From: a virus
Lineage: Duplodnaviria > Caudoviricetes
Direction: 5' to 3' (one strand)
Virus record (IMG/VR): IMGVR_UViG_3300028603_000001
Span: 116,801 to 180,800 of that record
Length of the DNA stretch: 64,000 nucleotides
Shown piece by piece: positions 1 through 64,000 of this stretch (positions are counted from its first letter, which is position 1; each line of letters opens with the position of its first letter). Made by a program: the position numbers and the translations under genes. The notes below the pieces were generated by a model. It did not search any database. It was given only the letters and a program-made list of their open reading frames with translations, and had not been told where the DNA came from.

Positions 1-188
1 ATTTTCCTGAATTAGGTTGGGGATATGCTCAGTTATCTTTTCAAGAATTATTAGCTATTAAAAGATTTTTAGAAGAAAATGTTGAAGATATCAAATTTCC
101 TGAACTCTTTAAAAACAAGTGGGAAGAAATAAAACAAATAACTTTAACTAATAGGATGTTAAATGATAATATTAAGGGGGTGAGTTAA
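1..188 (+). CDS. 3' end of hypothetical protein (truncated by window edge)
   Basis: Open frame from 3 (FPELGWGYAQLSFQELL...) to TAA at 186-188. Confidence 0.6.
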   Translation, partial: FPELGWGYAQLSFQELLAIKRFLEENVEDIKFPELFKNKWEEIKQITLTNRMLNDNIKGVS

Positions 189-189
189 T

Positions 190-1836
190 ATAAAAACATT
201 ATATAATTTTAAAAAATTTGTAGATGAAATTCTTGCAGATAATAGTAGAAATTATAAAATATCTGTACTTGAAAAATATAAAGATGATGAAGATATTAAA
301 TATTATTTAGATTTTATTTTCAATCCTTTTATTACTACTGGAATATCAGATAAAAAATTAAACAGATTAACTGAAACAGATTACACAACAAAGTTAAATA
401 CTATTAAAGATATTTTAGATTATTCTAAAACACATAATACAGGTAGTGATAAAGATTTATCAATAATATTTAGTAATCGAGATACTTTATTTGAAGATTT
501 TGATCCTAAATCATTAGTTGACATTGAATATTTTAGAGATAAATTATTTGGTAATTTAAAAGTCCCTAAACAATTTTTTGAATTCACTGATGATGCAGCT
601 GGATTTAGTGGAGGTTCTATATTATCAAGTAGATGTGATATTGAAGATAAAACAGTTAGATTAAATAAACTTAAATCGTTACTGGGTGATGCTATAGGTA
701 ATCCAGAAGTTATTAGTTATATTCAACAATATATTGATGGGTTATTAGCAGAAAAAGAAAGAAAGCAAGAACAAGATTTTCAAGATTTAGATGCATCGCT
801 ATATAATTTATTTAATAAAATTTTAATTAAAAATTTGCAACTAGGTGTTGATGTAAAAACTATAAATAAAGTAATTCCTAATTTAATACCGACATTTAAT
901 GTTATGTTAGCAAATAAATATTTTGATGATGTAAAATTCGTAGAAGGAAAAGAATTTGCTTTAACTACTAAAATTGATGGTGGACGTATTGTTGCAATTA
1001 AGAAAAATGGCGATGTTAAATTCTATACTCGCTCTGGTCAATTATACGAAGGTCTAGTTGATTTAGAAGAAGAAATGAAATTATATATGCCTGATAACAT
1101 TATGTTAGATGGGGAAATTACTTTATTAAATGATTATGAAGTATTATATGATTTAAAATATAATGAACCCTGTATTGGTCATAAATTAACATCAAAAGAG
1201 CAATATAAAGAAACTATGAAAATCACTAGAAAAGATGGTGAAAAACATGGTGTTAAAATGTTAGTGTTTGATGGAATGTCTGTTGAAGATTTTGAAAATC
1301 AAACTAATAGTGTTCCATATATCAACAGAAGGGGTAAGCTTGAAGAGTTTTGGAACCATGCGGAAAACTGTGGACATAAAATGATTTACTTTGAATTACT
1401 TCCTATTCTGTATCGAGGAACCGACTCATCTGAAATCACTAAATGGCTCAACTACAGCATTGAACATGGTGAAGAAGGCGTTATGATCAACATATGTGAT
1501 GCTCCTTATGAGTTTAAGCGAACTAAAAACTTATTAAAAGTTAAAAAGATGGATACATTAGATTTACGTGTCATAGATTTAGAATGCGGGACAAATGCAA
1601 ATAGCGACAGACTAGGAGCTTTCATTTGTGAATATAAAGATGGTAATATTGTAAAAGTTGGAACTGGTATTTCCCAAGAGCTGCGAATTGAAATATGGAA
1701 CAATAAAAAAGACTGGTTAAATACTATTATTGAAGTACAATTTTTTGAAGAGACTGAAAATGCTAACGGTGGAAAATCACTTAGATTCCCGGTATATAAA
1801 GGTAGACGATTAGATAAAAATATTCCAGATTATTAA
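190..1836 (+). CDS. lig: ATP-dependent DNA ligase; probable ATA start at 190, longer than the ORF-track call at 835
   Basis: Motifs TTKIDGGR (I), LDGEI (III), VFDG (IIIa), EEGVMI (IV), LLKVKK (V), SLRFP (VI). Frame is open back to TGA at 181-183. SD-like AAGGGGGTGAG precedes ATA at 190. Upstream part reads as a ligase N-terminal domain (NSRNYKISVLEKYK...HNTG). Confidence 0.9.
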   Translation: MKTLYNFKKFVDEILADNSRNYKISVLEKYKDDEDIKYYLDFIFNPFITTGISDKKLNRLTETDYTTKLNTIKDILDYSKTHNTGSDKDLSIIFSNRDTLFEDFDPKSLVDIEYFRDKLFGNLKVPKQFFEFTDDAAGFSGGSILSSRCDIEDKTVRLNKLKSLLGDAIGNPEVISYIQQYIDGLLAEKERKQEQDFQDLDASLYNLFNKILIKNLQLGVDVKTINKVIPNLIPTFNVMLANKYFDDVKFVEGKEFALTTKIDGGRIVAIKKNGDVKFYTRSGQLYEGLVDLEEEMKLYMPDNIMLDGEITLLNDYEVLYDLKYNEPCIGHKLTSKEQYKETMKITRKDGEKHGVKMLVFDGMSVEDFENQTNSVPYINRRGKLEEFWNHAENCGHKMIYFELLPILYRGTDSSEITKWLNYSIEHGEEGVMINICDAPYEFKRTKNLLKVKKMDTLDLRVIDLECGTNANSDRLGAFICEYKDGNIVKVGTGISQELRIEIWNNKKDWLNTIIEVQFFEETENANGGKSLRFPVYKGRRLDKNIPDY

Positions 1837-2001
1837 TGCATATATACATTTAACCCTTGATTCTCCAATAGAATTTTAAGTTCTCTTAACGTTTACTAAA
1901 TGGTTAATAACTTAACATCTAATAAGAATTATTAGCAAGACAACTGAAATTTACAAAATTAAAAAAATAAATTGTATATTATTATATATAATTAAAAATA
2001 T

Positions 2002-2027
2002 AAAAAATCTTAGCGATAAGGTTTTTT
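2002..2027 (+). terminator. Intrinsic terminator
   Basis: AAAAAATCTTA-GCGA-TAAGGTTTTTT hairpin with U tract. Confidence 0.6.
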
Positions 2028-2087
2028 ATTAGCTAAATTATACACATCAGGTTATTATAATATGTACCTGTAAACTATTTTATAATT

Positions 2088-2156
2088 AAAAGCCACACCA
2101 CAGGCAACTGTGGGCCGGAAAGCCAGAGGGACTCTCAGTAGTCAGCCGTGCTGCAG
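2088..2156 (+). promoter_or_regulatory. c-di-GMP-I (GEMM) riboswitch
   Basis: GCCACA-CCACAG GCAA CTGTGG-GCCGGAAAGCC-AGAGGGACT...AGTCAGCC..GCTGCA. GNRA-capped P1 and the GEMM junction are present, with a compensatory swap (usual GGC.../...CGCAAAG reads GCC.../...CGGAAAG). Abuts SD GAAAGAGG. Confidence 0.75.
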
Positions 2157-2168
2157 AAAGAGGTAATT

Positions 2169-2738
2169 ATGAAAAACAAAAAAGAAAAAATTAATTTAAG
2201 AAAATTTTTATTTGTACTACCCTTGCTTTTATTAGCTCTAATCACAACAGTAGTAGCTACTTTTGCTTGGTGGAATACGTTAACAGTTGAAAAAGATTTT
2301 GATGGAACAATTGGTGACTCAGTCGTATTAAAATTAACAGCTGCTGATTTCAGTGGTGTTCTGGTTCCTGAAGATGTATATGATAATGACGAAGATATTT
2401 TAAATCAAGGTTGGGTAAAAGTATGGTCAACAAACTTAAACTTTACTGTCGATAGAACAGATACAACAGGTGATTCTTTTGTATTAACTATCACACCTGT
2501 TAAAATTTTTGTTGATGGAGTTGATCGAAGTTCTTATTTTGATTTGAAAATTTTAGATGGTGAAGATGATGACCTAAGCTATGATATTAATACTGCTAAA
2601 ACTTTAACGTTAAAATTAAGTTTTAGAGATATATTAGAAGAAGAACAAGAGGAGGTTAGAACAACATTCGCAGGATTCGCAGGGGAACAGTTAACTATAA
2701 CAATTGAAGCAAAAATCACAGCACAACCACAACCCTAA
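2169..2738 (+). CDS. Secreted protein with SipW-class (TasA/camelysin-like) signal peptide
   Basis: SD then ATG at 2169; basic N-terminus, hydrophobic stretch, ATFAWW cleavage signature, beta-rich mature part. Confidence 0.7.
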   Translation: MKNKKEKINLRKFLFVLPLLLLALITTVVATFAWWNTLTVEKDFDGTIGDSVVLKLTAADFSGVLVPEDVYDNDEDILNQGWVKVWSTNLNFTVDRTDTTGDSFVLTITPVKIFVDGVDRSSYFDLKILDGEDDDLSYDINTAKTLTLKLSFRDILEEEQEEVRTTFAGFAGEQLTITIEAKITAQPQP

Positions 2739-2837
2739 GCTTCCCCTTTTACTAATTTATTTATCATCAATGTTACTAATATCACATAGTTCACTATTGT
2801 TGATCAATGTATTTTTAAAGAGAAAGAAGGGGATATT

Positions 2838-3416
2838 ATGAGTAAAATCTTATCAACAATTCTTGCTGTATTTATTTTTATATCTTTTCTCTCAAGTACG
2901 GACATATACGCTTATTGGAATAATTTAGAAATAACATATACAGTTACCGCACAAATAGGTGTATGGGATTACAAAATAATCCCTGACGAATGGAATCTTA
3001 ATATCTGGGAAGATGAAGATAATTTAAATCAGACAATTCCTGAAAACCAGTTATTCTCCTATAATGGTTTATTATATGTTGTAAGAGAGGGTGAGGTATA
3101 TAACCCACATTGGCATGGATTACCAGGTGAACCAAATACACAATGGGCTTATGTATCCCTTGAATTAGAATGGAGACCAAATATGAATTATCGAACATTA
3201 TCAGTTGTTGTCAGAGAAGGAAGATATTTTATAGCTAATCCAGCTTATAACGATAATTGGTTTGTTGGAGACCCATTAAATTCAGCGAATAAAGCATGGT
3301 CAGAATGGAGAGAAATAGAACAACTTCCAGAATCATATTTTGGCTTCTTATTAGATTATCCAATGGTAAAAGATTATCGCGCTAATATAGCTGATGTTAT
3401 CTTTATAACTAATTAA
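2838..3416 (+). CDS. Secreted protein, SipW-class signal peptide, CBM5/12-like aromatic repeats
   Basis: Signal ends IYAYWN; FSYNGLLY and WRPNMNY..SVVVREGRYF resemble carbohydrate-binding module repeats. Confidence 0.6.
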   Translation: MSKILSTILAVFIFISFLSSTDIYAYWNNLEITYTVTAQIGVWDYKIIPDEWNLNIWEDEDNLNQTIPENQLFSYNGLLYVVREGEVYNPHWHGLPGEPNTQWAYVSLELEWRPNMNYRTLSVVVREGRYFIANPAYNDNWFVGDPLNSANKAWSEWREIEQLPESYFGFLLDYPMVKDYRANIADVIFITN

Positions 3417-3432
3417 ACAAATTCAAATTATA

Positions 3433-3456
3433 AATCTTGGGAAACCAAGGTTTTTT
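3433..3456 (+). terminator. Intrinsic terminator
   Basis: AATCTTGG-GAAA-CCAAGGTTTTTT. Confidence 0.75.
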
Positions 3457-3521
3457 AATTTAATTAATTGTATATTATTATGAATGAATAAATCATAAAA
3501 TATAAATTTTTGGAGGTTAAA

Positions 3522-5819
3522 ATGAGAGTATTATTATTAATGAGAGGTGCTCCTGGTTGTGGTAAAACGACATGGATTAAAAACCATAATTTAGAAGATT
3601 ATACGTTATCACCAGATGAATTAAGAATTAAATGTAGTTCTCTAGAATTACAACCAACAGGTGAATTAAAAGTTTCACAAAATCAAGAAAATGAAAGTGC
3701 TGTTTGGAGTATTTTATTTAAACTTCTAGAACATAGAATGTCTCGTGGAGAGTTTACTGTTATAGACGCCACATGTTCTAAAACGAAAGATATTAAACAA
3801 TATAAAGAATTAGCTGATCAATATAGATATAGAATGTATATAGTTGATTTCACAAAAGTATCTTTAGAAACATGCCTAAAACAAAATAAAATGAGACCAG
3901 AACATAAATGGGTTCCAGAGAGAGCTATTGAAAATATCTATGCTAGATTTGCAACACAACAAATTCCCAGTGGTGTAACCATTATTCAACCAGATGATTT
4001 TGATGCAGTATTAGAAAAACCATTTGATGTTTCTGAATATAAAAGAATAGTATTTATTGGAGATATTCATGGATGTTATGATACACTAATGCAATATCCA
4101 GATTTTAAAAATGGTTTAAGAGATGATACAGAATATATTTTCTTAGGAGATTATATTGATAGAGGCAATCAAAATGCAGAAGTGTTGCATTGGTTATTCT
4201 CTATTATGAATAAACCAAATGTATGTTTATTAGAAGGAAATCATGAGAAGTGGATCAGGGATTATGGAAATAGTGTTCCTGCTAAATCAAGGGAGTTTGA
4301 ACATAAAACAAAACAGCAATTAATGAGCGGTGGTTTTGATGAAAAAATGGCAAGGATGTTATACAGGAAAGTAAGACAATTCTCTCATATTACATGGAAT
4401 GGAATTGAAATTTTAGCTTGCCACGCAGGAATCCCACATTTACAACATAATCTATTGTATGTTCCATCTATTGATTTTATTCAAGGTGTTGGAAAATATG
4501 CTGATTATTTAGCAGTTGCTGAAACATGGATGGGCAAAACAAACTTAAATCAATATCTAATTCATGGTCATAGAAATGTTGAAGGTGACGAAACACAAAT
4601 TGCCGATAGAGTATTCAATTTAGAAGGTAGAGTTGAATTTGGAGGTAAGTTAAGAATTGTTGAATTATCAATGGAATATTTAATGCCTGAATATGGTTAT
4701 ACTGCTGATGGAGGAAGAATCCCAATAGGTGTTATCACAACTCCAAGCTGGAATGTTGTTGAGTTAGATGATTGCCAACCAATTACAAAAGAGTTAAATA
4801 CAGAGGAACGAAAAGTTGAAACAGTAGCAGATGCAATTACATATTTACAAAATAATAAATATGTTCAAGAAAAAGCACTAGGCGATGGAATATCTTCATT
4901 TAATTTTACTAGAGAAGCTTTTTTTAAAGGTAACTGGAATAGACAGACTGTTCTAGCTAGAGGTTTATTTATAGACACGAAGAATAAAAAAATTATGGCT
5001 AGATCATATAAAAAGTTCTTTAATATTAATGAAGTTAGAGAAACTGAATTAGTATCACTAAGAGAAAAATTGCAATTTCCTGTAACTGCATACGTTAAAG
5101 AAAATGGATTTTTAGCTATTGTTTCTTATGATTATATTAACGATGATTTATTTATAGCTTCTAAATCAACCAATAAAGGTCCTTATGTGGAGTATATTAA
5201 AAAAGCTATTGAACCTTATCGAGAAAGGTTATTAGAATACTTTAGAGAATTATATAAGAGAGCTAACGACATTAACGGTCAAATAGCTACATTTGTATTT
5301 GAATGTATAGATGTTGAAAATGACCCACATATAATCAAGTACAATGAAAGTAAATTAATTCTATTAGATGTTATATTAAATAGCTTAGATTATAAAGCAC
5401 TTAATTACAAAGAATTAAACCTTGTTGCAAAATTAATACCAGATTGTCCTGTAAAAGAAAAAGCTTTTGAAATAAAAGACTGGGATGCGTTTAGAGACCT
5501 TTATAATGAAATTCAATCAGAAGAGTATCAATATAATGGAAAATATATTGAAGGATTTGTATTTGTTGACGAAGCTGGTTTTATGACTAAGTGTAAAACA
5601 GGTTATTATAATCAATGGAAGAAATTAAGGGGAATTACAGATCAAACTTTAAGACGTGGATATATCACTAAAACTGGTATGCTAACAACTTCTTTAGAAA
5701 ATATGTATTATGGATTTTTAAAAGACTTATATAAAAATGATTATAATAAAGAAACAAAAATTTATCCATATAAAACAGATATTATATCATTAAGAGAAAA
5801 GTTCTTAAAGGAGAATTAA
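3522..5819 (+). CDS. Trifunctional RNA repair enzyme: polynucleotide kinase, metallophosphoesterase, RNA ligase
   Basis: P-loop GAPGCGKT; GDIHG, GDYIDRG, GNHE; ligase KKFFN, KENG, EGFV. GGAGG SD before ATG 3522. Confidence 0.9.
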   Translation: MRVLLLMRGAPGCGKTTWIKNHNLEDYTLSPDELRIKCSSLELQPTGELKVSQNQENESAVWSILFKLLEHRMSRGEFTVIDATCSKTKDIKQYKELADQYRYRMYIVDFTKVSLETCLKQNKMRPEHKWVPERAIENIYARFATQQIPSGVTIIQPDDFDAVLEKPFDVSEYKRIVFIGDIHGCYDTLMQYPDFKNGLRDDTEYIFLGDYIDRGNQNAEVLHWLFSIMNKPNVCLLEGNHEKWIRDYGNSVPAKSREFEHKTKQQLMSGGFDEKMARMLYRKVRQFSHITWNGIEILACHAGIPHLQHNLLYVPSIDFIQGVGKYADYLAVAETWMGKTNLNQYLIHGHRNVEGDETQIADRVFNLEGRVEFGGKLRIVELSMEYLMPEYGYTADGGRIPIGVITTPSWNVVELDDCQPITKELNTEERKVETVADAITYLQNNKYVQEKALGDGISSFNFTREAFFKGNWNRQTVLARGLFIDTKNKKIMARSYKKFFNINEVRETELVSLREKLQFPVTAYVKENGFLAIVSYDYINDDLFIASKSTNKGPYVEYIKKAIEPYRERLLEYFRELYKRANDINGQIATFVFECIDVENDPHIIKYNESKLILLDVILNSLDYKALNYKELNLVAKLIPDCPVKEKAFEIKDWDAFRDLYNEIQSEEYQYNGKYIEGFVFVDEAGFMTKCKTGYYNQWKKLRGITDQTLRRGYITKTGMLTTSLENMYYGFLKDLYKNDYNKETKIYPYKTDIISLREKFLKEN

Positions 5820-5820
5820 T

Positions 5821-6072
5821 ATGAGCCCACGAGAACATTATCCTGAATTAACAACTGAACAATATTTGAATCTTAAAATAGGAGATTCAATTAAATATTT
5901 ATATTATGTTTTAGGTAATTACATTGAGCGCGGTGACGGAAAAATTGCAAAATTAATAATTAAAGGTAGTTCAGTCGACGATGGTTTTTATGAATATAAA
6001 TATGATAATCAGGTTATTTTAAGTAATGGAGCTAAAGTAACTTATTGTGATATAACTGAAGTGATTGAATAA
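5821..6072 (+). CDS. Hypothetical protein
   Basis: ORF with GGAG SD, co-oriented. Confidence 0.6.
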   Translation: MSPREHYPELTTEQYLNLKIGDSIKYLYYVLGNYIERGDGKIAKLIIKGSSVDDGFYEYKYDNQVILSNGAKVTYCDITEVIE

Positions 6073-6280
6073 AAACCAGAGGCAATATTTAATAATTACT
6101 TGAATAGAAGAATAGAAGTAGGAGCTATGTTGACATAAAAAATTATGTAATTAATTATGAGATATAAATATCAAACCTGCTGGAAGCTAAATATATGATA
6201 AAAATATGTCTATAGTGTCAAGTTGAAGAATTTAAATTGTAAATAAATATATAATAATGATTAAGGAGAGAAGAAAATAA

Positions 6281-6589
6281 ATGAAGAAATCGAGTTATAA
6301 ATTAAAAGACTTTGATATAGATTATTCTAAAGTTGTTAAATTAATTTGGAATGATATTGTTTTATATGATGATACATTAAGTTATTATGACCCAACTTTA
6401 GCTAGTGTTGAAACATTGAAAGAAATAAAAGTACAGTATATGGATAAAAATATTTATAATATCAATATGAATATAAAAAATGGTCGTGATATCGTGTTGA
6501 CTATTTTAGGAGAAAATGTGTTGACTGCTTTGTCAAAGAGTAGAATAAATATGAAACATTCTATTGATTCTATTGGAGGAGAAAATTAA
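6281..6589 (+). CDS. Hypothetical protein
   Basis: AAGGAG SD; stop overlaps dUTPase start. Confidence 0.6.
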   Translation: MKKSSYKLKDFDIDYSKVVKLIWNDIVLYDDTLSYYDPTLASVETLKEIKVQYMDKNIYNINMNIKNGRDIVLTILGENVLTALSKSRINMKHSIDSIGGEN

Positions 6590-7020
6590 TGTTTAATGTA
6601 TTCGGTGTTATTTTAGATGAAGGTGCTACAAAGCCTAGAAGAGCTCATGATAGTGATGCTGGTTTTGATTTGTTTAGTAGAGAAGATGCTGTGATAAAAG
6701 CTAGAAGTTATAAGATATTTGATACTGGTGTGCATATAAATATATTACCTGGATATGTTGGATTTATTAAGTCAAAGAGTGGGCTAAACGTGAAACATTC
6801 TATTGTAGGTGAAGGTGTTGTTGATGCTGGGTATACAGGTTCTATTATTGTAAAATTATATAATCATGGGACTGATGATTATGTAGTAATGAAGGGTGAT
6901 AAAATATCTCAGATTGTATTCTTAGAGTTACCTGTAATTGAATTAAGACAAGTATTCGAAGAAAATTTTGGTGTATATACTGAGCGGGGTACTGCTGGAT
7001 TTGGTTCGACAGGAAGATAA
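6589..7020 (+). CDS. dut: Trimeric dUTPase
   Basis: AGFDL, KSGL, GVVDAGYTG, KISQ, RGTAGFGSTG. Confidence 0.95.
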   Translation: MFNVFGVILDEGATKPRRAHDSDAGFDLFSREDAVIKARSYKIFDTGVHINILPGYVGFIKSKSGLNVKHSIVGEGVVDAGYTGSIIVKLYNHGTDDYVVMKGDKISQIVFLELPVIELRQVFEENFGVYTERGTAGFGSTGR

Positions 7021-7029
7021 TGACAAAAC

Positions 7030-7061
7030 AAAAAAGGCTATTTAAAATAACCTTTTTTTTT
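7030..7061. terminator. Bidirectional terminator at the convergence of the + and - blocks
   Basis: AAAAAAGGCTATTT...AAATAACCTTTTTT. Confidence 0.65.
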
Positions 7062-7086
7062 ATAATTTAACTAATAATGCGAAGGT

Positions 7087-7323
7087 TTATTCTTCTTCAT
7101 CTTCGCTTTCTTCTAAATTAGGTTTCTCTAAATCAGATATATCTTCTTTAGTTTCTTCAATATTTGGTATTTCTGTTTCTTCATATTCATAATCAATAAT
7201 ACTATTTACATCAGTATATAAGATACCAGTTGTCTTGTTTCTTATATATACATTCTTATCACTATAATTTCTGTATATTATATCACCTAAAATATGTACA
7301 ACTTCTCTAACTATCATTTTCAA
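7087..7323 (-). CDS. Small protein downstream of receptor-binding protein (possible fibre assembly factor)
   Basis: Overlaps upstream stop; assignment from position only. Confidence 0.5.
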   Translation of the reverse strand: MKMIVREVVHILGDIIYRNYSDKNVYIRNKTTGILYTDVNSIIDYEYEETEIPNIEETKEDISDLEKPNLEESEDEEE

Positions 7324-8666
7324 TAACCTCCATCAATTAATCTTCTATATGGAGAACTTGTACTGTTTGGTAAAGCAGATATTAATTCTAATCTCTTACT
7401 ACCATATACTATTATACCTGCACCATTATCTATACGGGTTTTAGAATTGATACTTTGGGATAATGAATTACCATCAGTAGGATATACACTAGCATTCCAA
7501 GTAATAGTTGATAATGAGTAACAGTTGTAAAGAAAATAATTTCCTATACTTGTTATGTTACTTAAATCTAAAGGTTGGTTGAATGAAAAACATTGTCTAA
7601 AGAAATTATTTCCAATACTTGTTATGTTACTTAAATCTAACGGTTGGTTGAATGAATAACAGTTGTAAAGAAAAAAATTTCCTATACTTGTTATGTTACT
7701 TAAATCCAGTGGTTGGTTGAATGAGTAACAATAACTCAAAAAATAATCACTAATACTTGTTATGTTGCTTAAATCCAGTGGTTGATTAAATGAATGACAA
7801 TAATACATAAAATTAACACCAATACTTGTTATGTTACTTAAATCTAACGGTTGATTAAATGAATGACAATAATACATAAAATTATTACCAATGCTGGTTA
7901 TGTTGCTTAAATCCAGTGGTTGATTAAATGAATAACAATAATTCATAAAAAGACCACCAATGCTGGTTATGTTACTTAAATCCAGTGGTTGATTAAATGA
8001 ATAACAATAATACATAAAATTAGCACCAACGCCGGTTATGTTACCAACTAAAGTATTTAGCACTTGATAACTATAAATTGTATTCCACGAATTTGAATTA
8101 GAAGAAAAAATAGGTGGACCAGCAGTTTCAATGAATTTATAATTTATGTCAATAGTTCCTTCACTACCATCAGGCATAATATTAGTATAAGCAAAAGTTA
8201 AACAGTTTGTGCCTGTTATATTTTCACCATAGTGTGCGTGTAGACCTTTGTATGTTAGTGTTTGATTTCCTTTAGTAAGAGTAATAGTAAAGTTTTTTAA
8301 AGATGATACATCACTAGATACATCAAATTCAACTAATACTTCTTTTGTTCCATTATTGGTAATAGTTGCTCTTCCTTCTAATCCTGAAATAGTAATATCA
8401 TAATCATTAGATTTGTAAATATGATTTACTTCTTTTTCGTTAACATTATCTTTATACGTTAATGGGATAGTAGCACCTGTAAATAATCCACTTGCTGAAG
8501 TTGTAGGAAATTCACCACTACCATTTCCACCACCTGATATTTCTAAAATTTTTGTGTGATAATCAGTAAACGGAACATCTTCCATCGCAACACCTTTATC
8601 AACTATCGCCTGTTTAATATTTTGTTTAACAGTATTTAATACTAATAACTTATCACTTATTGCCAT
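7320..8666 (-). CDS. Putative receptor-binding protein with BspA/DUF285-like leucine-rich repeats
   Basis: Tail-type N-terminus (KQNIKQAIVDKGV...PFTDY); 23-aa repeats FNQPLDLSNITSIGxxFxxxCxS. Confidence 0.75.
   Translation of the reverse strand: MAISDKLLVLNTVKQNIKQAIVDKGVAMEDVPFTDYHTKILEISGGGNGSGEFPTTSASGLFTGATIPLTYKDNVNEKEVNHIYKSNDYDITISGLEGRATITNNGTKEVLVEFDVSSDVSSLKNFTITLTKGNQTLTYKGLHAHYGENITGTNCLTFAYTNIMPDGSEGTIDINYKFIETAGPPIFSSNSNSWNTIYSYQVLNTLVGNITGVGANFMYYCYSFNQPLDLSNITSIGGLFMNYCYSFNQPLDLSNITSIGNNFMYYCHSFNQPLDLSNITSIGVNFMYYCHSFNQPLDLSNITSISDYFLSYCYSFNQPLDLSNITSIGNFFLYNCYSFNQPLDLSNITSIGNNFFRQCFSFNQPLDLSNITSIGNYFLYNCYSLSTITWNASVYPTDGNSLSQSINSKTRIDNGAGIIVYGSKRLELISALPNSTSSPYRRLIDGGY
7517..8040 (-). 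repeat. Coding tandem repeat, 69-nt unit, about 7.5 copies
   Basis: Near-identical DNA units visible. Confidence 0.9.
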
Positions 8667-8667
8667 A

Positions 8668-11600
8668 TTACACTCCTAATATTGCGTCTAACGCACTTTC
8701 TATATCGCCCAGCATTAAGTCTATCTCAGTCTTATTATATAACGCTGGTTTATTTTCAATATCTTGCCAATCAACTGTTCCTCCAATACCACCACTTGCA
8801 CTAATCACATTAGTAGTAGGGTTAATAGTAATATTATCACCTGCAACTAACTTATCTTGTTTTTCAGCTAATTCTTCATCAACATAATTTTTATTTACTA
8901 AATCTTCTTCATCAGTAGGTATTGCATTTGACTTAACTTTTTTATCTTCTTCTAAATACACATCGCCTTTAAGGTACGTTTTTTCAATTTCATCATTTCC
9001 CACTGTAATAGTATTATCACCATTTCCAATGGCTCTATTTCCAATAACGATTTCATTATTACTTGTTGAATTCTTAGCTCTTGTTCTTCCTCCTAAGAAT
9101 ACACCTTTATTAACAGTCGTTACGAATGAACCACCCTCTGTTCTTAATCCAGCTTGATAACCAAATGCAACATTTTCAGACCCTTGTGACGCTTGACCAA
9201 ATGCTTGGTATCCGATTGCGACACCTTCTATCATTTGGTTTATTGCTGAAAAGAATGCTGAATCTCCTATAGCAATTAAATGCTTTCCAGTACTATTTTT
9301 TATTAATGCTGCCCTACCTATTGCAATATTAAAATCGCCTTCAGTATTCGCATTTAAAGCAGTTGGACCTACAGCAATATTAAACTTACCTAACGATAAA
9401 GATTTTAATGCATCTGCCCCAAAAGCATAATTTCCTGTTCCTTGATAAGCCCATACTTTACCTTGTCCTACATTAACATTGCCTGCATTAGGACCTATAA
9501 ATATGTTATCACCATTTACAACATTAACTTCAACCCATTGACCTCCAGCTGCTATACATTTTTCTTCTGTATCATTTCCAGGTGCATTAATTGTACATCC
9601 CATACCTTCAAGAGCTTTTACAATTTTAAGCGCTTCTTCACCTTCATAATACATCACACCTGTAAAATCTGGGTTTTCTATATTAAGTTTATTAGATATA
9701 TCTAAAGTATGGTCTTCCCATTCTCCCCATACTTCTTCTCCAACTTGAACCCTTGAATATGTCTTACCTCCATGTGGGTCAAATAGCATTTGTGCTTTTC
9801 TTTCTTGGCCTGTTCCCCGCCATGTTTGAAGTAGAAAACCACCATCAATATAACCAGACGGGAATGTCCCTAAACCTACAGTACTAATATTGATGTAAAT
9901 AGTCCTTTCATCGCAGTCTGTGTCTATATTGAAATCATCCATACCCTCAAAGAAGTCAACAAAGTTATACTTACTTTCTAAATCTTTTGGACTAACAGTA
10001 TTTACTTCTGCACCCTCTTCTATACTACTCAACTTAGCTTTCTCTGCATCTGTGAATACATTAGTATCTGGATTTGCTTCATATAACTGCTTCACCTTCT
10101 CGGCTGTTATCTCTTCACTAATTTTATCATCAGTATATTCTTTCGCTTTATCAAAAATGACAATCAAATCTTTTTCATTTTTAAATCCCTCAATAAATAC
10201 ATACCAATTAGCGAATTGATTTTCAATATTAGTTTCTGGCCCATAAATGTTTTCATCTTTACCTGTTCCACCATATGTAACTAATCTACCTTCCCAAACT
10301 ACTGCCATTAAATACGCGATACCCATACCATAATCGTTATTCAAAAGTAAATCGACATCTTCTTCCCATTCATTCAATACGGGGTCGTAAACGTAAGTTT
10401 TACCACTCGTCCTTACTGGTGAAGAACTGCTAATATACCCACCAATAAGATAAATAAGTCCATCCCTAACAGCCATTGATGTATGACTTCTACTTTCTAT
10501 ATTAGCAACGCTTAATGGCTCAGACCAAGTTTCAGTATCAATATCATAAGCATAAAAAGTGTTTCTGTAAACATAGAGCTTCCTATTAACTATTTTAGAA
10601 CTTCCACCATCATTTGACATTGGTGGTGTAGGACCGAATGTCCAAGTGTCAGTTGCTATATCATAAATTGCAAGTCTTGGGGCGGTAAGCACACCTGCGG
10701 CACCAGTAGATTTTTCTTTTCTGGACCAATATCTTCCTGATATGTATATTTTACCATCTAAATGGTCTGCTCCACTTGATTGCATAGATGTATATAGATA
10801 ATCATCATCTTGTAAAGAGCTTAGTTCTTCATAAGTATTAGTTAAAGTATCATATTTATAATCGGGAGCAAATACAGAATCGAAAGGATAGAACTTATTT
10901 GTTCTACCAATACCTCCCAATATATAGATATCAGTTCCAACAGCAACGAGTGTTGGAGCATCTTTCCTATAAGGTAAGTCAAGATTTTCTTTCCAAGTGT
11001 TTGTTCTTAAATTATATGAAATATTTTTATTAGAAGCGCCATATAACGGTGGTGTTGCAGTAACATGAGATGTTCTTAACGTTCCACCTATCCAAAAAAT
11101 CTCATCGCCGACAATAGCACTACCTTGAATACGATTTGTTCCTATTTCATCTTTTCTTAAATAAATTGGGACTTCTCCTAATGCTTCCCAACCACGTTTT
11201 CTCTCTTGATATAAAACTTCATTCTCAAACGCTATTTTTGGGGTTTCATTAAAAACATTAGTTGATAATTTCTTCTCATCTTCAACACGTGTATCTACAT
11301 ACTCCTCTGTTATAAAATCTTCGTCATTTTCTAATTCGCTTACCTTTGTAATCTTAGGTATTGAGTTAATTTTACTATCTACCGAAGCATTAGTCGCAAA
11401 ATCGCTATCATTAACCAACTCGCTTGTTTTAGTAGGCATAGTCGGCTTATTACTTAAATCCCTATAATCGCCGCTAAATCCTTGTGGTAAATCAGCTTTC
11501 GTAACAACTACGTTATGGTTATCAAGTGTAATTTGGCTTATATATTTATTAGATTCAACATCACCATTTATAATATTAAGTTTAGGGGAACTTATTTCTA

Positions 11601-12219
11601 CCCACCTAGCACCTAAAGGCGTATCCACAGTGATGTTATTAGATTGTGTGTACATTTGTGGGGAAGTTACATTATTAAATTCACTATGTATATCAGCTAG
11701 AATGGTGATAGTTTGAGTGTCTTTATTCCAATCAATCACAGAGTTTGAATAGCTTGGGTTAAAATCACTATTCCATGTATTAGTTATCATATAATATTGA
11801 TTTTGATTATAATAGAATGCCCAACCACCGCCGTAAAACATTCTCAAAGCTGGAAAATTATTTTCACCAGCTGCAGAGTTATTTATCTGCATTGTATATT
11901 GTATGTTAGATGAATATATATTTTCAAAATATATTTTTGTTCCTTGCCTTATTGGTATAGGCATATCAGACTCTTTTATTTTATACTGTTCCTCTCTTGG
12001 TAAATTAATTAAAATAAATGCTTTACCTGTTTCAGTATTTAGCCATGTTGAACCCAAAAGATATTCAGTATCTGTTTCCGTTGGGTCTCTTTGCTCTTCT
12101 ATGGTAATTCGGAGATTTTCTAAATTTTCTGTGTTACTCTCTAACTGGTCTTCTATTTTATTTAATTTATCAGCTGTTACAATATCATCTTTCACCCATA
12201 TTGTTTTTTCGTATGACAT
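8668..12219 (-). CDS. Tail fibre protein with Kelch beta-propeller and YadA/Hep-Hag-like head repeats
   Basis: MSYEKTIW..DIVTADKLNKIE N-terminus; IYILGG..YD....W Kelch repeats; N.AIG..AL repeats; SELEND repeats. Confidence 0.75.
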   Translation of the reverse strand: MSYEKTIWVKDDIVTADKLNKIEDQLESNTENLENLRITIEEQRDPTETDTEYLLGSTWLNTETGKAFILINLPREEQYKIKESDMPIPIRQGTKIYFENIYSSNIQYTMQINNSAAGENNFPALRMFYGGGWAFYYNQNQYYMITNTWNSDFNPSYSNSVIDWNKDTQTITILADIHSEFNNVTSPQMYTQSNNITVDTPLGARWVEISSPKLNIINGDVESNKYISQITLDNHNVVVTKADLPQGFSGDYRDLSNKPTMPTKTSELVNDSDFATNASVDSKINSIPKITKVSELENDEDFITEEYVDTRVEDEKKLSTNVFNETPKIAFENEVLYQERKRGWEALGEVPIYLRKDEIGTNRIQGSAIVGDEIFWIGGTLRTSHVTATPPLYGASNKNISYNLRTNTWKENLDLPYRKDAPTLVAVGTDIYILGGIGRTNKFYPFDSVFAPDYKYDTLTNTYEELSSLQDDDYLYTSMQSSGADHLDGKIYISGRYWSRKEKSTGAAGVLTAPRLAIYDIATDTWTFGPTPPMSNDGGSSKIVNRKLYVYRNTFYAYDIDTETWSEPLSVANIESRSHTSMAVRDGLIYLIGGYISSSSPVRTSGKTYVYDPVLNEWEEDVDLLLNNDYGMGIAYLMAVVWEGRLVTYGGTGKDENIYGPETNIENQFANWYVFIEGFKNEKDLIVIFDKAKEYTDDKISEEITAEKVKQLYEANPDTNVFTDAEKAKLSSIEEGAEVNTVSPKDLESKYNFVDFFEGMDDFNIDTDCDERTIYINISTVGLGTFPSGYIDGGFLLQTWRGTGQERKAQMLFDPHGGKTYSRVQVGEEVWGEWEDHTLDISNKLNIENPDFTGVMYYEGEEALKIVKALEGMGCTINAPGNDTEEKCIAAGGQWVEVNVVNGDNIFIGPNAGNVNVGQGKVWAYQGTGNYAFGADALKSLSLGKFNIAVGPTALNANTEGDFNIAIGRAALIKNSTGKHLIAIGDSAFFSAINQMIEGVAIGYQAFGQASQGSENVAFGYQAGLRTEGGSFVTTVNKGVFLGGRTRAKNSTSNNEIVIGNRAIGNGDNTITVGNDEIEKTYLKGDVYLEEDKKVKSNAIPTDEEDLVNKNYVDEELAEKQDKLVAGDNITINPTTNVISASGGIGGTVDWQDIENKPALYNKTEIDLMLGDIESALDAILGV

Positions 12220-12237
12220 ATATTCTTCACCTTTCTT

Positions 12238-12414
12238 TTATTTTACCCGCATATACCCTACAACACCTCTTCCAACAAAAGGTGTTCTTTTAATTGCTTC
12301 TATTATTGTATTTTGATTTCTTGCAGATGTTTTTGCTTTTGTTTTTTTATCTTCACCCAATATGCTGTAGATTTTATTTGTTAAACCTATTTTTCCTTTT
12401 ATACGCGTTTTCAT
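12238..12414 (-). CDS. Small basic tail-associated protein, 58 aa (not in ORF track)
   Basis: MKTRIKGKIG...VGRGVVGYMRVK fills the gap between tail genes; AAGGA SD-like site. Confidence 0.55.
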   Translation of the reverse strand: MKTRIKGKIGLTNKIYSILGEDKKTKAKTSARNQNTIIEAIKRTPFVGRGVVGYMRVK

Positions 12415-12433
12415 TATATTATCCGTCCTTATA

Positions 12434-12814
12434 TCAACAGATAACTAATTTTCTTCTTGGGACTATTGTGTCTATTATAAAACCGTTTTCTTCATCATCT
12501 ATATCATAAACTAATTTTAACTTTATCTCATAATAATAGGTTCCTGGCAACAAGTTTATTGTGTCAGAAGGTTTTAATGTTATTTCAACAGCGTTATCTT
12601 CGGTTAAACACTCATGAGTAAATATTTTCCTTACCACACCTGCTTCAAAAGATTGATTTGGTTCACAAATGGAAAAATAAACGCGATCCCATTGAGATAA
12701 TACGTAATTTTCAGGTGTTCCAGATTCACCCCTATTGATAAAAAGTTGTGTTGAAAAATTATCACCTCTATTTATCACTATTATTCCATTGTTTGATATA
12801 CCTGTACGAAACAT
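12434..12814 (-). CDS. BppU-like baseplate/fibre adaptor
   Basis: RGDNF...ITLKPSDT..L.PGTYYYEIKL pattern; GGAGG SD. Confidence 0.55.
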   Translation of the reverse strand: MFRTGISNNGIIVINRGDNFSTQLFINRGESGTPENYVLSQWDRVYFSICEPNQSFEAGVVRKIFTHECLTEDNAVEITLKPSDTINLLPGTYYYEIKLKLVYDIDDEENGFIIDTIVPRRKLVIC

Positions 12815-12857
12815 TATGTTCCCTCCTTTTTTATTATTTTTTTATATAATTATCATT

Positions 12858-12867
12858 TAATTTAGCA
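12858..12867 (-). promoter_or_regulatory. Putative late promoter TGCTAAATTA (representative copy)
   Basis: Same 10-mer at 21442, 22336, 26017, 27303, 36971, 45746 and 60805 (all -); AGCTAAATTA at 2031 (+). Always intergenic and upstream of a gene. Confidence 0.7.
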
Positions 12868-12931
12868 GCGTTTTATTATGTATTAGAAAAAAGCTAGATA
12901 ATTAAATCTAGCTTTATTTATTTTTTTTTTG

Positions 12932-13105
12932 CTATAAATACTTCTTTAACGCTTCTGGTACTGCAGGGTAATCTTCAAAAATAGTATCTTCTGTAATTAG
13001 CCTTTTGAAATCTAACATTTCTTAATACCAATCTATAACCTCTTAACTATCTTGTTCTCTATTTCTTAATACAGCCCATTCCCAAGTCTTTTTAAATTTC
13101 GCCAT
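12932..13105 (-). pseudogene. Interrupted small tail-associated gene
   Basis: MAKFKKTWEWAVLRNREQDS*EVIDWY*EMLDFKRL...YPAVPEALKKYL* with in-frame TAA at 13043-45 and 13022-24. Confidence 0.55.
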
Positions 13106-13253
13106 TTTCTAACATCTGATTAAATATCTGTACTGCTGCTTCAGATGATTCTGCTTCAATTTCTATCTTCTCTAATTCAACATCTTCTGCAAGTACATTA
13201 TAAATTAAGTCGATTGGTGGTTTACTTTTATCAAAATAAATATATACTTTCAT
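13092..13253 (-). CDS. Hypothetical protein, 53 aa
   Basis: MKVYIYFDKVKPP... with AGGAG SD. Confidence 0.5.
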   Translation of the reverse strand: MKVYIYFDKSKPPIDLIYNVLAEDVELEKIEIEAESSEAAVQIFNQMLENGEI

Positions 13254-13269
13254 TTTATTCTCCTATCTA

Positions 13270-13596
13270 TTAATCACATCTAAAGTAATACACCGTACAA
13301 GCAATCGGTGTTTGACCTTCTAATCTACTGTGTGTTACACGCATAATATAACCTATACTATAATCAACAGGTGGTCGAGCAGAAGTTAAATCTGATCTAA
13401 CTGTTGCTTGAGTTCTACAACTTGCATCAGTATATACATAACCATACGTTCCATTAAAACTTCCTGGATTAGATATAGCAGTCCAAGTTGTTCCACCAGA
13501 TGGATAAACTACATTACCCATAAATCTTTCTGCTGTTATATCACTTCCATTAAGTTTATTTGAGGTGATTTGTGTTCCATTTAGTGTAATAGGCAT
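13270..13596 (-). CDS. Small tail fibre-associated protein
   Basis: Context within fibre operon. Confidence 0.55.
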   Translation of the reverse strand: MPITLNGTQITSNKLNGSDITAERFMGNVVYPSGGTTWTAISNPGSFNGTYGYVYTDASCRTQATVRSDLTSARPPVDYSIGYIMRVTHSRLEGQTPIACTVYYFRCD

Positions 13597-13597
13597 A

Positions 13598-14881
13598 CTA
13601 AGTCACCTTCCAAACCTTACCAACATAAAGTGTATAGTTAGCAGTAGTCCAAGCAATTGTTGTTCCACTGAATACTCCTTTAAGATATTTCTTACTACCA
13701 AAATACAAAGTAGAGCCACTAGCCGATACTGTAAATGAATATATATTGAAGTCAGTTCTGTTGAATGTGCTAAACGAGAAGTTACGGTAGTTATTAGTAT
13801 CATTTGGTGAAGTTGAATCAGTTCCTAAAGTTACCATAATGTATTTATGAGAGTATGTATAAGAACTACCCATATTCAATTCTATTAAAAGCGTATCACC
13901 ACGAGTAACTGAGCTTAATAATGGAACACTACCTATTGTATCACCAGAACTAACAGTTGTTAGTGATGTTGTTGCTGCTCTAGTTCTTATTAAATTCAAC
14001 CTACCCGCACTTAGTAAATTTAATTCTTCTGACAAACCTGCTACGTTTGGAATTGAAGTAGGAAATGAAGTTCTTGTATCTATTCCACTTCTTGATAGCA
14101 TACCTATTGTAGATGTTCCACTTGCGTATAAAACTTGACCTGAAGTATAACTAGTCCTTCCTGTACCACCTCTGGCTACTGTTAAAGTTCCAGATGTTAT
14201 TTCAGTAGCAGAATGCGTATGAGATGCTGGAGCATAAATATCAGTTTCAATATTAATTGTTTGTGCTGAGCTACCATCATAAGTGCCTAAAGTAACATTA
14301 TCTTGTTTAATGGTTAAAGAACTTGGGTTTTTAAGTGCCGTCGGTTTATTATCTAAATTATTATAGTTTAGATAATGACTAGGTAATTGCCCACCTAATT
14401 TAGAACTGTCAGCAGCTGTTCCACCACTTAATAAAAAGGTAGATTGAGATAGTGTACCTATCCCACCTTCAGGTGTTCCTATAAGTATATCTGTATGAGA
14501 AGAACCTGTAACTATTTTGCTTATTGAGATATTGGTATTTGATACAAATTGCTCAGTAGCTACAGGAGAATATACTGAATCTCCTCCATTTTTAAGAGTT
14601 AGCTTACCACTACTTGTTCTTAAATAAATAGGTCCCACGGAACTTGACGCCATTTCTATCTGTTGCGCAGTATTATAACCAATAATTACCCGCTCTAAAC
14701 CACTAAGAATCCCACCCGTTATATCCTCAGCTGAATGTGTATGTGATTCAGTAGCTACAGCAACTGAGCTCCCAGCTTGATTTCCATAAAACAGTTTATT
14801 TTGTGTTACACCTAATTCACCATGAACTAAAGAACCCGCTGTATCTGTATTTTCTTTTCTCTTGACTTTAATTGTTGCCAT
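13598..14881 (-). CDS. Tail fibre protein
   Basis: MATIKVKR..L.HGELG N-terminus; HTHS motifs; L.VARGGTG motif. Confidence 0.75.
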   Translation of the reverse strand: MATIKVKRKENTDTAGSLVHGELGVTQNKLFYGNQAGSSVAVATESHTHSAEDITGGILSGLERVIIGYNTAQQIEMASSSVGPIYLRTSSGKLTLKNGGDSVYSPVATEQFVSNTNISISKIVTGSSHTDILIGTPEGGIGTLSQSTFLLSGGTAADSSKLGGQLPSHYLNYNNLDNKPTALKNPSSLTIKQDNVTLGTYDGSSAQTINIETDIYAPASHTHSATEITSGTLTVARGGTGRTSYTSGQVLYASGTSTIGMLSRSGIDTRTSFPTSIPNVAGLSEELNLLSAGRLNLIRTRAATTSLTTVSSGDTIGSVPLLSSVTRGDTLLIELNMGSSYTYSHKYIMVTLGTDSTSPNDTNNYRNFSFSTFNRTDFNIYSFTVSASGSTLYFGSKKYLKGVFSGTTIAWTTANYTLYVGKVWKVT

Positions 14882-14991
14882 ATTTTTTATTTCTCCATTT
14901 ATAAGGTAATAGCGGAAAAAATACTTAATATTAATTCCGCAAATTATACAGTTTTTATATTATATTATACAATATTTTTAATTAGTAAAAA

Positions 14992-17085
14992 TTAAGACCA
15001 AACACCACCATCAATCAAACCTTCAAATCTGGTAGCATATAACCACCCAGCATACTTTAATCTGGTTGTTTGTGTAGGAATAGCTGCCGTGTCTTGGCGA
15101 TAGAATGTACCATCAATATTTGTTCCACTACTTGTTGCTAATACCCCATTTATATCTGTATTGAATATACCTCCAGTAGGACCAATAGTAATAGATGTTA
15201 AAGAAGTTCCTGTTCCCCCTGTACCTATAGTTATATCTTTTGTGCCGCTTGACGTCACACCAGGAGCAATATTTGTGACTGAATTACCGGTGCCGGTATA
15301 ACCTAAAGAAAGCGTGGTAGCTGCTCCAAATGCATTAACAGTTGTACTGGCTGTATTAAATACATTCATACTTGCACTACCTGTTACTGATGTGGTGAAT
15401 GTTGGACTAGTTGCAAAAACTAACTTTCCGCTTCCTGTTTCATCGCTAATGACACCAGCTAATTCAGCTGAAGTTGTCGATGCGAACTGGCTTAACTTCC
15501 CACTGGTATAAGCAACATTACCACCTGCCCCAAAATCAACTGATATATCAGAGCTAGATGCATCAAAAGTCAATGATTTCCCAACAGTAAGTGTTTGGCC
15601 ATTCGCTATTTCTATCCCTGCGCTTGTTCCTGGGGTGCTAATTGATACATTATTAATTGTATCTGCTGTAGCATTTCCTAAACTAGGCGTTGTTAAGGAA
15701 GGACTAGTTGAAAAAACTAAATTTCCACTTCCTGTTGCATCGCTAATAATACTAGCAAGATTATTTGAGGTCATCTGATCAATATGCGCGTATGTAATTG
15801 TTCCGAATCCCAGATTTCCTGAAGCTCCTCGTCTCAGAACAGTGTTAGTATCAGCAGCTATTGAAGTAACAGAAGCTGCAGAGCCTGCGACACCTAGAAC
15901 GGAATATGCAGAACCATTAGCTAATTTACTGAATGCGATAGCAGCGTTATTTGCGATACTACTATTCCCAATTTGCCCAAATGATAAAGTACTATTTGAA
16001 CCTATTACAGGGACATGACCAGAAGTTGATGATGAAATCATTGTAATAGCACCTGATGATGTTCCAGAATGGCCTAGAAATCCACCAACCGCGCTATAGT
16101 TTAATCTCGAGTATCCTATGGTATTATTGGCAAAAGCACCTGATGGTAACGTCCCAAAAGCTAATGATTCACCATTTCTTCTTAAAACCGTCTCATCTGA
16201 ATCTGCTGTTATATGTGTTGGTTTTCCTGATTCATCTGTTGGTACACCTAGAACACTTAGCCCTGGTTGATCTGCTAACCTAAAAACTGTTCCGTCTCTA
16301 GTTATTGTATCTCCATCTCCATTATATGATCCAGCACCACTGAATTGTACCCATTCTATGGAACCACCTGGGGCGAATGAGATCGTATCAGTAATACAAT
16401 TCCAACCAGTATCTGCTTGAGTTTCACCTTCTTCTACAAATACAAAAGCAGCTCTTAATTTTTCTGGTGTATCTGCATCATCAGCTCTTTTTAAAGAGGG
16501 ATTTATACCGGTTCCGCCTAATGTAGTTATGATATATATACCGTTTTGGTTTTCATCTGATTGATTCTTAATTAAAACTCGATCATTAGCAGCTAAATCA
16601 GTAACACCATCTAGAATAAGCTTTCCAGCGGCGTTTAAATTAAGTCTGGTGTTAGATTCAACTAAAGTACCACTTAAGTTTACTGTTGATGCTGCTTTTA
16701 CTGATTTTTTAATATTTAAGCCTTGAACCCTAGCATCTACATATGCTTTAGAAACAAGCATCTTTTGATCAAAGGTCTCATGTTCTGTTGTAAACTTACC
16801 ATCAGCTCCAAAGGTATACTTTGTATTATTACCTGAATCAACAAAAGTTATTGTCTTATTTGATGCTGCTTGTAATACTAAATCTTCACCATTAAACGTA
16901 TTTTTTTGTGAAAAAACATTACTCCTATTTTGAACCGCTGCTACAGCTATACCTACTTCACTTGTTCCTCCGCTGGTAGGTCCCCAAGCAAAATAATCAC
17001 CACTTAAGCCTATTTCACCTTCTAATAACTTATCTGTACTCAAATTAGGGGCACTTGTTTTTCTCTTAACTTTAATTATAGACAT
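14992..17085 (-). CDS. Tail fibre protein
   Basis: MSIIKVKR..L.EGEIG; DRVLIKNQ..NQNGIY domain; duplicated SDxTGSGxLVFxTSP; G/S/T-rich. Confidence 0.75.
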   Translation of the reverse strand: MSIIKVKRKTSAPNLSTDKLLEGEIGLSGDYFAWGPTSGGTSEVGIAVAAVQNRSNVFSQKNTFNGEDLVLQAASNKTITFVDSGNNTKYTFGADGKFTTEHETFDQKMLVSKAYVDARVQGLNIKKSVKAASTVNLSGTLVESNTRLNLNAAGKLILDGVTDLAANDRVLIKNQSDENQNGIYIITTLGGTGINPSLKRADDADTPEKLRAAFVFVEEGETQADTGWNCITDTISFAPGGSIEWVQFSGAGSYNGDGDTITRDGTVFRLADQPGLSVLGVPTDESGKPTHITADSDETVLRRNGESLAFGTLPSGAFANNTIGYSRLNYSAVGGFLGHSGTSSGAITMISSSTSGHVPVIGSNSTLSFGQIGNSSIANNAAIAFSKLANGSAYSVLGVAGSAASVTSIAADTNTVLRRGASGNLGFGTITYAHIDQMTSNNLASIISDATGSGNLVFSTSPSLTTPSLGNATADTINNVSISTPGTSAGIEIANGQTLTVGKSLTFDASSSDISVDFGAGGNVAYTSGKLSQFASTTSAELAGVISDETGSGKLVFATSPTFTTSVTGSASMNVFNTASTTVNAFGAATTLSLGYTGTGNSVTNIAPGVTSSGTKDITIGTGGTGTSLTSITIGPTGGIFNTDINGVLATSSGTNIDGTFYRQDTAAIPTQTTRLKYAGWLYATRFEGLIDGGVWS

Positions 17086-17103
17086 ATTTTTTTATTCCTC
17101 CTT

Positions 17104-20100
17104 TTACCAACCACCAAAATCAAGCATCTCGATCTCTGTTTTGGCTTTTATTTTTACTTTTGCATTTGGGGTTTCTGGTGCTTGATCTAAATAAACCTGC
17201 ATTACATCTGTATGTACCCCTGAATTATTTTGTTGTAATTTTAATTTTTCAGTGTCAGCGGTTATTTTCCAATCACTTGTAACAGATATTCCAGCAAATT
17301 CTGGTTCATCTGTTGTCTTTAATTTCTGATCTAAGTATGGATCCTCACCAGTAGATAAATCTGTTATAGCTGACATCGGATGTGATTCTGCGGTATCTCT
17401 ACCTGTTAAATCGTTGTGGTCTGTAACCCCTCCTCCGCCGCTATTTGCGTCATATGAGGTCAACCATTTCCAACCAGTTTCTATTTCACTATATAGTAAA
17501 GACACTGTATATGTTTTGTTACTAGGTGTTACTCTTTGATATATATATCTTGTTATATCTCCTGAGACAGTTGATGTTAAATATATAAACAAATCTGACC
17601 CGCCGCCTGAACCACCATCACAGAATACACTTATTCTAATTGTTTTATTAACAAAAGTATTGAATAGAACACTGTCACCAAAAAATACTTCATTTATAAT
17701 ATCGGATTCACTTAACCAATAAGAACTACCTACTTCTGGGATAAGTTCATCAAGGTTAAAATGAACAGTATCTACATAATCTTTTGTTATAAAGTCTTCA
17801 TCATTATCTAAATCACTTATTTTTGTAGGTATATCTATATCAGAAATAGTTTGATCGACATAATCTACCACAGCTTTTGGGCTTACTGTTTTATTATCAA
17901 TTGAAGCGTCTGTTTCTATGTCTGTTGATATTTCAGGAACTTCTGGTAAATCAGCTTTCGTAACATTGATTTTATGTTTATCTGATTCATCAACCTCTAT
18001 CTGACTAATATATTTTCCAGGTTCTGCGTCTCCATCTTGAATAGTAATATCTGGGATATCTTCAATTGCTGGTTTATTTTTTATGAAGTCATCTGCGTTT
18101 GTATCAGTTTGATTCCAATCGCTTTGCACGTTTTTCTGAGCGTCAGATGGTGCGTGATCTTCTTGGCTATGTGCGTAAGCTTCTTGCACTTTGTTTTTTT
18201 CTGAATCATCATAATCATTCTGAGTTAACCCATAACCTTCAATCTTATCAACCTTGCCGGCTAATATATTAATGATATCTTCACCCTCTGGATAGTTTTC
18301 AAATATTGCTAATATCTCATTTATTGTGTCAACTACCTCGTTTGGGTTATCTTCGAATAGCGCTACCAAATCATTTAGAGCTTTTTTATCTTGTGGTGAC
18401 ATTAAACCTGATAATGAATCAGTTGCTAAACCTAAAGCAGTTTTAAATTCAGTTATTGTAATATTATCTACTAAATCAATTCCAATTATTTGTCTCTCTT
18501 TTGGAACTTTATTGCCTAAAGCACTATTTGTTACGTTAACATAATTATCAAATTCAGTTTTAGTAGCCTGCTTTACATTATCAACATTTTCTAGATTTAC
18601 AGTTGCTTTAGTTATATTATGTGGATTATTTTGATCTATTATGTGTTCTTGAATGTTTGTATTTTTAGGCTCATATAAATCAGGTGCATCAAGACTGTGT
18701 TGATAAGCATCATCATAATTTTCTTTTAATTCGTCGGTTAAGTTATTTTTAGTTAGGCTGTAACCATCTTCCTTATCTACTTTATCTTCAAGTAATACAT
18801 TTAAATCTTCAGTGCTCTTATAGTTTACTAAGTCATTTACATATTTAGTTATAAAGCCAGTGTCGTTTGTTAGATCTGAAATTTTAACAGGGATATAAGG
18901 AATATCTTCTGCTGTAATAAACTCAGCATCATTAATCAATTCGCTTACATTAGTTGGAATATCTTCCTCTAAAGCAAATCCAACATCATCGTTAAATGAG
19001 CTTAAATCAGTAGGAATGTTAGCTAATGTTATAAATTCCGCATCGTTCTCCAAATCGCTTACTTTTACTGGGATATCAGACATTGTTGCAAAGTCATTAT
19101 CATTAATTAAATCGCTAGTTTTTGCTGGTATGACTGGTTTGTTTGTTAAGTCGTCGTAATTACCACTGAATCTTTGCGGTAAATCAGCTTTTCTTACAAT
19201 TATTTTATGTTTATCAGTAGAATCTATACTAATTTCACTTATATATTTATCTACCTCTTCAACTCCACCTTGAATTGTTATGTCTGGAATATTTGGTATT
19301 TCTGGTGTATTATCTATTAAGGAATAATCTAACTTATTATCAGCATCTATTAAATCCTGTTTTTTAGATAATTCTTCATCAACATACTCTTTATTAACAT
19401 CAGGTTCTTGAATATCTATAGTTCCGGCCCCTAATATTGATTGATTGTTTATTGTTTTTATATTTTGATTAATACCTTCATCAACTAATGGAACTTGAAC
19501 ACTTATATTCCCAATACCTGTTATTTCTTCATTGTTGATTGTTTTAAATGAGGATATATCTGGCAAATCTTCAACTGTTATGTATCCTGCATCATTATAC
19601 AACTCACTGATATTTTCTGGCAAATCTTCAGATGTTATAAATCCAGTATCGTTATCTAAATCGCTTAATTTTGCAGGTATATTTGGAATATCTTCTAGAG
19701 TAATAAAACCATCATCATTTTCTAACTGAGATGTTTTTGTGGGTAAAGCATCTCCTGTGATATATCCAGAATTATTATTTAAATCACTGGTATCAGTAGG
19801 GATATCTATTACTTTAGCATATCCTGCATCATTTGTTAAATCACCTAAATCTTGTGGAATATAAGGTATATCATTTTCTGTGATATATCCAGCATCATTA
19901 ATCAGGTCACTAGTGTGAGATGGAATATCTGGTAAGCCAGTAGATGTTAAATATCCAGCATCGTTAGTGAAGGCGCTAATATTAGTTGGAATATCTGGTA
20001 ATTCATTTTCGGTTATATAACCAGAATCATTATCTAATTCACTTAATTTTGCAGGTATAGCCGGAATATCAGTTTCTGTAATAAAACCAGAATCATTAAT

Positions 20101-20907
20101 TAATGAACTTGTTGTATTAGGGATATCTGTTAATTTCGCATAATCATCTGCATCTTCTAACTCAGATATCTTTTTAGGTATATCGCTGAGTGTTGCAAAA
20201 TTAGCATCATTTTCTAATTGAGATACTTTAGTTGGTATAATTGGCTTATTGCTTAAATCACCATAATCTCCGCTAAAATTCTTTATATTTAAATCTTCTA
20301 GTGATATATTACCTTTTATTTCGACATTATTTATTAAAGGTTTATTTTCTAAATCATTATAGTTACCACTAAAATCACTTTTACTTGTCCAGAAGCTTTT
20401 TTCTGCATCTGTTACAAATCTATGTGTTGGGTTTTCTATTATTTTATTTGCTGGTAAACTTGGTATATCAGAAGCGGATAAATCTGCTCCTCCTGTAACT
20501 AAACCTTTGCTGTCATATGTAATTTTAGTTTTTGTTGCACCTATGATATCTGGGTTTCTATCAACCTTATCGGATAATAGTGGAGTTAAATCACATGAAA
20601 CTTCTTCATGATCACTATTAGTTATAGTAAGTATATTATCAGTTAATTCTAAGCTAGTAACTCTCACACCACCTGTGATGTTAATTGTAGTTGAATCAAG
20701 AATATTACCTTTTGCTGCACGTAAATGCAAAGTAATGAAATCTTGACCTACTTCTTGATCAACTTCAATATATCTTCCAGTTTCAGTATCAAGTCTAAGT
20801 TTTAAAAAATTAGTGTTTAAATCATTAGATGGAGCGTCAATATTCGAAGCTGATGTGAAACCATTTTTAACATTAATGTTTGATGATGATTTAAATTCTG
20901 TTTTCAT
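17104..20907 (-). CDS. Long tail fibre/shaft protein with about 20 copies of a 19-aa repeat (IPxKxSELxNDxGFIT)
   Basis: Repeats directly visible; KITYDSKGLVTGG, NPHNIT and GLMSPQDK fibre motifs. Confidence 0.75.
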   Translation of the reverse strand: MKTEFKSSSNINVKNGFTSASNIDAPSNDLNTNFLKLRLDTETGRYIEVDQEVGQDFITLHLRAAKGNILDSTTINITGGVRVTSLELTDNILTITNSDHEEVSCDLTPLLSDKVDRNPDIIGATKTKITYDSKGLVTGGADLSASDIPSLPANKIIENPTHRFVTDAEKSFWTSKSDFSGNYNDLENKPLINNVEIKGNISLEDLNIKNFSGDYGDLSNKPIIPTKVSQLENDANFATLSDIPKKISELEDADDYAKLTDIPNTTSSLINDSGFITETDIPAIPAKLSELDNDSGYITENELPDIPTNISAFTNDAGYLTSTGLPDIPSHTSDLINDAGYITENDIPYIPQDLGDLTNDAGYAKVIDIPTDTSDLNNNSGYITGDALPTKTSQLENDDGFITLEDIPNIPAKLSDLDNDTGFITSEDLPENISELYNDAGYITVEDLPDISSFKTINNEEITGIGNISVQVPLVDEGINQNIKTINNQSILGAGTIDIQEPDVNKEYVDEELSKKQDLIDADNKLDYSLIDNTPEIPNIPDITIQGGVEEVDKYISEISIDSTDKHKIIVRKADLPQRFSGNYDDLTNKPVIPAKTSDLINDNDFATMSDIPVKVSDLENDAEFITLANIPTDLSSFNDDVGFALEEDIPTNVSELINDAEFITAEDIPYIPVKISDLTNDTGFITKYVNDLVNYKSTEDLNVLLEDKVDKEDGYSLTKNNLTDELKENYDDAYQHSLDAPDLYEPKNTNIQEHIIDQNNPHNITKATVNLENVDNVKQATKTEFDNYVNVTNSALGNKVPKERQIIGIDLVDNITITEFKTALGLATDSLSGLMSPQDKKALNDLVALFEDNPNEVVDTINEILAIFENYPEGEDIINILAGKVDKIEGYGLTQNDYDDSEKNKVQEAYAHSQEDHAPSDAQKNVQSDWNQTDTNADDFIKNKPAIEDIPDITIQDGDAEPGKYISQIEVDESDKHKINVTKADLPEVPEISTDIETDASIDNKTVSPKAVVDYVDQTISDIDIPTKISDLDNDEDFITKDYVDTVHFNLDELIPEVGSSYWLSESDIINEVFFGDSVLFNTFVNKTIRISVFCDGGSGGGSDLFIYLTSTVSGDITRYIYQRVTPSNKTYTVSLLYSEIETGWKWLTSYDANSGGGGVTDHNDLTGRDTAESHPMSAITDLSTGEDPYLDQKLKTTDEPEFAGISVTSDWKITADTEKLKLQQNNSGVHTDVMQVYLDQAPETPNAKVKIKAKTEIEMLDFGGW

Positions 20908-20942
20908 CTATACTCTCCTTTCCTGATTGTTTGTTTGCATTT

Positions 20943-21389
20943 TTAGTTTACTTCTGATAAGTTATCTAGTGTGATATTAAGTTTTAATTTTATAGGTGTA
21001 TTATACAGAACATTATCGACGGATTCAGGTTCCGCTTCAGGTTTAACTTTTATGATTTTTAATTGTACATATACATCTAATAAATTAGGTTTGAATTTTA
21101 GCGTATCTTCTGGAGATAATGTTAAAACTATTCTAGAACCTTCGTGTCCTGGATCTAAATTATCTTCAATAGCAAAATCATTGTTTATAGTTTGTTTATT
21201 TAGCACTACATTTAATCCTTGCCTGTAAATTATTTCTGCTTCTTCTATATCTGCAGATAAAAATGGTAGATCGAATATATGTGTACATGTAGCACCTATC
21301 GTTATGCTATCTTGTTCATCTTCTGGAACAGGTGGTCTATTATCTGGAAATTCTGTTTCTGTAAAATTAGACAAAAAATTATTTGGCAT
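20943..21389 (-). CDS. BppU-like structural adaptor
   Basis: GATCTHIFDLPF...LTLSPEDTLKF...VQLK; late motif upstream. Confidence 0.5.
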   Translation of the reverse strand: MPNNFLSNFTETEFPDNRPPVPEDEQDSITIGATCTHIFDLPFLSADIEEAEIIYRQGLNVVLNKQTINNDFAIEDNLDPGHEGSRIVLTLSPEDTLKFKPNLLDVYVQLKIIKVKPEAEPESVDNVLYNTPIKLKLNITLDNLSEVN

Positions 21390-21519
21390 TTTTATTAAGT
21401 CTCCATATCTTTTTTAATATTTTAAATGTTTTTATATCACATAATTTAGCAACAGAAACAATTTTAAAATAAAAAAAACGATCTTTCTATAAAGATCATT
21501 TTTCTGATTATTATTTTAA

Positions 21520-21819
21520 TTATTCTGGATCTTCAATAACAAAGTCTTCTGTTGATATTCCTGGACTTAATATTTGCACATAATTATTCCCCATATAGAT
21601 GTAAGCATCATTCAAATTATCTGTCGTATCTAGATAAATTTTACCTGTATCACCTGTAATAGGTATTGTAGTAGCAACATCCTCATAGAAAACACCATTG
21701 CTTAGATATCCAACAATAACATCATCTACAAAATCTGGTAGCTGATGCGCAGGAATTTTCCCATTGATTAAGTCGGCTTTCTTTTTTAATTTACTGTAAG
21801 TTATAATATCTAAAGGCAT
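21520..21819 (-). CDS. Small tail fibre-domain protein
   Basis: KADLINGKIPAHQLPDFVDDVI...GDTGKIYLD. Confidence 0.55.
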   Translation of the reverse strand: MPLDIITYSKLKKKADLINGKIPAHQLPDFVDDVIVGYLSNGVFYEDVATTIPITGDTGKIYLDTTDNLNDAYIYMGNNYVQILSPGISTEDFVIEDPE

Positions 21820-21830
21820 ACATTATCTCC

Positions 21831-22067
21831 TTAATATTCATCATCTTCGTAATCATCTTCGTAATCAAATTCGTCGTCATCTTGTTCCTCATATTCAACA
21901 TCAACATCCGATACTTCGAAATCCTTAGCATAACCATTTAATGCGATATCTGAAAATGACATCATTTTAAACTTTTCTAATGCTTCTTCATATGAATCAG
22001 CTTCAATTTCCAATCCTCTTATCCACGCATTTAAATTAAAATCAAACGTAAAAGTTTTTTCGCTCAT
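21831..22067 (-). CDS. Hypothetical acidic protein
   Basis: GGAGG SD. Confidence 0.6.
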   Translation of the reverse strand: MSEKTFTFDFNLNAWIRGLEIEADSYEEALEKFKMMSFSDIALNGYAKDFEVSDVDVEYEEQDDDEFDYEDDYEDDEY

Positions 22068-22082
22068 AATTATAACACCTCC

Positions 22083-22295
22083 TTAAAATAATACCCATTC
22101 ACCCGTGTATTTTCCATCTCCTGCTGGTGTTACTTTTAATAAATATACATCTCCACTGTCCATTTCAATAAATACACTTCCATTACTTACAATATAATTA
22201 ACATTACCATTTACAAGATTTACTCCTAATGGTTTTGTGTCTGTTGATAATCCTCTAAATTCATATAGATGCTCGTTTGTTACTGATGTGATCAT
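22083..22295 (-). CDS. Small conserved phage protein
   Basis: GLSTDTKP...NGSVFIEMDSGDVY. Confidence 0.6.
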   Translation of the reverse strand: MITSVTNEHLYEFRGLSTDTKPLGVNLVNGNVNYIVSNGSVFIEMDSGDVYLLKVTPAGDGKYTGEWVLF

Positions 22296-22416
22296 ATAAT
22301 ATCCTCCAAATTATTTTTATCTTTTTATTATCAATTAATTTAGCAATTTTATTTGCGTAATGATTCTAATAAAAATGAAGTTCATACTCAAGCTATTACT
22401 TAATTATGGAATAACT

Positions 22417-22767
22417 TTAAATATCAGTGTCCTGAACATCCTCATTTAAGATTATCTTTTTTTTCACAGGTTTATTATCTGCGTGTTCGCGATATAATTC
22501 AATAAGATTCATTATAGAATAAACAGCTAAATCCTTGAAGGTGTCTTCTAAACTCTCAAATTCGTTTTTGCCACTTCTAATTATATTTGTTGCTCTAGAC
22601 AACTTATTATGTAAAGGAACTAAACCCGCAATTGAACCTAATTCTTTATATAACTTTTCAAAACTGTTCCCATAATTAGAGTTCTTTTTCTCAAACAACT
22701 CAACCATCTCAAAGACAATTTTTTTAAATATTTCTACATCAGTCATTTTATATATCTCCGTTACCAT
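22417..22767 (-). CDS. DUF1599 / nucleotide-modification-associated domain protein
   Basis: KKNSNYGNSF...NKLSR...ESLEDTFKDLAVYSIM. Confidence 0.75.
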   Translation of the reverse strand: MVTEIYKMTDVEIFKKIVFEMVELFEKKNSNYGNSFEKLYKELGSIAGLVPLHNKLSRATNIIRSGKNEFESLEDTFKDLAVYSIMNLIELYREHADNKPVKKKIILNEDVQDTDI

Positions 22768-22769
22768 TA

Positions 22770-23282
22770 TTATCTACACTTTATCAAACCATATTCATCT
22801 GTATGTCTTTTATATATAATTGAAATATTATTATCATCATTAATATTTTTAAACACGTAGAAGGAATAGTCTGTTAATTCTAGCTCATCAATTGCTTCTT
22901 CTAATGATATTGGTTTTAAATCAAATATTTTTTCTTTTGTGATAGCAGGAAACATACCTGTATCCTCAATTCCTAAATCAAAAATACTTAGTTGTTTTTT
23001 TCTTTTTCTAGAATCAACTTCTTTTTTGTTAAACTTAATAACTGCTTTCTTTATTTTAGAAACTGCTTCAACGTACGCTGTATAGAAGTCACTGTTAGTA
23101 GCTTGAACTCTAAATTTATCTACAGTTAAATCAATTTTTATTTTATCGTTATTTAATTTAGTTAATTTTACTTCTGAGCGTTCAGAATTTGGAACTATCT
23201 TATTTAGCTTCTTTTCAAACGTATCTTCAACAAAACTCTTCATTGACTCTGTAAAGGTAATTTTATCACTTATAAATTTCAT
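22770..23282 (-). CDS. hpf: Long-form ribosome hibernation promoting factor
   Basis: N-domain (TESMKSFVE..KL; DFYTA) plus C-terminal KIFDLKPISLEEAIDELEL..SFYVFKN...IIYKRH..YGLI. Confidence 0.85.
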   Translation of the reverse strand: MKFISDKITFTESMKSFVEDTFEKKLNKIVPNSERSEVKLTKLNNDKIKIDLTVDKFRVQATNSDFYTAYVEAVSKIKKAVIKFNKKEVDSRKRKKQLSIFDLGIEDTGMFPAITKEKIFDLKPISLEEAIDELELTDYSFYVFKNINDDNNISIIYKRHTDEYGLIKCR

Positions 23283-23460
23283 ATTGTAATCTCTCCTTAT
23301 TTTTTAAAATCAATCTTATAATTTTCTTGTAATACCTTAATATTATTTTTACACCAATTATAAAATTGTTTTTCTTCTAATTCATCCATTTTTATTAATA
23401 AGCTTTTAAGCAAATATTCGGATGATGAATACATTATTCTTTACTGCTTTCATATGTTAT

Positions 23461-23808
23461 TTAGTTGTTATTAGTATTAACTTCTTCTTCAGGTGTTTCT
23501 TGCTCTACTTGTGGGTTATAAAACATGATATATTTCTTATCAAATCCTCCCGCAACCTCTAACCTTTTGTCATATTCTTCTTTGAACTTTTCTTCTCCAA
23601 CTGATGCTTTTACAAGAGCATTTATAACGGTTTGTACGTCTACTAACTCTGTTAGAGAGCTTTTTTGTAAGAATTCGTTAACTTCTTCAACTAACTTCTC
23701 TTTTAATGCGAAAATATACAACTCAATGTTTTCTATAGAAGCGTAATCACATATTTGATTTGCTTCTTTCATAATTTGTGGAACATTATCTCTAATTAAT
23801 TTATGCAT
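23461..23808 (-). CDS. MazG-like / PRA-PH-family nucleotide pyrophosphohydrolase
   Basis: KLIRDNVP...KLVEEVNEF...ELVDV...GGFDK. Confidence 0.75.
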   Translation of the reverse strand: MHKLIRDNVPQIMKEANQICDYASIENIELYIFALKEKLVEEVNEFLQKSSLTELVDVQTVINALVKASVGEEKFKEEYDKRLEVAGGFDKKYIMFYNPQVEQETPEEEVNTNNN

Positions 23809-23847
23809 AATTATATACTTTTTACCTTTCTCTTTATTTTTATTATC

Positions 23848-24162
23848 TTATAATTTTAAAATTTGTCTTACGCTTAAATTATCAATAAAAGCTTTTTCTT
23901 TATTGCGTAAGATTATTTCGGCAACTTCTTCAAAATTAGTTGCAACGTTTTCAACAGTTTCATCATCTCGTATATCCATATACGAATCAAAATCTATTTC
24001 AATTAAATCTGGAGATGAAAAATCTTTTTTAGTATACAGCGCGTAAATAAAAAATCTCTTATCTTCTGTAAAAAATAAACTGTAAGAACTTTTGTCTATT
24101 GGATATCTTCTCTTTCTACCAGTTATATCTAAAATAGTAGTAAATTTTTTTCTCATAGCCAT
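23848..24162 (-). CDS. Hypothetical protein
   Basis: Co-oriented ORF with GAGG SD. Confidence 0.6.
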   Translation of the reverse strand: MAMRKKFTTILDITGRKRRYPIDKSSYSLFFTEDKRFFIYALYTKKDFSSPDLIEIDFDSYMDIRDDETVENVATNFEEVAEIILRNKEKAFIDNLSVRQILKL

Positions 24163-24165
24163 TTT

Positions 24166-24429
24166 TTATACCTCATATTTCTCAATAAACAACGAGATAT
24201 TAAAATTATTTTTTGAAATTTTTGACATTGATGTTGTTTTAGTGGTGTACATTGGATTAACAATACTTTTGTCAGTAGTAGTATCCGATAGTCCACCTTC
24301 TTTTTTAATCACATGTAATAAAGCTGCTGCTAATTCTGTGCTTGAGTAATCTGTTAGCTCTTTTTGTTTTTTAAGACTTTCTTTATACTTATCAAACTGC
24401 AGCTCATCCATTTCCACGTACAATTTCAT
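24166..24429 (-). CDS. Hypothetical protein
   Basis: Co-oriented ORF with GAGG SD. Confidence 0.6.
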   Translation of the reverse strand: MKLYVEMDELQFDKYKESLKKQKELTDYSSTELAAALLHVIKKEGGLSDTTTDKSIVNPMYTTKTTSMSKISKNNFNISLFIEKYEV

Positions 24430-24444
24430 TTATCTACATCCTCT

Positions 24445-24663
24445 CTAATAAAATTTTTGCTGAGTTTTTTTATTTAACTTTCGCATTAGTCTCTGATGTT
24501 TTTCAGATTTCAATTTTCTTTTGATGCTTTTGGGCAAGAAATATTCTCGTTTTCTTACCTCATCCATTGTTCCTGCTTTTGCTATATCTTTCTTGAAACG
24601 CTTAAGCATTTGTTCTACATCAAGAATATTTCCGAAACGATCTCTGTTTGTGATCTTGGGCAC
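24445..24663 (-). CDS. rpsU: Phage-encoded ribosomal protein bS21
   Basis: DVEQMLKRFKK...GTMDEVRKREYFLPKSIKRKLKSE. Confidence 0.85.
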   Translation of the reverse strand: MPKITNRDRFGNILDVEQMLKRFKKDIAKAGTMDEVRKREYFLPKSIKRKLKSEKHQRLMRKLNKKTQQKFY

Positions 24664-24921
24664 TAATTGTTCACCACCTTTTTTATTCTATCTAGTAACT
24701 TATTTTTATTACTAATATAATATACAATAAAAATGATTTATTTTATCACCGATCTTAATAACATCTTTAAACATATAAAGATATTAAAAGATTATAAAAC
24801 AATATGAGCACTTAAATTTACTAAATAAACTATAATGAAAAAGAGTATAAAAAAGGCTTTCTATAAAAGCCTTTTTATAATATATTCTAACTAATTGATT
24901 AATATCGATTCTTTTGACTTA

Positions 24922-25959
24922 TTACATAGGTCCATCTCCACCAGCAGAATAAAAGTACTCTCTATAAGTAGGTGCGGTACCAAGATCGTATATGGGTTCA
25001 GATATTTTCTCAACTACAAATACAAGATTTCTCCATGTCATTCCAGCTCCAGTTGTTACAGTTAATGTTCCTGAACCACTTACTGTTCCTGGTGAGGTGC
25101 TTTTCTTTAATAAGCTGGCACCTACATTTATACCCATTAAATTAAACTCATTCATCCCATCACCCTCGAAGTCTGCTATTATTTCTAGCTTTCGAGGTAG
25201 ATTTGCGTTATATATATCAATTGAACTTGGGGTACCGGGATAGTTAAATTCTAATATAACCCATTTATCTCTATAGTCTGATAAATCAACTGGCGAAGTA
25301 GACGGGCTGATTACTATAGGGTTAGCAAAACCATCATTGAGAGTAACCATATCTTTGAAAAAAAGGTCTTTACGCTCAATCACCTCTCCCATCATACTTA
25401 CATGAATATAATTAATTGTTTCAGGAGCTATCAAAGCAGCTTTATAATGATCGTTCATTTTTAAAAGTGATATAAGGAATGCACTCCCACCTGAAGCAGA
25501 AAAACCGAAACTGTATAAACCTGATGGTAATTGATTCGTAAGTATATGTGAAATAATTGCTGTCTCGTTACTGAATAGACCTAGATCAGTAATTGGTGCA
25601 TTATTTATTAATGAGTAATCTAACTTATTATCAACATCTATTGAATCTTGTTTTTTATCTACTTTGTCATCTACTTGAGACTCAGTTTGATAACCACTGT
25701 CGTTTTCTAATTCACTTACCTTAGTAGGCACAGCAGGAATATCATTTTCTGTTATAAATCCAGCATCATTAACTAAATCACTAGTATTAGTAGGGATAGC
25801 GGGAATATCTTCTAGAGTTATAAAACCAGAATCATTAATTAATCCATCTAATTCATCTAGTTTACCTGAAATGTTTCTTCCTTTATCATCTCTAATAGCT
25901 GCGTCTACTATAATTGGATTTCCTTTTATTTTCATTTTTTTGTATGTTACTTCAGCCAT
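24922..25959 (-). CDS. Tail fibre-like protein with SELEND repeats
   Basis: GGAGG SD before ATG 25959; shares the KKQDxIDxDNKLDYSLI block with 17104..20907. Confidence 0.6.
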   Translation of the reverse strand: MAEVTYKKMKIKGNPIIVDAAIRDDKGRNISGKLDELDGLINDSGFITLEDIPAIPTNTSDLVNDAGFITENDIPAVPTKVSELENDSGYQTESQVDDKVDKKQDSIDVDNKLDYSLINNAPITDLGLFSNETAIISHILTNQLPSGLYSFGFSASGGSAFLISLLKMNDHYKAALIAPETINYIHVSMMGEVIERKDLFFKDMVTLNDGFANPIVISPSTSPVDLSDYRDKWVILEFNYPGTPSSIDIYNANLPRKLEIIADFEGDGMNEFNLMGINVGASLLKKSTSPGTVSGSGTLTVTTGAGMTWRNLVFVVEKISEPIYDLGTAPTYREYFYSAGGDGPM

Positions 25960-26111
25960 ATTCTTTTTCCTCCATATAGACATTTGTTTTTTTTATAATT
26001 TATTTTTTATATCAATTAATTTAGCACAGCTTTCAAATAGTTATGATAAATAAAAAAAGCTATAATTATTATTTTATAGCTTTTTATCTCATATTATTTT
26101 TTTTTTGTCTG

Positions 26112-27155
26112 TTATACAGCTATTGTTCTTTCAGCGTTATATTTAGTAATACCTAATTCTTGATCATTCCATTTAGCTTCATCGCCATATACTGCTAAGT
26201 ATTCTTTTCTGATATTTGCTGCAGCACCTTCTGGGTTACCATTCAACGCTTGATCTACATATTTAGCACAGCATTTAGACCAAAATGTGATATTATCATC
26301 CATATATTTCGGATCAACTTTAAAACCAACGCTCCTTGCTTCCCAGGCATCGCTTGGCATATTTCCAGTTATAAATCCATGTAAACCATGTCTAATAGCG
26401 TATGAAGAAGCGTGGCACCAGATTAAAAATAACTTTTTACCTTTTAGATATTTTGCTTCTCCATCACCGATAACATATCCACCGCCCTGCACATTGATCA
26501 ATCCACCAGGTGTTCCATGACCTAAACAAATAATCTTATCATGTGATTCTAGTAATTGATGAAGTTCTTCCTTATCGATGTTACCATCTCTCAAAACATC
26601 CCAATTTTTTCCTTCATATATTTGTGATAACATATTAGTGGTATTATCTAAGCAATGTATTACTAAAGTATCAGATTTATTTAATTTATCTAAGAAACCT
26701 GTTGCTTTGACTGGTTCAAAGAAATGTTTGTTATTAATATATTCTCTATCTATGCTAAATAAATCATCATATTCTTCTTCATCATCAAAATATTCTTCTT
26801 CATCATCAAAATATTCTTCATCATCAGGTTCAGAGAAAAATAGATCTATATTAGAATCATTTTTGTTTTTCTGCTTCGGTTGTTTTTTTGCTGTTTCATC
26901 TTGAACAATCTGGTCAAAAAGAGCTTTTGTATAGCTTTTTTCATAAATAGCAGATGGCATAACTAAACAATTCTCTGAAGAGAACCAGTGGTCAATGAGA
27001 TGATCTAAATTATCAAATACTTTATACTCAAAATTGCTCTTATTATGTTTTTCTTGAACAAGTTTAAATTTGCCAATAGTTTCTACAATAGTATCATCAT
27101 CTTTTTCATCATCCCAAAAAGGATCTATCAATTTATTTTTGTAATTATCTCTCAT
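26112..27155 (-). CDS. Acidic-linker protein with a possible clan-CD (caspase-like) peptidase domain
   Basis: IICLGHG ... LFLIWCHA spacing resembles a His-Gly/Cys dyad. Confidence 0.45.
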   Translation of the reverse strand: MRDNYKNKLIDPFWDDEKDDDTIVETIGKFKLVQEKHNKSNFEYKVFDNLDHLIDHWFSSENCLVMPSAIYEKSYTKALFDQIVQDETAKKQPKQKNKNDSNIDLFFSEPDDEEYFDDEEEYFDDEEEYDDLFSIDREYINNKHFFEPVKATGFLDKLNKSDTLVIHCLDNTTNMLSQIYEGKNWDVLRDGNIDKEELHQLLESHDKIICLGHGTPGGLINVQGGGYVIGDGEAKYLKGKKLFLIWCHASSYAIRHGLHGFITGNMPSDAWEARSVGFKVDPKYMDDNITFWSKCCAKYVDQALNGNPEGAAANIRKEYLAVYGDEAKWNDQELGITKYNAERTIAV

Positions 27156-27402
27156 TTTATACTTACCTTTCTAATCTATGTATTTTTTTTAGTAATCTTC
27201 ACATCATATTATACAAGATATTTGAATTTATATTAATACTTTTCTGGGTTACTATTTGACATCTTTTAGATATTTCTTTTATTTGATTTTGTCATACCCA
27301 TTTAATTTAGCAAGTTTTTACTATAGCTATAAAAGTAAAAAAAAGATAATTATATTTAACTCTAATTATCTTTTATTTTTAACTGCTGCTTATTATTTTT
27401 GT

Positions 27403-27654
27403 TTATAACCAGGTAATCGAATTCTGTGCTTCTCTGATATTCTTGCTTACCTGGTAATTTTTGCCTTTAACAATATCAGCCATTGTTGTTTTTAAATTAG
27501 CAACTTTAGACAATTGGCTATCTCTTAAAGTCATCATTAATGTTTTGTCGCCAGATTTTTTGCCAAGAATGAAACTTTTATGATTACCTTTTGTTTTTAC
27601 AGCACCTAAAACTTTCCAATTTTCAAAAACTTTGTGTAGATATTTACTTCGCAT
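27403..27654 (-). CDS. Hypothetical basic protein
   Basis: AAGGAG SD, own promoter. Confidence 0.6.
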   Translation of the reverse strand: MRSKYLHKVFENWKVLGAVKTKGNHKSFILGKKSGDKTLMMTLRDSQLSKVANLKTTMADIVKGKNYQVSKNIREAQNSITWL

Positions 27655-27714
27655 ATGTCACACTCCTTTTACATTATAATATACAATGTTTTAGAGCGTA
27701 TTTTTATCGTTTAA

Positions 27715-28503
27715 TTAATCTATTTTTTCTTTTGGTATAACTATATTTAAAATTAAATCTGGAAACTCATCATTATATCTAGTAATCCAATATGTTTCTC
27801 TATCTCTCAATATCTTCCTATCTTCAACAACTTCTATAATTTCAAAAATATAATCGCTTATATTGTGTATAGAAAAGCGCTCAGTTAATAAATGTTGACC
27901 CCATCTAAATATTGGTATATAAGCTGTTTGGCCTATATAAAACTCACTAGTGGATTTTTTAGTTATTTTATAAATATAACCACCTCTTGAACTAGATGTA
28001 AAGGTATCTTTGGTGATAAAAACATCTGGGATAAAATCATCATCGGCGTATTTTAAAGCTGATTCATCTTCTAGCATTTTTATAATATCTTGCTTATGTT
28101 CTAATTCACATGTTTTAGAACAAAAACATAAATCGGTTATATATGTTTGATAGTTATTTAATATTTCCGGTAAGATATTATTATTCCTGAATTCATAGGT
28201 TCCTTGATATTTATGTAAAAGTTTCTGATTGCTTTTAAATGTTTTTTTACAATGGCTACATTCAAATTCAAGTATTGTTAAATAATTTTCAGGGTTGTAG
28301 CAATTATCAGAGATTGTAATGCAGTATATGTCACCGTCTTTCAGTTTTCCATTATTAGCGAATTTTATATTTGGATATAATAATCTTATATTTTCCTTAA
28401 ACGCTTCCCTTGACTCTGCTATCATAACTTCTTGATTTAAAATAGAATCAGATCTTTTAATCTTGCCTATATTTACTTCATATATTCTGTAGATAAAATT
28501 CAA
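27715..28503 (-). CDS. Zn-finger plus GIY-YIG nuclease-domain protein
   Basis: CSHC/FCSKTC; GYIYKIT...FYIGQT...RWGQH...E..WI...N. Confidence 0.65.
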   Translation of the reverse strand: MNFIYRIYEVNIGKIKRSDSILNQEVMIAESREAFKENIRLLYPNIKFANNGKLKDGDIYCITISDNCYNPENYLTILEFECSHCKKTFKSNQKLLHKYQGTYEFRNNNILPEILNNYQTYITDLCFCSKTCELEHKQDIIKMLEDESALKYADDDFIPDVFITKDTFTSSSRGGYIYKITKKSTSEFYIGQTAYIPIFRWGQHLLTERFSIHNISDYIFEIIEVVEDRKILRDRETYWITRYNDEFPDLILNIVIPKEKID

Positions 28504-28511
28504 TATATTAT

Positions 28512-29066
28512 TTACTCCTTAGCTTGATTATTTAAGAAAGTTTTTATCGTATCTAAATATTTTTCAATAATTGTTTTTGTTTTAGGATTAAGATCTTTCT
28601 TTTTATCGTGTTGAACATCAGAGTCATAAAAATCAAACAGTTCGTATAAGTTATTATTTTTCCAACCAAAGCTCCACCAATCACAGATCATCTCAATAAT
28701 GCTTTCTTGGTCCATTTCTGCACCTTTCCAATATTGAGGGTGATGCGAATTAGTCTCATAATGATGTTTCCACGCTTTTTGAAACTCTATATCATCTTCT
28801 GTTTTTGTTCCTTTTGTCTTGCCATAAAAATGTTCTGCATAAGGCATAAATTCTTCTTCACTGTATTTTGAAGCATCATGATTTTTAATCATTTCATCTA
28901 ATTTGTCTATATCACAATCTTTTAATATTTCAGGTAAATTCTTTTTTATAAATTCATAAGCTTTTTTAACATTTCTTAAATGTTCAAGAATATATTTTTC
29001 ATATTCTTTTTTAATTGATTCGGTTGTATTATTTTCTACAACGCTTTCTTTGATTTTTAATTTCAA
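28512..29066 (-). CDS. DUF5662-like HD-type hydrolase
   Basis: HDASKY..EF..Y, AWKHHY..NSHHPQYW, EMICDW. Confidence 0.7.
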   Translation of the reverse strand: MKLKIKESVVENNTTESIKKEYEKYILEHLRNVKKAYEFIKKNLPEILKDCDIDKLDEMIKNHDASKYSEEEFMPYAEHFYGKTKGTKTEDDIEFQKAWKHHYETNSHHPQYWKGAEMDQESIIEMICDWWSFGWKNNNLYELFDFYDSDVQHDKKKDLNPKTKTIIEKYLDTIKTFLNNQAKE

Positions 29067-29091
29067 TTTACAGTCTCTCTTTCTAACTAAA

Positions 29092-29364
29092 TTAATTCTC
29101 TTTCACATCGCTGCCTTTTAGGTTATCCTTTTTGTATTTCAAATTTAAGTCATTTAAATATTTGGATATAACATCTAAACATTTGGCATCTAATACAATA
29201 CCAGCAGCAGGAAAATAGCTGTATTTACGAAAAGCTGGAAACCATTTAATTTCACCTAAACATGCTTCTGTATCTTTATTAAATAACTTTATATCATCTG
29301 TTTTCTTTTTTTTGATTTGAGATAATTTTATAAAGGTGATATAACCTATTGTCAATACTTCCAT
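29092..29364 (-). CDS. Hypothetical phage protein
   Basis: LGEIKWFPAFRKYSYFP. Confidence 0.6.
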   Translation of the reverse strand: MEVLTIGYITFIKLSQIKKKKTDDIKLFNKDTEACLGEIKWFPAFRKYSYFPAAGIVLDAKCLDVISKYLNDLNLKYKKDNLKGSDVKEN

Positions 29365-29366
29365 AA

Positions 29367-30392
29367 TTAAAAGTCACCATTAATAATTCTTTTATTTACA
29401 GACATTACCCACTCTTCAATTTTTTTAATATCTGGCTTTTTAGGTAACTTAGTTGTTTCTAATGCACGTTTACATTTTTCCTCAATTGAAGCTACTAAAT
29501 CGTAAAACTCTTGATTCATAGTTCCATCTTTATCCATATATTTACCATTTCTGATATCCATTAGTAATTCATGGTCTTTTTTTCTATAAGTAATAATTTT
29601 TCCTTTTTTAAGAATATCTAAACACATTAAATATAATCTGACTAAATGCATAGCATGTTTATTTAAATGTGCATCATCTTTTTTGCGGTTTCTATTTAAA
29701 AGCTCTTTATAGTTTCTAGTAGTGTTAGAAATAGTTGAATATAAATTTTCTAAATCATCTGCTGGAAAATCTTTTAAATCTAAATCATAAACAAGCTTAC
29801 CATCTTTAACGTGAGCAAATGCTGGGTTAACTTCATTATTATGTTGCGCATTAAAAGCACTAATAGCATTTTCTAATGAAATAGCAATGTGCCTATTCTT
29901 TTCTTCTTCTATGTAATTATCTCTTGCAAGTGCGTTTTGTAATCTTTTTAAATTAGCTCTCGCATAACCACCAAAAGTATAAAAACATTTTTGAGATAAG
30001 AATAAATCTTTGTGCTCTAATAATTCTTTTCCTAGTGGTGATAAATAAATATAATGCTCTGGTTTTAAGCCTAAGCATTCAATAATATTAGGGTTATTAT
30101 CGATTAGTAATTTTACAATTTTATTAAACGCATAAATAGTTGTATCTGTAGATTCATTTATAAATTGTTCGAATGTTTTAAACCCAATGATTTCTTCAGG
30201 TCGTTCAATTGCGATACCCCTAATATCTACATCAGAGGTTTCAATGTTTGTTCCATAAGCGTGACTACCACCGAAGCATAACATGATGATATTTTTACCA
30301 AGATGCTCATTCTTTGTTAGGAACTCATAATCTTTATTTTTTAATATTTCCTCATATGAATATTTTTTTAATAATTCTTTTTCAATCATCAT
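29367..30392 (-). CDS. Pol-beta superfamily nucleotidyltransferase (RlaP/YcgL-like)
   Basis: GGSHAYGTN..SDVDIRG, NNPNIIE, KHAMHLVRL, LMDIRNG. Confidence 0.85.
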   Translation of the reverse strand: MMIEKELLKKYSYEEILKNKDYEFLTKNEHLGKNIIMLCFGGSHAYGTNIETSDVDIRGIAIERPEEIIGFKTFEQFINESTDTTIYAFNKIVKLLIDNNPNIIECLGLKPEHYIYLSPLGKELLEHKDLFLSQKCFYTFGGYARANLKRLQNALARDNYIEEEKNRHIAISLENAISAFNAQHNNEVNPAFAHVKDGKLVYDLDLKDFPADDLENLYSTISNTTRNYKELLNRNRKKDDAHLNKHAMHLVRLYLMCLDILKKGKIITYRKKDHELLMDIRNGKYMDKDGTMNQEFYDLVASIEEKCKRALETTKLPKKPDIKKIEEWVMSVNKRIINGDF

Positions 30393-30478
30393 CTAAAACC
30401 TCTTTCTTTTTTTGTTTATTTTTGTGTTTTATTATATTGTTATTATAATATTGAACCATTTAAAAATCAACTCTTGAA

Positions 30479-30817
30479 CTATCTATGTGAATTAAAATAA
30501 TGAAATAGTGTATCTAAATTATAATTGTACATTTGAAATTTATCTTTAATTTTAGATAGTTTTCTTTTATCATAATCAGATAATATCTCAGCATCAATAA
30601 GATTACTCTTATATTGTAAAATTCTTATATCATGCACTAATTCATCACACTCTAATTTCCCATTAATTATTAGAAATTTATAATCAGAATTTAATAATCC
30701 AAATTTACTGAGGATATAAAATAATTTTATTGACTCATTTATGCCAAAGTTTTCAATTGAATAATATTTATTAAAAATCAAATAAAATAATGTAAAAAAG
30801 ATATTCAAAATTATCAC
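30479..30817 (-). CDS. Hypothetical protein
   Basis: GTG start with GGGA SD. Confidence 0.45.
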   Translation of the reverse strand: MIILNIFFTLFYLIFNKYYSIENFGINESIKLFYILSKFGLLNSDYKFLIINGKLECDELVHDIRILQYKSNLIDAEILSDYDKRKLSKIKDKFQMYNYNLDTLFHYFNSHR

Positions 30818-30842
30818 TTCCCTTCATATAACATATATTTAT

Positions 30843-31205
30843 TTATTCTGATTCAGACTTTACCTGAGGGTTCTTAACCACAAACAACTCAAACGTATCA
30901 TCATTTACGGTGAAATGTCTGTTATAGTGCGATGAATTTTTTATTGTATCAGATGTTACACAGATATCTCTTTCTGGAACACAGACATATTCTTCAACAA
31001 AATCAGCACATACTGTGTAAAGCATTGCGAAATAAACTTTTTTGCTAGGAAGCATTTCTTTCACCGGGTAATCACCTGCAGGAATTTCTATATACCAATG
31101 ACCATATTCATCTTGCTGAGCTTGATTTAAAAATTCTAGTAACATTGATTTTGTAAGTATTTTTTTATTATGTAAAATATCATTTATATCTACCATCTTA
31201 ATCAT
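30843..31205 (-). CDS. Hypothetical protein
   Basis: Coupled to upstream stop. Confidence 0.6.
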   Translation of the reverse strand: MIKMVDINDILHNKKILTKSMLLEFLNQAQQDEYGHWYIEIPAGDYPVKEMLPSKKVYFAMLYTVCADFVEEYVCVPERDICVTSDTIKNSSHYNRHFTVNDDTFELFVVKNPQVKSESE

Positions 31206-31837
31206 TATTCTCCTTCATCTTCTCTATCACCCTTATCATCTACAGATTTTTCAATATACATATCTGCAATATTTCCTACTAATTCTAACTCACCAACAAC
31301 ATCTGCGATATCAGGAAGAAGAACGTTTTCATCACTCAATAACATATACTGACCTTCTTCAAAAACAACCCTATAATAATCATAACCATCAGTTAAAACA
31401 TCATTTTCATAGATGTCATTTTTATAGTAATCTTGAAGACCAATAAATTGACATAAACTTCCATCTAATATTTTTCCGTTATCAGTAGATAATTGGCAAC
31501 CCCCTATATAGGTTGTGTAATAATGTTTATTAAGTTTTTTATTATAGTTTTTATAAAAAGCTATTCCAGTTCCATAGACCCATTCTCTACTAACTTCATT
31601 TATTCCTTTAAATTTATAACGCTCGATTTTAGATTGTTCTGATTTAAATTCATTAACCTTACGCTCTATCATCTTTCTCTTCTTGGCGCATTTTATTCTA
31701 TTACTGCTTGATTTGTAGACCATAAAAAATAAAGATATCGCAAACAAACCACCAAGAACAATAAAAACTGCTTTTAATATGTCATTATCTCTTTCAAATA
31801 ATATTGTTTCTAATAAAAGTATTCTAACAGTATTCAT
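31205..31837 (-). CDS. YopX-family protein with N-terminal TM segment
   Basis: EWVYG...QFIGLQD...IYENDV...ELVGNI. Confidence 0.7.
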   Translation of the reverse strand: MNTVRILLLETILFERDNDILKAVFIVLGGLFAISLFFMVYKSSSNRIKCAKKRKMIERKVNEFKSEQSKIERYKFKGINEVSREWVYGTGIAFYKNYNKKLNKHYYTTYIGGCQLSTDNGKILDGSLCQFIGLQDYYKNDIYENDVLTDGYDYYRVVFEEGQYMLLSDENVLLPDIADVVGELELVGNIADMYIEKSVDDKGDREDEGE

Positions 31838-31880
31838 ATATCCTAAATTACCTAATCCTTTCTATAAATTATTGTCTAAA

Positions 31881-32090
31881 CTACTCAGAAATATTTAATG
31901 TATAAACATCACCAATATCTTCAACGCTATAATCATCAACGATAAAATCACCATAATCGCTAAGATATTCTTTTTGTTCTTCTTCGCTTAATTGCTTAAA
32001 TTCTTTTAATTCTTCTTCATTTAAATCTAATTCATAATGACCTGATCTTAAATACCCTGATACATAATCAACATATCCTGTTACTTTCAT
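31881..32090 (-). CDS. Hypothetical acidic protein
   Basis: AAGGAG SD. Confidence 0.6.
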   Translation of the reverse strand: MKVTGYVDYVSGYLRSGHYELDLNEEELKEFKQLSEEEQKEYLSDYGDFIVDDYSVEDIGDVYTLNISE

Positions 32091-32180
32091 ATTTTAATAT
32101 TTTCTCCTTTCTTTATCTATTTTTGTTTGTACGAATTTTCTAAACCAATAACCTCTTCCATAATGACTTTCACCTACTCA

Positions 32181-32621
32181 TCATTTGAAAATAAAATCAA
32201 CGTCAACGTCAACATTGTTTTCTGTGCTACTTTTTCTTCTTCGTTCTAACTCTATTTCTCTCATTAGAGCTTCCATTTCCATCCAGTTCAAATCAACTTT
32301 ATTTAAATCAGCAATAGCTTTTAGTTCTTCTACTGTAAAAACGCTATAATTAAAATCAATGTTTAAATCATTATAATCTGTAACTTTTACATCTTCATAT
32401 AAAATAGGTTTAAAATCATCATTATATTTCTTATTTATATTATCACATATTCTTTGAATTCTTTTTTTCTGTTTATAAGCGATAAGCTTAAACTCTTTTG
32501 ATTCATTTTTTAGCATATACGAACGAAATATTTTATGTTTGCCTAATTTTTTTGAATAGTACAAAGCTCTTGCTTCTTTTTTATATCTTTGTCTTTCACT
32601 ATAAGCTATGTATAACTTCAT
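32181..32621 (-). CDS. Hypothetical protein
   Basis: GGAGG SD. Confidence 0.6.
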   Translation of the reverse strand: MKLYIAYSERQRYKKEARALYYSKKLGKHKIFRSYMLKNESKEFKLIAYKQKKRIQRICDNINKKYNDDFKPILYEDVKVTDYNDLNIDFNYSVFTVEELKAIADLNKVDLNWMEMEALMREIELERRRKSSTENNVDVDVDFIFK

Positions 32622-32737
32622 ATTTTACATACCTCCTTTTTTTATTTATTTATTATATAATATTAAAATATACAATATTTTTAATCTTTATTATAAGTTA
32701 AATTTTTTTAATTAAAAAAAGATGCTTAGCAACAAAC

Positions 32738-33082
32738 TTAAGCATCTTCTTCTATTTTTTTGTCTAGAATATTCAAATATCTATCATAGTTACTTTGTGT
32801 GTTGTTAACCTTCTTCTCAACAGAATTTATCTTTTCCTTAACTTCTTTAAGATGCTCACGCGCTTCTTGTTCCATTAAAGCTTTTATAATATCTTGTCGA
32901 CTAGGTTTTTTTATAATAACAATAGTCCAAAGCACCCCTTTAGCTAAACATACACTTAATAGCAATTGAACTAACTTCCAGCGTTCTAAGCAAACTCCTA
33001 TTATTAATGATATAATTAATAAGACGGTTAAAACAGTAACAACTAAGAAATAGGTATAATATAGCAATAATTTCTTCATCAA
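32738..33082 (-). CDS. Two-TM membrane protein
   Basis: Two hydrophobic helices plus coiled coil. Confidence 0.6.
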   Translation of the reverse strand: MMKKLLLYYTYFLVVTVLTVLLIISLIIGVCLERWKLVQLLLSVCLAKGVLWTIVIIKKPSRQDIIKALMEQEAREHLKEVKEKINSVEKKVNNTQSNYDRYLNILDKKIEEDA

Positions 33083-33208
33083 TTCTCCTTTTTGGTGCTA
33101 TTTTAAAATACAATTATTCTTCTTATGCCTATGTCCTTTCATAAAAAATACTACCATCTTTATAATACAAATAATCATATTCCGACATATAATATAGCAG
33201 ATGTTAGC

Positions 33209-33964
33209 TTAATGTATTTCTTGGTTTTCTTCATTAATATTTTCATCTTCTATTTGTTCAATAGGTTCGTTGATATAAAAAAATTTCTTCCATTTTTTAA
33301 TATTTATTGATAATCTAAACATATTATTCGCATAACGTATATATAGAGATGCTTTTTTCAATTTATTCAAACATATACTTCCTACAAAATTAAAAGTCAA
33401 GTCTTTAGGATTAACATATATCAAGCCTTCTCTTAAACTGTTAAAATCTTTATAAGCAACGTGAGCTTTGAAAATCAATGAATCAGCATTATTAACAATA
33501 TTTAAAAGTTCATCAATAGTATTAAGTAGCTGTTTATATTGACTTTGATTAAAAATATCACACGCCAATTTCTCAGCTAACAATAGATTTAATACCTCAT
33601 TTCTAGAGCGACCTTTTATATCATCGACTCCTAGAACAACATTTCTAGTAACAGTGTTTAATCTTCTTATCTGCTCTTTTTCCTCATTACGCTTTAACTG
33701 TGCTAACCTAGCTTCAGCTTGCTCTTTAGTAAAGTAGAAATTATATGTGCTCCAACGATATGAGTTTTTATACTGATATGTATCTAAAGTTAGGTATTCA
33801 CCAAAAATAGAGTCTCCCTCATTAATAGCTACCTTATAACGCATAAAAGGTTTTCCAAAATGTGGATCTTCTTCAGCAAGTATTATTTTTCCTTCAGCTA
33901 TCTTCTTATAATACTTATTAACAATATATAAAGTTTTCCCTAAATTTTTTTCTGATGTTTTCAT
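33209..33964 (-). CDS. Hypothetical protein
   Basis: Long ORF with SD. Confidence 0.65.
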   Translation of the reverse strand: MKTSEKNLGKTLYIVNKYYKKIAEGKIILAEEDPHFGKPFMRYKVAINEGDSIFGEYLTLDTYQYKNSYRWSTYNFYFTKEQAEARLAQLKRNEEKEQIRRLNTVTRNVVLGVDDIKGRSRNEVLNLLLAEKLACDIFNQSQYKQLLNTIDELLNIVNNADSLIFKAHVAYKDFNSLREGLIYVNPKDLTFNFVGSICLNKLKKASLYIRYANNMFRLSINIKKWKKFFYINEPIEQIEDENINEENQEIH

Positions 33965-34200
33965 ATTTTATTAATCCTTATTTTTCTATATTCTCTTCTT
34001 CTAATAATTATTTCTTCTTATTGAGCATAAACTCATTGAAGTTCTGAAGTATTATTATTTCATTAGTTGCAACCTTAATCACAACATTGTTATTCTTATC
34101 AATAATAATACTTCAACCAAACCACCCCTTTTAAAATCAAAATTAGCTAGCTAATTATAATCAAAATTAACTAGCTATTTATCTCTTTTTTAGATTTTTT

Positions 34201-34494
34201 TTATTCTACAATTTCAATATTATAAAATAAAATATTTTCTTTTATAAATTCATCTAATGTTCCATTATAATCAAAATCATTATCTTCTTCAACAATATAT
34301 ATACTAATATTACCTTTTTTATAACTAATATAAGCATCATATGCTAAAGCAAAATTATCATAACTTAATTTAATAACTTTAGATTGATCATTTTTAATGT
34401 AATCTAATGCATTTTTTAGTTGATCATAATTATACTTAATATCATTTTCCATACTTTCATCATAATTCTTTTTTAATAATTCAAAACTAATCAT
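34201..34494 (-). CDS. Hypothetical protein
   Basis: Own promoter and AAGGAG SD. Confidence 0.6.
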   Translation of the reverse strand: MISFELLKKNYDESMENDIKYNYDQLKNALDYIKNDQSKVIKLSYDNFALAYDAYISYKKGNISIYIVEEDNDFDYNGTLDEFIKENILFYNIEIVE

Positions 34495-34560
34495 TTTTAT
34501 ATCTCCTTATTCTGTTTTTCTTTACATTTATATTATATAATAAATTAAGAAATAAATCAA

Positions 34561-34728
34561 CTAAGCATACATATCAAATTCATCATCTTTTTTATCTTCA
34601 ATCAATTCTTCTAAAACGTTAATAACGAATTTTAACTCTTCAATTGAGAATGTATTAAAATTCAATTTAATAATTCTTTTATTTTCATCATCAATCTCTT
34701 TTTGCAAATCTTTATATAAATAACTCAT
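34561..34728 (-). CDS. Hypothetical protein, 55 aa
   Basis: MSYLYKDLQKEID... with GAGG SD. Confidence 0.5.
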   Translation of the reverse strand: MSYLYKDLQKEIDDENKRIIKLNFNTFSIEELKFVINVLEELIEDKKDDEFDMYA

Positions 34729-34813
34729 TTTTTAATTACCTCAGTTTCAATGATTTTAATAAATATACAATAAAAAACGCACCAACTATTTTCTTATGAT
34801 GCGTTTTCAAATA

Positions 34814-35422
34814 TTATTTAATTTCAGTATTTATTTGTTCTAGTATTGGAAGAACACTTTTACAAGTATGGCACGCACCACAAGGCTTTCCATCAGCATC
34901 AGGAATACGACAAAACCAACACATATCTAAAAGGTCTTTAGGCATTTCTTTCATCAATGTTTTCTTCTTGGTGTTTGATATCATATCTATAACGCTTAAT
35001 GTTCTACCACAAACAATTTTTCTTACCGCTTCTGCGTTTTTAGATCTTCTCCGCATTTCTATAATTCCCATTCTCTCATATTCATCTCTAGGTGTACTAT
35101 AAACTATATGTGATATGTTGTAGGTTAAAGCGATCACACCAGAGATATATCCTTTGTGAAGAATGCTATCCAAAGGCATTTTAAACTCTTTAGGCTGTTC
35201 AAATTTTGTTTCAACATATTTAAAATCATCTAATCCATGCTCTTTTAACCAATCAAGAATTTTATGGCATGCCTCTAACTCTTTCTCCCATCTTCCAGTA
35301 TTGTTAACTAATATATTATGATGAACGATAACTGTTTCATCTGATTTTTTATAATCTTTCATATATTTATAAAGGCAGTATGTGCTATCGATACCGCCTG
35401 AAAAATTAATCAATGTAATCAT
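34814..35422 (-). CDS. QueC-like PP-loop ATPase
   Basis: NFSGGIDS PP-loop; C-terminal CWFC...PCGACHTC zinc site. Confidence 0.7.
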   Translation of the reverse strand: MITLINFSGGIDSTYCLYKYMKDYKKSDETVIVHHNILVNNTGRWEKELEACHKILDWLKEHGLDDFKYVETKFEQPKEFKMPLDSILHKGYISGVIALTYNISHIVYSTPRDEYERMGIIEMRRRSKNAEAVRKIVCGRTLSVIDMISNTKKKTLMKEMPKDLLDMCWFCRIPDADGKPCGACHTCKSVLPILEQINTEIK

Positions 35423-35458
35423 TATTTATAATCTCCTTTAGTTCGTTTACTGATGTAT

Positions 35459-36370
35459 TTATTTATTATATGGACGAACTAAAACTCTATAGTGTCTTAC
35501 CTGACCATGTTTTACATTAACAATTCTATCTGTATTATAACCACCAGCTACAATCGTTTCTACTTTAGCTTGTCCGTCTTCGCCAGTTACTATTCCATTT
35601 AATGTTCCATCCATGCCTACTCTTAAGTCTGAAACATCAGTTATGTTTCCAATAATTTCAGTAACTTTTTCAACTAACTCATGATATCTATCTTGCATAT
35701 AACTATCAACATATTTTATAAATTCTTTTTCATCTCTTCTAAATTTTAAATCAATAGCAGTTCCAACCCAACCAGTTTTATAAATATCTTTCTGTGTCTG
35801 AATAAGCTCTTTATACGTTGTAGTCCATTCTTCTCTAGACATTGTTTGAAGTAATGTCCACTTATTGCTGTTCCAACTACTAATGTCACCACCGACTTTG
35901 TAGTATTCATCAACCAAAGGTCTAACTAATTCTAATACTTCATCTTTCCAATTATCAAAAAAATCTTTAAATATTTTAATAACAGGTCTGCTTTCTTTTT
36001 CATCTAGTAATGCAAGAGCATTTAAATACTTTTTCTTTGTAAGATTACTGTCTTCTAAATCTCTTTTAGCATATTTTATTTCGTTATCACATTCATCTAA
36101 AAAAGATTTATAACTATATTCTATGAAATCTTTACATTCTTGCAGAGTATCTCTTCCACCAAAATCTATATATCTACATCTAATTAAATCTTCTAATGTT
36201 TTTACTTCTTTTGGATTATCTATACAAGATCTATACCAACTGATACTCTCTTTAATAAAGCTTTCAACATTCTTTTTGTTTTCCCATTTACTTATTCTCT
36301 TATTAATTTTTTCAATTCTTGTTTCTAGCTTTGCTAATCTATCTAACAAAGTTTCTTTTGACATTGCCAT
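35459..36370 (-). CDS. Conserved phage protein (coiled-coil N-terminus)
   Basis: C-terminal LNGIV.G..G.AKVETI.AGGYN...HYRVLV. Confidence 0.65.
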   Translation of the reverse strand: MAMSKETLLDRLAKLETRIEKINKRISKWENKKNVESFIKESISWYRSCIDNPKEVKTLEDLIRCRYIDFGGRDTLQECKDFIEYSYKSFLDECDNEIKYAKRDLEDSNLTKKKYLNALALLDEKESRPVIKIFKDFFDNWKDEVLELVRPLVDEYYKVGGDISSWNSNKWTLLQTMSREEWTTTYKELIQTQKDIYKTGWVGTAIDLKFRRDEKEFIKYVDSYMQDRYHELVEKVTEIIGNITDVSDLRVGMDGTLNGIVTGEDGQAKVETIVAGGYNTDRIVNVKHGQVRHYRVLVRPYNK

Positions 36371-36432
36371 AATCTGCTATCTCTCTTTCCTTGTTACTTT
36401 TTATATCTATATTATATAATAAACCAGTAAGA

Positions 36433-36921
36433 TTAATCAACTTTCGTATATTTTCTCTTTCCTTTTATAATCAAGTTTCCTAAATTAGTCGCAGACCTCT
36501 CAAACCATATTTCATCATATGGTGGTGTTATTTTCTTAGAGAGTTTTTGATACCAATATCTCGTCGCACTAGGAATAGCGACTAGGAATGGGAATAAAGG
36601 ACCTAAAATTACTTGATGTATATGACCATACTCATGCATAGCGGTATGTTCACTGCTTTTTTTGCTTTGTAAAAACATTAGTCCTAAAGTTAATCCACCC
36701 CAACTATTTCCAATAATAAATCTATATGTATTATGATATTTTTCAGGTCTTTTTCCACCAATAAGTAAAACTAATGTAACTAATAGACCTAATATAGTCA
36801 TCGGAAGTGCCCAGGTAAACATTAATAACCAAAACAATACTTTATGTTTGCTTAAATACAGACCAGTCTTTTCGCATAGATTATACATAAATAATCCATA
36901 TCCTTTTAACGGTTTTAGCAT
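36433..36921 (-). CDS. Membrane protein with HExxH metallopeptidase motif
   Basis: TM helices, GGLTLG, HEYGH, WFERSA; late motif upstream. Confidence 0.65.
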   Translation of the reverse strand: MLKPLKGYGLFMYNLCEKTGLYLSKHKVLFWLLMFTWALPMTILGLLVTLVLLIGGKRPEKYHNTYRFIIGNSWGGLTLGLMFLQSKKSSEHTAMHEYGHIHQVILGPLFPFLVAIPSATRYWYQKLSKKITPPYDEIWFERSATNLGNLIIKGKRKYTKVD

Positions 36922-37005
36922 AGTTTAGAATTCTCCTTTTTATTGCAATATTTTTTTTCACATATCTAATTAATTTAGCACGAGTATCAAAAAAAAGAAG
37001 AAATA

Positions 37006-37200
37006 TTATTTACTTCTAATCATCTGTAGATAACAATTTCTTAATTCATTAATAATTCGTTTCTTTTCTAATAGCGCCATAATAATATCAACACCAACTT
37101 CATTCTCTAATTTGTCATCAATGCGGTCAATATAATCAACGAAGAATTTTTCAACTTCATCTATATTAGCTGCTTTGCATATTTTTATATCTAATGCCAT
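37006..37200 (-). CDS. Hypothetical protein
   Basis: AAGGAG SD. Confidence 0.5.
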   Translation of the reverse strand: MALDIKICKAANIDEVEKFFVDYIDRIDDKLENEVGVDIIMALLEKKRIINELRNCYLQMIRSK

Positions 37201-37358
37201 TTTTTATTTCTCCTTCTAGTCCAATGCTTGATTTTTTGCAATCTGATCCAACATTTGAATCTGATTTTTTTCAATAAATATCTAATACCTTTTTTTCTAT
37301 GTTTTGTAGTACTTGTAGAATGTTCATTCTTTTCTCCTGGGTATAAAGGTCTTGCCAT
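37191..37358 (-). CDS. Small highly basic protein
   Basis: AAGGAG SD before ATG 37358. Confidence 0.5.
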   Translation of the reverse strand: MARPLYPGEKNEHSTSTTKHRKKGIRYLLKKIRFKCWIRLQKIKHWTRRRNKKWH

Positions 37359-37713
37359 AAGATTGAATTCTCCTTTCATTTATATTAGCTATTTTATTTT
37401 ATACGTGCATTATAATAATACATTTTTATTATATTCTTTATTTTTACCTAGTAAATTTAAGCTCTCTTGCATTTGTATATCGGTCTTAATAAAATCTATG
37501 TTAAATTAAATTAAAATTGATTCTGCGTTAATCTCTAAAGGATTTATTTTTACACTTGCTCAATTCTTAAAATTTCAATATTCCAACAAAATATCCTGCC
37601 AAGTTATCTGGAACATTATCTGGCGTTAATTTATTATATAAAATAAATACAGCCACAAGCGTGATAATAAAGGCAACGCCTAAAGTAATATAATACATAA
37701 ATTTTCTCCTCTC

Positions 37714-37998
37714 TTATTCATATTTATGTTTTAAAAAAGCTTCTATTTGTCTTACTTCAGTATTCCAATATTTAATTACTTCAGCTTTCGCTTCCTCATG
37801 GCTTTTTATATATATAGTACTGCAACTTTGAGGTGTTGGATACCCACATACTGAGCACTTGATGATATATTCATAACAACCAGGATAGCCATGACCATTT
37901 CCTCTATCCATCGATTCTTTCTCGATGTGTGGAATATTGCCACAGATTGGGCAAGCTTTAATTGCTTCATATTTTACTTTTGCTTTAATATTTTCCAT
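37714..37998 (-). CDS. Lar-like zinc-ribbon (restriction alleviation family) protein
   Basis: ACPICG...IKCSVCG...A...WN. Confidence 0.55.
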   Translation of the reverse strand: MENIKAKVKYEAIKACPICGNIPHIEKESMDRGNGHGYPGCYEYIIKCSVCGYPTPQSCSTIYIKSHEEAKAEVIKYWNTEVRQIEAFLKHKYE

Positions 37999-38085
37999 TT
38001 TATTCTCCTTTTCTTATGTCTAATTTTATCTACACCTTAATTATATAATAAAAAGAGTTGAAAAATCAACTCTTAGCTTTTTATC

Positions 38086-38385
38086 TTACTCATAACTATA
38101 AATTTCTTTTAACATATCACAATCAAAAATAAATTCAACGAAATCTTCAGAATCTGAGAATTCAGCAATTAAGCTCCTCTTTGCAATGTTAGGAATTGCT
38201 TCCCCAGTTTCTTCTAGGTAATACTCTGCCATATCAACATAACTATCATGTTCCAAAACTCCAAAACCTAATAAATGCATATAAGTCATTCTCAATACTT
38301 GCAACTCAGTCACATTTTTAACAACATATCTTATTGGTGAACGTTCTCCGCTGTACTTAATTGAAATTAAATAATTTGATGTCAT
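38086..38385 (-). CDS. Hypothetical protein
   Basis: AAGGAGG SD. Confidence 0.6.
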   Translation of the reverse strand: MTSNYLISIKYSGERSPIRYVVKNVTELQVLRMTYMHLLGFGVLEHDSYVDMAEYYLEETGEAIPNIAKRSLIAEFSDSEDFVEFIFDCDMLKEIYSYE

Positions 38386-38497
38386 AAATAATTTCCTCCT
38401 TATTTATTTACATATATTTTAGCTTAGTTACTGTATCAATTACCTTTTTTTAAATTATTTGATATTATAGTTTATTATTATTTTAACTTTATCGCAA

Positions 38498-38911
38498 TTA
38501 AAAACCCCAATCAATATTAGAAACTGATATTGATTTTTTATTCTTCTTTATCTCAAAGTTAAAGTCATAAACACAGTAATCATAAATTTCAGCTAAGTAA
38601 TCAACAATGAAACTCTCTGCCCCAACATCATCAACAACATCAAAATCTTCTATCTTAATTATTACCTCTGATGGAAGATTTAAATCGTTTTGGTCAATAA
38701 GGTCAAATTGTTTAAGTGCATATATAAGATTTTCTCTACATATTAATTCAGCAAAACCGCGATAAAATGCATACTTCCAGTCAGCAATATCATCATAATG
38801 CTTTTCAATTACCTTATCTAATAATATTAGTTCTTTTTTGTTTAATTCATAATCATTAAACAGTAAAGCCTGATTAATATTTTTTACAATAACTTCTTTC
38901 ATAGTTTCCAT
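38498..38911 (-). CDS. Hypothetical protein (C-terminal domain shared with 49710..50270)
   Basis: LP...YL.E...FNF...VSNIDWG. Confidence 0.6.
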   Translation of the reverse strand: METMKEVIVKNINQALLFNDYELNKKELILLDKVIEKHYDDIADWKYAFYRGFAELICRENLIYALKQFDLIDQNDLNLPSEVIIKIEDFDVVDDVGAESFIVDYLAEIYDYCVYDFNFEIKKNKKSISVSNIDWGF

Positions 38912-38970
38912 AAATAATTATCTCCTTTATTTTATATATATATTATATACTAATATGGGAATAAAATCAA

Positions 38971-39741
38971 CTATGGTAAATTAAAATTAACTGCTTCTTT
39001 AAAACTCATAAAGAAGTGTATACCCTCAGCACACTCTATCCATCTATTTTCATTAAAATCAGAAACTTCAACCGTTTTATCAATTTCATAAGCAAAATTA
39101 TAATCAAATAAACTGCGAGCGAGTTTTATATCATCTAATTTATTACCCGCTAAATCGTAGAAACCAACAACTAGTGCTTTATCACAGCGACATTTTCGTG
39201 TAGTTGCGCTACTTCTTTTTGCATCTTTTGGAATAAGTAATTCGACAATAACAAATTCTTGTTTCTCTGCTACAACAGCTATACACTTTTTAAATCCTGT
39301 AAATGCTCCTATTTCCGGACATTGTAAATGATAAAAGGCTGTAGATTCATTTGCACTAACTCTACTTAAATCAGCCCTGTTTAAATTAGCCCTGTTTAAA
39401 TTAGCATAACGCAAATTAGCACCACTTAAATCAGCTCCGCGCAAATTAGCATTACTTAAATCAGCTCCACGGAAATCAACCATAAATAAAATAGAATCAC
39501 GTAAATCAGCGCCTCGTAAAATAGCATTAATTAAATTAACATTATTTAAATCAGCACCTCGTAAAATAGCATTACTTAAATTAGCACCGCTTAAATCAGC
39601 ACCGCTTAAATTAGTCCCAATTAAATAAGCCTTGCGTAAATTAGTATTACTTAAATCAGCACGTTCACCGCCTCTTCTGTTCAGCCAATCTGCGTGTTTT
39701 TCTAAAATTTCTTCTAATTCTTTTTCAGTTATTTCTCTCAT
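38971..39741 (-). CDS. Pentapeptide-repeat protein with DUF5758-like C-terminus
   Basis: A(D/N)Lxx repeats; GFKK, AKRSSATTRKCRCDKA, ECAEGIHFF. Confidence 0.85.
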   Translation of the reverse strand: MREITEKELEEILEKHADWLNRRGGERADLSNTNLRKAYLIGTNLSGADLSGANLSNAILRGADLNNVNLINAILRGADLRDSILFMVDFRGADLSNANLRGADLSGANLRYANLNRANLNRADLSRVSANESTAFYHLQCPEIGAFTGFKKCIAVVAEKQEFVIVELLIPKDAKRSSATTRKCRCDKALVVGFYDLAGNKLDDIKLARSLFDYNFAYEIDKTVEVSDFNENRWIECAEGIHFFMSFKEAVNFNLP

Positions 39742-39839
39742 TTTTATATTTTCCTTTCATGACATATTTATATATACATATTATATAATAAAACAAGCTA
39801 TAAATCAACTTTATAGCTTATTTGTTTTATTTTATTTTT

Positions 39840-40175
39840 TTATTCTAAACCCCAGCTAGCAAGTTCTTCAATAGTTTCGCCATCAATTTGACTTTCAGTT
39901 ACTTTCTGCATCACCACATATTCATACTCTTCAGGAGTTTGTTCTGTTAAGTATTTGAAATCAGCTCTCACATCATCAAAATCATCATATCGCTCTGAAA
40001 GTTCTTCATTACTACCTTTTTCTTTCGACACAAGCATATAGAATTGTTCATCCTCTTCTACTGCAATTACAACATTATAAACATCTTGATACTGTTTCAA
40101 TATTCTTATTGAGTTAATTTCAACAGGATCATTTGACATCGCTTCTTTGTAAGAATTTCCATAATAATATTTCAT
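39840..40175 (-). CDS. Hypothetical protein (paralog family B)
   Basis: ERYDDFDDVRADFKYLTEQ shared with 42342 and 42672 ORFs. Confidence 0.65.
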   Translation of the reverse strand: MKYYYGNSYKEAMSNDPVEINSIRILKQYQDVYNVVIAVEEDEQFYMLVSKEKGSNEELSERYDDFDDVRADFKYLTEQTPEEYEYVVMQKVTESQIDGETIEELASWGLE

Positions 40176-40205
40176 ACACCTTCTCCTCTCTTATATTTGT
40201 GCATA

Positions 40206-40376
40206 TTAGTAATCATATTTCTCTAATTGTTCTTTTGTAAGTGTAGTTGTAAATACTTCACCATTTTCTGCAATAGTAAACTTATACCCATTTTGCACTT
40301 TTTGGGCCTTAATAAGTGAACCGCCCCACATAGAAGCTACATTTTGACCAATACGATTTAATTTTTTATTATCCAT
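40206..40376 (-). CDS. Hypothetical protein, 56 aa
   Basis: Promoter plus AAGGAGG SD; MDNKKLNRIG... Confidence 0.55.
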   Translation of the reverse strand: MDNKKLNRIGQNVASMWGGSLIKAQKVQNGYKFTIAENGEVFTTTLTKEQLEKYDY

Positions 40377-40454
40377 AAATAATTTCCTCCTTTATTTATA
40401 TCTATATTATATAATAACCATAACAAATAAATCAACTAAATAAAAAACTAGGAT

Positions 40455-40886
40455 TTATTTTCCTAGTTTTAATATATTTTCAAATTTAACATTATACACA
40501 GGGCTAGCGCTACTTGAAGTTTTATTTTCACCAATCATATAAATAACCTCTTCTTTACTTATTTCTTGCCCATTTCTTAAATATCTTGTTGCGATAACAT
40601 CTGCACCACTTTCTGGATGACTTGGATCAGTTGAAGTTATTCTTAAATAATATTTTCCTTTGTGTTCAACAACTAAATTTTCTAAACCTTCAACCCATCT
40701 ACCCCAAGGAAGTTGACCTGTTTGTTTATTTTCATTAATTTTCATATTAGCATAATTAATACCTAACCTAATAACCATATCACTTTCTTTAACAATACCG
40801 CTACCTAAATCTTTTATTTTGGTAAAGTTGATATAGCGCCCTTTTTTAACTTCAGCTAATTTTTGTAAAATCTCTTGATTTGTCAT
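40455..40886 (-). CDS. Conserved phage protein
   Basis: RLGINYAN...LPWGRW...VEHKGKYYLR. Confidence 0.65.
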   Translation of the reverse strand: MTNQEILQKLAEVKKGRYINFTKIKDLGSGIVKESDMVIRLGINYANMKINENKQTGQLPWGRWVEGLENLVVEHKGKYYLRITSTDPSHPESGADVIATRYLRNGQEISKEEVIYMIGENKTSSSASPVYNVKFENILKLGK

Positions 40887-40955
40887 AGTTTCTGTTCCTC
40901 CCTAAATCAATTATTTATTTTTACAATATAATTATATAATATCTTTAAATATAAA

Positions 40956-41204
40956 TCAACTATGTAAACGCTTTTTTACAGTATCATATTTTAAATTTAT
41001 TTTTTCTCTACCACATTTATCACAAACGTAAACATTATTTTCAGTTATACTCATTCTACGACCACAACAAAAAGGTGATTGGTATTTACTGTCTATTTGT
41101 TTTTGATTTTTAGATTCTTTTTTTAATATACCACCAAAACCCCTATCAGTAACATATGTTTTGTATAGAATATCAACTATGCTTTTTATTTTTTTCATAA
41201 TCAA
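40956..41204 (-). CDS. Zinc-ribbon protein
   Basis: CCG...CDKCG. Confidence 0.55.
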   Translation of the reverse strand: MIMKKIKSIVDILYKTYVTDRGFGGILKKESKNQKQIDSKYQSPFCCGRRMSITENNVYVCDKCGREKINLKYDTVKKRLHS

Positions 41205-41614
41205 CTCACCTTATCTATGATTTGTTCAATCAAAACTCTCATTTCTTCTTCTTCAATTTTCTTGTTTAATAATGAAAACATTTCTTTACAAATAGTTCTT
41301 AAATCTTCAGGTTTAATTTTTTTAATCATATCCAACATCATCATTGTATTTCCGTATTGTTCTAATTTAAAAAGAAGTTCTTTTTGTTTTTCTGATTTAA
41401 AATCTTTATATTCAGGAACTAATAATGTTCTATTGTTAGATAATTTACATTTGATACCTGTTTTTTCAAATATCTCTTCAACATCATCTTCATCTACATT
41501 TTCCCAGGTAAAGTAATAACCACTTCCTGTTGTAATGAATGGATATTCTTCCCATTCCATTGCCTTGGCAATTGTTTCAATATGTTTATGTAATATAGTT
41601 GTGGCTTTAAACAT
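41201..41614 (-). CDS. Hypothetical protein (paralog family A)
   Basis: GSGYYFTWEN..KTGIKC..LLVPEY..FKSEKQKELL shared with 52347 and 50357. Confidence 0.65.
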   Translation of the reverse strand: MFKATTILHKHIETIAKAMEWEEYPFITTGSGYYFTWENVDEDDVEEIFEKTGIKCKLSNNRTLLVPEYKDFKSEKQKELLFKLEQYGNTMMMLDMIKKIKPEDLRTICKEMFSLLNKKIEEEEMRVLIEQIIDKVS

Positions 41615-41635
41615 TTTATTTCCTCCTACTTATTT

Positions 41636-41938
41636 TTATTGTTTTTCATATTTTCGACCTTTATCAACAGCTTTTAAAATATCATTTGCAAACTTTTCTG
41701 CTTCTTTTAAATTTACAGAACCTAACGCGGGCCAATTTATAGTAATACCATCATATTTTTTATCATGATAAGCATTCTTTTTTACGTACAGCTTAACTTT
41801 ACCAAATTCAAAAGTTTCGTTTATATAGTCATCATCATTAACCTTAATCGAATCATTATAAATTTGTTTTGCTTCTTCAATTGAATCTGCCATTATTTTA
41901 GTTTCTTTATCTTTTTTAGTAACTGTATAAGTTTTCAT
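41636..41938 (-). CDS. Hypothetical protein
   Basis: Promoter plus GGAGG SD. Confidence 0.6.
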   Translation of the reverse strand: MKTYTVTKKDKETKIMADSIEEAKQIYNDSIKVNDDDYINETFEFGKVKLYVKKNAYHDKKYDGITINWPALGSVNLKEAEKFANDILKAVDKGRKYEKQ

Positions 41939-42111
41939 CTTTTATTTCCTCCTGTATTTTTATATATATATATATATTATATAATAAAAGAGAGTCTAAA
42001 ATCAACTCTCTTGTTTTTTATACTAATTGTATTTGTAATCTTTTCAAAAAAATATAATCCTTAAATGTCTTTTGTTTTAACTCTAAGGATTATTTTACTA
42101 TTATACATAAT

Positions 42112-42321
42112 TTAGCTTTCTTCTTTGTCATCTAACTTTTTCATAGCATCTGCTTTGCCTAATTCATACGCTCTTTTTAAAGCTTCTGCCACGCCCCATA
42201 CAGATACATCGTAAAAGTCTAGTCTGTCGCTATATCGAGTTACTAAAGTGTTGATTAATAGGCATTCTCTTGCAATTTTTGTAAACTCGTTTTGAACTCT
42301 TCTTGAAATTGTTTCGCTCAT
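42112..42321 (-). CDS. DUF6900-like small protein
   Basis: TL.TR.SDRLDFYDVSVWGV..AL..AYELG. Confidence 0.6.
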   Translation of the reverse strand: MSETISRRVQNEFTKIARECLLINTLVTRYSDRLDFYDVSVWGVAEALKRAYELGKADAMKKLDDKEES

Positions 42322-42341
42322 TTTTTCTTTCCTTTCTTTTC

Positions 42342-42584
42342 TTATAGATAATATGTTTCTTTGCTACACATTTTTGTTACGGTAGTTGTTTTTTCAACTG
42401 TTACATCATTAAGAGCAACATAATCATATTCAATATCATCTTGTTCAGTCAAATATTTATAATCAGCTCTTGCTGAGTCAAAATCATCATATCTGTCAAC
42501 AGTTTTCATAAGTCTTCCTTTTTTTCTATAGATAAGCTCATAATATTTCTCAATTCTTACGTGTTTCTCTAAATTATTTTTCAT
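42342..42584 (-). CDS. Hypothetical protein (family B, tandem duplicate)
   Basis: AAGGAGGAG SD before ATG 42584. Confidence 0.65.
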   Translation of the reverse strand: MKNNLEKHVRIEKYYELIYRKKGRLMKTVDRYDDFDSARADYKYLTEQDDIEYDYVALNDVTVEKTTTVTKMCSKETYYL

Positions 42585-42671
42585 AAATAACTCCTCCTTA
42601 ATAAGTTCCACATTGTAAATTTTTGTGTTAATTTTTTATACAATTTATAAATGTTTTTATTCATATAATAA

Positions 42672-42899
42672 TTAAGGTATAATTATTTTAGTAGTTGTTG
42701 TTTTTTCAACTGTTACCTCATTAATAACAATATAATCATATTCAATATCATCATCATCTTCAGTCAAATATTCATAAAAGACTTTTGCTGCTTCAAAATT
42801 GTCAAATCTGTCAATAGTTTCCGTAATTCTTCCTTTCTTTCTATAGACAAGTTCATAATATCTCTCAACTCTTACGTGCTTCTTTAAATCATTTTTCAT
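42672..42899 (-). CDS. Hypothetical protein (family B, tandem duplicate)
   Basis: Highly similar to 42342..42584. Confidence 0.65.
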   Translation of the reverse strand: MKNDLKKHVRVERYYELVYRKKGRITETIDRFDNFEAAKVFYEYLTEDDDDIEYDYIVINEVTVEKTTTTKIIIP

Positions 42900-43054
42900 A
42901 AATAACTGCTCCTTATCTCATTTAATTTTACACATATATTATATAATAAATATAAAATAAAATCAACAATCATATGTTGGTATCAGAATAAATAAATAAA
43001 AAGAGGGATTAGCGCATCCCTCTTTTGTTTTAATATATATATATATATATGGTT

Positions 43055-45697
43055 TTATTCTTCGTAGAAGCCATCGAAGTCGTCTTCTTTGCCTGCTTCT
43101 TCATAAGATGCTTGTTCTTCTGCTCTTTCCCTAAATTGTTCTTTCAAGTAATCATGATAAGCTAAAAACTCTTTTGTATCACTTTCAATCTTATCAATGT
43201 ATTTTTGTAACTCTTTATTACTTATATCAGCATCTAATTTAAATCTATCTAATATATAATCAACCAAAGATGATTGACTAACATCTGCTGTATATACATA
43301 ATCAATCACAATTTCTTCCCAATCAGATGGTTCATATGGATTTCTACTAGGAATTTCATCACCCATAATTATTAAATCATCGTAATATAATTCAACATCA
43401 CCTGTTAAATGTCCATCATAAAAATCTATTTCAAAATCATTTTGTTCTAACATTGATTCTAGCTCATCTAGATTTTCTTTCATTTCTGTATATCTTCTAC
43501 CACTAAAATAATCAGGTTCTAAATCTGTTTTTTTAAACGCTTTTATTTCTGCTTGCTCATAGTAAGAATCAAATAAATAATCTTTATAATCCTCAGGACT
43601 TCTTGCTATGTTATCGATGAATTTTTGAGCTTCAACAACGGTTAAATCTTCTCTATCAATGTAATTTCTGTCGCAAATGTATTGAAGAAGGAATTCAGGT
43701 TCAACAGTAATAGTAAGATCAACGTCAACAGAAATCTCATTATCAAACATATTAAAAACATCAACCTCAGGATAATGTAATTCCATTTCACCGATTAGAA
43801 ATCCTTCGTCGTGGAAGTTAAGTTTATCATAATCTGTATTTAATAATGTGCCATCATCTTCTTCTTCATCTTCAAATTCAACATCAATGCTTTCATTGAA
43901 AAATCTCTTATACGCACCAGTTTTTTCGAATAAATATGATACATCTTCTGTATTACCACTAGTTACTTCTTTAAACCATTTTTCAACAGTCCAATTCATA
44001 TCATTAATATAATCTATGATATTTGATTCAATGTCTTTTAACGCTTCTCTTGTAAAAGTTAAATTATAGTCCCTTGCCTTTTTAATAAGGTCTTCCTTGG
44101 TTATTGAATCTCCAACAATTGGATCATAAAAATATTTTCTGTAATTACCAGTTTTCTCAAACAGATCTGATACGTCTTCCCCACCGCCATAGATCACCAT
44201 TTCCATCCAATCTTCAGCTGACCAAAGTGTTGGACTTTCGTTGATATAATCTACAACGTTCCATTTTAAGTCTTTTAATGCTTCTTTATTAAAGGTTAAT
44301 CCATATTTTTTAGCTGCGTCAATAACTTCTTGAACAGTTACTTTCTTACTATTCAAGTCTTGAGATACTTTTCCAACAGAGATTGTTTTACTAAAATTCA
44401 GATCACTATTTCCATGAGGTCCTCCCCATACAGGTGTGCCCCCAAGGAAATCTGGAGTTAATGGAGCAAGCTCTTCTGGATTATTGGTAGTAGAAGATGG
44501 TTGATATGACCATGTTTTTGTAATGTTCCAAAGCCTTAAAACTCTTCTAACATAATCATCAAAATTCTCTTGAAAGTCTTTTTCAGTGGATCTTTCATTA
44601 AATACAAAGTCTTTATAGAACTTATATTTTTTACTTAATTGAGGATCTTTTAAAAGATTTTTTAAAGATGATATAGATGTTCCAGAGAATATAACATCTG
44701 AATACTTTGTATCATAATGCATAATTACTTGATTATCTCCTAACTCTTCCCCCTCAATTTCAGATTCCAGTATTTTATGTTTATTTTCATTCTCCTTTAA
44801 GAATGAGAATGATGGGTCAATTGAAGGATCGAATCCTAAATAATCGATCATTATCTGATTAGCTTCTTTTATTGAATATCCTAATTCTCTTACTAAAGTA
44901 TCTCTCTCATGGATAGCTTCAGTCTCCCATTTCCCACTGACAGGAGAAGAAGTATTATATCTATCTGCAATTTCATCAATATCCCTTAAAGCTTCTTTAG
45001 ATAATTTGGATACAAATTCTTCAGCAATGCGTCCCTTATATACATATATTTCTTGATTATAATCTGGACCTTCTCTGTCAAGTAATTTTAAGTCATATCT
45101 ATCTATAAGTTTTTGCCCAAGATCATAATCAATGCTTATATAAGCGTTTTCATGATCTAGCTTATTTCCAGGAACAATTGCTGTATAACCATCATTATTA
45201 TTTATGAATAAAACGTCCCCTTTTTTAAGCCTGCTTAAAGCATCCTCTTCATCTTCAATTTCAATATCAAAGTTTTCTGTAATGCTATCATTAAATATTT
45301 TTTTCCAATTAACATCTTGTACAAACAAATCTGAAAGCTCTTCTGTTTTACCATCAATAATTGCTTTCATCCATTCATCAGCACTATTAAATTCACTGTC
45401 GTCATTGATATAATCTACTACATTCCATTCTAAATCTTTTAATGCTTCTTCGGTAAAGGTTAGCCCATAGTTTTTAGCCGCACTTATTACGTCTTGAGCT
45501 GTTACTTTTTCTTCATCATCTATGTCATCATCTTCATCTTCAATCCAAATGTTCCAATCATTTATTTCTACCATCTCAATAACATCATCTTCACTTAGAT
45601 AATAAAGAGCCGCCCTAGCAACTTCTTCCCAATCCAAGACTCCATCTTCTACCGCGTTGATTAAATCAGAAGTAACTTGTCTTACATTTCTATTCAT
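43055..45697 (-). CDS. Large acidic modular protein, probable virion internal protein
   Basis: Three copies of the A..YGLTF..EALKDL..NVVDYIN..W module; late motif upstream. Confidence 0.6.
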   Translation of the reverse strand: MNRNVRQVTSDLINAVEDGVLDWEEVARAALYYLSEDDVIEMVEINDWNIWIEDEDDDIDDEEKVTAQDVISAAKNYGLTFTEEALKDLEWNVVDYINDDSEFNSADEWMKAIIDGKTEELSDLFVQDVNWKKIFNDSITENFDIEIEDEEDALSRLKKGDVLFINNNDGYTAIVPGNKLDHENAYISIDYDLGQKLIDRYDLKLLDREGPDYNQEIYVYKGRIAEEFVSKLSKEALRDIDEIADRYNTSSPVSGKWETEAIHERDTLVRELGYSIKEANQIMIDYLGFDPSIDPSFSFLKENENKHKILESEIEGEELGDNQVIMHYDTKYSDVIFSGTSISSLKNLLKDPQLSKKYKFYKDFVFNERSTEKDFQENFDDYVRRVLRLWNITKTWSYQPSSTTNNPEELAPLTPDFLGGTPVWGGPHGNSDLNFSKTISVGKVSQDLNSKKVTVQEVIDAAKKYGLTFNKEALKDLKWNVVDYINESPTLWSAEDWMEMVIYGGGEDVSDLFEKTGNYRKYFYDPIVGDSITKEDLIKKARDYNLTFTREALKDIESNIIDYINDMNWTVEKWFKEVTSGNTEDVSYLFEKTGAYKRFFNESIDVEFEDEEEDDGTLLNTDYDKLNFHDEGFLIGEMELHYPEVDVFNMFDNEISVDVDLTITVEPEFLLQYICDRNYIDREDLTVVEAQKFIDNIARSPEDYKDYLFDSYYEQAEIKAFKKTDLEPDYFSGRRYTEMKENLDELESMLEQNDFEIDFYDGHLTGDVELYYDDLIIMGDEIPSRNPYEPSDWEEIVIDYVYTADVSQSSLVDYILDRFKLDADISNKELQKYIDKIESDTKEFLAYHDYLKEQFRERAEEQASYEEAGKEDDFDGFYEE

Positions 45698-46071
45698 AAT
45701 ATATTATCTCCTTTTTATATATTTTTTGTAAGTTCAATTATCAATTAATTTAGCAGTTGTAAAACATTTTCATATCACTATTTTCTTTAAATTAATTCAT
45801 CTCTATATAGATAAGGGCTTTTATCAAGGTAAGCCCTTATAACCTTTAACACCTTTATATTATATAATAAACTAGACTTAAAAATCAACAAAGCTCAAAA
45901 GTAAAATTTCACCGCTCTTAACTTCTATTTTAAAATCTATCTTCCTGTGTATAAAACAAAAAAACTAACAGGAGAGATTAAATTTGAATAGTAGAATCGT
46001 AATTCTAGCTAAATATAATCTTCATCATCTGTTAGTTTTATATTCTTATTATTTTTAATTTTTAATAAACC

Positions 46072-46134
46072 AAGGCGCAACTATGGATAATAACTTCTGT
46101 GGCGTCATCGTTGTTTATTAGCTGTAAGCGCCTT
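46072..46134 (-). ncRNA. ACAGCU-stem RNA element 3 (Y-RNA-like)
   Basis: AAGGCGC-TTACAGCT...GCGCCTTG. Confidence 0.6.
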
Positions 46135-46265
46135 TTGTTTATTTGTGTTTATTATTTTTCATTTGTTGTATCAAATTCACCTTTTCATCATCAATATTAT
46201 AGCAATATGGTTCAATATTATTTTAATCAGCTATAAATAAGATAATTTATTTACTTATTAGCGTA

Positions 46266-47846
46266 TTAACCTAAAACTACGCTATCGTATCTATCTGCAT
46301 AAACAACTTCTAGCATAAATTCATAAGGAGTATGTTTCTTTCCATCTATAAGTGTTTTAAATATACTTGTTGCTTGACCACTAACCATTCTTACATTAGG
46401 AACATGTTTAGTTGTATGATAAGTATCTTGTCTAGCATCAACATTCCAAAATACGATTTCAGGTAAATCATAACCATATCGATTATATCTATCTTTCATC
46501 TTATCGTAGAAGGTCATATTGGTAGCGTCCCTGCGTTGGTAGATATAGGTTATTCCTACCATACATCCATTATCAACAACACATTGGTCAAATTCCATAT
46601 CAGTTATAATTATTAACTGTTTAGGCATATCTTCTTGTGTTAAGTTATTATCAACACCTGTTTTTAATATTAAATCAAAAGCAGCTTCTAGATTTGTATT
46701 ATCCACAATTTCTGGAACAACATTTAATTTATCAGCAAGCGTCATGTTATCCTTTAAACTAATCCAACTAGGTTTGCTAGCAAATGTCATAAACTTGTTA
46801 TGGAATGGTCCTGTATTTCTTTCTGCAAAATATATTCCTAAACCAACTGATGTAGCCATTGGACGACCCATCATTGAACCAGAAGTATCGGCAATAACAA
46901 TTGTGTTACATTCAACTCCTTGAATCCAATCTTTTAATCCATCCCACATAGCTTCTAACTCAGGTTTAAGGGTTCTAATATGCAGCACAGATCTTGATAT
47001 ATTCTGTGATAAATATTTTTCAATTATCTCATATGGATATAAATTTTTTGTATTAATTTTTGCTTCTTTTTCAACAACAGTTCCATCATCTTTAACAACA
47101 GTTATTTTCTTACCGTTTTTAAGAGCTTCTAAATATTCTTTAAATCTTTCTTCTTGATGTTTATAGAACGCTTTATTATATTTCTTCATAGCGCCACCAG
47201 GAACTGTATTGAAGTCTACTTTTTCCCATTCATTTTCAGACAGTCTCTTCTCTAATACATCAATATATTTTCTTAAACTAGCTAAAGTTTTTCTATATTC
47301 TTTTTCAGACATTTTAAAAAACTTAGCTGTTAATTTTCCTAATTTAACGCTTTCTTTGCTTGAAGTGTTAACTGATTTTAACCACTTTCCAAGTAAGCTA
47401 ACAGATTTACCTTCTTGCATATTAATTACGTCTTTATCAAATTGTTCTTTCATAAAAGCAAAAGCTTCTTTTTCCGCTGGTGTTCCAGCTAATGTATATA
47501 AATCATCAAAGCGTCCATATTTAGCGATATTTGGAATATTAGCAACAATATCTTTTGTTCTATTATTAGCTAACCAATTTAAACCAACTCTAAATACTCT
47601 ACGTTCACCCAAACCTTCTCCAATATCTCTCGCATAGAATAATATTTTCATAGCTGTTAGGGGTTGCTCGATATATGCTTTCATAAATTTAGTCTCAATA
47701 TCTGCATCTGGTCTTCTTCTTAAAGCCCCGATTGTAGCAAATAAATCTAAATTGGCGTCAAATGTTGTATTTAACGCATCAAGACCGTTTTCTGTTAATT
47801 TCCAAGCTACTTCTTTTTCAATAGCTTCTACAAATTTGTTTTCCAT
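46266..47846 (-). CDS. DUF2828 family protein (TROVE/Ro60-like helical domain plus vWA)
   Basis: TENG, FYARDI..GLGERRVF, YGRFDDL, SLLGKWL, LYPYEI; MIDAS IADTSGSM, ITDMEFD, IVFWNV. Confidence 0.85.
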   Translation of the reverse strand: MENKFVEAIEKEVAWKLTENGLDALNTTFDANLDLFATIGALRRRPDADIETKFMKAYIEQPLTAMKILFYARDIGEGLGERRVFRVGLNWLANNRTKDIVANIPNIAKYGRFDDLYTLAGTPAEKEAFAFMKEQFDKDVINMQEGKSVSLLGKWLKSVNTSSKESVKLGKLTAKFFKMSEKEYRKTLASLRKYIDVLEKRLSENEWEKVDFNTVPGGAMKKYNKAFYKHQEERFKEYLEALKNGKKITVVKDDGTVVEKEAKINTKNLYPYEIIEKYLSQNISRSVLHIRTLKPELEAMWDGLKDWIQGVECNTIVIADTSGSMMGRPMATSVGLGIYFAERNTGPFHNKFMTFASKPSWISLKDNMTLADKLNVVPEIVDNTNLEAAFDLILKTGVDNNLTQEDMPKQLIIITDMEFDQCVVDNGCMVGITYIYQRRDATNMTFYDKMKDRYNRYGYDLPEIVFWNVDARQDTYHTTKHVPNVRMVSGQATSIFKTLIDGKKHTPYEFMLEVVYADRYDSVVLG

Positions 47847-47926
47847 TTTTATATTTTCCTTTCATGACATATTTTTCTAAGTGTGTGTGTTTTCATAATT
47901 AAAAAGAGATAAAAAAAATAAATATC

Positions 47927-48041
47927 AAGACACTTTATACTACCTTACCAGTTAGGTGATAATTGCAATCGCACAATTAATTGGATTCGAACCAACATAA
48001 GTCTCATTTTCAGTGAGAGGATATTTAGCTGTATGTGTCTT
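47927..48041 (-). ncRNA. Y-RNA-like element 1 enclosing a circularly permuted tRNA (anticodon GAA)
   Basis: AAGACAC-ATACAGCT...[TCTCA CTGAAAA TGAGA][GTTGG TTCGAAT CCAAT][TAATTGT/GCAATTA][ACCT AACTGGTA AGGT]...GTGTCTTG. Confidence 0.8.
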
Positions 48042-48076
48042 TATGTTATTTATCTCTTTAATTATTTAAATATTGC

Positions 48077-48137
48077 AAGGCGCGGTATGTTAGGATTTAT
48101 CAGATCGGTTACATATAACATTAGCTGTATGCGCCTT
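48077..48137 (-). ncRNA. ACAGCU-stem RNA element 2 (Y-RNA-like)
   Basis: AAGGCGC-ATACAGCT-AATGTTA...TAACAT-ACC-GCGCCTTG. Confidence 0.65.
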
Positions 48138-48236
48138 TTTCTCTATTATTTGATTCGTTAATCAATAAAAGCTGTTAATGTCATTTTGAATTACGTTTTA
48201 TTATACAATTTATTTTTTAGATTTTTATTGCTACAT

Positions 48237-48500
48237 TTAAAATTCTATTACAGCAATTTTATCAGTGCTATTATCCCTGCCATCATATCGTGTTACATAT
48301 ATATAAACGTTTACTCTTTGTATAGTAATTCCATCATGTAAAGGACATCGTTTAATCACATGTCTATTTGTTTCTACGTAATTTTTAGCTTCTTCTTCTG
48401 AATTAAATACTCCGTCTAACAATGTTATATCATCTAAAAATGCTTCATCTCCATTACTTAATTCAACTGTTAAATAAAAATGAACTTTTGATAATCTCAT
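48237..48500 (-). CDS. Hypothetical protein
   Basis: Promoter plus AGGAG SD. Confidence 0.6.
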   Translation of the reverse strand: MRLSKVHFYLTVELSNGDEAFLDDITLLDGVFNSEEEAKNYVETNRHVIKRCPLHDGITIQRVNVYIYVTRYDGRDNSTDKIAVIEF

Positions 48501-48576
48501 AATATTTATTTCTCCTATTGATTTTTTTACTTAAATATTATATAATAAGATGGGGATAAAATCAACTATTTTTCGC

Positions 48577-49581
48577 TTAAATAATACAAGCAAGCAAATC
48601 AGGTGTTTGTTTTATCTCTTCTAATGTTTTCTCAATAAACTTATATAATTTTGCATTAGATAGATTCTTCAAACTATTTAATATTTTATTTCCAATATTA
48701 TCATTTATTTTATAGTTATTACAGAAGTTAAATATAAAGTCTTCACCAATACTGTTTAGATGTTTCACTAATTTCCTTGAATCAAATTTACTTGTTATTG
48801 TGATCTCTTTTTGTTTAACTTCTTCACCTGTTTCTTTAGATATAGTTTTAATTGTTTTAATTTCTTTTTCTTTTTTATAATTATGATAATTAGCGATACT
48901 ATCCACAATTAAAGCTTCTAGGTTTTCACCTCTATCTAATAACATTTGAACTAAACTATAAGCTCCACCTAAAAATGTCTTTTCATCCTCTGAATAAGCT
49001 CCAATATAACTAATAGCATAATCTCCATCTTCTTCTAAGATAGTATCTAGACTATACGTCTGTGTATCAGCTTTTCTTTTATCTTTATTGTGGAATTGGA
49101 ACACTCTTCCTCTCATACTCCCACAACATCTATTTATGATTTTATCAGGAGCGTCTTGGTCGACCTTGTAATAATATTTATTAGGAATTTTATTCCCATT
49201 TTCATCTAATTTATATTCTTTAAATATTCCTTCTTTTACAACAGCTTCAAACTCATATCTCCAAACTCTATAATAAAAAGCAACATATAAACTATCTGAT
49301 AACCAATCTACATAATCAGTTATTGGAAGATTTAATGTATAACTATTTTTATGCCACTCAAATATTTTATACCAATATCGCAACATTAAAGCTGAATAAT
49401 AAGCGCTTCTTAAAATTTCTTGCTCTGCCTCTTTATCTTTATCACCGCTAATTTTATACGCTAACGCTTTCTCATCTGCATCACAGTATCCATTAGCTAG
49501 CTCCGTTTTAGACATTAGCTGGTAATCTCCCAAGATACCCGCATCAGTTTGAAAAGCTACTTGCAGTTCATTTAGTGTCAT
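48577..49581 (-). CDS. Conserved phage protein, possibly a divergent sigma factor
   Basis: ALMLRYWYKI and KRKA....SLD resemble sigma region 2/3; weak. Confidence 0.35.
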   Translation of the reverse strand: MTLNELQVAFQTDAGILGDYQLMSKTELANGYCDADEKALAYKISGDKDKEAEQEILRSAYYSALMLRYWYKIFEWHKNSYTLNLPITDYVDWLSDSLYVAFYYRVWRYEFEAVVKEGIFKEYKLDENGNKIPNKYYYKVDQDAPDKIINRCCGSMRGRVFQFHNKDKRKADTQTYSLDTILEEDGDYAISYIGAYSEDEKTFLGGAYSLVQMLLDRGENLEALIVDSIANYHNYKKEKEIKTIKTISKETGEEVKQKEITITSKFDSRKLVKHLNSIGEDFIFNFCNNYKINDNIGNKILNSLKNLSNAKLYKFIEKTLEEIKQTPDLLACII

Positions 49582-49709
49582 ACTTTTCCTTTCCCTATTT
49601 AATTTATTTCACATATAATACAATTTTTTATATCAATTTATTTTTTAATTAATCGAGGAGGTTTAATACCTCCCCATATTTTTATTCCCTTGTTTTTTAT
49701 TTGCTTAAT

Positions 49710-50270
49710 TTAATATTTTTTTCTTCCCCATTTGATATCAGTAACTTCAACATAATTATCTCCTTCATTATATTGAAAGTTAAAAGGTTTTTCTTTTCCA
49801 CTTAAATAATGCCCAAATTCTTCTCTTAAGAACTTAGCGATACTTTTTTCATTTATATCTCCAGTCAACCATTCAACATCAAGTTCTAACCTAGTTGGTA
49901 ATGCATCATCAAAATCTTCTTCATCAAATATATCATCAAAATCTTCTTCATCATCTATATCATCAAACTCATCTTCATAAATATCTTTTCCAGTTAGCGC
50001 TTTATATACATAAGCTAAAACATCATGGCCATAAAATCTTTTTTCAAATTTTAGACCTTCTATTGCATCTCTAATTCCAGTTTTTCCTGAATTATAACTA
50101 ATACCTACAACATTTCCAGAATTGTCTGTCAATAAAGAGATATCTTTATAATTAACGGCTTCTTCTATCTCTGCATAAGTACCGCTTCCTAGGACAACAT
50201 TTTCCAACTCTTGCTCAATATTAATTTCTTGCAAGCCTTTTAAATTAACTTCATTTGCTTTCATAAACAA
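49710..50270 (-). CDS. Hypothetical protein
   Basis: Promoter plus GGAGGAG SD. Confidence 0.6.
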   Translation of the reverse strand: MFMKANEVNLKGLQEINIEQELENVVLGSGTYAEIEEAVNYKDISLLTDNSGNVVGISYNSGKTGIRDAIEGLKFEKRFYGHDVLAYVYKALTGKDIYEDEFDDIDDEEDFDDIFDEEDFDDALPTRLELDVEWLTGDINEKSIAKFLREEFGHYLSGKEKPFNFQYNEGDNYVEVTDIKWGRKKY

Positions 50271-50356
50271 TCTCTCCTCCTATCATTTATTTTATAGCTA
50301 TATTATATACTAAAATATTTAAATAAATCAACTAATTTCAATAACTTTATAGAACT

Positions 50357-50566
50357 TTATTCATAATAATAAGGAACAATAATTCTACTATTACGATTAT
50401 TAGTTAGTTTACAAACAATGCCAGTTTTAGCTTTAATCTCGGCAATGTCTTTCGGAGTCTTGTTTTTCCAGGTCAAATACCCATTAGCACCGGAATCACA
50501 ATACCCTGGCGGATTCCATCCCATAGCTTTACAAATAAGCTCAATATTGCGTTTTTTTGTAATCAT
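50357..50566 (-). CDS. Hypothetical protein (family A, short)
   Basis: KAMGW...YLTWKN..KTGIVCKL. Confidence 0.6.
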   Translation of the reverse strand: MITKKRNIELICKAMGWNPPGYCDSGANGYLTWKNKTPKDIAEIKAKTGIVCKLTNNRNSRIIVPYYYE

Positions 50567-50631
50567 ATATATTTCCTCCTTATTTTATATTATTATTATA
50601 TATTAACTTTGAAATTAAATCAACTATTCAT

Positions 50632-50898
50632 CTAGTTACTTTGTAATCTACATGCTTGAGTAATAATCTCTACCAAATCATTTCCAGCTATCTGTAATGT
50701 TGCTGTCACTTCAATTCCAGCGTTAACGGAATCAATTAATTGTTGTGATAAGTTTTTACCTAAAGAGTTTTTAATAGTGTTTGATAATTCTATTAATGTT
50801 TCTTTTGTTTGTTCTTTATGTGTTTGATAGCCAGCTTGAAAACCTTTCTGATATTCTTTTTTAAGTTTGCGATTGTATAATCGTGTCGTTTTTTTCAT
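50632..50898 (-). CDS. Hypothetical protein
   Basis: Coupled ORF. Confidence 0.55.
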   Translation of the reverse strand: MKKTTRLYNRKLKKEYQKGFQAGYQTHKEQTKETLIELSNTIKNSLGKNLSQQLIDSVNAGIEVTATLQIAGNDLVEIITQACRLQSN

Positions 50899-51504
50899 CT
50901 ATTCCACTACCTTAATTTGAGTAACTTCTATTTGTTTTCCTGCTTCAATTCTCTCAACTTCATCATTTTCATACACAATTGTTACAATGTTGTCGCGTCT
51001 AGTTAGTGGTTGAATTACTTGAACAACTTTACGTCTATCAATAACATCACCAACTTCAATATTACGAGCAATTTTTTCTATTTTACTTTTGATTTGCGTA
51101 CCAGTTTTATCTGTTCTACCCTTTAAAGAATCATAAACTTTATAAGCACCAGCAACAGTTTGACCATCATTTAAATAACTAACTTCCTCAGTATTGATAC
51201 GAGACCACGTTCCGCTACCTTCATCCTTAAGCCATTCTTTAACAACAGCTTTCAATTTATCAGCGAACCAACTTCTTACTGCAAGATCTGACATATCATA
51301 TAATGGGTTTGTATAATTTCTTCTGCTGCTGTAAGTTGTGTCAAACGGTTCCATCTCAATACCTTCTTCGGTAAGGGAATTACAAACCCAATAAGGCTCC
51401 ATGCGTGTGCTGTTTTCCCACATTCCATCTGATAATTGCCCCATAACTGCATCTAAATAAGCTAATTCCTCTTTACTACATTTTACTAATCTTGTTCTTG
51501 CCAT
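50899..51504 (-). CDS. Conserved phage protein
   Basis: GQLSDGMWENS...YW. Confidence 0.65.
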   Translation of the reverse strand: MARTRLVKCSKEELAYLDAVMGQLSDGMWENSTRMEPYWVCNSLTEEGIEMEPFDTTYSSRRNYTNPLYDMSDLAVRSWFADKLKAVVKEWLKDEGSGTWSRINTEEVSYLNDGQTVAGAYKVYDSLKGRTDKTGTQIKSKIEKIARNIEVGDVIDRRKVVQVIQPLTRRDNIVTIVYENDEVERIEAGKQIEVTQIKVVE

Positions 51505-51568
51505 ATTATTTTCTCCTTTAATTTAATTTATTTTATATCTATATTATATGATAAAAAAAGCTGATAAA

Positions 51569-52027
51569 TCAACTTTCTTTTATATTATCTGTTTTACCAT
51601 CTAATACTGATGTAACTTCAAAACTAAGATTCTCATGTGTTAAAAGATATACATACACCCATTTATTTTCTTTAGTATCAAATAAATAAATATAATCAAC
51701 ACCATGATCGTTTCCTGCTTCAATATAGTTAGATAAATCAACGCAAGTTTTAAAATCAACATCTTTTTCTCCTCTTGTGCGATAAGTTATACACAAGTTA
51801 GGATCTTTATCTGCAAAATAATCTTTCCAAGCATTTTCATTAACTACTGGGGTGTATCCTAAAACTGATAAATCCCCTAAATTTAATAATTGTCTAATAG
51901 TTTTTTCATCTTTATAAAAATCAATTAATTTTCTACCTACAGAAGTTACATAACCATCAAAATGGCAATAAATGTAATCTATACTGTTGTTTTTATTTTT
52001 GATACCAATTAAACTGCGTGTTGCCAT
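51569..52027 (-). CDS. Conserved phage protein
   Basis: MATRSLIGI...YCHFDGY...VG..L...YIYLF. Confidence 0.65.
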   Translation of the reverse strand: MATRSLIGIKNKNNSIDYIYCHFDGYVTSVGRKLIDFYKDEKTIRQLLNLGDLSVLGYTPVVNENAWKDYFADKDPNLCITYRTRGEKDVDFKTCVDLSNYIEAGNDHGVDYIYLFDTKENKWVYVYLLTHENLSFEVTSVLDGKTDNIKES

Positions 52028-52039
52028 GTTTTTTCCTCC

Positions 52040-52267
52040 TTAAATACTTTCAAATTCTCCGCCAACTGCTTCTTCAAGTTCTGAATCGTATAAATCAATA
52101 CAGATAGTAATCATATCATCATGACTGATTATAATATCTTTACCATGATATTTCACAATAACTTCATTTTCCATCCAGCCTTTAGGGCTTAACAACTCTA
52201 AAGCCTTTTCTCTTGAAATAACGCCTTTTAACAACACATTTCTAAGAACTCTGATCTTATTCTCCAT
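52040..52267 (-). CDS. Hypothetical protein
   Basis: Promoter plus AAGGAGG SD. Confidence 0.6.
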   Translation of the reverse strand: MENKIRVLRNVLLKGVISREKALELLSPKGWMENEVIVKYHGKDIIISHDDMITICIDLYDSELEEAVGGEFESI

Positions 52268-52346
52268 AAATTATTTCCTCCTTGTTTCTACATATATATT
52301 ATAATATAAAATGGAGAATAAATCAACTTATTCTCCATTACGCATT

Positions 52347-52766
52347 TTAATTTTCACTAATCTTACTAATAATGTTTTCTAATAAAACTGTAAACTCTTC
52401 TTCACCTATCTTTTTATAAAGGATATTAAACAATTCTTTACACATAATTTTTAAATCTTTACTACTTGATTTTTTAGCTAAATCTAAATACATCATTACT
52501 GGTCCATATTGGCTTAATTGTAATAATAATTCTTTTTCTTTTTCAGATTTGAAGTTTGTATATTGAGGAACAAGAAGTATTCCAGAATCAGTTACTCTGC
52601 ATTCAATCCCTGTTTTTTCTAATATAGCTTTTACATCTTCTTCTGTTTTATTCTCCCAGGTAAAATAATAATTACTTCCAGAGAATATTTTTGGACTATC
52701 TTCATAATTCGTTTTCTCAGCTATAATTACGATATTTTTTAATAGCACATTGCTTGATTTAAACAT
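52347..52766 (-). CDS. Hypothetical protein (family A)
   Basis: Paralog of 41201..41614. Confidence 0.65.
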   Translation of the reverse strand: MFKSSNVLLKNIVIIAEKTNYEDSPKIFSGSNYYFTWENKTEEDVKAILEKTGIECRVTDSGILLVPQYTNFKSEKEKELLLQLSQYGPVMMYLDLAKKSSSKDLKIMCKELFNILYKKIGEEEFTVLLENIISKISEN

Positions 52767-52780
52767 AAATTAGACCTCCT

Positions 52781-53089
52781 TTATTCTACTATTACAGGTT
52801 TTCTTGAATTTGCTCTTCGCGGAACATTATCTTTAAAGTTATAACTAACTCTTATATAATGCATATAATCATAACCTAATACATAACTAATATTGCGGTC
52901 ATCTAAATGTAATTCAGCGTTTTTCATATCTCTTTCTCTAGCTAATATACTGCAATCAAAATGAATTTTAATAAAATTACCTTCTCTAATAACATCATAA
53001 CAACCTTTAGTTGCTTCTTTATACCATAACTGTTCTTCAATTTCTCTATACGGATTTAACTCCGCGTACAATCTTTGCATAGCGCCCAT
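52781..53089 (-). CDS. Hypothetical protein
   Basis: Promoter plus SD. Confidence 0.6.
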   Translation of the reverse strand: MGAMQRLYAELNPYREIEEQLWYKEATKGCYDVIREGNFIKIHFDCSILARERDMKNAELHLDDRNISYVLGYDYMHYIRVSYNFKDNVPRRANSRKPVIVE

Positions 53090-53195
53090 AATATATTTTC
53101 CTCCTTAATATATTTACAGTATTATTATATAATAAAAAAAAGATAAAATCAACTTTATCTTTTAATTTATTGTATTAATATGGTCTAAGTAAAAT

Positions 53196-53597
53196 CTAAT
53201 CAAGATATGGTTGATGTTCCTCAAGTTCTCCGCTTTCAGCTTCTTCAAGTTCTTTTTGAGCTTCAATTAGTATTTTTTGATAATTTTCCATTTTATCTTC
53301 AGGAATAGCAATATATGAATCTCGATAAGTTATATCAAGTTCATCATGAATACCATCAAGTACTTTATTATCTTTTTCCCACTTATCCATTTCAAAATAT
53401 GTATAATTATCTCCACCACACCTTGTATGTATATATAATGTGTCAGTTCCAACATACTTGTTGAACATTTCATATTGAGGTGATGTTTGTTCTATCTTAT
53501 CCTCAATTTTCATTAACCTTAATCCCCTTAGACGTGGAGGCTCGCTTGGTAACAATCCTTTAAGTTCAGTAATTTGCATAAATGCTCCTATATCCAT
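53196..53597 (-). CDS. Conserved phage protein
   Basis: PRLRGLRLMK...YIHTRCGG.NY...D.TYRD.Y. Confidence 0.6.
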   Translation of the reverse strand: MDIGAFMQITELKGLLPSEPPRLRGLRLMKIEDKIEQTSPQYEMFNKYVGTDTLYIHTRCGGDNYTYFEMDKWEKDNKVLDGIHDELDITYRDSYIAIPEDKMENYQKILIEAQKELEEAESGELEEHQPYLD

Positions 53598-53631
53598 TAT
53601 TTATTTTTCATCCTTTCTTTAATGTCAAATG

Positions 53632-53799
53632 TTATTTCAAATCATTTATATATTCCAATTCGCTCATTAAATCATAAAATTCTTTTAATTCTACATTTTC
53701 TTGAATTTCATTATAACAAAGATTTTCAAGGATTTCATCCTTTATTTCTTCAGCAAGAATTCTAATCTCAATTAATAGTTCATTAATTTTTTTATTCAT
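53632..53799 (-). CDS. Hypothetical protein, 55 aa
   Basis: AAGGAGG SD; MNKKINELLIE... Confidence 0.5.
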   Translation of the reverse strand: MNKKINELLIEIRILAEEIKDEILENLCYNEIQENVELKEFYDLMSELEYINDLK

Positions 53800-53873
53800 T
53801 TTTTACCTCCTTTTCTATTTGTTATATTTATGGTCTAATATTATTTTTCATTTATATTGTGTTATACTAAATC

Positions 53874-54257
53874 TTAATCTAAATAAGGGAAGTGCATCCA
53901 ACCCTCACCAAATATAGCATATTCAGGATAGCTTGAATCAGGTCCTTTTGTTCCCCACAGCCCTCTTTTTCTATGCCAAGTAAGCTCTTCAATCTGCCCA
54001 GTTGGATCAGGTTTAATTGTTTCAGCAACTGTATCATAGAAGAATACTCTTTTTCCCTCTAAATCAGGTCTGTCTAAATATGGATTACCCTCACAATGAT
54101 ATATTGGAGCTATTAATTCACATTCTTGCACTTTAATTGTTGTTGGCGTAACATCAATAACTGTATAAGGTCTTTTAACCATATCAATATAATAACTTCC
54201 AGTGAATTGTCTTAAATAGAGTTGATCTCCTACCTTTGGATAATATTTTTCTGCCAT
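53874..54257 (-). CDS. Hypothetical protein
   Basis: Promoter plus GGAGG SD. Confidence 0.6.
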   Translation of the reverse strand: MAEKYYPKVGDQLYLRQFTGSYYIDMVKRPYTVIDVTPTTIKVQECELIAPIYHCEGNPYLDRPDLEGKRVFFYDTVAETIKPDPTGQIEELTWHRKRGLWGTKGPDSSYPEYAIFGEGWMHFPYLD

Positions 54258-54324
54258 ATAATAATTTTCCTCCTATTAGTTATTTTACATTAGTAATTAT
54301 ATATAAAAATGAAAATTTAATCAA

Positions 54325-54933
54325 CTATTCAAATTCACCTAATATATCTACTATATAATCAGTGATGAAATCTAGTCGATAATCTATGTCTCTTGAATTA
54401 TCAATAGTCATCCAATATGTTAAAGATCCCTTTTCTTCATATTGACAAAGTTTTGATTCTAATTTGTTATCAAAATCTTTACTATCTCTTATAAGTCTAT
54501 CAATGAGGTTACTTCTAATCTCTAATGTGTCACCTTCGCGAGTTAAAAATCTTTCAAGAGTGGTTGCTAATGGTGCTTTTAACCAAACTACAAATACTTC
54601 AACATCTTCTGGTTTTGTTTCTAAAATTTGCATTAAACCACTTGGATTTACAACTACAACATTATATCCTTCTTTAATACTATCTTTATGTAAACCATAT
54701 TTCCACTGATTCTTATTTATAATATAATCAGTTGTCTCTAAAAATTGATCATGCATATCATCATATTCTTCTGTGCTGATAAAATGATAGTCGACACCAT
54801 TTTGTTCTGATGGTCGTGCAGGCCTTGTGGTGTGTGATATACATCTGTTAAAACCCAATTCACCCAATCTTTTATCTACCTCTGATTTCCCAACAGCACA
54901 TTTTCCTATAAGGATTATTAATTTTTTGCTCAT
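54325..54933 (-). CDS. gmk: Guanylate kinase
   Basis: GKCAVGKS; SHTTRPARPSEQNGVDYHF; WKYG. Confidence 0.85.
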   Translation of the reverse strand: MSKKLIILIGKCAVGKSEVDKRLGELGFNRCISHTTRPARPSEQNGVDYHFISTEEYDDMHDQFLETTDYIINKNQWKYGLHKDSIKEGYNVVVVNPSGLMQILETKPEDVEVFVVWLKAPLATTLERFLTREGDTLEIRSNLIDRLIRDSKDFDNKLESKLCQYEEKGSLTYWMTIDNSRDIDYRLDFITDYIVDILGEFE

Positions 54934-54993
54934 TTATTATCTCCTTTAGATTCTATATAATCAATATACAATAATTGGGTGTCTATATCAATT

Positions 54994-55389
54994 TTATGCT
55001 TTAACAAAATAATTTCCGACGCACGAATCTCCACAATTCCAAATATCAATATAGGCAGTATCTTTTAAAGCAACATAATGATTAGTAACGTTTACTATAA
55101 CACCTTTCTCCAATTGCTTTTTTGTTAAAACTTTATCCATTTCTTTAACTCTGTATTTAGTGTTATCTTGTTTTCTAGGTTGCTTCATCTTAACATAACC
55201 AAATCTCTTAAGGACATTTTCCATAACTTTCCTGCTTGTAAAATCATAATATGTTTTTTTAACTTCATCAAATTGTAGCTGCAAAGCTTTATCATAATCA
55301 ATACCAAGGCAAGAAACAATAGCCCTAGTTGAACAATCTCCGGTCTTCCTCCCTTTTGGGTTAACATTTATTTGTCTATAATTTAACAT
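54994..55389 (-). CDS. Conserved phage protein
   Basis: NVNPKGRKTGDCSTRAI...H....D.W; GAGG SD before ATG 55389. Confidence 0.6.
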   Translation of the reverse strand: MLNYRQINVNPKGRKTGDCSTRAIVSCLGIDYDKALQLQFDEVKKTYYDFTSRKVMENVLKRFGYVKMKQPRKQDNTKYRVKEMDKVLTKKQLEKGVIVNVTNHYVALKDTAYIDIWNCGDSCVGNYFVKA

Positions 55390-55510
55390 AGCAAATTTCA
55401 CCTCTCTTAACTTAACATACATATATTATATACTATATCTAAATTAAAATCAACGTTAAGACAACTAAAAAAAAAGAGCATACTTTACAGTAAATGCTCT
55501 TTTATTATTT

Positions 55511-56506
55511 CTAATCATATTGTGCAAAATCAAAATCTAAATTTTTATTTTTATTCTCTCCTATGCCAATATATCTTTTATCATCTAACTCATTTAAGTA
55601 TTTAATAAGAGATATAACCCACTCACTTCCTGTCAGATTGTTATTGATAAGAACAGGAGGAGAAGCTGTTGCAACATTTTTTACTGTTGTAGCAGTCTTA
55701 ATATCTTTATACACAGATGCCGCTATAGGATTATCTAATGCTTCTTTTTCTAACTTATGGAGTGCTTTAGGGTTTAAAGATGCTGTAATTGCAAATCCCC
55801 ATGCTTTGACTCCTCTGTTGTTAATTTTTGCAAAATCTTCTCTGCTAACATATGCATCACTTAGTTTATCTAACCATTGATCTAAATTCTGAATTTTATC
55901 AGGATACTTAGCATTTATAGAGTCTATTGATGCCATTAGCCATTCTAATGTTACATAAATTTTTTTATTATTTTTAATTACTTTTGTGCTTTTTGCGCAC
56001 CAATCATCAAATGATTTAGCTGCTTCTTTAAATTTTGTCTCAAATTTTGCTCTTAATTGTTCTATACGCTGTTCAGCTGAATCAATATTAAGTTTTTGAT
56101 TTATTTTATTGCTAACTGTTTCAACAGATTCTGCACTCGGATCTCCATAATTCTTAAATGGCTCGTTTTTACTGAAAGCATCTAAAGCTCTTGCAAGCGT
56201 TTTAATAATAAACTTTTGAACGATCTTGCCATTAAGGTTTATAGTATCTTCATAACTTTCATTAATATTAAATATACCAAGTTGATCTAAAACCACATCT
56301 TTTAACAGAGTTTTTACCTTTTGAAGATCTTCAGGTTCTGCATTATCAAATAATTCATCACAAATCCTTAATATATCTCCCAAGGTAAGTTTATTATATT
56401 TGTCATTAGCTTCTGATATATTAGAAGATTCAAGTAATAAATTTTCTTTAATTCTTGTTGGTGTTAAATCTATATCATATAAATTTTTGACTATTTTTTC
56501 AATCAT
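55511..56506 (-). CDS. Hypothetical protein in late operon
   Basis: Co-transcribed with 57103..60711; IKEN/LLES/INES motifs. Confidence 0.6.
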   Translation of the reverse strand: MIEKIVKNLYDIDLTPTRIKENLLLESSNISEANDKYNKLTLGDILRICDELFDNAEPEDLQKVKTLLKDVVLDQLGIFNINESYEDTINLNGKIVQKFIIKTLARALDAFSKNEPFKNYGDPSAESVETVSNKINQKLNIDSAEQRIEQLRAKFETKFKEAAKSFDDWCAKSTKVIKNNKKIYVTLEWLMASIDSINAKYPDKIQNLDQWLDKLSDAYVSREDFAKINNRGVKAWGFAITASLNPKALHKLEKEALDNPIAASVYKDIKTATTVKNVATASPPVLINNNLTGSEWVISLIKYLNELDDKRYIGIGENKNKNLDFDFAQYD

Positions 56507-56557
56507 AATATTTTATTCCCTTAATTATCTTACTTTGTTTTTTGTAACACGCAAGAA

Positions 56558-57070
56558 TCAATGATCATAAGCATCAGATTCATCATCCAATAAATTAAAA
56601 TTATTTGTCTTGAAGTTCTCTATTGTTGACCGTTCTGTTGTATTAACCAACATTGGTCCTAACTCACAAACAATACTTGTTGGAAAAACTGCTATATTAC
56701 TCATTCTCAACACCTTAAAGACTCTTCCTTCACTTCTATCTAAACCAGATGGTATAACAAATAAACCGCCTGTTTCAACTTCCATATCATATGGAACGTG
56801 TATCACAACTGATGTATCTGCTAACTCTGTATTCCACCCGATTTTACGCATTGTTTTTTGTGTTGGATGTTCATCATAAATACAGCGAACCAGTATAGGT
56901 TCTTTGTAATTTGTATCTAGTTCGCCATACATGTTATAATCTTTTGAATTAGGTATAGGAGCTCTATAAGTAACATTTAAACCATGCAAACGTAAAAACT
57001 CTTTGAAGAATTGTCTGCTTAATTTAATATTCTGTTCATTTAAAAGTAAACCAGTATCTTCATTCCTCAT
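56558..57070 (-). CDS. Possible neck/head-completion protein
   Basis: Size, late operon context and HGLNVTYRAP..YGE pattern; weak. Confidence 0.4.
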   Translation of the reverse strand: MRNEDTGLLLNEQNIKLSRQFFKEFLRLHGLNVTYRAPIPNSKDYNMYGELDTNYKEPILVRCIYDEHPTQKTMRKIGWNTELADTSVVIHVPYDMEVETGGLFVIPSGLDRSEGRVFKVLRMSNIAVFPTSIVCELGPMLVNTTERSTIENFKTNNFNLLDDESDAYDH

Positions 57071-57102
57071 TTATATGTTCTCCTGTATTTTATGGTCTAA
57101 TA

Positions 57103-60100
57103 TTATTTTTCGCTATCATTAATTTTGAATTCAAATACCTCTTCTGATAAGTTATTTGTTACTTTGAAAAGAGTGTTTTTTAAAGTTTCTGTTAAGTTAT
57201 GTTTTTCTAATGATTCATTTATTTCTGTTTTAGGTGTTAAAGTAAATTTTACATTTGCTTCTGAATTTTCAGATCTAATAATTCCTTCTAAAACAACATT
57301 TCCTTTTACGTCAACAGCACCACCCATAGTTTTAAAGATAACTGTATCTTCATACGCCTCATCAAAATATTTATTTAATTCTTCATCAAATAATTCTGCA
57401 TCAAAATCAATTTCATCATCAGCTTCTGAAAAGAATGGTTTAATATTAACTTCTTCTTCTAAGTCTTCATCTTCATCTAAATTGATTTTACTTTCATTTA
57501 AACCAATAACAAACTTTTGAATAAATTCTTCAGCTTCTTCATACGCAAGTACTTTACCTTCCCCCTCTATCACCCCATTACGTAAATCATCAAGAACATC
57601 TTTAACCTGACTTTCAGTAATTCCTTTTGGATGATATTCCTTCATATACCTAGATATCCAAAGTTCTAAATCTTCACCATATAAAGTTGACTCTTCAAAA
57701 TTTTTCCAATCGTCATCATCTTCATCTTCGTCATCAAAAATAAAATCTGCATCAGGGCCTATAGCTTTAGCAACAATTTCTCGTTCACTAGGGCTGCTTG
57801 CTGCATCTAATAAGTCAAGTATATCACTAAGTTCTGGGTCTTTAAGTGCGGCAATATTATCTTCTCTCTCATACCAATAAATAATAATGTCTGCTGCTTC
57901 ATCAAAATATTGTGGGTCACCATCAAACATTTGTTTTAATTTTTTTGCAGTTGTTACTAAGTTTACACTTTCGCTTAATTTTTGTTCATCTTCTTCTTCA
58001 TTTTCAACATCTTCATAAAAATTCTTTTTCGCGTCTTGTTTAAATCCTTTTACAATAGCTTCTTTTTCTTCTTTTGTTGCTGTTTTAATCCAATTTAAAG
58101 CTTCTTTTTTATTAAAACCATATGCGTCTTGAACTGCAGCTAGTAATGTTCTATCAATGCTTTCAGATAAATCAACTTTTTCACCCCATTTGTATGAAGC
58201 AACTACCTCATCATCTTTCTTAACATCAAACCAAACATCACCACGATTTTTAGATTGTCTCTTTGCAAATATTCTAGCCTCTTGTTCATCATCAAAACCT
58301 TGAACAAACTCTTCTTCACCTTTGTCTTTTGTTACAACAGTAAATTTCTCTGTTAATGATTCATTTATTTCTTCGATTTCAAAATCTTCTTCTAAAGCTT
58401 CTCCAGCTATGACTGGTTTCTTAGTTGAAATTTGTTCTATTCTATTTATTAAAGCATCAGCTACTTTTTGTTCTTCTTCATTTTTTGGCTCAACTGCATC
58501 AAAACCAAATACATCGTAATATAATTCTTCAGCTTTTTTCAAACTGTAAGTTTTAACATCTTTTAGTATATCAGTCATTTTGCCTCTAAAATCTTTTTTG
58601 CTATTACCGCCATATAGTTCAGTTAATCTAGCATCTAACGCATCAAAAATAATTTGTTCTGCCTCGTCTTGTGGCTCTGTTTTAAAGAACTCATATTCGT
58701 TGAATAATTTTTCACATTTTTGAACATCCCATGTTTTTATTTGTTTAGCTAGATTTTTCGCTTCTTCTATATATTCTTCATACTCACCTGGCTCAAATTC
58801 AAAATCAGGATCAGCCGCTTCAGTAATTAAATCATATCTATAATTTTCTTTTAATGAGCGTTGAACTTTATATTTTTTATTTTCAGCTCTTAATTTAGAA
58901 ACTGCTTCAGATAAATCTTTTCTCGTTTTGAATGAAACTACTTCTTTATTCAAGTCTTCTGTAACTTGATTGTTTTGTTCAGAAGCTTTTTTTCTTAATA
59001 GATCTAATAACTCAATTCCTTCAACATCGCCATGTTTTCTTGCAAATGCTTGAAGTTGAAATAAAGTCATTCCTAATTTAGTTGCTAGGTTAAGGATCTC
59101 TTTAAATTGATCTGCTGAAACACCTTCATTAATATCTTTTTGATCGATTACTTTAACATCATGTTTTTCTAGCATCTCGTCTAATTCATCTTTGTACCCA
59201 GTTATTTTTTTGAATTGTTCTATCAATTTTTTATCATCAGTGTTTTTAACATATTTTTCAAATAATACTTCTAAATCTTCTCTATTATGAATACTCTCTT
59301 TAATCCAAAATTCTTCAGAGCGAGGTGAATCAACATTATATTTTGCTAAATCATTTACTGTAAATATTTTATCACATAATTCATCTTCAGCAGATAAACT
59401 TTGATCTTCAATATTATCTGTGTAAATATCTTCTCCAGCGTCTTTTACTTTTATGCATAATGTTTTAGGAGCATCTAATGATACAAACTGACAATGACCA
59501 AATCTAGCTAGGGCACCTTGTTTACTACCATTGAATAATTCTCTATCAGTCTCACAATCCCATATAATTATCTTTGTTGTTTCATCATCATTGAAACTGT
59601 TTAAAATCTTAGCTAATGGTAATTCAACTTCATGTTCGTCTAGATCTATATTACATGATAAATAACCATTTCCAACATTAAATCCATCGATAGCTGAATC
59701 AATTAATTTTATTGGTAATTCAGACATCATACCTTCATAAATCTTTTTATTATCAGTATTTGTTACAATAACTTTATTTATTGATTCAGGTAAAATAATT
59801 CTATGTACCAACTCTTCAGTTAAATTTAACTTAATTGCTCGCAGTTTATCTAAAGATTCTCTAGTTGGCAAGCGTAATTTTTTAGTTAAAGGTTTAGTTG
59901 TTTTAACTTGTTTTGCTTCTTCTACTTCTTCTTTATCTTCGTCTTCATCTTCCTCATCTTCGACTGTGTCATCTTTTCTAACTTTATCAGAGTCAAATAA
60001 ATCACCTAATTGTGGAAGTTCAAATTCTTCATCATCTGTGTCATCTGTAACAGTGGTAGTCATTCCATCATCTTCTTCTTCTGGTACGTAATCTAATTCT

Positions 60101-60711
60101 GTATCTAAATCGATTGCTTCAACGTCTTCCTCACCTGTTTCAGTTTCAGTTTGTGTCACTTCTTCAGCGTCATCACTGTCAACATCCTCAACATCATTTT
60201 CAAACGCAACTTCATCTGGTGTTTTTTGGTCATTATCTACAGCAACTTCTGCTGATGTATCTGTATCTACATCTGCTGGTGCTTCGTTTGCAACTTTACC
60301 TACTTGACCAATTAATTCAAACCCTTTTCCCTCAACGTGACAATTAGGACATTCTTCTTCTGTGTTGTATAGTTCATCATTATCTGGATCAGTTTCTAAT
60401 TGATCGAATTCGATAAATCTATTGGTGTGGCATTTAATACATTGCAGAATAGCTTGACCAACATAATCAATATTGTCTTTGACATGTTCTAAACTATCCG
60501 CGTTAACATCAATAACCTCTATTTCATCAACAAGTTCAGATTCATGCATAAATTTTTTAGCATCTTCTATTTCATTTTTTCCTGCTCTGAGATTAAATTC
60601 TTTTGCTTCTCTAACTATTTTCCTTACCTTTGGTTTAAGCAATACTTCTTCATCAGCTACTGAATTAAGATCTCTGAAAGCATCTAATAAACTATCATAA
60701 TTTTTTGTCAT
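57103..60711 (-). CDS. Large acidic protein, probable prohead core/internal head protein with Zn ribbon
   Basis: CIKC..CPNC; very acidic; many (L/I)xE(S/N/D/A) motifs; late motif at 60805. Confidence 0.55.
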   Translation of the reverse strand: MTKNYDSLLDAFRDLNSVADEEVLLKPKVRKIVREAKEFNLRAGKNEIEDAKKFMHESELVDEIEVIDVNADSLEHVKDNIDYVGQAILQCIKCHTNRFIEFDQLETDPDNDELYNTEEECPNCHVEGKGFELIGQVGKVANEAPADVDTDTSAEVAVDNDQKTPDEVAFENDVEDVDSDDAEEVTQTETETGEEDVEAIDLDTELDYVPEEEDDGMTTTVTDDTDDEEFELPQLGDLFDSDKVRKDDTVEDEEDEDEDKEEVEEAKQVKTTKPLTKKLRLPTRESLDKLRAIKLNLTEELVHRIILPESINKVIVTNTDNKKIYEGMMSELPIKLIDSAIDGFNVGNGYLSCNIDLDEHEVELPLAKILNSFNDDETTKIIIWDCETDRELFNGSKQGALARFGHCQFVSLDAPKTLCIKVKDAGEDIYTDNIEDQSLSAEDELCDKIFTVNDLAKYNVDSPRSEEFWIKESIHNREDLEVLFEKYVKNTDDKKLIEQFKKITGYKDELDEMLEKHDVKVIDQKDINEGVSADQFKEILNLATKLGMTLFQLQAFARKHGDVEGIELLDLLRKKASEQNNQVTEDLNKEVVSFKTRKDLSEAVSKLRAENKKYKVQRSLKENYRYDLITEAADPDFEFEPGEYEEYIEEAKNLAKQIKTWDVQKCEKLFNEYEFFKTEPQDEAEQIIFDALDARLTELYGGNSKKDFRGKMTDILKDVKTYSLKKAEELYYDVFGFDAVEPKNEEEQKVADALINRIEQISTKKPVIAGEALEEDFEIEEINESLTEKFTVVTKDKGEEEFVQGFDDEQEARIFAKRQSKNRGDVWFDVKKDDEVVASYKWGEKVDLSESIDRTLLAAVQDAYGFNKKEALNWIKTATKEEKEAIVKGFKQDAKKNFYEDVENEEEDEQKLSESVNLVTTAKKLKQMFDGDPQYFDEAADIIIYWYEREDNIAALKDPELSDILDLLDAASSPSEREIVAKAIGPDADFIFDDEDEDDDDWKNFEESTLYGEDLELWISRYMKEYHPKGITESQVKDVLDDLRNGVIEGEGKVLAYEEAEEFIQKFVIGLNESKINLDEDEDLEEEVNIKPFFSEADDEIDFDAELFDEELNKYFDEAYEDTVIFKTMGGAVDVKGNVVLEGIIRSENSEANVKFTLTPKTEINESLEKHNLTETLKNTLFKVTNNLSEEVFEFKINDSEK

Positions 60712-60939
60712 AATTTCTAATTTCTCCTTTAATGCCTTTTTATTCTAGCTTAGGCATAACTAGTTTTGTTTGCTTTGTAATGATATGTTTTATTAATATC
60801 TAAATAATTTAGCACAAAACTATATGTCTATATTTATGGTTCAATATTATTTTTCAGTTAAACCCAAATATAAAGTAAAAGAAAAAACCTAAACAATAAT
60901 AAAGGATTGATTTAGGTTTTGTAATAATAACTATAATCG

Positions 60940-61136
60940 AGCAATCAAATTTTAAAGTATTTGTCTTTTAGGGAGTTTTAAGGAATAAGAGATTGTTAAT
61001 CAATTACTTAAGTATAAAATGGTGCGCAGATTTTGGAGAGGAGCACATCATTCTACTCTCTTGCAGTTTTATTTGTGTACATAATGTTTTATAAGAGGTC
61101 GAGGGGTTACAAGAACAACTCTAAAATTGATTGCTG
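60940..61136 (-). ncRNA. Candidate ~200-nt structured ncRNA
   Basis: Ends pair (AGCAATCAATTTTAGAGT / ACTTTAAAATTTGATTGCT); promoter motif at 61141 and hairpin at 60884-60920; no ORF. Confidence 0.55.
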
Positions 61137-61403
61137 TAATAATATACAATTTAAAAAATCATTTTCGCAATTAAATTATATTAGAATTAAAAAGATTTAA
61201 ATAAAAGTAAAAAAAGGTAATTATCACCGCAGTAGTAATTACACTTTCGATTTGTTCTTTTTATTAAAACAGTCTACATCAAGAGATGTAGACTATTCCC
61301 ACATATTGAGATTAGTAGTTTCCTTCAAAGATACCCATACAATTCATAATGAAAGAGAGTATGCAAACCTTCCTACCATTTACTCAACTTGAAGTACAAT
61401 ACA

Positions 61404-61583
61404 CTAATGATTAAGATATTCTTTAATTTCTCTTCTTGCAATTTTCTTTCGCCAAATTCTTTTTTCTTTACGATAAATCATTTTATCTTTAGTAAAAACT
61501 TTTGGTTCTTTAAACATACCATCTTGTGTTAAATCCCACGCAGGTCCACGCAACCAGAGAAACTTTTCCGTACCTTGTTTCAT
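61404..61583 (-). CDS. Small basic protein, 59 aa
   Basis: GAGGAG SD; MKQGTEKFLWLRGPAW... Confidence 0.55.
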   Translation of the reverse strand: MKQGTEKFLWLRGPAWDLTQDGMFKEPKVFTKDKMIYRKEKRIWRKKIARREIKEYLNH

Positions 61584-61614
61584 AAATAAGTCTCCTCAAA
61601 TTTAATTGTTTATA

Positions 61615-62040
61615 TTAATCAATTATTTTAGAAATAAGTGTTGTTAATAACGATTGTTCACCAGATTTTTTGTTTACCTCAAAATACTTTTCTTGCTTCT
61701 TTCTATTATAATCAATAAGAGAATATTTTATTTTAAATTTATATTTATTTTCTTCAATAACTTCATATTTAATATCATCTAAATTTTCAGTATACATATC
61801 ACCTATCCATACTTCGCGGATAACTGTTTCATTTAGAGCTGTATTAGTATATAAATACATAAAATAAATATCTGAAATGCTTCTATTAATTAATCCATTG
61901 TTATTGCGTTCAACATATTTAAAGCAATAACCTTTTGGATTTTCAATTTTAAATGACAGAACAGAAAAATCATTTTTTAAGCTATTATATTCAAATCTTA
62001 ATAAATCCAATTCTTTTTTAAGGTTTCTTTTTGTTAACAT
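61615..62040 (-). CDS. Hypothetical protein
   Basis: GAGGA SD. Confidence 0.55.
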   Translation of the reverse strand: MLTKRNLKKELDLLRFEYNSLKNDFSVLSFKIENPKGYCFKYVERNNNGLINRSISDIYFMYLYTNTALNETVIREVWIGDMYTENLDDIKYEVIEENKYKFKIKYSLIDYNRKKQEKYFEVNKKSGEQSLLTTLISKIID

Positions 62041-62083
62041 AATTATACTTTATCCTCGCTTAATAAATATACCTTATTATATA

Positions 62084-62872
62084 TTATTTTCTTTTCAATA
62101 TCAACATTTTATGCGTTATATCTCTCATAGTGTGGTCAAAGTCTTTCTTAACCATATTTCTTTTATGCTCTAAAGTATAAGCTCTTTCGTAAACAATTTC
62201 GTACTCTTCAGACATTACTAATTTATCATGAATTTCACTCCAAGGTGTAGAGAAATAGTCTTCCCTTACTTCAGTATCCCAATTTTCTACATAGGTATAT
62301 TTTAAGAAGAAGTGATACATATTCTTTTTGTTATCTATAGGTCCCCAAATCTTTTCAAAATCTTCAATCATATAGTTTGGAACCCTATTAACTATTCTTC
62401 TACGAGTTGTTGTTGTATCAATTGGTTCACTAAAACTAATTGGAGCAGCCATATCTCTGATAACAACTGTATCAAATTTTTTCATCAGCTCTATTGCTTT
62501 TTGTTCATCTTCTGAATCTAATTCGTGAAGAACACTACTAAAAATAATTAAACTCTTCTTATCTATTTTCAAATTTCTTATAATGTCGATGTATTCTTCT
62601 AAATCTTCTCTGTGCATAATGAATGATATATCATATCTTGAACTAGAGTCTTCTGCAATCATACATAATTCTGCATTTGGTTCAAGTCCTACCATAATTG
62701 GTTTTTCGTCGCTAGCTGTATATAGATTAGCAATACGTCTAAGCATACGCCCATTTGCACATCCAAAATCAACTATCAACCCAAATTGGCTCATATCTAT
62801 TTGATTGATAAAGAATAATTTTTCTTGTAAACTCTTTTCTAACCCATTGATATACACATTTAAATCTTTCAT
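62084..62872 (-). CDS. Class I SAM-dependent methyltransferase
   Basis: IVDFGCANG, FSSVLHE, VIRD. Confidence 0.75.
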   Translation of the reverse strand: MKDLNVYINGLEKSLQEKLFFINQIDMSQFGLIVDFGCANGRMLRRIANLYTASDEKPIMVGLEPNAELCMIAEDSSSRYDISFIMHREDLEEYIDIIRNLKIDKKSLIIFSSVLHELDSEDEQKAIELMKKFDTVVIRDMAAPISFSEPIDTTTTRRRIVNRVPNYMIEDFEKIWGPIDNKKNMYHFFLKYTYVENWDTEVREDYFSTPWSEIHDKLVMSEEYEIVYERAYTLEHKRNMVKKDFDHTMRDITHKMLILKRK

Positions 62873-62910
62873 CTTTCCTCCCTTTTTTCTGCGCTTGAAT
62901 TACTTTTTGA

Positions 62911-62984
62911 AGGGGCAACCAGGACTCGAACCTAGGATCTACGGATTAGCGGTCCGCTACTCTAACCAATTGAGTTACTGCCCC
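62911..62984 (-). tRNA. Atypical tRNA, anticodon GCT (Ser), short variable loop, C33, no encoded CCA
   Basis: GGGGCAG/TTGCCCC; GCGGA-CCGCTAA-TCCGT; GGTTCGAGTCC. Confidence 0.7.
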
Positions 62985-63006
62985 ATTATACTATATGTTA
63001 TAAAAG

Positions 63007-63074
63007 CGGAGATGAGGGATTCGAACCCTCTCAGGCCGCTAAGCCCTTTCCCACGTCGTCTAGAACAACTCTCC
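63007..63074 (-). pseudogene. Truncated tRNA-Ser-like remnant
   Basis: GGAGAGTTG...GAGGGTTCGAATCCCTC-ATCTCCG with a variable-arm-like hairpin; D and anticodon arms missing. Confidence 0.5.
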
Positions 63075-63110
63075 ATTTAAATACACATACTTTATGATTT
63101 ATATTTTAAT

Positions 63111-63198
63111 TGGTGGTGGGAAGTAGAATCGAACTACCCCACAGCGTGATTATACGTTTGTATATCTACACTTGCTCTGCCCACTGAGCTACCCCACC
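63111..63198 (-). tRNA. tRNA-like RNA with extended anticodon arm and CCA end
   Basis: GGTGGGG/TCCCACC-A-CCA; D arm GCTC..GAGC; T arm GGTAG TTCGATT CTACT; 20 nt between AGTGT and ACGCT. Confidence 0.65.
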
Positions 63199-63231
63199 TT
63201 AACATTTTTACTACATTTAATTATACACTAA

Positions 63232-63594
63232 TTAATTGTCATATTTAATAATAAAGCCATGTTTATTTTTATTTTTCATTATGTTGATCATATGTTCAGT
63301 TCCTTTTGATTTACCATCCCAGAAAGCAACTAAAATATCTCCTGCTTCAGCCATCTCTGTGTTACGAATATATCCTGCTGATTTTCCATATTTATCCCAA
63401 TCAGGTCTAAACTGCAATACTTTATAACCTTTATTATGAGCATATATCTCACCTAATTTATCTGCACCATTAGCTGTTCCTGATATAATAGTAATATCAT
63501 CTAATATATGTTCTTCTCTAATAATATCATCTAATGTTTCTTCTAATAATTTATAATCATTAAAAGTGCGAGTTCCTGCGATAATAACTTTCAT
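63232..63594 (-). CDS. SLOG family (DUF2493/YspA-like) protein
   Basis: IIAGTRTFNDY, ISGTANGAD, DWDKYGKSAGYIRN, AFWDGKSKGT. Confidence 0.85.
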   Translation of the reverse strand: MKVIIAGTRTFNDYKLLEETLDDIIREEHILDDITIISGTANGADKLGEIYAHNKGYKVLQFRPDWDKYGKSAGYIRNTEMAEAGDILVAFWDGKSKGTEHMINIMKNKNKHGFIIKYDN

Positions 63595-63618
63595 AATAAA
63601 CCTAACCTACTTTATAAA

Positions 63619-63692
63619 TGGAAACCTCGACTGGATTCGAACCAGTGATCAGAGTGTTGCAGACTCCTGCCTTGCCGCTTGGCTACGAGATC
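63619..63692 (-). tRNA. tRNA-Cys(GCA)
   Basis: GGAGT-CTGCAAC-ACTCT; U73; CCA. Confidence 0.9.
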
Positions 63693-63696
63693 ATTT

Positions 63697-63772
63697 TGGC
63701 GACTATGACGGGATTCGAACCCGCAATCTCCAGCGTGACAGGCTGGCACGATAACCGTTTCGCTACATAGCC
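63697..63772 (-). tRNA. tRNA-Asp(GTC)
   Basis: CCAGC-CTGTCAC-GCTGG; G73; CCA. Confidence 0.95.
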
Positions 63773-63781
63773 GTTTGTAAT

Positions 63782-63858
63782 TGGTGGGTCGAGTGAGATT
63801 CGAACTCACGCTTGATAGCTTCTAAAACTACTTTCTCTGCCAGTTGGAATACCGACCC
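63782..63858 (-). tRNA. tRNA-Leu(TAG), short variable loop
   Basis: GTAGT-TTTAGAA-GCTAT; A73; CCA. Confidence 0.85.
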
Positions 63859-63874
63859 TTGTATATGCTATAGA

Positions 63875-63949
63875 TGGTGTGATAAAAGGGAATCGAACCC
63901 TTATTCGTGGATTCACAGTCCACTGCGTTACCATTACGCCATTATCACC
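63875..63949 (-). tRNA. tRNA-His(GTG)
   Basis: GTGGA-CTGTGAA-TCCAC; G-1; A73; CCA. Confidence 0.9.
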
Positions 63950-63978
63950 ATATAAATAAGGGATTACCCCTTTTAAAT

Positions 63979-64000
63979 TGGAAGTATAGGCGAGAATTGA
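63979..64000 (-). tRNA. 3' end of a further tRNA (cut by window edge)
   Basis: ...TCAATTCTCGCCTATACTTCCA. Confidence 0.55.

Follow-up and report, generated by a model that had tools for sequence, protein, structure and literature searches.

A c-di-GMP-I riboswitch and two putative SipW-type exported proteins form a mobile cassette in a large, probably virulent phage

INTRODUCTION

That phages can carry c-di-GMP riboswitches has been known from the discovery of the class onwards. The locus described here raises the question of what such a riboswitch might do when it stands ahead of two genes for exported proteins in an uncultured 181-kb phage that is probably virulent. The window is the whole stretch of DNA that was analysed, 64,000 nucleotides (positions 116,801 to 180,800 of IMG/VR record IMGVR_UViG_3300028603_000001), and all coordinates refer to it. 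A preliminary description of the window proposed that the phage senses the c-di-GMP of its host to alter the surface of the infected cell. The present analysis supports that core interpretation, within which we infer both the function of the proteins and the direction of switching.

RESULTS

Organisation of the cassette

The unit can be read as a c-di-GMP-I riboswitch and the genes of two exported proteins (P1 and P2), with a promoter region ahead of them and a terminator behind. The elements are as follows:

1970-1985, + strand: promoter-like 16-mer, copy A, an exact repeat of 3466-3481
2000-2029, + strand: terminator-like hairpin upstream of the cassette, flanked by an A-run and a U-run (-9.3 kcal/mol, z -4.3)
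2056-2061, + strand: TATAAT hexamer, candidate -10 element of the cassette's own promoter (sequence inspection)
2082-2158, + strand: c-di-GMP-I riboswitch aptamer (RF01051, 45.8 bits)
2155-2163, + strand: purine run forming the Shine-Dalgarno (SD) sequence of P1, with its GAGG core at 2160-2163; the aptamer model reaches into it at the 3′ end
2169-2738, + strand: P1, 189 amino acids, TasA-type leader followed by a predicted Ig-like β-sandwich (open reading frame, homologues, model)
2838-3416, + strand: P2, 192 amino acids, similar leader followed by two predicted CBM5/12-like modules, with its own SD (open reading frame, homologues, model)
3432-3453, + strand: intrinsic terminator closing the cassette (terminator scan; -10.0 kcal/mol)
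3466-3481, + strand: promoter-like 16-mer, copy B, before the Pnkp/RNA-ligase gene, an exact repeat of 1970-1985

P1 starts with the ATG at 2169. The two hairpins are similar terminator-like structures around the unit, as had been described; for each, none of 200 shuffled sequences was as stable, and they have common flanks (AAAUCUU...AAGGUUUUUU). The consensus promoter scan listed no promoter-like site at the TATAAT hexamer.

The two copies of the 16-mer are exact, but their interpretation as a sign of insertion is not sustained. Sixteen sites with two or fewer mismatches occur genome-wide. Of these, 15 precede a start codon or ribosome site or lie in intergenic DNA, oriented in the direction of the genes, and an equivalent motif also lies upstream of Pnkp in two relatives (L036 and L028). 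This recurrence as a promoter-like element rules out an insertion scar. The 'late-type' motif at 2031 was likewise discarded, as it is not enriched (13 matches against 11 expected by chance). We regard an open reading frame of 45 amino acids at 2704-2841 as spurious; it starts with TTG, lacks an SD and is unlike the small membrane open reading frame of L002 and L005.

Identity of the riboswitch

The Rfam covariance model RF01051 matches the + strand at 2082-2158 with 45.8 bits, where the gathering score is 35 (E 9.3e-6 over the entire window), confirming the GEMM aptamer of the preliminary description, and this is the only match in the 180.8-kb phage. The compensatory swap noticed in the first helix is also present, its inner pair being C-G where the family consensus is G-C. 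In an alignment of nine riboswitches from cassettes and hosts this pair is GC in five and CG in four, and 10 of the 15 predicted pairs have double changes, so that both helices are supported by covariation. The loop of the first helix is GCAA, of the GNRA type.

The bases aligned with G20, A47 and C92, which we take to be the Vc2 numbering of the ligand-contact positions, are G, A and C. Adenine at position 20 would suggest cGAMP as ligand, while guanine at position 47 marks the GGC variant. The model of that variant has a cut-off of 59 and scores 46.5 on the aptamer, whose base is A at the position where the model has G. Specificity for cGAMP or of the GGC-variant type was rejected on the canonical aligned contact bases; judged by its sequence, 2082-2158 is a genuine canonical c-di-GMP-I aptamer. 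No GGDEF or EAL domain was found in the phage. As the phage has neither cyclase nor phosphodiesterase, the riboswitch would read the c-di-GMP pool of the host.

Direction of switching

The aptamer does lie against the SD of the first gene, as noted previously. Because its last base is 2 nt from the GAGG core of the P1 ribosome-binding site, the riboswitch most likely acts on the initiation of translation. P2 has an SD of its own, so direct control is evident for the P1 gene only, and riboswitch control of P2 is indirect.

A predicted helix formed by 2078-2088 and 2164-2174 covers the AUG of P1. In the window, the minimum-free-energy fold places this AUG inside a helix enclosing the aptamer, with fold z-scores that are not significant, and such a fold could equally represent an OFF switch. 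In two relatives (L025 and L018) a terminator shares its 5′ arm with the 3′ end of the aptamer, and in a third (L002) an anti-SD sequence overlaps the 3′ strand of the riboswitch helix P1; all are platforms of the ON type. By analogy with these related copies, high c-di-GMP probably turns expression of the cassette on.

Leader peptides of P1 and P2

Both proteins have the SipW-type leaders that were described, with TFAWW at residues 31-35 of P1 and IYAYW at residues 23-27 of P2, and cleavage is predicted after Ala33 and Ala25 respectively. They are the only two open reading frames with such leaders in the whole phage. The motif [TS]-x-[FY]-A-[WY]-[WF] at the end of the hydrophobic segment is conserved in both families. 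When compared by hhalign with the hits of PF12389, the P1 family aligns over residues 1-58 (probability 91%, E 9e-7) and the P2 family with a probability of 86%, scores that may be inflated by a common hydrophobic composition. The leader motifs of P1, P2 and the PF12389 hits align in register, and PF12389 hits from the same bacterial class have the leaders TYAWF and TYALF. P1, P2 and the TasA-family hits all retain the aromatic pair that follows the alanine, as well as a glycine 12-16 residues beyond it. From these alignments, the leaders of P1 and P2 appear homologous to those of the TasA family.

A hidden Markov model for the SipW-cognate signal, suggested earlier as a check, did not recognise them; TIGR04088 matched neither protein with E values up to 10 and gave no match in six-frame searches of the phage (G000) and of an unrelated phage that also carries the cassette (G001). 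The statement that the window lacks SipW was confirmed and extends to the whole phage. Since no SipW, GGDEF or EAL was found, the phage must rely on the host for both the peptidase and the signal.

Families and predicted folds of P1 and P2

Searches of Pfam, NCBIfam and PHROGs found no family for either protein. There was no sequence match to PF12389 or PF02839 (Pfam; PF02839 at E up to 0.1), and profile searches of PDB sequences gave chance matches only. P2 has 16 homologues, which form a family with 34 invariant columns that include many aromatic residues, and it is 92% identical to another natural copy. The Logan/JGI homologues P0002-P0029 include P2 relatives on contigs of 17-40 kb.

The models of P1 and P2 have a mean pLDDT of about 72-73 (73 for the AlphaFold model of P1). 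In P1, residues 10-37 form one long helix, and the body is modelled as a generic Ig-like β-sandwich. Its fold matches are generic Ig-like or pilin-like domains (Z 4.5-6.1), among which TasA is not listed. Among the top rows are VP37, VP24 and VP28, envelope proteins of WSSV that are presumably β-barrels with an N-terminal anchor. Foldseek found nothing in the PDB below E 0.001, and the nearest annotated Atlas cluster is of the TasA family (0.93). The TasA likeness of P1 is shown, by hhalign, for about the first 58 residues; in the body no similarity to PF12389 is detectable.

In the VIA comparison P2 matches best the CBM pair of the Vibrio cholerae chitin deacetylase 4NY2, with a modest Z of 5.4 (<8) that is still well ahead of the next row at 3.2; chitin-binding modules make up most of the best rows below the first, out of only 32 chains that reach a Z of 2. 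Residues 53-162 of P2 superpose on residues 336-433 of 4NY2 (rmsd 3.0, 92 aligned). Foldseek (probability 0.97-0.99, E about 0.01) and the Atlas (CBM_5_12 cluster, 0.91) agree with VIA in pointing to two CBM5/12-like modules, in line with the earlier CBM-like assignment. Unlike 4NY2, P2 has a TasA-type leader, no PF02839 match and no catalytic partner domain. Its N-terminal segment resembles that of P1, and it has no sandwich that could accept a strand.

The cassette in other phages

In the unrelated 92-kb phage G001, a riboswitch of 50.2 bits is followed by a P1-like gene, a small membrane open reading frame and a P2-like gene. The cassette there sits just after the holin genes, in a module different from that of the present phage. 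A phage-like fragment (L003) has a riboswitch of 43 bits, then P1-like and P2-like genes. At the locus itself, one relative (L028) has no cassette, with only 225 bp where the ligase gene is followed by Pnkp; another (L036) keeps the riboswitch and has P1 reduced to a remnant of 10 codons; and in L032 and L033 other genes occupy the site. This pattern of presence and absence, together with the cassette's own terminator and promoter-like elements, agrees with its description as a moron, and on these comparisons we regard it as a mobile accessory unit.

Nothing was found by megablast of positions 1-8000 of the window against the GenBank phage collection. The P1 family proved too variable in alignment to be used for finding further copies of the cassette in viral contigs; a search of these with P1 itself gave no relative, and two DNA patterns derived from the riboswitch gave nothing over viral contigs. 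No integrase or resolvase was found in the present phage or in G001, and lysogenic conversion was set aside for this reason.

Bacterial carrier genomes

Small, apparently wall-less Acholeplasmataceae-like genomes contain c-di-GMP-I riboswitches before genes for P1-like proteins, for other proteins with such leaders and for SipW. The carriers are incomplete metagenome-assembled genomes. In G003 a c-di-GMP-I riboswitch lies directly upstream of P1-like genes. In G004 the order is three GGDEF/EAL genes, a tandem riboswitch, proteins with TYAWF and TYAWI leaders, a further riboswitch and SipW. A SipW scoring above the cut-off is present in each of G003 and G004, at another place in the genome. On a metagenome contig (L012), SipW-like open reading frames come directly after a group of two P1-like genes and one P2-like gene; these SipW-like frames score 38 and 17 bits, short of the TIGR02228 cut-off. 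The chromosomal locus L004 has a P2-like gene alone, with no riboswitch or SipW nearby.

The gene after SipW in G004 has a membrane/coiled-coil N-terminus and a P-loop, and ends at the contig edge; its McrB-like identity was not confirmed. In L006 and L007, SipW is flanked by coiled-coil genes. Judged by gene content, the cargo of the cassette matches a c-di-GMP-controlled surface-fibre regulon of the likely hosts.

DISCUSSION

We consider it fairly likely, though well short of certain, that the locus is a mobile cassette in a probably virulent phage, through which host c-di-GMP gates a fibre subunit cut by SipW (P1) and a glycan-binding adhesin (P2). The riboswitch would tune the initiation of P1 translation, with high c-di-GMP turning it on. 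Both proteins would enter the Sec pathway by their TasA/camelysin-type leaders, and a SipW-type signal peptidase of the host would probably cut after TFA in P1 and IYA in P2. The Ig-like sandwich of P1 may then assemble as a fibre or pilin-like subunit, while P2, as a tandem CBM5/12-like protein, could be an adhesin that joins or caps the P1 fibre, because it shares the N-terminal segment of P1. Since the riboswitch-led genes match c-di-GMP-controlled fibre genes of the likely hosts, the phage probably alters the surface of the infected cell according to the 'settle down' signal of the host. A benefit to the phage is something we infer.

P1 and P2 might instead be uncleaved type II membrane-anchored proteins that coat the infected cell, for example masking receptors against superinfecting phage, with SipW uninvolved. 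An anchor of this kind would fit the single long helix modelled in P1, the WSSV proteins among its top fold rows, the negative TIGR04088 result and the lack of a phage peptidase, but it is unlikely, given that the leader motif is conserved in both families in register with the leaders of the PF12389 hits, and that the P1-like and P2-like genes of L012 adjoin SipW-like genes. P1 and P2 could otherwise be ordinary secreted proteins that signal peptidase I cuts, with a non-fibre role such as glycan scavenging or attack on neighbours and connected to SipW only by shared c-di-GMP regulation; the order of genes in L012 speaks against this as well. Signal peptidase cleavage generally follows a -3/-1 rule, with which T-F-A and I-Y-A agree; neither protein was assigned to a sequence family, and the P2-like gene of L004 is solitary. 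The conserved aromatic pair and downstream glycine that P1 and P2 have in common with the TasA-family hits nevertheless make this quite improbable.

It is very improbable that P1 and P2 are decoy substrates of SipW, jamming a host fibre or a CoCoPALM-type, McrBC-linked pilus module for counter-defence or biofilm release. The gene following SipW in G004, the coiled-coil genes around SipW in L006 and L007, the tie of McrBC homologues to signal-peptidase pilus-assembly genes in CoCoPALM (PMC11090510) and the combination in P2 of a P1-like leader and N-terminal segment with no strand-accepting sandwich could all be so explained. Yet the McrB-like identity is not confirmed, and a decoy would make little sense on bacterial chromosomes, where the same cassette occurs. 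We give hardly any credence to the idea that this phage carries the cassette as a decaying passenger without a current role; the P1 remnant behind the riboswitch of L036 and the terminator-like hairpin between promoter copy A and the riboswitch would be expected of one, but here both open reading frames are intact with good ribosome sites, P2 is nearly identical to another natural copy within a family of many invariant columns, and the aptamer exceeds the Rfam cut-off with its contact bases kept.

A bolder reading is possible and on balance doubtful. In it, large and probably virulent phages that infect small Acholeplasmataceae-like bacteria, themselves apparently wall-less, would trade a c-di-GMP-gated module that uses the SipW fibre machinery of the host, P1 being the subunit and P2 a glycan-binding cap that donates an N-terminal strand and accepts none. 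Sessile infected cells would then stick to particles or neighbours, or a host fibre or CoCoPALM-type system would be blocked. On this reading a lytic phage would remodel the surface of its host under the gate of a second messenger.

Riboswitches for c-di-GMP are reportedly present upstream of adhesin or fibre genes in C. difficile (CD2831 and pilA1) and B. thuringiensis (Bc2-cap). In Firmicutes such riboswitches control surface adhesins and pili (PMC3649979, PMC11218506). The position upstream of surface adhesin or fibre genes is that of the present riboswitch, whereas the Firmicute proteins are of other families, are exported by sortase or as type IV pili, and are all chromosomal. PhiCD119-type prophages of Clostridioides difficile carry the c-di-GMP-I riboswitches Cdi1_4 and Cdi1_5, and are temperate, with small genes of the lysis module under control (PMC3649979). 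These too are phage-borne class I aptamers that read a host second messenger, and their lysis-module setting recalls the G001 cassette, which also adjoins holin genes. Here, by contrast, there is no integrase, the cargo is a conserved exported pair bearing TasA-type leaders, and the cassette is mobile, passing among unrelated phages and the chromosomes of bacteria.

In tapA-sipW-tasA of Bacillus subtilis and sipW-bsaA of Clostridium perfringens, secretion and polymerisation of the subunit need a dedicated SipW (PMC7395162). Their leaders also end in a small residue, alanine and aromatics, and they combine a major subunit with accessory secreted proteins, as P1 and P2 would. In contrast, no similarity to PF12389 is detectable in the bodies of P1 and P2, the phage has no peptidase gene, and a riboswitch takes the place of SinR or BsaRS as regulator. 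Anchoring must also differ, because the likely hosts appear wall-less.

The switch and a defined cargo travel together between unrelated phages and the chromosomes of bacteria, and this cargo has its counterpart in a host regulon where c-di-GMP riboswitches precede SipW and proteins with such leaders. This provides a testable case of a phage without integrase that ties the expression of surface proteins to the biofilm signal of its host, and it defines two unannotated protein families with a common TasA-type leader. The carrier genomes resemble CoCoPALM (PMC11090510) in that signal-peptidase 'pilus assembly' genes adjoin coiled-coil genes and a possible McrB-like P-loop protein, whereas the phage cassette has none of the CoCoPALM genes and the host loci are candidate members only. 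They point to c-di-GMP-controlled fibres in wall-less Mollicutes-like bacteria, with loci that may be linked to the little-studied neighbourhoods of the CoCoPALM type.

Locus and cargo

The phage genome (an IMG/VR virus record of 180.8 kb, GC content ~28%) has direct terminal repeats and is rated complete, and the window comprises its last 64 kb. The phage is probably virulent, as searches of it gave no tyrosine integrase and no serine recombinase. A cluster of five tRNA genes (62911–63948, minus strand) lies near the right end of the genome. The elements at the locus are:

835–1836, ATP-dependent DNA ligase gene, left neighbour of the cassette
2082–2158 (+), c-di-GMP-I riboswitch
2169–2738, P1, 189 aa
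2838–3416, P2, 192 aa
3522–5819, kinase-phosphatase-RNA ligase (Pnkp-like) gene, right neighbour of the cassette

The feature is real, and its reading in the preliminary description is largely right. Phage-borne c-di-GMP-I riboswitches are known, in lysis modules of PhiCD119-type prophages (PMC3649979); what appears to be new is the cargo, two exported proteins that carry TasA-type leaders and move as a pair. In C. perfringens, BsaA depends on SipW for its export and polymerisation (PMC7395162). No paper was found linking a c-di-GMP riboswitch to SipW or TasA-type proteins, nor one on c-di-GMP function in Acholeplasma.

The aptamer and its predicted ligand

The Rfam c-di-GMP-I model matches 2082–2158 with 45.8 bits against a gathering score of 35 (E = 9.3e-6 when the whole window is searched), the sole match in the phage, which confirms a riboswitch of this class in front of the two-gene unit. 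In the model alignment the three ligand-contact positions are occupied by G, A and C; their counterparts in the Vc2 structure are G20, A47 and C92. The model of the GGC variant scores 46.5, below its own threshold of 59, and the aptamer has A where that variant has G. From these contact bases and the sub-threshold variant score the ligand is predicted to be c-di-GMP and not cGAMP, which was considered as a candidate and is rejected on the aligned contact bases. The compensatory base-pair swap reported earlier is present, the inner pair of the first helix being C-G instead of G-C. Among nine aligned copies, the riboswitch and eight relatives, five have GC at this pair and four have CG (the window, the phage-like fragment L003 and two chromosomal copies preceding P1-like genes in the Acholeplasmataceae-like genome G003), and 10 of the 15 predicted pairs exhibit double compensatory changes.

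The expression platform

The 3′ limit of the aptamer model is 2158, with the SD core GAGG following at 2160–2163 and the ATG at 2169. As there is no space for a terminator between the aptamer and the start of P1, P1 must, judged from this layout, be controlled at translation initiation or through the fate of its mRNA. In predicted folds an 11-bp helix (2078–2088/2164–2174) encloses the aptamer and buries the AUG, and alternatively CUCU (2132–2135) pairs with part of the SD; none of these folds stands out significantly against shuffled controls. Related copies give a clearer picture. In L025 and L018, both chromosomal, the 5′ arm of a terminator overlaps the 3′ end of the aptamer; in locus L002 of the phage G001 the overlap is between an anti-SD and the 3′ strand of the helix that closes the aptamer. 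These layouts are of the kind where ligand binding switches expression on and, because all three are so arranged, we lean modestly towards an ON switch in the window also. P2 has its own SD with no terminator between it and P1, and on this arrangement the riboswitch can reach P2 solely via transcript-level effects.

The exported proteins

Neither P1 nor P2 belongs to a family in Pfam, NCBIfam or PHROG. P1 has three close and about ten distant relatives at E < 1e-3 among 1.8 billion representatives; the 16 relatives of P2 share 34 invariant columns, in which Trp, Tyr and Phe abound. The N-termini of the two proteins are alike, with a basic stretch and then a hydrophobic segment, followed by T-F-A-W-W (P1) or I-Y-A-Y-W (P2) and a conserved Gly 14–16 residues further on. 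No other ORF of the phage has a leader of this type. The check with an HMM for SipW-cognate signals was negative, the curated NCBIfam model TIGR04088 matching neither protein. PF12389 (TasA/camelysin) matches from the bacterial class of the Acholeplasmataceae-like genome G004 have leaders ending in TYAWF, TYALF and VYAWF. In profile–profile comparison these leaders match the P1 family over residues 1–58 at 91% probability (E = 9e-7) and the P2 family at 86%, with the motifs in register; between the leaders of P1 and P2 the figure is 95%. Past residue 58 no similarity to TasA is detectable.

The model of P1 (pLDDT 73) comprises an N-terminal helix followed by a beta-sandwich. Its fold matches are generic (WSSV VP37, type I fimbrial proteins, Csu and CS20 pili, and Ig-like adhesin domains), all within Z 4.5–6.1, and its nearest annotated neighbour in the protein atlas is a TasA-family cluster (0.93, 192 shared features). 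For P2 (pLDDT 72) one match stands out. Residues 53–162 superimpose on the tandem CBM pair (336–433) of the Vibrio cholerae chitin deacetylase with Z 5.4 and an rmsd of 3.0 over 92 residues; the runner-up reaches Z 3.2, chitin-binding modules of chitinases and LPMOs make up most of the leading rows after the top one, and just 32 chains reach Z 2. Foldseek finds the same target (probability 0.97–0.99), and the atlas returns CBM_5_12 clusters, commonest in Mycoplasmatota. These searches with the predicted structure support the designation of P2 as CBM-like; in P1 a likeness to TasA is shown for the leader alone.

A variable site between ligase and Pnkp

Relatives of Pnkp are encoded on ten viral contigs. 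In the related phage locus L028 the gap between ligase and Pnkp is 225 bp, containing a terminator and a promoter-like motif alone. In L036 (ligase 81% identical) three elements occupy the gap: an ORF in which a homing endonuclease is joined to a duplicated ligase 3′ end, a c-di-GMP-I riboswitch scoring 57.7 bits, and a remnant of 10 codons starting like P1. L032 and L033 have 5 kb of other genes at this site. The absence, the remnant and the replacement together argue that the site is a variable hot spot and the cassette accessory, in agreement with its description as a moron.

The fused ORF of L036 (1385–2719, 444 aa) lies directly 3′ of the intact ligase gene. Its N-terminal part resembles a homing endonuclease and contains short basic motifs in repeats; the final ~100 residues of the ligase follow as a second copy. 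The arrangement looks as if a homing element had inserted here and duplicated the 3′ end of the ligase gene.

The 16-mer copies at 1970 and 3466 had been taken as consistent with insertion. There are 16 such sites with ≤2 mismatches genome-wide (consensus about WATTGTATATTATWAT; in the window at 1970, 3466, 27673(−) and 61136(−)), and the insertion footprint is rejected, since the 16-mer recurs across the genome as a promoter-like motif. Most sites are in the direction of the gene, 20–70 nt 5′ of the ribosome site, several follow a terminator, and equivalent motifs lie 5′ of Pnkp in L028 and L036. The two similar terminators flanking the unit are both real hairpins with flanks in common, and recombination between repeated regulatory elements is a plausible route of cassette gain and loss. 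The supposed late-type motif at 2031 is not enriched. The 16-mer accompanies the plus-strand block of DNA-metabolism genes, a placement that would suggest early or middle, not late, expression.

Copies of the cassette elsewhere

A second cassette is found in G001, a complete 91.7-kb phage with terminal repeats, in a neighbourhood quite unlike that described above. Here (L002) a c-di-GMP-I riboswitch (50.2 bits) is followed by a P1-like gene, a 76-aa membrane ORF and a P2-like gene, just 3′ of two holin genes and 5′ of a reverse transcriptase. The reverse transcriptase gene, just 3′ of the cassette, and a tmRNA gene (RF00023, 99.9 bits) are at L002:7292–8494 and 10683–11038. L003, a 5-kb phage-like contig binned with a Bacteroidales MAG, has the order tRNA, skipping-rope RNA, riboswitch (43 bits), P1-like gene and P2-like gene. 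The tRNA (2705–2791) has a long extra arm, and with the skipping-rope RNA (RF02924, 42.5 bits, 2867–2956) occupies L003:2705–2956, immediately 5′ of the cassette. In the Acholeplasmataceae MAG G004 (L005) P1-like, membrane ORF and P2-like genes lie at a contig end, adjoined by ordinary chromosomal genes. The membrane ORF is conserved at 71–76 aa (L002:5907–6137; L005:572–787) and may be an anchor or assembly factor; the 99-nt P1–P2 spacer of the window lacks it.

A candidate source regulon in Mollicutes-like bacteria

Both G003 and G004 encode SipW-type peptidases (TIGR02228, above cut-off); neither phage does, as had been stated for the window. In G003 c-di-GMP-I riboswitches are directly 5′ of one P1-like gene on one contig and of two on another. 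The cargo appears to come from a c-di-GMP/SipW fibre regulon that belongs to small Mollicutes-like bacteria. Both genomes are 1.0–1.2 Mb and, though incomplete MAGs, look wall-less, because no penicillin-binding transpeptidase was found in either and Mur-ligase-type matches number one or two, whereas the true Bacteroidales MAG G002 has matches of both kinds. Relatives of P2 occur in 2 of 22 genomes of the family of G004, one being a weak match to the leader alone, a rarity that would fit a mobile element.

One contig of G004 carries a c-di-GMP 'island' (L024; G004:C10:21000–31002). Three GGDEF/EAL genes are followed by tandem c-di-GMP-I riboswitches (5235–5312 and 5361–5440), a 338-aa protein, a membrane protein, a 303-aa protein, a third riboswitch (8181–8259), SipW and a P-loop gene. 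The leaders of the 338-aa and 303-aa proteins are TasA-type, ending in TYAWF and TYAWI respectively. The last gene, cut off by the contig end, encodes a membrane and coiled-coil protein with the P-loop. CoCoPALM systems link McrBC homologues to signal-peptidase pilus-assembly genes (PMC11090510), and L024 may be a locus of this type.

On L012, a metagenome contig of 61 kb, three ORFs come after two P1-like genes and a single P2-like gene; two of the three match the archaeal-type/SipW signal peptidase model below cut-off. These consecutive SipW-like ORFs occupy L012:5602–7146. The first has a weak full-length match to the SipW model and the second no peptidase match; a clear S-M-E-P catalytic-type motif is present in the last alone, which is short, matches just the first half of the model and may be truncated.

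What the first reader, a model, noticed from the sequence alone, without database searches (positions are those of the whole stretch)
47847..48209. Outer copy of the motif closes directly on the DUF2828 ribosome-binding site: possible autoregulatory leader with nested RNAs
A promoter-like ATTGTATAAT (48209-48200) is followed by ATGACAT-TAACAGCT (48184-48170). Its partner ATGTCAT-G (47870-47863) lies immediately before the SD AAAGGA of the gene. This ~320-nt loop contains elements 1 and 2. Inference: the protein binds its own leader and represses translation, and the RNAs titrate it.
Basis: partly seen in the sequence, partly recalled or inferred. Interest (0 to 1): 0.7.

Follow-up and report, generated by a model that had tools for sequence, protein, structure and literature searches.

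The report
Nested RNA handle on Ro60-like gene's leader
The message for this phage's Ro60-shaped RNA-binding protein starts with a copy of the short "handle" carried by the protein's presumed partner RNAs, but here the handle's two halves lie 300 bases apart, enclose two whole partner RNAs and close directly on the ribosome-binding site, so the protein probably senses and limits its own synthesis, though no binding has been shown.

Summary
An extended -10 box (TGTATAAT, 48207-48200, minus strand) is followed by AUGACAU-UA-ACAGC (48184-48171). Its perfect 7-bp partner AUGUCAU-G (47870-47863) is followed directly by the SD AAAGGA and lies 17 nt before the ATG.

This is a member of a large, strand-specific RNA "handle" family: a 7-bp helix, 2-3 nt, ACAGC(A/U)A, a variable loop, the 3' strand, then G. 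The family flanks DUF2828/DUF7788 genes in phages and bacteria. All 274 covariance-model hits lie on the gene strand, and all seven helix pairs covary. The protein model matches Ro60 (TROVE ring plus vWA).

In about half of the non-redundant loci the last handle abuts the gene's SD, and this was never seen before another gene. In the window's own clade the handle is split and encloses one or two inner modules. The cargo varies while both halves stay, with compensatory changes (U-A to C-G; C-G to U-A).

Autoregulation and titration remain inference. The helix is marginal thermodynamically, which fits protein-dependent closure.

This scan had already noted leader handles on other DNA. The nested form appeared in none of the earlier notes I retrieved.

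The parts
48200..48207 (-). Extended -10 promoter box TGTATAAT; the predicted transcript start lies about 9 nt before the outer helix
   Evidence: A TGTATA(A/T/G)T box is kept at the same relative place in 9 aligned leaders. The consensus scan did not list it because it has no -35 match.
48169..48184 (-). Outer handle, 5' half: helix strand AUGACAU (48184-48178), spacer UA, ACAGCUU
   Evidence: It is the first ACAGC after the promoter in all 10 leaders of the clade, 32-43 nt into each aligned leader stretch, which starts just upstream of the -10 box.
48150..48165 (-). Small local hairpin UUGAUU-AACG-AAUCAA between the outer 5' half and element 1
   Evidence: Seen only in the window and L161. 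Role unknown.
48076..48137 (-). Element 1: handle AAGGCGC / GCGCCUU + G with AU-ACAGCUA and a 45-nt loop
   Evidence: R1 hit 48140-48072, 37.6 bits, E 7e-6.
47926..48041 (-). Element 2: handle AAGACAC / GUGUCUU + G enclosing a circularly permuted tRNA-like body (anticodon-like arm, T arm, capped acceptor-like hairpin, D arm). It is flanked by an extension helix AAAGAGAU (48059-48052) / AUCUCUUU (47910-47903).
   Evidence: R1 gives 31.9 bits. Rfam tRNA gives 28.7 bits against a gathering score of 29, at 48032-47972. 95% of cells are paired against at most 47% in slid controls, and 3 pairs change on both sides, but only 4 sequences are compared.
47863..47870 (-). Outer handle, 3' half: AUGUCAU plus the conserved G
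   Evidence: Perfect 7-bp complement of 48184-48178. The same place is kept in relatives.
47857..47862 (-). Shine-Dalgarno AAAGGA, starting at the base after the handle's G; it is not paired in the helix
46266..47846 (-). Gene for the 526-aa DUF2828/DUF7788 protein (PHROG 850 'RNA-binding protein'), with a Ro60-like fold
   Evidence: Pfam and PHROG matches. AF2 model with pLDDT 85. The top 12 PDB matches are all Ro60/TROVE entries (1yvr, 2i91, 1yvp, phage phiLo 9kop/9l5y, Rsr 2nvo), probability 1.0 and TM 0.5-0.57 for most.
46067..46137 (-). Element 3: a further handle RNA (AAGGCGC-UU-ACAGCUA ... GCGCCUU-G) downstream of the gene, behind its own extended -10 box TGCTATAAT (46204-46196)
   Evidence: R1 gives 30.5 bits. 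Sequence.

Best explanation
The 5' UTR of the DUF2828 (Ro60-like) mRNA is a composite, Y-RNA-like structure.

Shown:
- A 7-bp helix next to ACAGC, here called the 'handle', is the signature shared by the small RNAs that flank this gene family.
- In this window the transcript's 5' end and the 8 nt just before the Shine-Dalgarno form one such handle.
- That handle encloses two complete handle RNAs, one of them tRNA-like.

Inferred:
- The Ro60-like protein binds handles.
- The outer handle has the weakest helix: 2 G-C pairs, a U-A closing pair where the family has C-G, and ACAGCUU in place of ACAGCAA. It closes a loop of about 300 nt, so it forms stably only when protein clamps it.
- The clamp places a ~60-kDa protein at -17 to -24, directly against the unpaired SD, and blocks 30S binding.
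- The better handles (elements 1, 2 and 3, and a fifth copy 75 kb away) are filled first. Synthesis of the protein is therefore tuned to the pool of partner RNA, as in ribosomal-protein and ThrRS feedback.
For: 1. The motif is real RNA.
- In 50 aligned hairpins all 7 helix pairs covary, with 82 double-sided cells against 19.5 in shuffles.
- All 274 R1 hits lie on the gene strand.
- A strict pattern search gives 247 hits on the gene strand against 7 on the other.

2. The motif is tied to the protein.
- In the 3.1-Mb and 1.6-Mb bacterial genomes G001 and G002, the only R1 hit genome-wide lies just upstream of the DUF2828 gene.
- Among 121 related genomes, none of the 116 without the gene has a hit.
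- The motif also flanks the gene in Staphylococcus, Bacillus, Listeria, Enterococcus, Mycobacterium and Salmonella phages.

3. The protein has a Ro60 fold.

4. Placement on the SD is specific.
- 58 of 122 loci have a leader copy, and the conserved G lies 13-17 nt from the ATG in 38 of them.
- Hairpins within 17 nt of an ATG: 30 of 162 before DUF2828 against 0 of 77 before other genes (Fisher 4e-6).
- In G002 the only detectable copy in the genome is this leader copy.

5. The nested helix is conserved.
- Window/L161: AUGACAU/AUGUCAU.
- L184, L185, L165, L166, L170: AUGACAU/GUGUCAU.
- L172: ACGACAU/GUGUCGU (position 2 changes U-A to C-G).
- L168: ACGAUAU/AUAUUAU (position 5 changes C-G to U-A).
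- The cargo is one module, two modules, or two in swapped order.
- The position-2 pair is private to the outer helix, so the two halves are not simply orphan pieces of ordinary handles.

6. The helix is in the MFE structure in 4 of 10 leaders.
Against: - No binding, toeprint, reporter or transcript-end data exist.
- Handles are packed tightly in arrays anyway: 29 of 88 inter-hairpin gaps are 2-11 nt. Part of the SD adjacency could therefore be compaction.
- Leader copies do not differ from other copies in loop length (median 44.5 against 43.5 nt).
- Some phages have no leader copy. Staphylococcus 6ec and Mycobacterium Faith1 have only downstream copies, and in Listeria LP-124 the last copy ends 72 nt before the ATG. 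The feedback is therefore not universal.
- The predicted probability of the outer helix is below 0.05 in 4 of 10 relatives.
- The covariation of the outer helix rests on only about 5 distinct sequence types.
- No autoregulation is reported for Ro60/Rsr in the papers I read (PMC4201824, PMC12135203).
Confidence: 0.5

Rival explanations
1. The outer handle is real and protein-bound, but it is not a translational operator. The leader is a composite precursor of Y-like RNAs, the outer helix defines or protects that precursor, and it sits by the SD only because these loci are compact.
For: - Handles lie in tight arrays upstream and downstream of the gene.
- Leader copies look like other copies.
- Stand-alone, promoter-driven copies exist: element 3, and genome position 89675-89749.
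- Several phages lack a leader copy.
Against: - Abutment on an SD is seen only for the DUF2828 gene (30/162 against 0/77).
- The G-to-ATG spacing is much tighter than the gaps between hairpins.
- In G002 the leader copy is the only R1 hit genome-wide, although that search is sensitivity-limited. In L019 and L043 a cargo-less handle sits between promoter and SD, and it is the only hit in the +/-2.5 kb searched in L043.
Confidence: 0.27
2. The 5'-terminal helix acts on mRNA stability or processing. A structured, possibly protein-capped 5' end would protect the message from 5'-dependent RNases, or mark a cleavage site before the SD. The net effect on expression would be positive or neutral.
For: - The helix starts about 9 nt from the predicted transcript start.
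- The relatives' genomes are Bacillota, where 5'-proximal structures are known to stabilise mRNAs (general knowledge).
- Many loci also have a handle right after the stop codon: 15 of 32 within 46 nt.
Against: - A 7-bp A/U-rich helix closing 100-300 nt is weak on its own.
- Stabilisation does not explain why the 3' half must abut the SD, or why the conserved G is followed by AAAGGA.
Confidence: 0.15
3. The two halves do not pair as RNA. They are a chance match, orphan halves of decayed handles, or a DNA-level inverted repeat bound by a transcription factor.
For: Handles share a consensus helix, so unrelated halves can match each other. Such cross-matches occur in L001, L002 and L005. The outer helix is short and A/U-rich.
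Against: - Chance expectation is 0.2%.
- Both halves are kept across 71-100% protein identity while the interior is reshuffled.
- There are compensatory changes at positions private to the outer helix.
- U-G pairs in five relatives would be C-A mismatches on the other strand.
- The 5' half keeps the spacer and ACAGC, and the 3' half keeps the G, as in more than 270 RNA hairpins.
Confidence: 0.04

Closest known systems
Ro60/Rsr with Y RNAs: bacterial and mycobacteriophage YrlA/YrlB (Chen et al. 2014, PMC4201824) and Thermus phage phiLo Ro60 with Yrl1/Yrl2 (PMC12135203)
   Same: - A ring-plus-vWA protein fold.
- Small RNA genes next to the protein gene on the same strand.
- A helix formed by the RNA's two ends as the presumed protein site, with variable cargo.
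- At least one RNA with a tRNA-like body.
- RtcB ligase nearby in some loci.
   Different: - The protein belongs to Pfam DUF2828/DUF7788, not TROVE, by sequence.
- The conserved RNA signature is ACAGC(A/U)A beside a 7-bp helix, not GNCGAA/CGAA in a bulged stem.
- No YrlA or Y_RNA Rfam hit even at E<=10.
- No leader copy on the SD, and no nesting, is described for Ro60/Rsr in the papers read.
Autogenous translational operators that mimic the protein's main RNA ligand: E. coli thrS leader (tRNA-like operator), ribosomal-protein operators, T4 RegA/gp32, MS2 coat protein hairpin (established knowledge)
   Same: A copy of the ligand's recognition element sits at the ribosome-binding site of the protein's own mRNA. 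That copy is weaker than the primary ligands, and free ligand RNAs would compete with it.
   Different: Nothing has been tested here. The operator's two strands are about 300 nt apart and enclose two of the competing ligands on the same transcript. I know of no example of this among those systems.
Dictyostelid Class I RNAs (Rfam RF01414; Kjellin et al. 2021, PMC7919456)
   Same: A short terminal helix joins the 5' and 3' ends. An unpaired, conserved 11-nt motif follows the 5' strand, and the rest is variable. The paper's conserved T, C, C, A, A at motif positions 3, 6, 9, 10, 11 fit xCUUACAGCAA.
   Different: RF01414 does not hit any handle in this genome: best 14.9 bits elsewhere, against a cut-off of 41.5. 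Those RNAs are eukaryotic, and their known binder is an RRM protein. The exact motif letters are in a figure I could not read.
Listeria phage CKA15 (P100-like) abundant non-coding transcripts near CKA15_055 (PMC12282133)
   Same: CKA15_055 is described as Rsr-like by HHpred, sits 620 bp downstream of the tRNA region, and is found in virions. The related phage LP-124 has a DUF2828 gene in the same position, with three handles 70-340 nt upstream.
   Different: The authors only speculated about Y RNAs and defined no motif. Assuming the same layout as phage cka17, the most abundant region they report (26,236-26,727) would lie about 1-1.5 kb upstream of the gene, not on the handles (my estimate). 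The last handle there does not abut the SD.

Membership tests
Ro60/TROVE-Y RNA ribonucleoprotein | Protein with a HEAT-repeat ring plus a vWA domain (Ro60 fold) | tested here: met
   AF2 model with pLDDT 85. The Foldseek top 12 are all Ro60/TROVE entries over the full length, probability 1.0.
Ro60/TROVE-Y RNA ribonucleoprotein | Sequence membership in Pfam TROVE | tested here: not met
   Pfam gives only DUF2828 (1e-31) and DUF7788 (1e-38). phmmer against PDB finds no Ro60.
Ro60/TROVE-Y RNA ribonucleoprotein | Partner RNA with the GNCGAA/CGAA Ro-binding motif in a bulged terminal stem; match to Rfam YrlA/Y_RNA | tested here: not met
   The invariant motif is ACAGC. No YrlA or Y_RNA hit at E<=10 in 47000-49000 or at gathering score in six related loci.
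Ro60/TROVE-Y RNA ribonucleoprotein | RNA genes adjacent to the protein gene and on the same strand | tested here: met
   274 of 274 R1 hits are on the gene strand and concentrated within 400 nt of the gene. They are the single genome-wide hits in G001 and G002.
Ro60/TROVE-Y RNA ribonucleoprotein | At least one partner RNA with a tRNA-like domain | tested here: met
   Rfam tRNA 28.7 bits at 48032-47972. The permuted arms are supported on 4 sequences.
Ro60/TROVE-Y RNA ribonucleoprotein | Direct binding of the protein to the RNA | not testable with these tools
   No protein-RNA docking tool or binding data are available.
Autogenous translational operator (ligand mimic at the RBS) | The element in the leader resembles the protein's main RNA ligand | tested here: met
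   The outer copy has every handle feature: a 7-bp helix, a 2-nt spacer, ACAGC and a 3' G. That the handles are the protein's ligand is itself inferred.
Autogenous translational operator (ligand mimic at the RBS) | The element abuts or overlaps the SD or start codon, and is conserved there | tested here: met
   The G at 47863 is followed directly by AAAGGA. Spacing is 13-17 nt to the ATG in 38 of 58 leader copies. Abutment is specific to this gene.
Autogenous translational operator (ligand mimic at the RBS) | Protein-dependent repression of translation | not testable with these tools
   Needs reporter, toeprint or in vitro translation assays.
Dictyostelid Class I RNA (RF01414) | Match to the family covariance model at its gathering score | tested here: not met
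   Best hit in the 180.8-kb genome is 14.9 bits against 41.5, and not at any handle.

The most novel reading that the evidence does not exclude
The leader is a protein-closed riboregulator that also serves as a precursor. The Ro60-like protein clamps two sequences 300 nt apart, so one binding event both shuts the ribosome-binding site and packages or releases two Y-like RNAs. This would set the protein-to-RNA ratio of an undescribed, widespread viral and bacterial Ro-type particle whose RNA signature (helix plus ACAGCAA) is shared with the unexplained Class I RNAs of social amoebae.
Probability: 0.25. Interest if true: 0.8.

Novelty: new variant of a known kind. Interest (0 to 1): 0.6.

Why it matters
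Ro60 and Y RNAs are a long-studied particle whose regulation and RNA recognition outside animals are poorly understood. I found no paper on the function of DUF2828, and no Rfam family matches its RNA handle.

A handle copy on the gene's own ribosome-binding site gives a simple, testable read-out of protein-handle binding through a reporter fusion. This works without knowing what the particle does.

The nested form is a natural experiment. The same seven pairs either flank a 30-nt loop or enclose 100-300 nt of partner RNA, and natural compensatory mutants already mark the pairs to test.

If the feedback holds, it would be the first autoregulatory circuit reported for a Ro-type protein. It would also be an unusual operator built from the two ends of a long structured leader.

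Tried and rejected
- Nucleotide search of cultured phages with the locus found nothing. A single-protein scan of viral contigs found nothing. Profile scans then worked.
- The covariance model cannot reach the outer copy because its loop is too long. I therefore judged it from anchored tables, shuffles and folding.
- MAFFT on whole leaders misaligned the window's 5' half, so that alignment was not used for pair counts.
- A loose hairpin search gave many false pairs and was replaced by a strict one.
- 'Leader-only' loci called by the strict search mostly turned out to have imperfect neighbouring copies, so that argument was dropped except for G002, L019 and L043.
- No intrinsic terminator was found in 46000-49000. 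An attenuator reading was therefore not pursued.
- The conserved 334-aa upstream protein has no family or fold lead.
- Rfam finds nothing in the promoter-driven 560-nt gap of Listeria phage LP-124.
- RF01414 does not detect the handles.

Full report
**What is at the site**

On the minus strand, 390 nt separate an 87-aa ORF (48500-48237) from a 526-aa gene (47846-46266). The stretch reads as follows:
- an extended -10 box, TGTATAAT (48207-48200);
- AUGACAU-UA-ACAGCUU (48184-48169);
- a small hairpin;
- element 1 (48137-48076);
- element 2 (48041-47926);
- AUGUCAU-G (47870-47863);
- directly after that, AAAGGA, then 10 nt and the ATG.

RNAfold places the 7-bp outer helix in the MFE and in the centroid structure.

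**The protein**

Pfam assigns DUF2828 plus DUF7788, and PHROG 850 calls it an 'RNA-binding protein'. An AlphaFold model built from 30 homologues (pLDDT 85) has Ro60/TROVE entries as its 12 best PDB matches over the full length. These are Xenopus and human Ro60, Thermus phage phiLo Ro60 and Deinococcus Rsr, at probability 1.0 and TM 0.5-0.57 for most of them. By sequence it is not a TROVE-family member. Homologues number in the thousands. They occur in 699 cultured phage records, some annotated 'Ro-like RNA binding protein'.

**The RNA motif**

The regions upstream of distant homologues (38-62% identity) carry one to five copies of a hairpin. It consists of a 7-bp helix (often AAGAYRC/GYRUCUU), two or three nucleotides, an invariant ACAGC usually followed by AA or UA, a variable loop, the 3' strand, and a G.

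In an alignment of 50 copies all seven pairs covary. There are 82 double-sided cells against 19.5 in shuffles, and 97.7% of cells are paired against at most 51% when the partner is slid. These copies were picked by complementarity, which inflates the percentage paired but not the range of pair types.

A covariance model (R1) gave these results:
- It finds elements 1, 2 and a third copy downstream of the gene (46137-46067) in the window.
- It finds 116 and 158 hits in the related loci, all on the gene strand.
- A strict pattern search on 122 non-redundant loci gives 247 hits on the gene strand and 7 on the other.
- Rfam has no family for the motif.
- The motif also flanks the gene in Staphylococcus 6ec, Bacillus Izhevsk, Listeria LP-124, Enterococcus PEf771, Mycobacterium Faith1 and Salmonella FelixO1.
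- In two whole bacterial genomes the only hit lies just upstream of the DUF2828 gene.
- Among 121 related genomes, 5 carry the gene and none of the 116 without it has a hit.
- The four gene-bearing genomes that the model missed carry handles in the leader by eye. Three have variant forms (ACUGCAA or UCAGCAA, one type with a 4-nt spacer) and one is canonical.

**The outer copy fits the family**

It has the helix length, the spacer, ACAGC and the 3' G. It deviates at the closing pair, which is U-A where 45 of 50 copies have C-G. It also deviates in the two bases after ACAGC, and it has only two G-C pairs. R1 cannot span its 300-nt loop. Shuffling the leader gives such a partner within 45 nt of the ATG in 0.2% of trials.

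**Long-range pairing in relatives**

I fetched the closest relatives by exact protein look-up. I tabulated two anchors that do not depend on complementarity: the first ACAGC after the promoter, and the eight bases before the SD. Ten leaders form a nested clade:

| Leaders | Outer helix (5' / 3') | Note |
|---|---|---|
| Window, L161 | AUGACAU / AUGUCAU | |
| L184, L185, L165, L166, L170 | AUGACAU / GUGUCAU | |
| L172 | ACGACAU / GUGUCGU | position 2: U-A to C-G |
| L168 | ACGAUAU / AUAUUAU | position 5: C-G to U-A; one G-U, one mismatch |
| L186 | GAGACAU / GUGUCGU | weaker; lies 13 nt further from the SD |

The enclosed cargo differs between leaders:
- element 1 plus the tRNA-like element 2 (window, L161);
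- the same two in reverse order (L184, L185);
- element 1 only (L165, L166, L170, L172, L186);
- element 1 plus an unrelated structured insert (L168).

At 68% protein identity (L174, L187) the modules stand in tandem and the last one closes on the SD. Both halves thus persist while the interior is reshuffled. The covarying position 2 is private to the outer helix, which argues against orphan halves of ordinary handles.

Folding gives a mixed picture. The helix is in the MFE structure in 4 of 10 leaders. Its mean pair probability is 0.4-0.98 in 6 of them and below 0.05 in the other 4.

**Is the placement on the SD meaningful?**

- Of 122 non-redundant loci, 58 have a handle ending within 45 nt of the ATG. 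In 38 of these the conserved G is 13-17 nt from the ATG, so the SD follows at once.
- Gaps between successive handles are broader, from 2 to 160 nt.
- Handles within 17 nt of an SD-preceded ATG: 30 of 162 before DUF2828 and 0 of 77 before any other gene (Fisher 4e-6).
- In the Erysipelotrichaceae genome G002 the gene sits in a 385-kb chromosomal contig with a SecG-like (preprotein translocase subunit) ORF downstream. The only R1 hit in that genome is the leader copy, ending 13 nt before the ATG.

Against this:
- Leader copies do not differ from others in loop size.
- Several phages lack a leader copy.
- Arrays are compact anyway.

**Mechanism**

The helix never includes the SD, so the RNA alone should not block initiation. 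The best-supported reading is therefore a protein-dependent clamp next to the SD. The outer handle would be the weakest site, filled last, and the inner and stand-alone handles would act as competitors. This is the logic of ThrRS and ribosomal-protein feedback.

- Shown: the motif, its covariation, its link to the gene, the conserved split helix, and the SD-specific placement.
- Inferred: binding, repression and titration.

**Known systems**

YrlA-type Y RNAs carry GNCGAA, and were sought only beside TROVE-annotated proteins (PMC4201824). Phage phiLo Ro60 binds two upstream Yrl RNAs that have CGAA (PMC12135203). Neither paper describes a leader operator.

A Listeria phage study found an Rsr-like protein (CKA15_055) in virions and abundant nearby non-coding transcripts, and speculated about Y RNAs (PMC12282133). 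The related phage LP-124 has three handles upstream of its DUF2828 gene.

Earlier notes of this scan pointed to dictyostelid Class I RNAs. Their published description fits the handle's architecture (PMC7919456), but RF01414 does not detect the handles.

**Earlier notes of this scan**

Earlier notes describe the handle system, and cargo-less leader copies on the RBS, on other DNA. My results agree with them. The split handle that encloses partner RNAs is the addition here.

Noticed in passing
outside the window: G000:C1:89675-89749 (+), locus L177:1501-1575: A fifth handle RNA (AAGAUAC-CU-ACAGCAA ... GUAUCUU-G) sits 75 kb from the gene. It has its own TTGATT-N17-TGTACAAT promoter and is followed at once by a tRNA-Met gene.
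   Followed up: partly
window 46196-46204 (-): An extended -10 box, TGCTATAAT, lies about 60 nt upstream of element 3. The downstream handle is probably its own transcription unit.
   Followed up: no
L002:349-418, L081:2340-2403, L088:2116-2190, L090:2304-2373, L123:2302-2372, L139:2308-2374, L187 (upstream of 1201): Many handle loops carry an anticodon-arm look-alike with a 7-nt loop CUUUUAA (Lys UUU) or CUGUUAA (Asn GUU). These are anticodons that known anticodon nucleases target, so the loops may act as decoys or repair substrates.
   Followed up: no
L008:2090-2300, L011:2200-2420, L001:2200-2330, L209:2280-2400: These are tRNA-shaped RNAs with an intact acceptor and T arm. The helix-plus-ACAGCAA module replaces the anticodon arm, which is a different topology from the window's permuted element 2.
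   Followed up: no
L188:5854-7065 (Listeria phage LP-124); L205 and L218 just downstream of the DUF2828 gene: An RtcB-type RNA ligase gene lies downstream of DUF2828: about 1.3 kb away in LP-124, and immediately after it in two Erysipelotrichaceae genomes. This recalls the Salmonella rsr-yrlBA-rtcBA operon.
   Followed up: partly
L188:1420-2000: This roughly 560-nt unannotated stretch follows a consensus TTGACA-17-TATAGT promoter, about 1-1.5 kb upstream of the DUF2828 gene. It probably matches the most abundant early transcript reported for phage CKA15. It has no Rfam match and no handle.
   Followed up: partly
L006:379-689: A bacterial class A RNase P RNA (238 bits) lies among tRNA genes, 1.8 kb upstream of a DUF2828 gene with five handles, on a 12-kb sediment contig.
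   Followed up: no
L283-L285, L205, L214 leaders: Erysipelotrichaceae genomes use variant handles (ACUGCAA or UCAGCAA, 4-nt spacer) that model R1 misses. Counts made with R1 are therefore lower bounds.
   Followed up: partly
window 48577-49581 (-): A 334-aa ORF is kept in synteny just upstream of the leader in the close relatives (334-338 aa in L161, L165, L166, L171, L172). It has no Pfam, PHROG or fold lead.
   Followed up: partly
L168:1345-1470: In one relative the outer handle also encloses a GC-rich structured insert. It is closed by UAGACAU/AUGUCUA+G but lacks the ACAGC spacer arrangement. Its nature is unknown.
   Followed up: no

What the first reader, a model, noticed from the sequence alone, without database searches (positions are those of the whole stretch)
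47927..48041. Complete circularly permuted tRNA(GAA) embedded inside the Y-like stem
5'->3' on the minus strand the order is: anticodon arm TCTCA-CTGAAAA-TGAGA (48018-48002), variable CTTAT, T arm GTTGG-TTCGAAT-CCAAT, acceptor 3' strand TAATTGT, linker GCGATT, acceptor 5' strand GCAATTA, TC, D arm ACCT-AACTGGTA-AGGT. U8/A14, G18G19, A15-U48 and the T loop are all kept, with the break at position 26/27. YrlA RNAs have permuted T/acceptor/D modules, but to my knowledge they lack a free anticodon arm. This RNA could be a decoy for anticodon nucleases or tRNA-modifying toxins, or a precursor that the phage RNA ligase could join into a tRNA-Phe.
Basis: seen in the sequence. Interest (0 to 1): 0.88.

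Follow-up and report, generated by a model that had tools for sequence, protein, structure and literature searches.

The report
Permuted tRNA mimic in phage Y-RNA
A 114-base phage RNA beside a Ro60-like protein gene folds as a complete but rearranged tRNA, anticodon arm included, held in a conserved handle; it is most likely the tRNA look-alike cargo of a Y-RNA-type particle, not a working tRNA gene.

Summary
On the minus strand at 48039-47926 the order is: anticodon arm, variable loop, T arm, acceptor stem closed by a loop, U8-C9, D arm. All of it sits inside a 5-bp clamp followed by single-stranded CAGCUAA. Re-permuted, ARAGORN calls it tRNA-Phe(GAA).

The element lies in the leader of a 526-aa DUF2828 protein whose predicted fold best matches Ro60. 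The same clamp-CAGCWAA handle precedes or follows DUF2828 genes in every relative examined, with interchangeable cargo.

I parsed 47 non-redundant RNAs with this permuted layout:
- The hairpin 5' of the T arm is always present where there is room for it.
- It is a canonical anticodon arm in 13 of 34, against about 1 expected by chance. It is not canonical in the closest relative.
- The Levitt pair 15:48 covaries.
- N73-CCA survives in 10 closing loops.

This is a YrlA-type tRNA mimic with a different handle and protein partner. It is a new variant of a known kind. A tRNA-Phe precursor is unlikely. A bait, tether or decoy role in tRNA-damage conflicts is plausible but untested.

Earlier notes of this scan report the same handle family in at least 29 other genomes.

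The parts
48040..48059 (-). 5' strand of the long outer extension of the stem (AAAGAGAUAAAUAACAUAAA); specific to this lineage
   Evidence: Pairs with 47903-47925 in the MFE fold. Present almost unchanged in L007, absent in more distant relatives.
48035..48039 (-). Handle: 5' strand of the 5-bp clamp helix (GACAC)
   Evidence: Pairs with 47929-47933. In the Infernal alignment of 33 distinct relatives, the clamp is 99.4% paired and all 5 pairs show changes on both sides.
48025..48034 (-). Handle: 3-nt spacer AUA plus conserved single-stranded CAGCUAA, the presumed Ro-like protein binding site
   Evidence: CAGC-W-A is invariant in all parsed relatives whatever the cargo. Three further copies lie around the same gene in the window.
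48019..48024 (-). Linker AUAUCC between the handle and the anticodon arm
   Evidence: Read from sequence. Length varies among relatives.
48002..48018 (-). Anticodon-arm mimic UCUCA-CUGAAAA-UGAGA (5 bp, 7-nt loop, U33, GAA, A37, A38)
   Evidence: Chance 0.17%. Canonical in 13 of 34 relatives against 1.1 expected. The helix is 76.7% paired with compensatory changes at all 5 pairs.
47997..48001 (-). Variable loop CUUAU (positions 44-48; U48 pairs with A15)
   Evidence: Levitt pair 15:48 covaries across the family: A:U in 18 and G:C in 12 of 47.
47980..47996 (-). T arm GUUGG-UUCGAAU-CCAAU
   Evidence: Rfam tRNA model alignment. T stem 99.4% paired in relatives.
47960..47979 (-). Acceptor stem closed by a loop: 3' strand UAAUUGU, loop GCGAUU, 5' strand GCAAUUA (7 bp; G1:U72 wobble; U at -1; no CCA)
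   Evidence: The closed acceptor is predicted by MFE in 41 of 43 relatives. 7/7 pairs in 35 of 47.
47941..47959 (-). U8-C9, D arm ACCU-AACUGGUA-AGGU, and A26
   Evidence: D stem 97.7% paired in relatives. Position 26 is a purine in 38 of 41.
47934..47940 (-). A-rich 3' linker GUAUAAA back to the clamp
   Evidence: Linkers in relatives are 3-18 nt and 50% A. GUAU can pair with AUAC of the handle here and in L007 only.
47926..47933 (-). Handle: 3' strand of the clamp (GUGUC) plus conserved UUG
   Evidence: 3' tail YUG/UAG in most relatives.
47903..47925 (-). 3' strand of the long outer stem extension, U-rich
   Evidence: MFE fold. No terminator by the consensus scan.
46266..47846 (-). Partner gene: 526-aa DUF2828 + DUF7788 protein with a Ro60-like fold
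   Evidence: Pfam. PHROG 850 'RNA-binding protein'. AlphaFold2 model pLDDT 90.8; top PDB matches are Ro60 1yvr, phage phiLo Ro60 9kop, 2i91 and 2nvo.
48076..48135 (-). Sibling handle RNA just upstream (GGCGC-AUA-CAGCUAA ... GCGCC-UUG); cargo contains a mini hairpin GAU-CUGAUAA-AUC
47863..48182 (-). Outer handle (GACAU-UAA-CAGCUUU ... AUGUC-AUG) enclosing both inner RNAs and ending next to the ribosome-binding site of the gene
   Evidence: the same nesting is seen in L007 and L011-L017.
46071..46132 (-). Fourth handle RNA downstream of the gene (GGCGC-UUA-CAGCUAA ... GCGCC-UUG)

Best explanation
The element is the cargo domain of a phage Y-RNA-like small RNA that works with the adjacent Ro60-like (DUF2828) protein.

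The RNA has two modules:
- A handle: a 5-bp clamp helix, a 3-nt spacer, single-stranded CAGCUAA, and a 3' UUG. All RNAs around DUF2828 genes share it, and it is inferred to be the protein-binding site.
- A cargo: here a complete tRNA cloverleaf in permuted order (AC arm, variable loop, T arm, acceptor closed by a 6-nt loop, U8-C9, D arm), with the tRNA tertiary-pair nucleotides intact. It should fold into an L shape with a free anticodon arm.

The layout and the N73-CCA relics in relatives' closing loops suggest descent from two tandem tRNA genes: from the AC arm of the first to the D arm of the second.

By analogy with M. smegmatis YrlA, the 7-bp closed acceptor (U-1/G+1) is probably cut by RNase P. 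That would leave two halves held together by the acceptor stem, the clamp and the protein.

The RNA is not a decoding tRNA. I infer that it acts as a tRNA-shaped bait or adaptor. It would present a tRNA look-alike on the Ro-like ring so that a tRNA-recognising factor (a processing, modification or repair enzyme, or a nuclease) is recruited or occupied during infection.

Shown: the anatomy, family membership, covariation, gene linkage and protein fold. Inferred: protein binding to the handle, RNase P cleavage, and the adaptor function.
For: Anatomy and chance.

The handle is shared:
- It occurs around every DUF2828 gene examined, with varied cargo: 19 metagenomic loci, 5 GenBank phage loci and a mycobacteriophage.
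- An RNA-only pattern scan of IMG/VR returned 118 loci. Of 29 with this permuted layout, 11 carry a DUF2828 homologue within the stored flank.
- 3 of 5 further contigs, including both complete genomes, carry DUF2828 elsewhere.

Structure in 33 distinct relatives:
- 93.5% of cells are paired, against 67% in shuffles and 33-44% when the partners are slid.
- Covariation score 0.689 against 0.212 (0 of 500 shuffles reach it).
- Clamp, T stem and D stem are 98-99% paired; the AC stem is 76.7% paired, with compensatory changes at all five pairs.

Other family features:
- Levitt 15:48 covaries: A:U in 18, G:C in 12.
- Canonical AC arm in 13 of 34 against 1.1 expected.
- N73-CCA right after the 7-nt acceptor 3' strand in 10 of 47 against 0.6 expected.

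Protein: Ro60-like fold.

Precedent: YrlA has the same module order. M. smegmatis YrlA is cut by RNase P and receives CCA in vivo, and both halves stay bound to Rsr (PMC4201824).

Context:
- The phage encodes a kinase-phosphatase-Rnl1 fusion of the tRNA-repair type.
- A Ro60-like phage protein (Bas63 gp130) counters the Ppl defence system (PMC11482910).
Against: - No expression, processing or binding data exist for this RNA.
- The Rfam YrlA model does not match it, and the published Ro-binding motif GNCGAA is absent.
- The AC arm is the least conserved helix. It is non-canonical in the closest relative (L007: 4 bp with an 8-nt loop) and in about 60% of relatives, so a function that depends on an exact anticodon loop is not general.
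- The RNA lies in the 5' leader of the DUF2828 mRNA. A purely cis-regulatory role is not excluded.
- The pair counts come from an alignment fitted to the model, which favours the structure.
Confidence: 0.6

Rival explanations
1. Decoy for tRNA-targeting defences. The RNP displays an anticodon stem-loop copy (here Phe-type CUGAAAA) that soaks up or mis-triggers a host anticodon nuclease or tRNA-modifying toxin, protecting real tRNAs.
For: - Canonical anticodon arms with many different 'anticodons' recur in the family: GAA, GAU, UCU, CAU, GCU, UCC and others.
- Some handle RNAs carry only an anticodon stem-loop, e.g. mycobacteriophage Moostard UUUCA-CUGCUAA-UGAAA.
- The sibling RNA in this window holds GAU-CUGAUAA-AUC.
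- The phage carries a tRNA-repair type kinase-phosphatase-Rnl1 enzyme.
- A Ro60-like phage protein counters a defence system (PMC11482910).
Against: - The loop is not kept in the nearest relative, and about 60% of same-layout RNAs lack a canonical loop.
- A decoy must be abundant, and abundance is unknown.
- The one defence linked to a Ro-like phage protein (Ppl) was proposed by its authors to degrade phage and host DNA.
Confidence: 0.2
2. Nuclease-resistant scaffold or cis-regulatory leader. The tRNA fold only stabilises the RNA (as Chen et al. suggested for YrlA), or it is part of an autoregulatory 5' leader in which the protein binds the handles and controls its own translation.
For: - The RNA is nested inside an outer handle whose 3' strand abuts the ribosome-binding site.
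- The stability idea is discussed in PMC4201824.
- Cargo is interchangeable and sometimes has no tRNA features (L011-L017).
Against: - Handle RNAs also occur downstream of the gene and far from it in complete genomes. Their role therefore cannot be leader control alone.
- The tertiary-pair nucleotides, 15:48 covariation and anticodon-arm geometry are kept beyond what mere stability would need.
Confidence: 0.12
3. Genuine permuted tRNA-Phe gene. The transcript is cut at 26/27 and in the acceptor loop, the ends are joined by the phage RNA ligase, CCA is added, and a decoding tRNA-Phe results.
For: - The re-permuted sequence is called tRNA-Phe(gaa).
- The phage has no ordinary tRNA-Phe among its 12 tRNAs.
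- It encodes a kinase-phosphatase-Rnl1 enzyme.
- A 7-bp acceptor with U-1/G+1 suits RNase P.
Against: - The ARAGORN call is not specific for the AC arm.
- The nearest relative has an 8-nt loop and an A-G mismatch in the D stem.
- No CCA is encoded and position 73 is G, while 10 of the phage's 12 tRNAs encode CCA.
- The conserved handle would have to be removed precisely, but no bulge-helix-bulge or other excision motif is evident.
- The same layout occurs with cargo that cannot decode.
Confidence: 0.03
4. Decaying relic of two tandem tRNA genes with no function of its own, sitting by chance inside a handle RNA.
For: - The covariance model built here also picks up pairs of adjacent ordinary tRNAs as partial matches (model positions 22-95).
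- tRNA arrays neighbour many of these loci.
Against: - The same permuted layout inside the same handle recurs in dozens of unrelated contigs, with compensatory changes in every helix.
- The window's copy has no mismatches in any helix.
Confidence: 0.05

Closest known systems
YrlA Y RNAs of bacteria and mycobacteriophages (Rfam RF02553; Chen et al. 2014, PMC4201824; Wang et al. 2018, bioRxiv 10.1101/312249)
   Same: - A terminal stem encloses a tRNA-like domain in the order (V stem-loop)-T arm-closed acceptor stem-D arm.
- tRNA tertiary nucleotides are kept and 15:48 covaries.
- It is encoded beside a Ro60-type ring protein, often with a second sibling RNA.
- A 7-bp acceptor version (M. smegmatis) is cut by RNase P.
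   Different: - The protein partner is DUF2828, not a Pfam TROVE protein; it is Ro60-like only at the fold level.
- The handle is clamp + CAGCWAA instead of GNCGAA.
- The Rfam YrlA model does not match.
- In the solved Salmonella YrlA, the strands that enter and leave the tRNA-like domain pair to form the anticodon-stem equivalent. Here those strands are unpaired linkers. The hairpin 5' of the T arm instead has anticodon-arm geometry followed by a class-I type variable loop.
Thermus phage phiLo Ro60 with Yrl1/Yrl2 (PMC12135203; PDB 9KOP, 9L5Y)
   Same: A phage-encoded Ro60-fold protein with Y-like RNAs encoded just upstream of its gene. 9kop is the second-best structural match of the window's protein.
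   Different: The phiLo RNAs were picked by a CGAA motif and a stem-bulge-stem shape. No tRNA-like cargo or CAGCWAA handle is described.
Circularly permuted tRNA genes of Cyanidioschyzon merolae and some archaea
   Same: The 3' half of the tRNA is encoded upstream of the 5' half, with the acceptor strands joined by a short linker.
   Different: Those are real tRNAs matured through a circular intermediate by the splicing endonuclease and ligase at a bulge-helix-bulge motif. Here no such motif is seen, the break is flanked by a conserved protein-binding handle, and relatives lose the decoding features.
Dictyostelid Class I RNAs (Kjellin et al. 2021, PMC7919456)
   Same: A short terminal stem joins the 5' and 3' ends. 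A conserved, unstructured 11-nt motif lies next to the 5' strand, followed by a variable remainder. The conserved positions reported (T3, C6, C9, A10, A11) fit xxTxxCAGCAA.
   Different: Eukaryotic, about 60 nt, with no tRNA-like cargo reported. The partner known so far is an RRM protein.

Membership tests
tRNA (Rfam RF00005; functional tRNA gene) | Contiguous cloverleaf reaching the Rfam gathering score, or called by a tRNA finder in native order | tested here: not met
   28.7 bits against a gathering score of 29, using a false acceptor pairing. ARAGORN makes no call in native order.
tRNA (Rfam RF00005; functional tRNA gene) | All four arms and tertiary-pair nucleotides present once the order is restored | tested here: met
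   The re-permuted sequence is called tRNA-Phe(gaa). U8/A14, A15:U48, G18G19 and the T loop are read from sequence. The call is weakly specific.
tRNA (Rfam RF00005; functional tRNA gene) | Free acceptor end with CCA, encoded or added | tested here: not met
   The acceptor is closed by GCGAUU and no CCA is encoded, whereas 10 of the phage's 12 tRNAs encode CCA. Addition after processing cannot be tested here.
tRNA (Rfam RF00005; functional tRNA gene) | Anticodon loop conserved among close relatives | tested here: not met
   L007 (92% identical protein) has a 4-bp stem with the 8-nt loop AUUGAAAC.
YrlA (Rfam RF02553) | Match to the covariance model at the gathering score (69 bits) | tested here: not met
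   No match on the element at E <= 10. The best hit in the genome is 20.7 bits, elsewhere. cmscan of the region also gave none.
YrlA (Rfam RF02553) | Module order (V)-T arm-closed acceptor-D arm inside a stem formed by the RNA's ends | tested here: met
   order as described in PMC4201824.
YrlA (Rfam RF02553) | GNCGAAN0-1G Ro-binding motif near the 5' end | tested here: not met
   Absent. CAGCUAA occupies that place.
YrlA (Rfam RF02553) | Encoded next to a Ro60/Rsr orthologue | tested here: inconclusive
   The neighbour has a Ro60-like predicted fold but matches Pfam DUF2828/DUF7788, not TROVE. Sequence searches of the PDB do not reach Ro60.
YrlA (Rfam RF02553) | Bound by the Ro protein; modified by TruB/DusA; cut by RNase P when the acceptor has 7 bp | not testable with these tools
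   Needs immunoprecipitation, modification mapping and an RNase P assay.
Clamp-CAGCWAA handle RNAs linked to DUF2828 (not in Rfam; seen repeatedly by this scan) | Covarying 5-bp terminal clamp, 2-4-nt spacer, invariant CAGC-W-A, and a 3' tail ending in G | tested here: met
   Window: GACAC-AUA-CAGCUAA ... GUGUC-UUG. Clamp 99.4% paired with compensatory changes at all 5 pairs. Motif table.
Clamp-CAGCWAA handle RNAs linked to DUF2828 (not in Rfam; seen repeatedly by this scan) | Linkage to a DUF2828 gene | tested here: met
   The element ends 80 nt upstream of the start codon. The same linkage is seen in relatives.
Permuted tRNA genes matured via a circular intermediate | Bulge-helix-bulge motif at the junction, and a joined mature tRNA | not tested
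   No such motif is evident on reading the flanks. No RNA data were available.

The most novel reading that the evidence does not exclude
After RNase P opens the acceptor loop and CCA is added, the two halves form a split but otherwise complete tRNA-Phe look-alike, anchored on the Ro-like ring through the handle. Across phages, the 'anticodons' of such cargo would track the tRNA species attacked by host defences. The particle would then be a programmable tRNA decoy or sensor that neutralises anticodon nucleases or tRNA-directed toxins: a new class of RNA-based anti-defence.
Probability: 0.15. Interest if true: 0.85.

Novelty: new variant of a known kind. Interest (0 to 1): 0.62.

Why it matters
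Ro60 and Y RNAs are conserved from bacteria to humans, yet what the tRNA-like domain of bacterial Y RNAs does is still open.

This element belongs to a large phage family whose protein occurs in about 700 GenBank phage records. In that family a Ro60-fold protein pairs with RNAs that share one handle and carry interchangeable tRNA-derived cargo. The cargo includes complete permuted tRNAs with real anticodon-arm geometry.

The system is tractable. One could vary the cargo, keep the handle, and ask which tRNA-binding factor is captured. It also links Ro-type particles to phage-host conflicts over tRNA integrity.

For annotation, the element shows that tRNA-like sequences near phage tRNA arrays can be Y-RNA cargo rather than tRNA genes or pseudogenes.

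Tried and rejected
- DNA-level searches of GenBank phages with the locus found nothing.
- A single-protein scan of IMG/VR found no relative. Relatives came instead from the protein-cluster search and contig look-ups.
- Exhaustive re-permutation plus ARAGORN was dropped as a test of the anticodon arm. Shuffled arms passed in 51% of sets. It was replaced by a direct geometry test with shuffles.
- I considered the Rfam-style acceptor pairing ACAGCUA:UAAUUGU (6 of 7 pairs in the window). It is a coincidence: the mode is 2 of 7 in relatives, against 7 of 7 for the closed acceptor.
- I considered the YrlA-style anticodon stem made by the entering and leaving strands (AUAC/GUAU next to the D stem). 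It is possible here and in L007 only. Other relatives have A-rich unpaired linkers.
- The MAFFT alignment of 27 relatives misaligned the acceptor strands. The covariance model was therefore built from 8 sequences without acceptor pairs.
- Sequence and profile searches of the PDB did not reach Ro60. Only the fold search did.
- I tried to fetch M. smegmatis YrlA through a published primer, to see whether its 'V' hairpin is anticodon-like. The attempt failed: no match, then four unrelated matches. The primer itself (CACTTCTAATGGAATGGTCGC) contains CTTCTAA followed by ATGGTC, which hints at such an arm but proves nothing.
- The supplements of Chen 2014 and the 2020 review are not held.
- The ORF at 835-1836 that weakly matched RNA_ligase is an ATP-dependent DNA ligase. 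No RtcB was found.

Full report
WHAT IS THERE

On the minus strand the window reads GACAC-AUA-CAGCUAA-AUAUCC, then:
- UCUCA-CUGAAAA-UGAGA
- CUUAU
- GUUGG-UUCGAAU-CCAAU
- UAAUUGU-GCGAUU-GCAAUUA
- UC
- ACCU-AACUGGUA-AGGU
- A-GUAUAAA-GUGUC-UUG

This spans 48039-47926 and is wrapped in a further, lineage-specific AU-rich stem (48059-47903).

The unconstrained fold of 171 nt gives the anticodon (AC), T and acceptor hairpins and three pairs of the D stem inside the outer stem. ARAGORN and Rfam at gathering score see no tRNA here. With a permissive threshold, the Rfam tRNA model aligns the AC arm, variable loop and T arm in native order at 28.7 bits, just under its cut-off.

Re-permuted in a script from the window's own letters, the sequence is called tRNA-Phe(gaa).

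IS IT MORE THAN CHANCE?

The ARAGORN call alone is weak evidence for the anticodon arm. With the real T, D and acceptor arms kept, and every junction offset tried, shuffled versions of the 5' region still produced a call in 491 of 960 sets, and in 5 of 20 for the window.

A direct test is sharper. The test asks for a perfect 5-bp stem, a 7-nt loop with U at position 2 and a purine at position 6, and a 4-6-nt linker to the T stem. This arises in 0.17% of shuffles of the window's 28-nt region.

CONTEXT

The element ends 80 nt upstream of a 526-aa ORF (46266-47846, minus strand).
- The ORF matches Pfam DUF2828 and DUF7788 and PHROG 850 'RNA-binding protein'.
- An AlphaFold2 model built on 46 homologues (pLDDT 90.8, pTM 0.91) has as its best PDB matches Xenopus Ro60 (1yvr, E 1e-7, TM 0.56), the Ro60 of Thermus phage phiLo (9kop), 2i91 and Deinococcus Rsr (2nvo).
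- Sequence and profile searches of the PDB do not reach Ro60.

The partner is therefore Ro60-like by fold, not a TROVE-family member by sequence.

The window belongs to a complete 180.8-kb phage record with terminal repeats.

THE FAMILY

tblastn finds the protein in 699 GenBank phage records, including Escherichia, Mycobacterium, Salmonella, Vibrio, Listeria, Staphylococcus, Enterococcus and Bacillus phages. The protein-cluster search finds thousands of homologues.

I fetched 19 metagenomic loci of close homologues, 5 GenBank loci and mycobacteriophage Moostard. In 23 of these 25, one to three RNAs with the same handle flank the gene, sometimes nested. One more has only a truncated copy abutting the start codon, and one fecal contig (L001) shows none upstream; its downstream side was not read. 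The handle is a 5-bp clamp, 2-4 nt, CAGC-W-A, and after the 3' strand of the clamp a tail ending in G.

The window has four such RNAs:
- the finding itself;
- a sibling at 48135-48076;
- an outer one (48182...47863) that encloses both and ends at the ribosome-binding site;
- one downstream of the gene (46132-46071).

Cargo between the handle strands varies widely:
- no tRNA features (L011-L017);
- the window's layout (L007, L020, L021, L023, L012, L005 and others);
- closed acceptor-D-AC-V-T (L016, L018);
- D-AC-V-T without an acceptor (L020, L021 downstream copies);
- an anticodon stem-loop alone (Moostard);
- a tRNA-like RNA with the CAGCAA motif in place of the anticodon arm (L002).

From all loci I parsed 47 non-redundant RNAs with the window's layout.
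- 11 of 29 pattern-found loci with this layout carry a DUF2828 homologue within the stored flank.
- 3 of 5 others, including both complete genomes, carry it elsewhere on the contig.

IS THE HAIRPIN AN ANTICODON ARM?

[quoted passage not shown] In the solved Salmonella domain, the anticodon-stem equivalent is made by the strands that enter and leave (10.1101/312249).

Here the entering and leaving strands are the conserved single-stranded CAGCWAA plus a few nucleotides, and an A-rich linker of 3-18 nt. They pair next to the D stem only in the window and L007.

The hairpin is followed by a 4-5-nt linker, which in many relatives reads UGGUC or UGGUU like a class-I variable loop. Its last base covaries with D-loop position 15: A:U in 18 and G:C in 12 of 47.

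Canonical geometry counts:
- At least 4 of 5 pairs, 7-nt loop, U33, R37: 13 of 34 RNAs that have room for the arm, against 1.14 expected (maximum 6 in 2000 shuffles).
- All five pairs: 7 against 0.12.

The 'anticodons' differ widely.

Independent MFE folds predict a hairpin there in 32 RNAs (34 of the 43 folded have room for one). A 7-nt loop is the commonest size, but the range is 3-8 nt.

A covariance model built from 8 members recovered 34 full-length relatives at E < 2e-6. On that alignment:
- The AC helix is 76.7% paired, with changes on both sides at all five pairs.
- The clamp, T stem and D stem are 98-99% paired.
- The whole structure scores 93.5% paired, against 67% in shuffles and 33-44% when partners are slid.

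That alignment is fitted to the model, so it leans towards the structure.

My reading is that the hairpin is homologous to a tRNA anticodon arm. It is under weaker constraint than the rest, kept canonical in a large minority, and perfect in the window.

ORIGIN

In 10 of 47 RNAs, the closing loop begins with N73-CCA directly after the 7-nt acceptor 3' strand, against 0.6 expected. Loop lengths resemble spacers in phage tRNA arrays. The model also picks up adjacent ordinary tRNAs as partial matches.

This fits descent from two tandem tRNA genes: the segment from the AC arm of the first to the D arm of the second, captured between handle strands. That is an inference.

WHAT IT PROBABLY DOES

The handle is the only part common to all RNAs linked to the gene, so it is the likely protein-binding site. 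The cargo is a full tRNA look-alike.

M. smegmatis YrlA has a 7-bp acceptor. It is cut by RNase P and receives CCA in vivo, and both halves remain bound to Rsr. The window's RNA also has a 7-bp acceptor, with U at -1 and G at +1, so the same cut is a reasonable prediction.

The phage encodes a kinase-phosphatase-Rnl1 fusion at 3510-5819. This is the enzyme type that phages use to mend cleaved tRNAs (known from T4 Pnkp and Rnl1; my own knowledge).

A Ro60-like protein of phage Bas63 counters the Ppl defence, and its authors guessed that neighbouring 'tRNAs' might be Y RNAs. I did not test whether that protein is DUF2828.

I therefore favour a tRNA-shaped bait or adaptor on a Ro-like ring. A decoy for tRNA-directed nucleases or toxins is the main rival, or a special case of the same idea.

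WHY NOT A tRNA-Phe GENE?

The phage lacks an ordinary tRNA-Phe, which is suggestive. Against the idea:
- The closest relative has an 8-nt loop and a weakened D stem.
- No CCA is encoded, although 10 of the phage's 12 real tRNAs encode it.
- Position 73 is G.
- The conserved handle would need precise removal, and no known bacterial pathway does that.
- The same layout carries cargo that cannot decode.

KNOWN OR NEW?

tRNA-like Y RNAs next to Ro60 genes, including in phages, are published. The Rfam YrlA model does not match this RNA, and the GNCGAA motif is replaced by CAGCWAA.

I found no paper that describes the DUF2828-CAGCWAA pairing or a complete permuted tRNA as Y-RNA cargo. The library is incomplete, so this is not proof of absence.

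Earlier notes of this scan describe the same handle family in at least 29 other genomes and the four handles of this window. I checked the handles, the RF02553 comparison and, in part, the Class I RNA lead.

VERDICT

The element is a new variant of the YrlA kind, and its function is still to be shown.

Noticed in passing
window 3510-5819 (+): A 769-aa ORF fuses a polynucleotide-kinase-type P-loop domain (AAA_33), a calcineurin-like phosphoesterase and a T4 Rnl1-type RNA ligase. This is a single-chain healing-and-sealing enzyme of the tRNA-repair kind. The ORF at 835-1836 is an ATP-dependent DNA ligase.
   Followed up: partly
window 2082-2158 (+): A c-di-GMP-I riboswitch aptamer (45.8 bits, above the gathering score) in a phage genome. 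Its 3' end overlaps the start of a 196-aa ORF with no family match.
   Followed up: no
window 48094-48106 (-), inside the sibling handle RNA 48135-48076: The cargo holds a mini hairpin GAU-CUGAUAA-AUC with an anticodon-loop-like 7-nt loop. The 92%-identity relative L007 has CUGGCAA at the same place, so only the 'anticodon' letters differ.
   Followed up: no
window 47863-48182 (-): An outer handle (GACAU-UAA-CAGCUUU ... AUGUC-AUG) encloses both inner RNAs. Its 3' strand lies 2 nt from the AAAGGAAA ribosome-binding site of the DUF2828 gene, which suggests autoregulation. The same nesting is seen in L007 and L011-L017.
   Followed up: no
L016:3060-3170, L018:1123-1235, L020:3601-3697, L021:3587-3677, L144:2866-2935, L002:1131-1255: Other cargo topologies in the same handle: closed acceptor-D-AC-V-T (break at 65/66); D-AC-V-T with the clamp in place of the acceptor; an anticodon stem-loop alone; and a tRNA-like RNA whose anticodon arm is replaced by an insert bearing CAGCAA.
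   Followed up: partly
closing loops of 10 of the 47 relatives with the window's layout, e.g. L065:3985-4112 and L109:2614-2710: N73-CCA is kept directly after the 7-nt acceptor 3' strand inside the closing loop (10 observed, 0.6 expected). It is either a relic of tRNA genes with encoded CCA or a processing signal.
   Followed up: partly
window 62929-63054 (-): The only place in the phage genome where the Rfam YrlA model gives a match below E = 1 (20.7 bits, far under the cut-off) is the tRNA-Ser gene plus the neighbouring tRNA remnant. Adjacent tRNAs can therefore imitate the permuted layout.
   Followed up: no
handle motif, all loci: The short terminal stem plus xxTxxCAGCAA resembles the conserved 11-nt motif and stem of dictyostelid Class I RNAs. 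The reported conserved positions T3, C6, C9, A10 and A11 fit (PMC7919456). Pfam's description of DUF2828 includes eukaryotes (my own knowledge).
   Followed up: partly
L004:1085-1237 and 3029-3294; L005:1100-1290; L018:1-330: DUF2828 genes and their handle RNAs often sit inside or beside arrays of ordinary phage tRNA genes. In Enterococcus phage EF1, the gene is flanked by annotated tRNA-Arg and tRNA-Ile upstream and tRNA-Phe and tRNA-Cys downstream.
   Followed up: no
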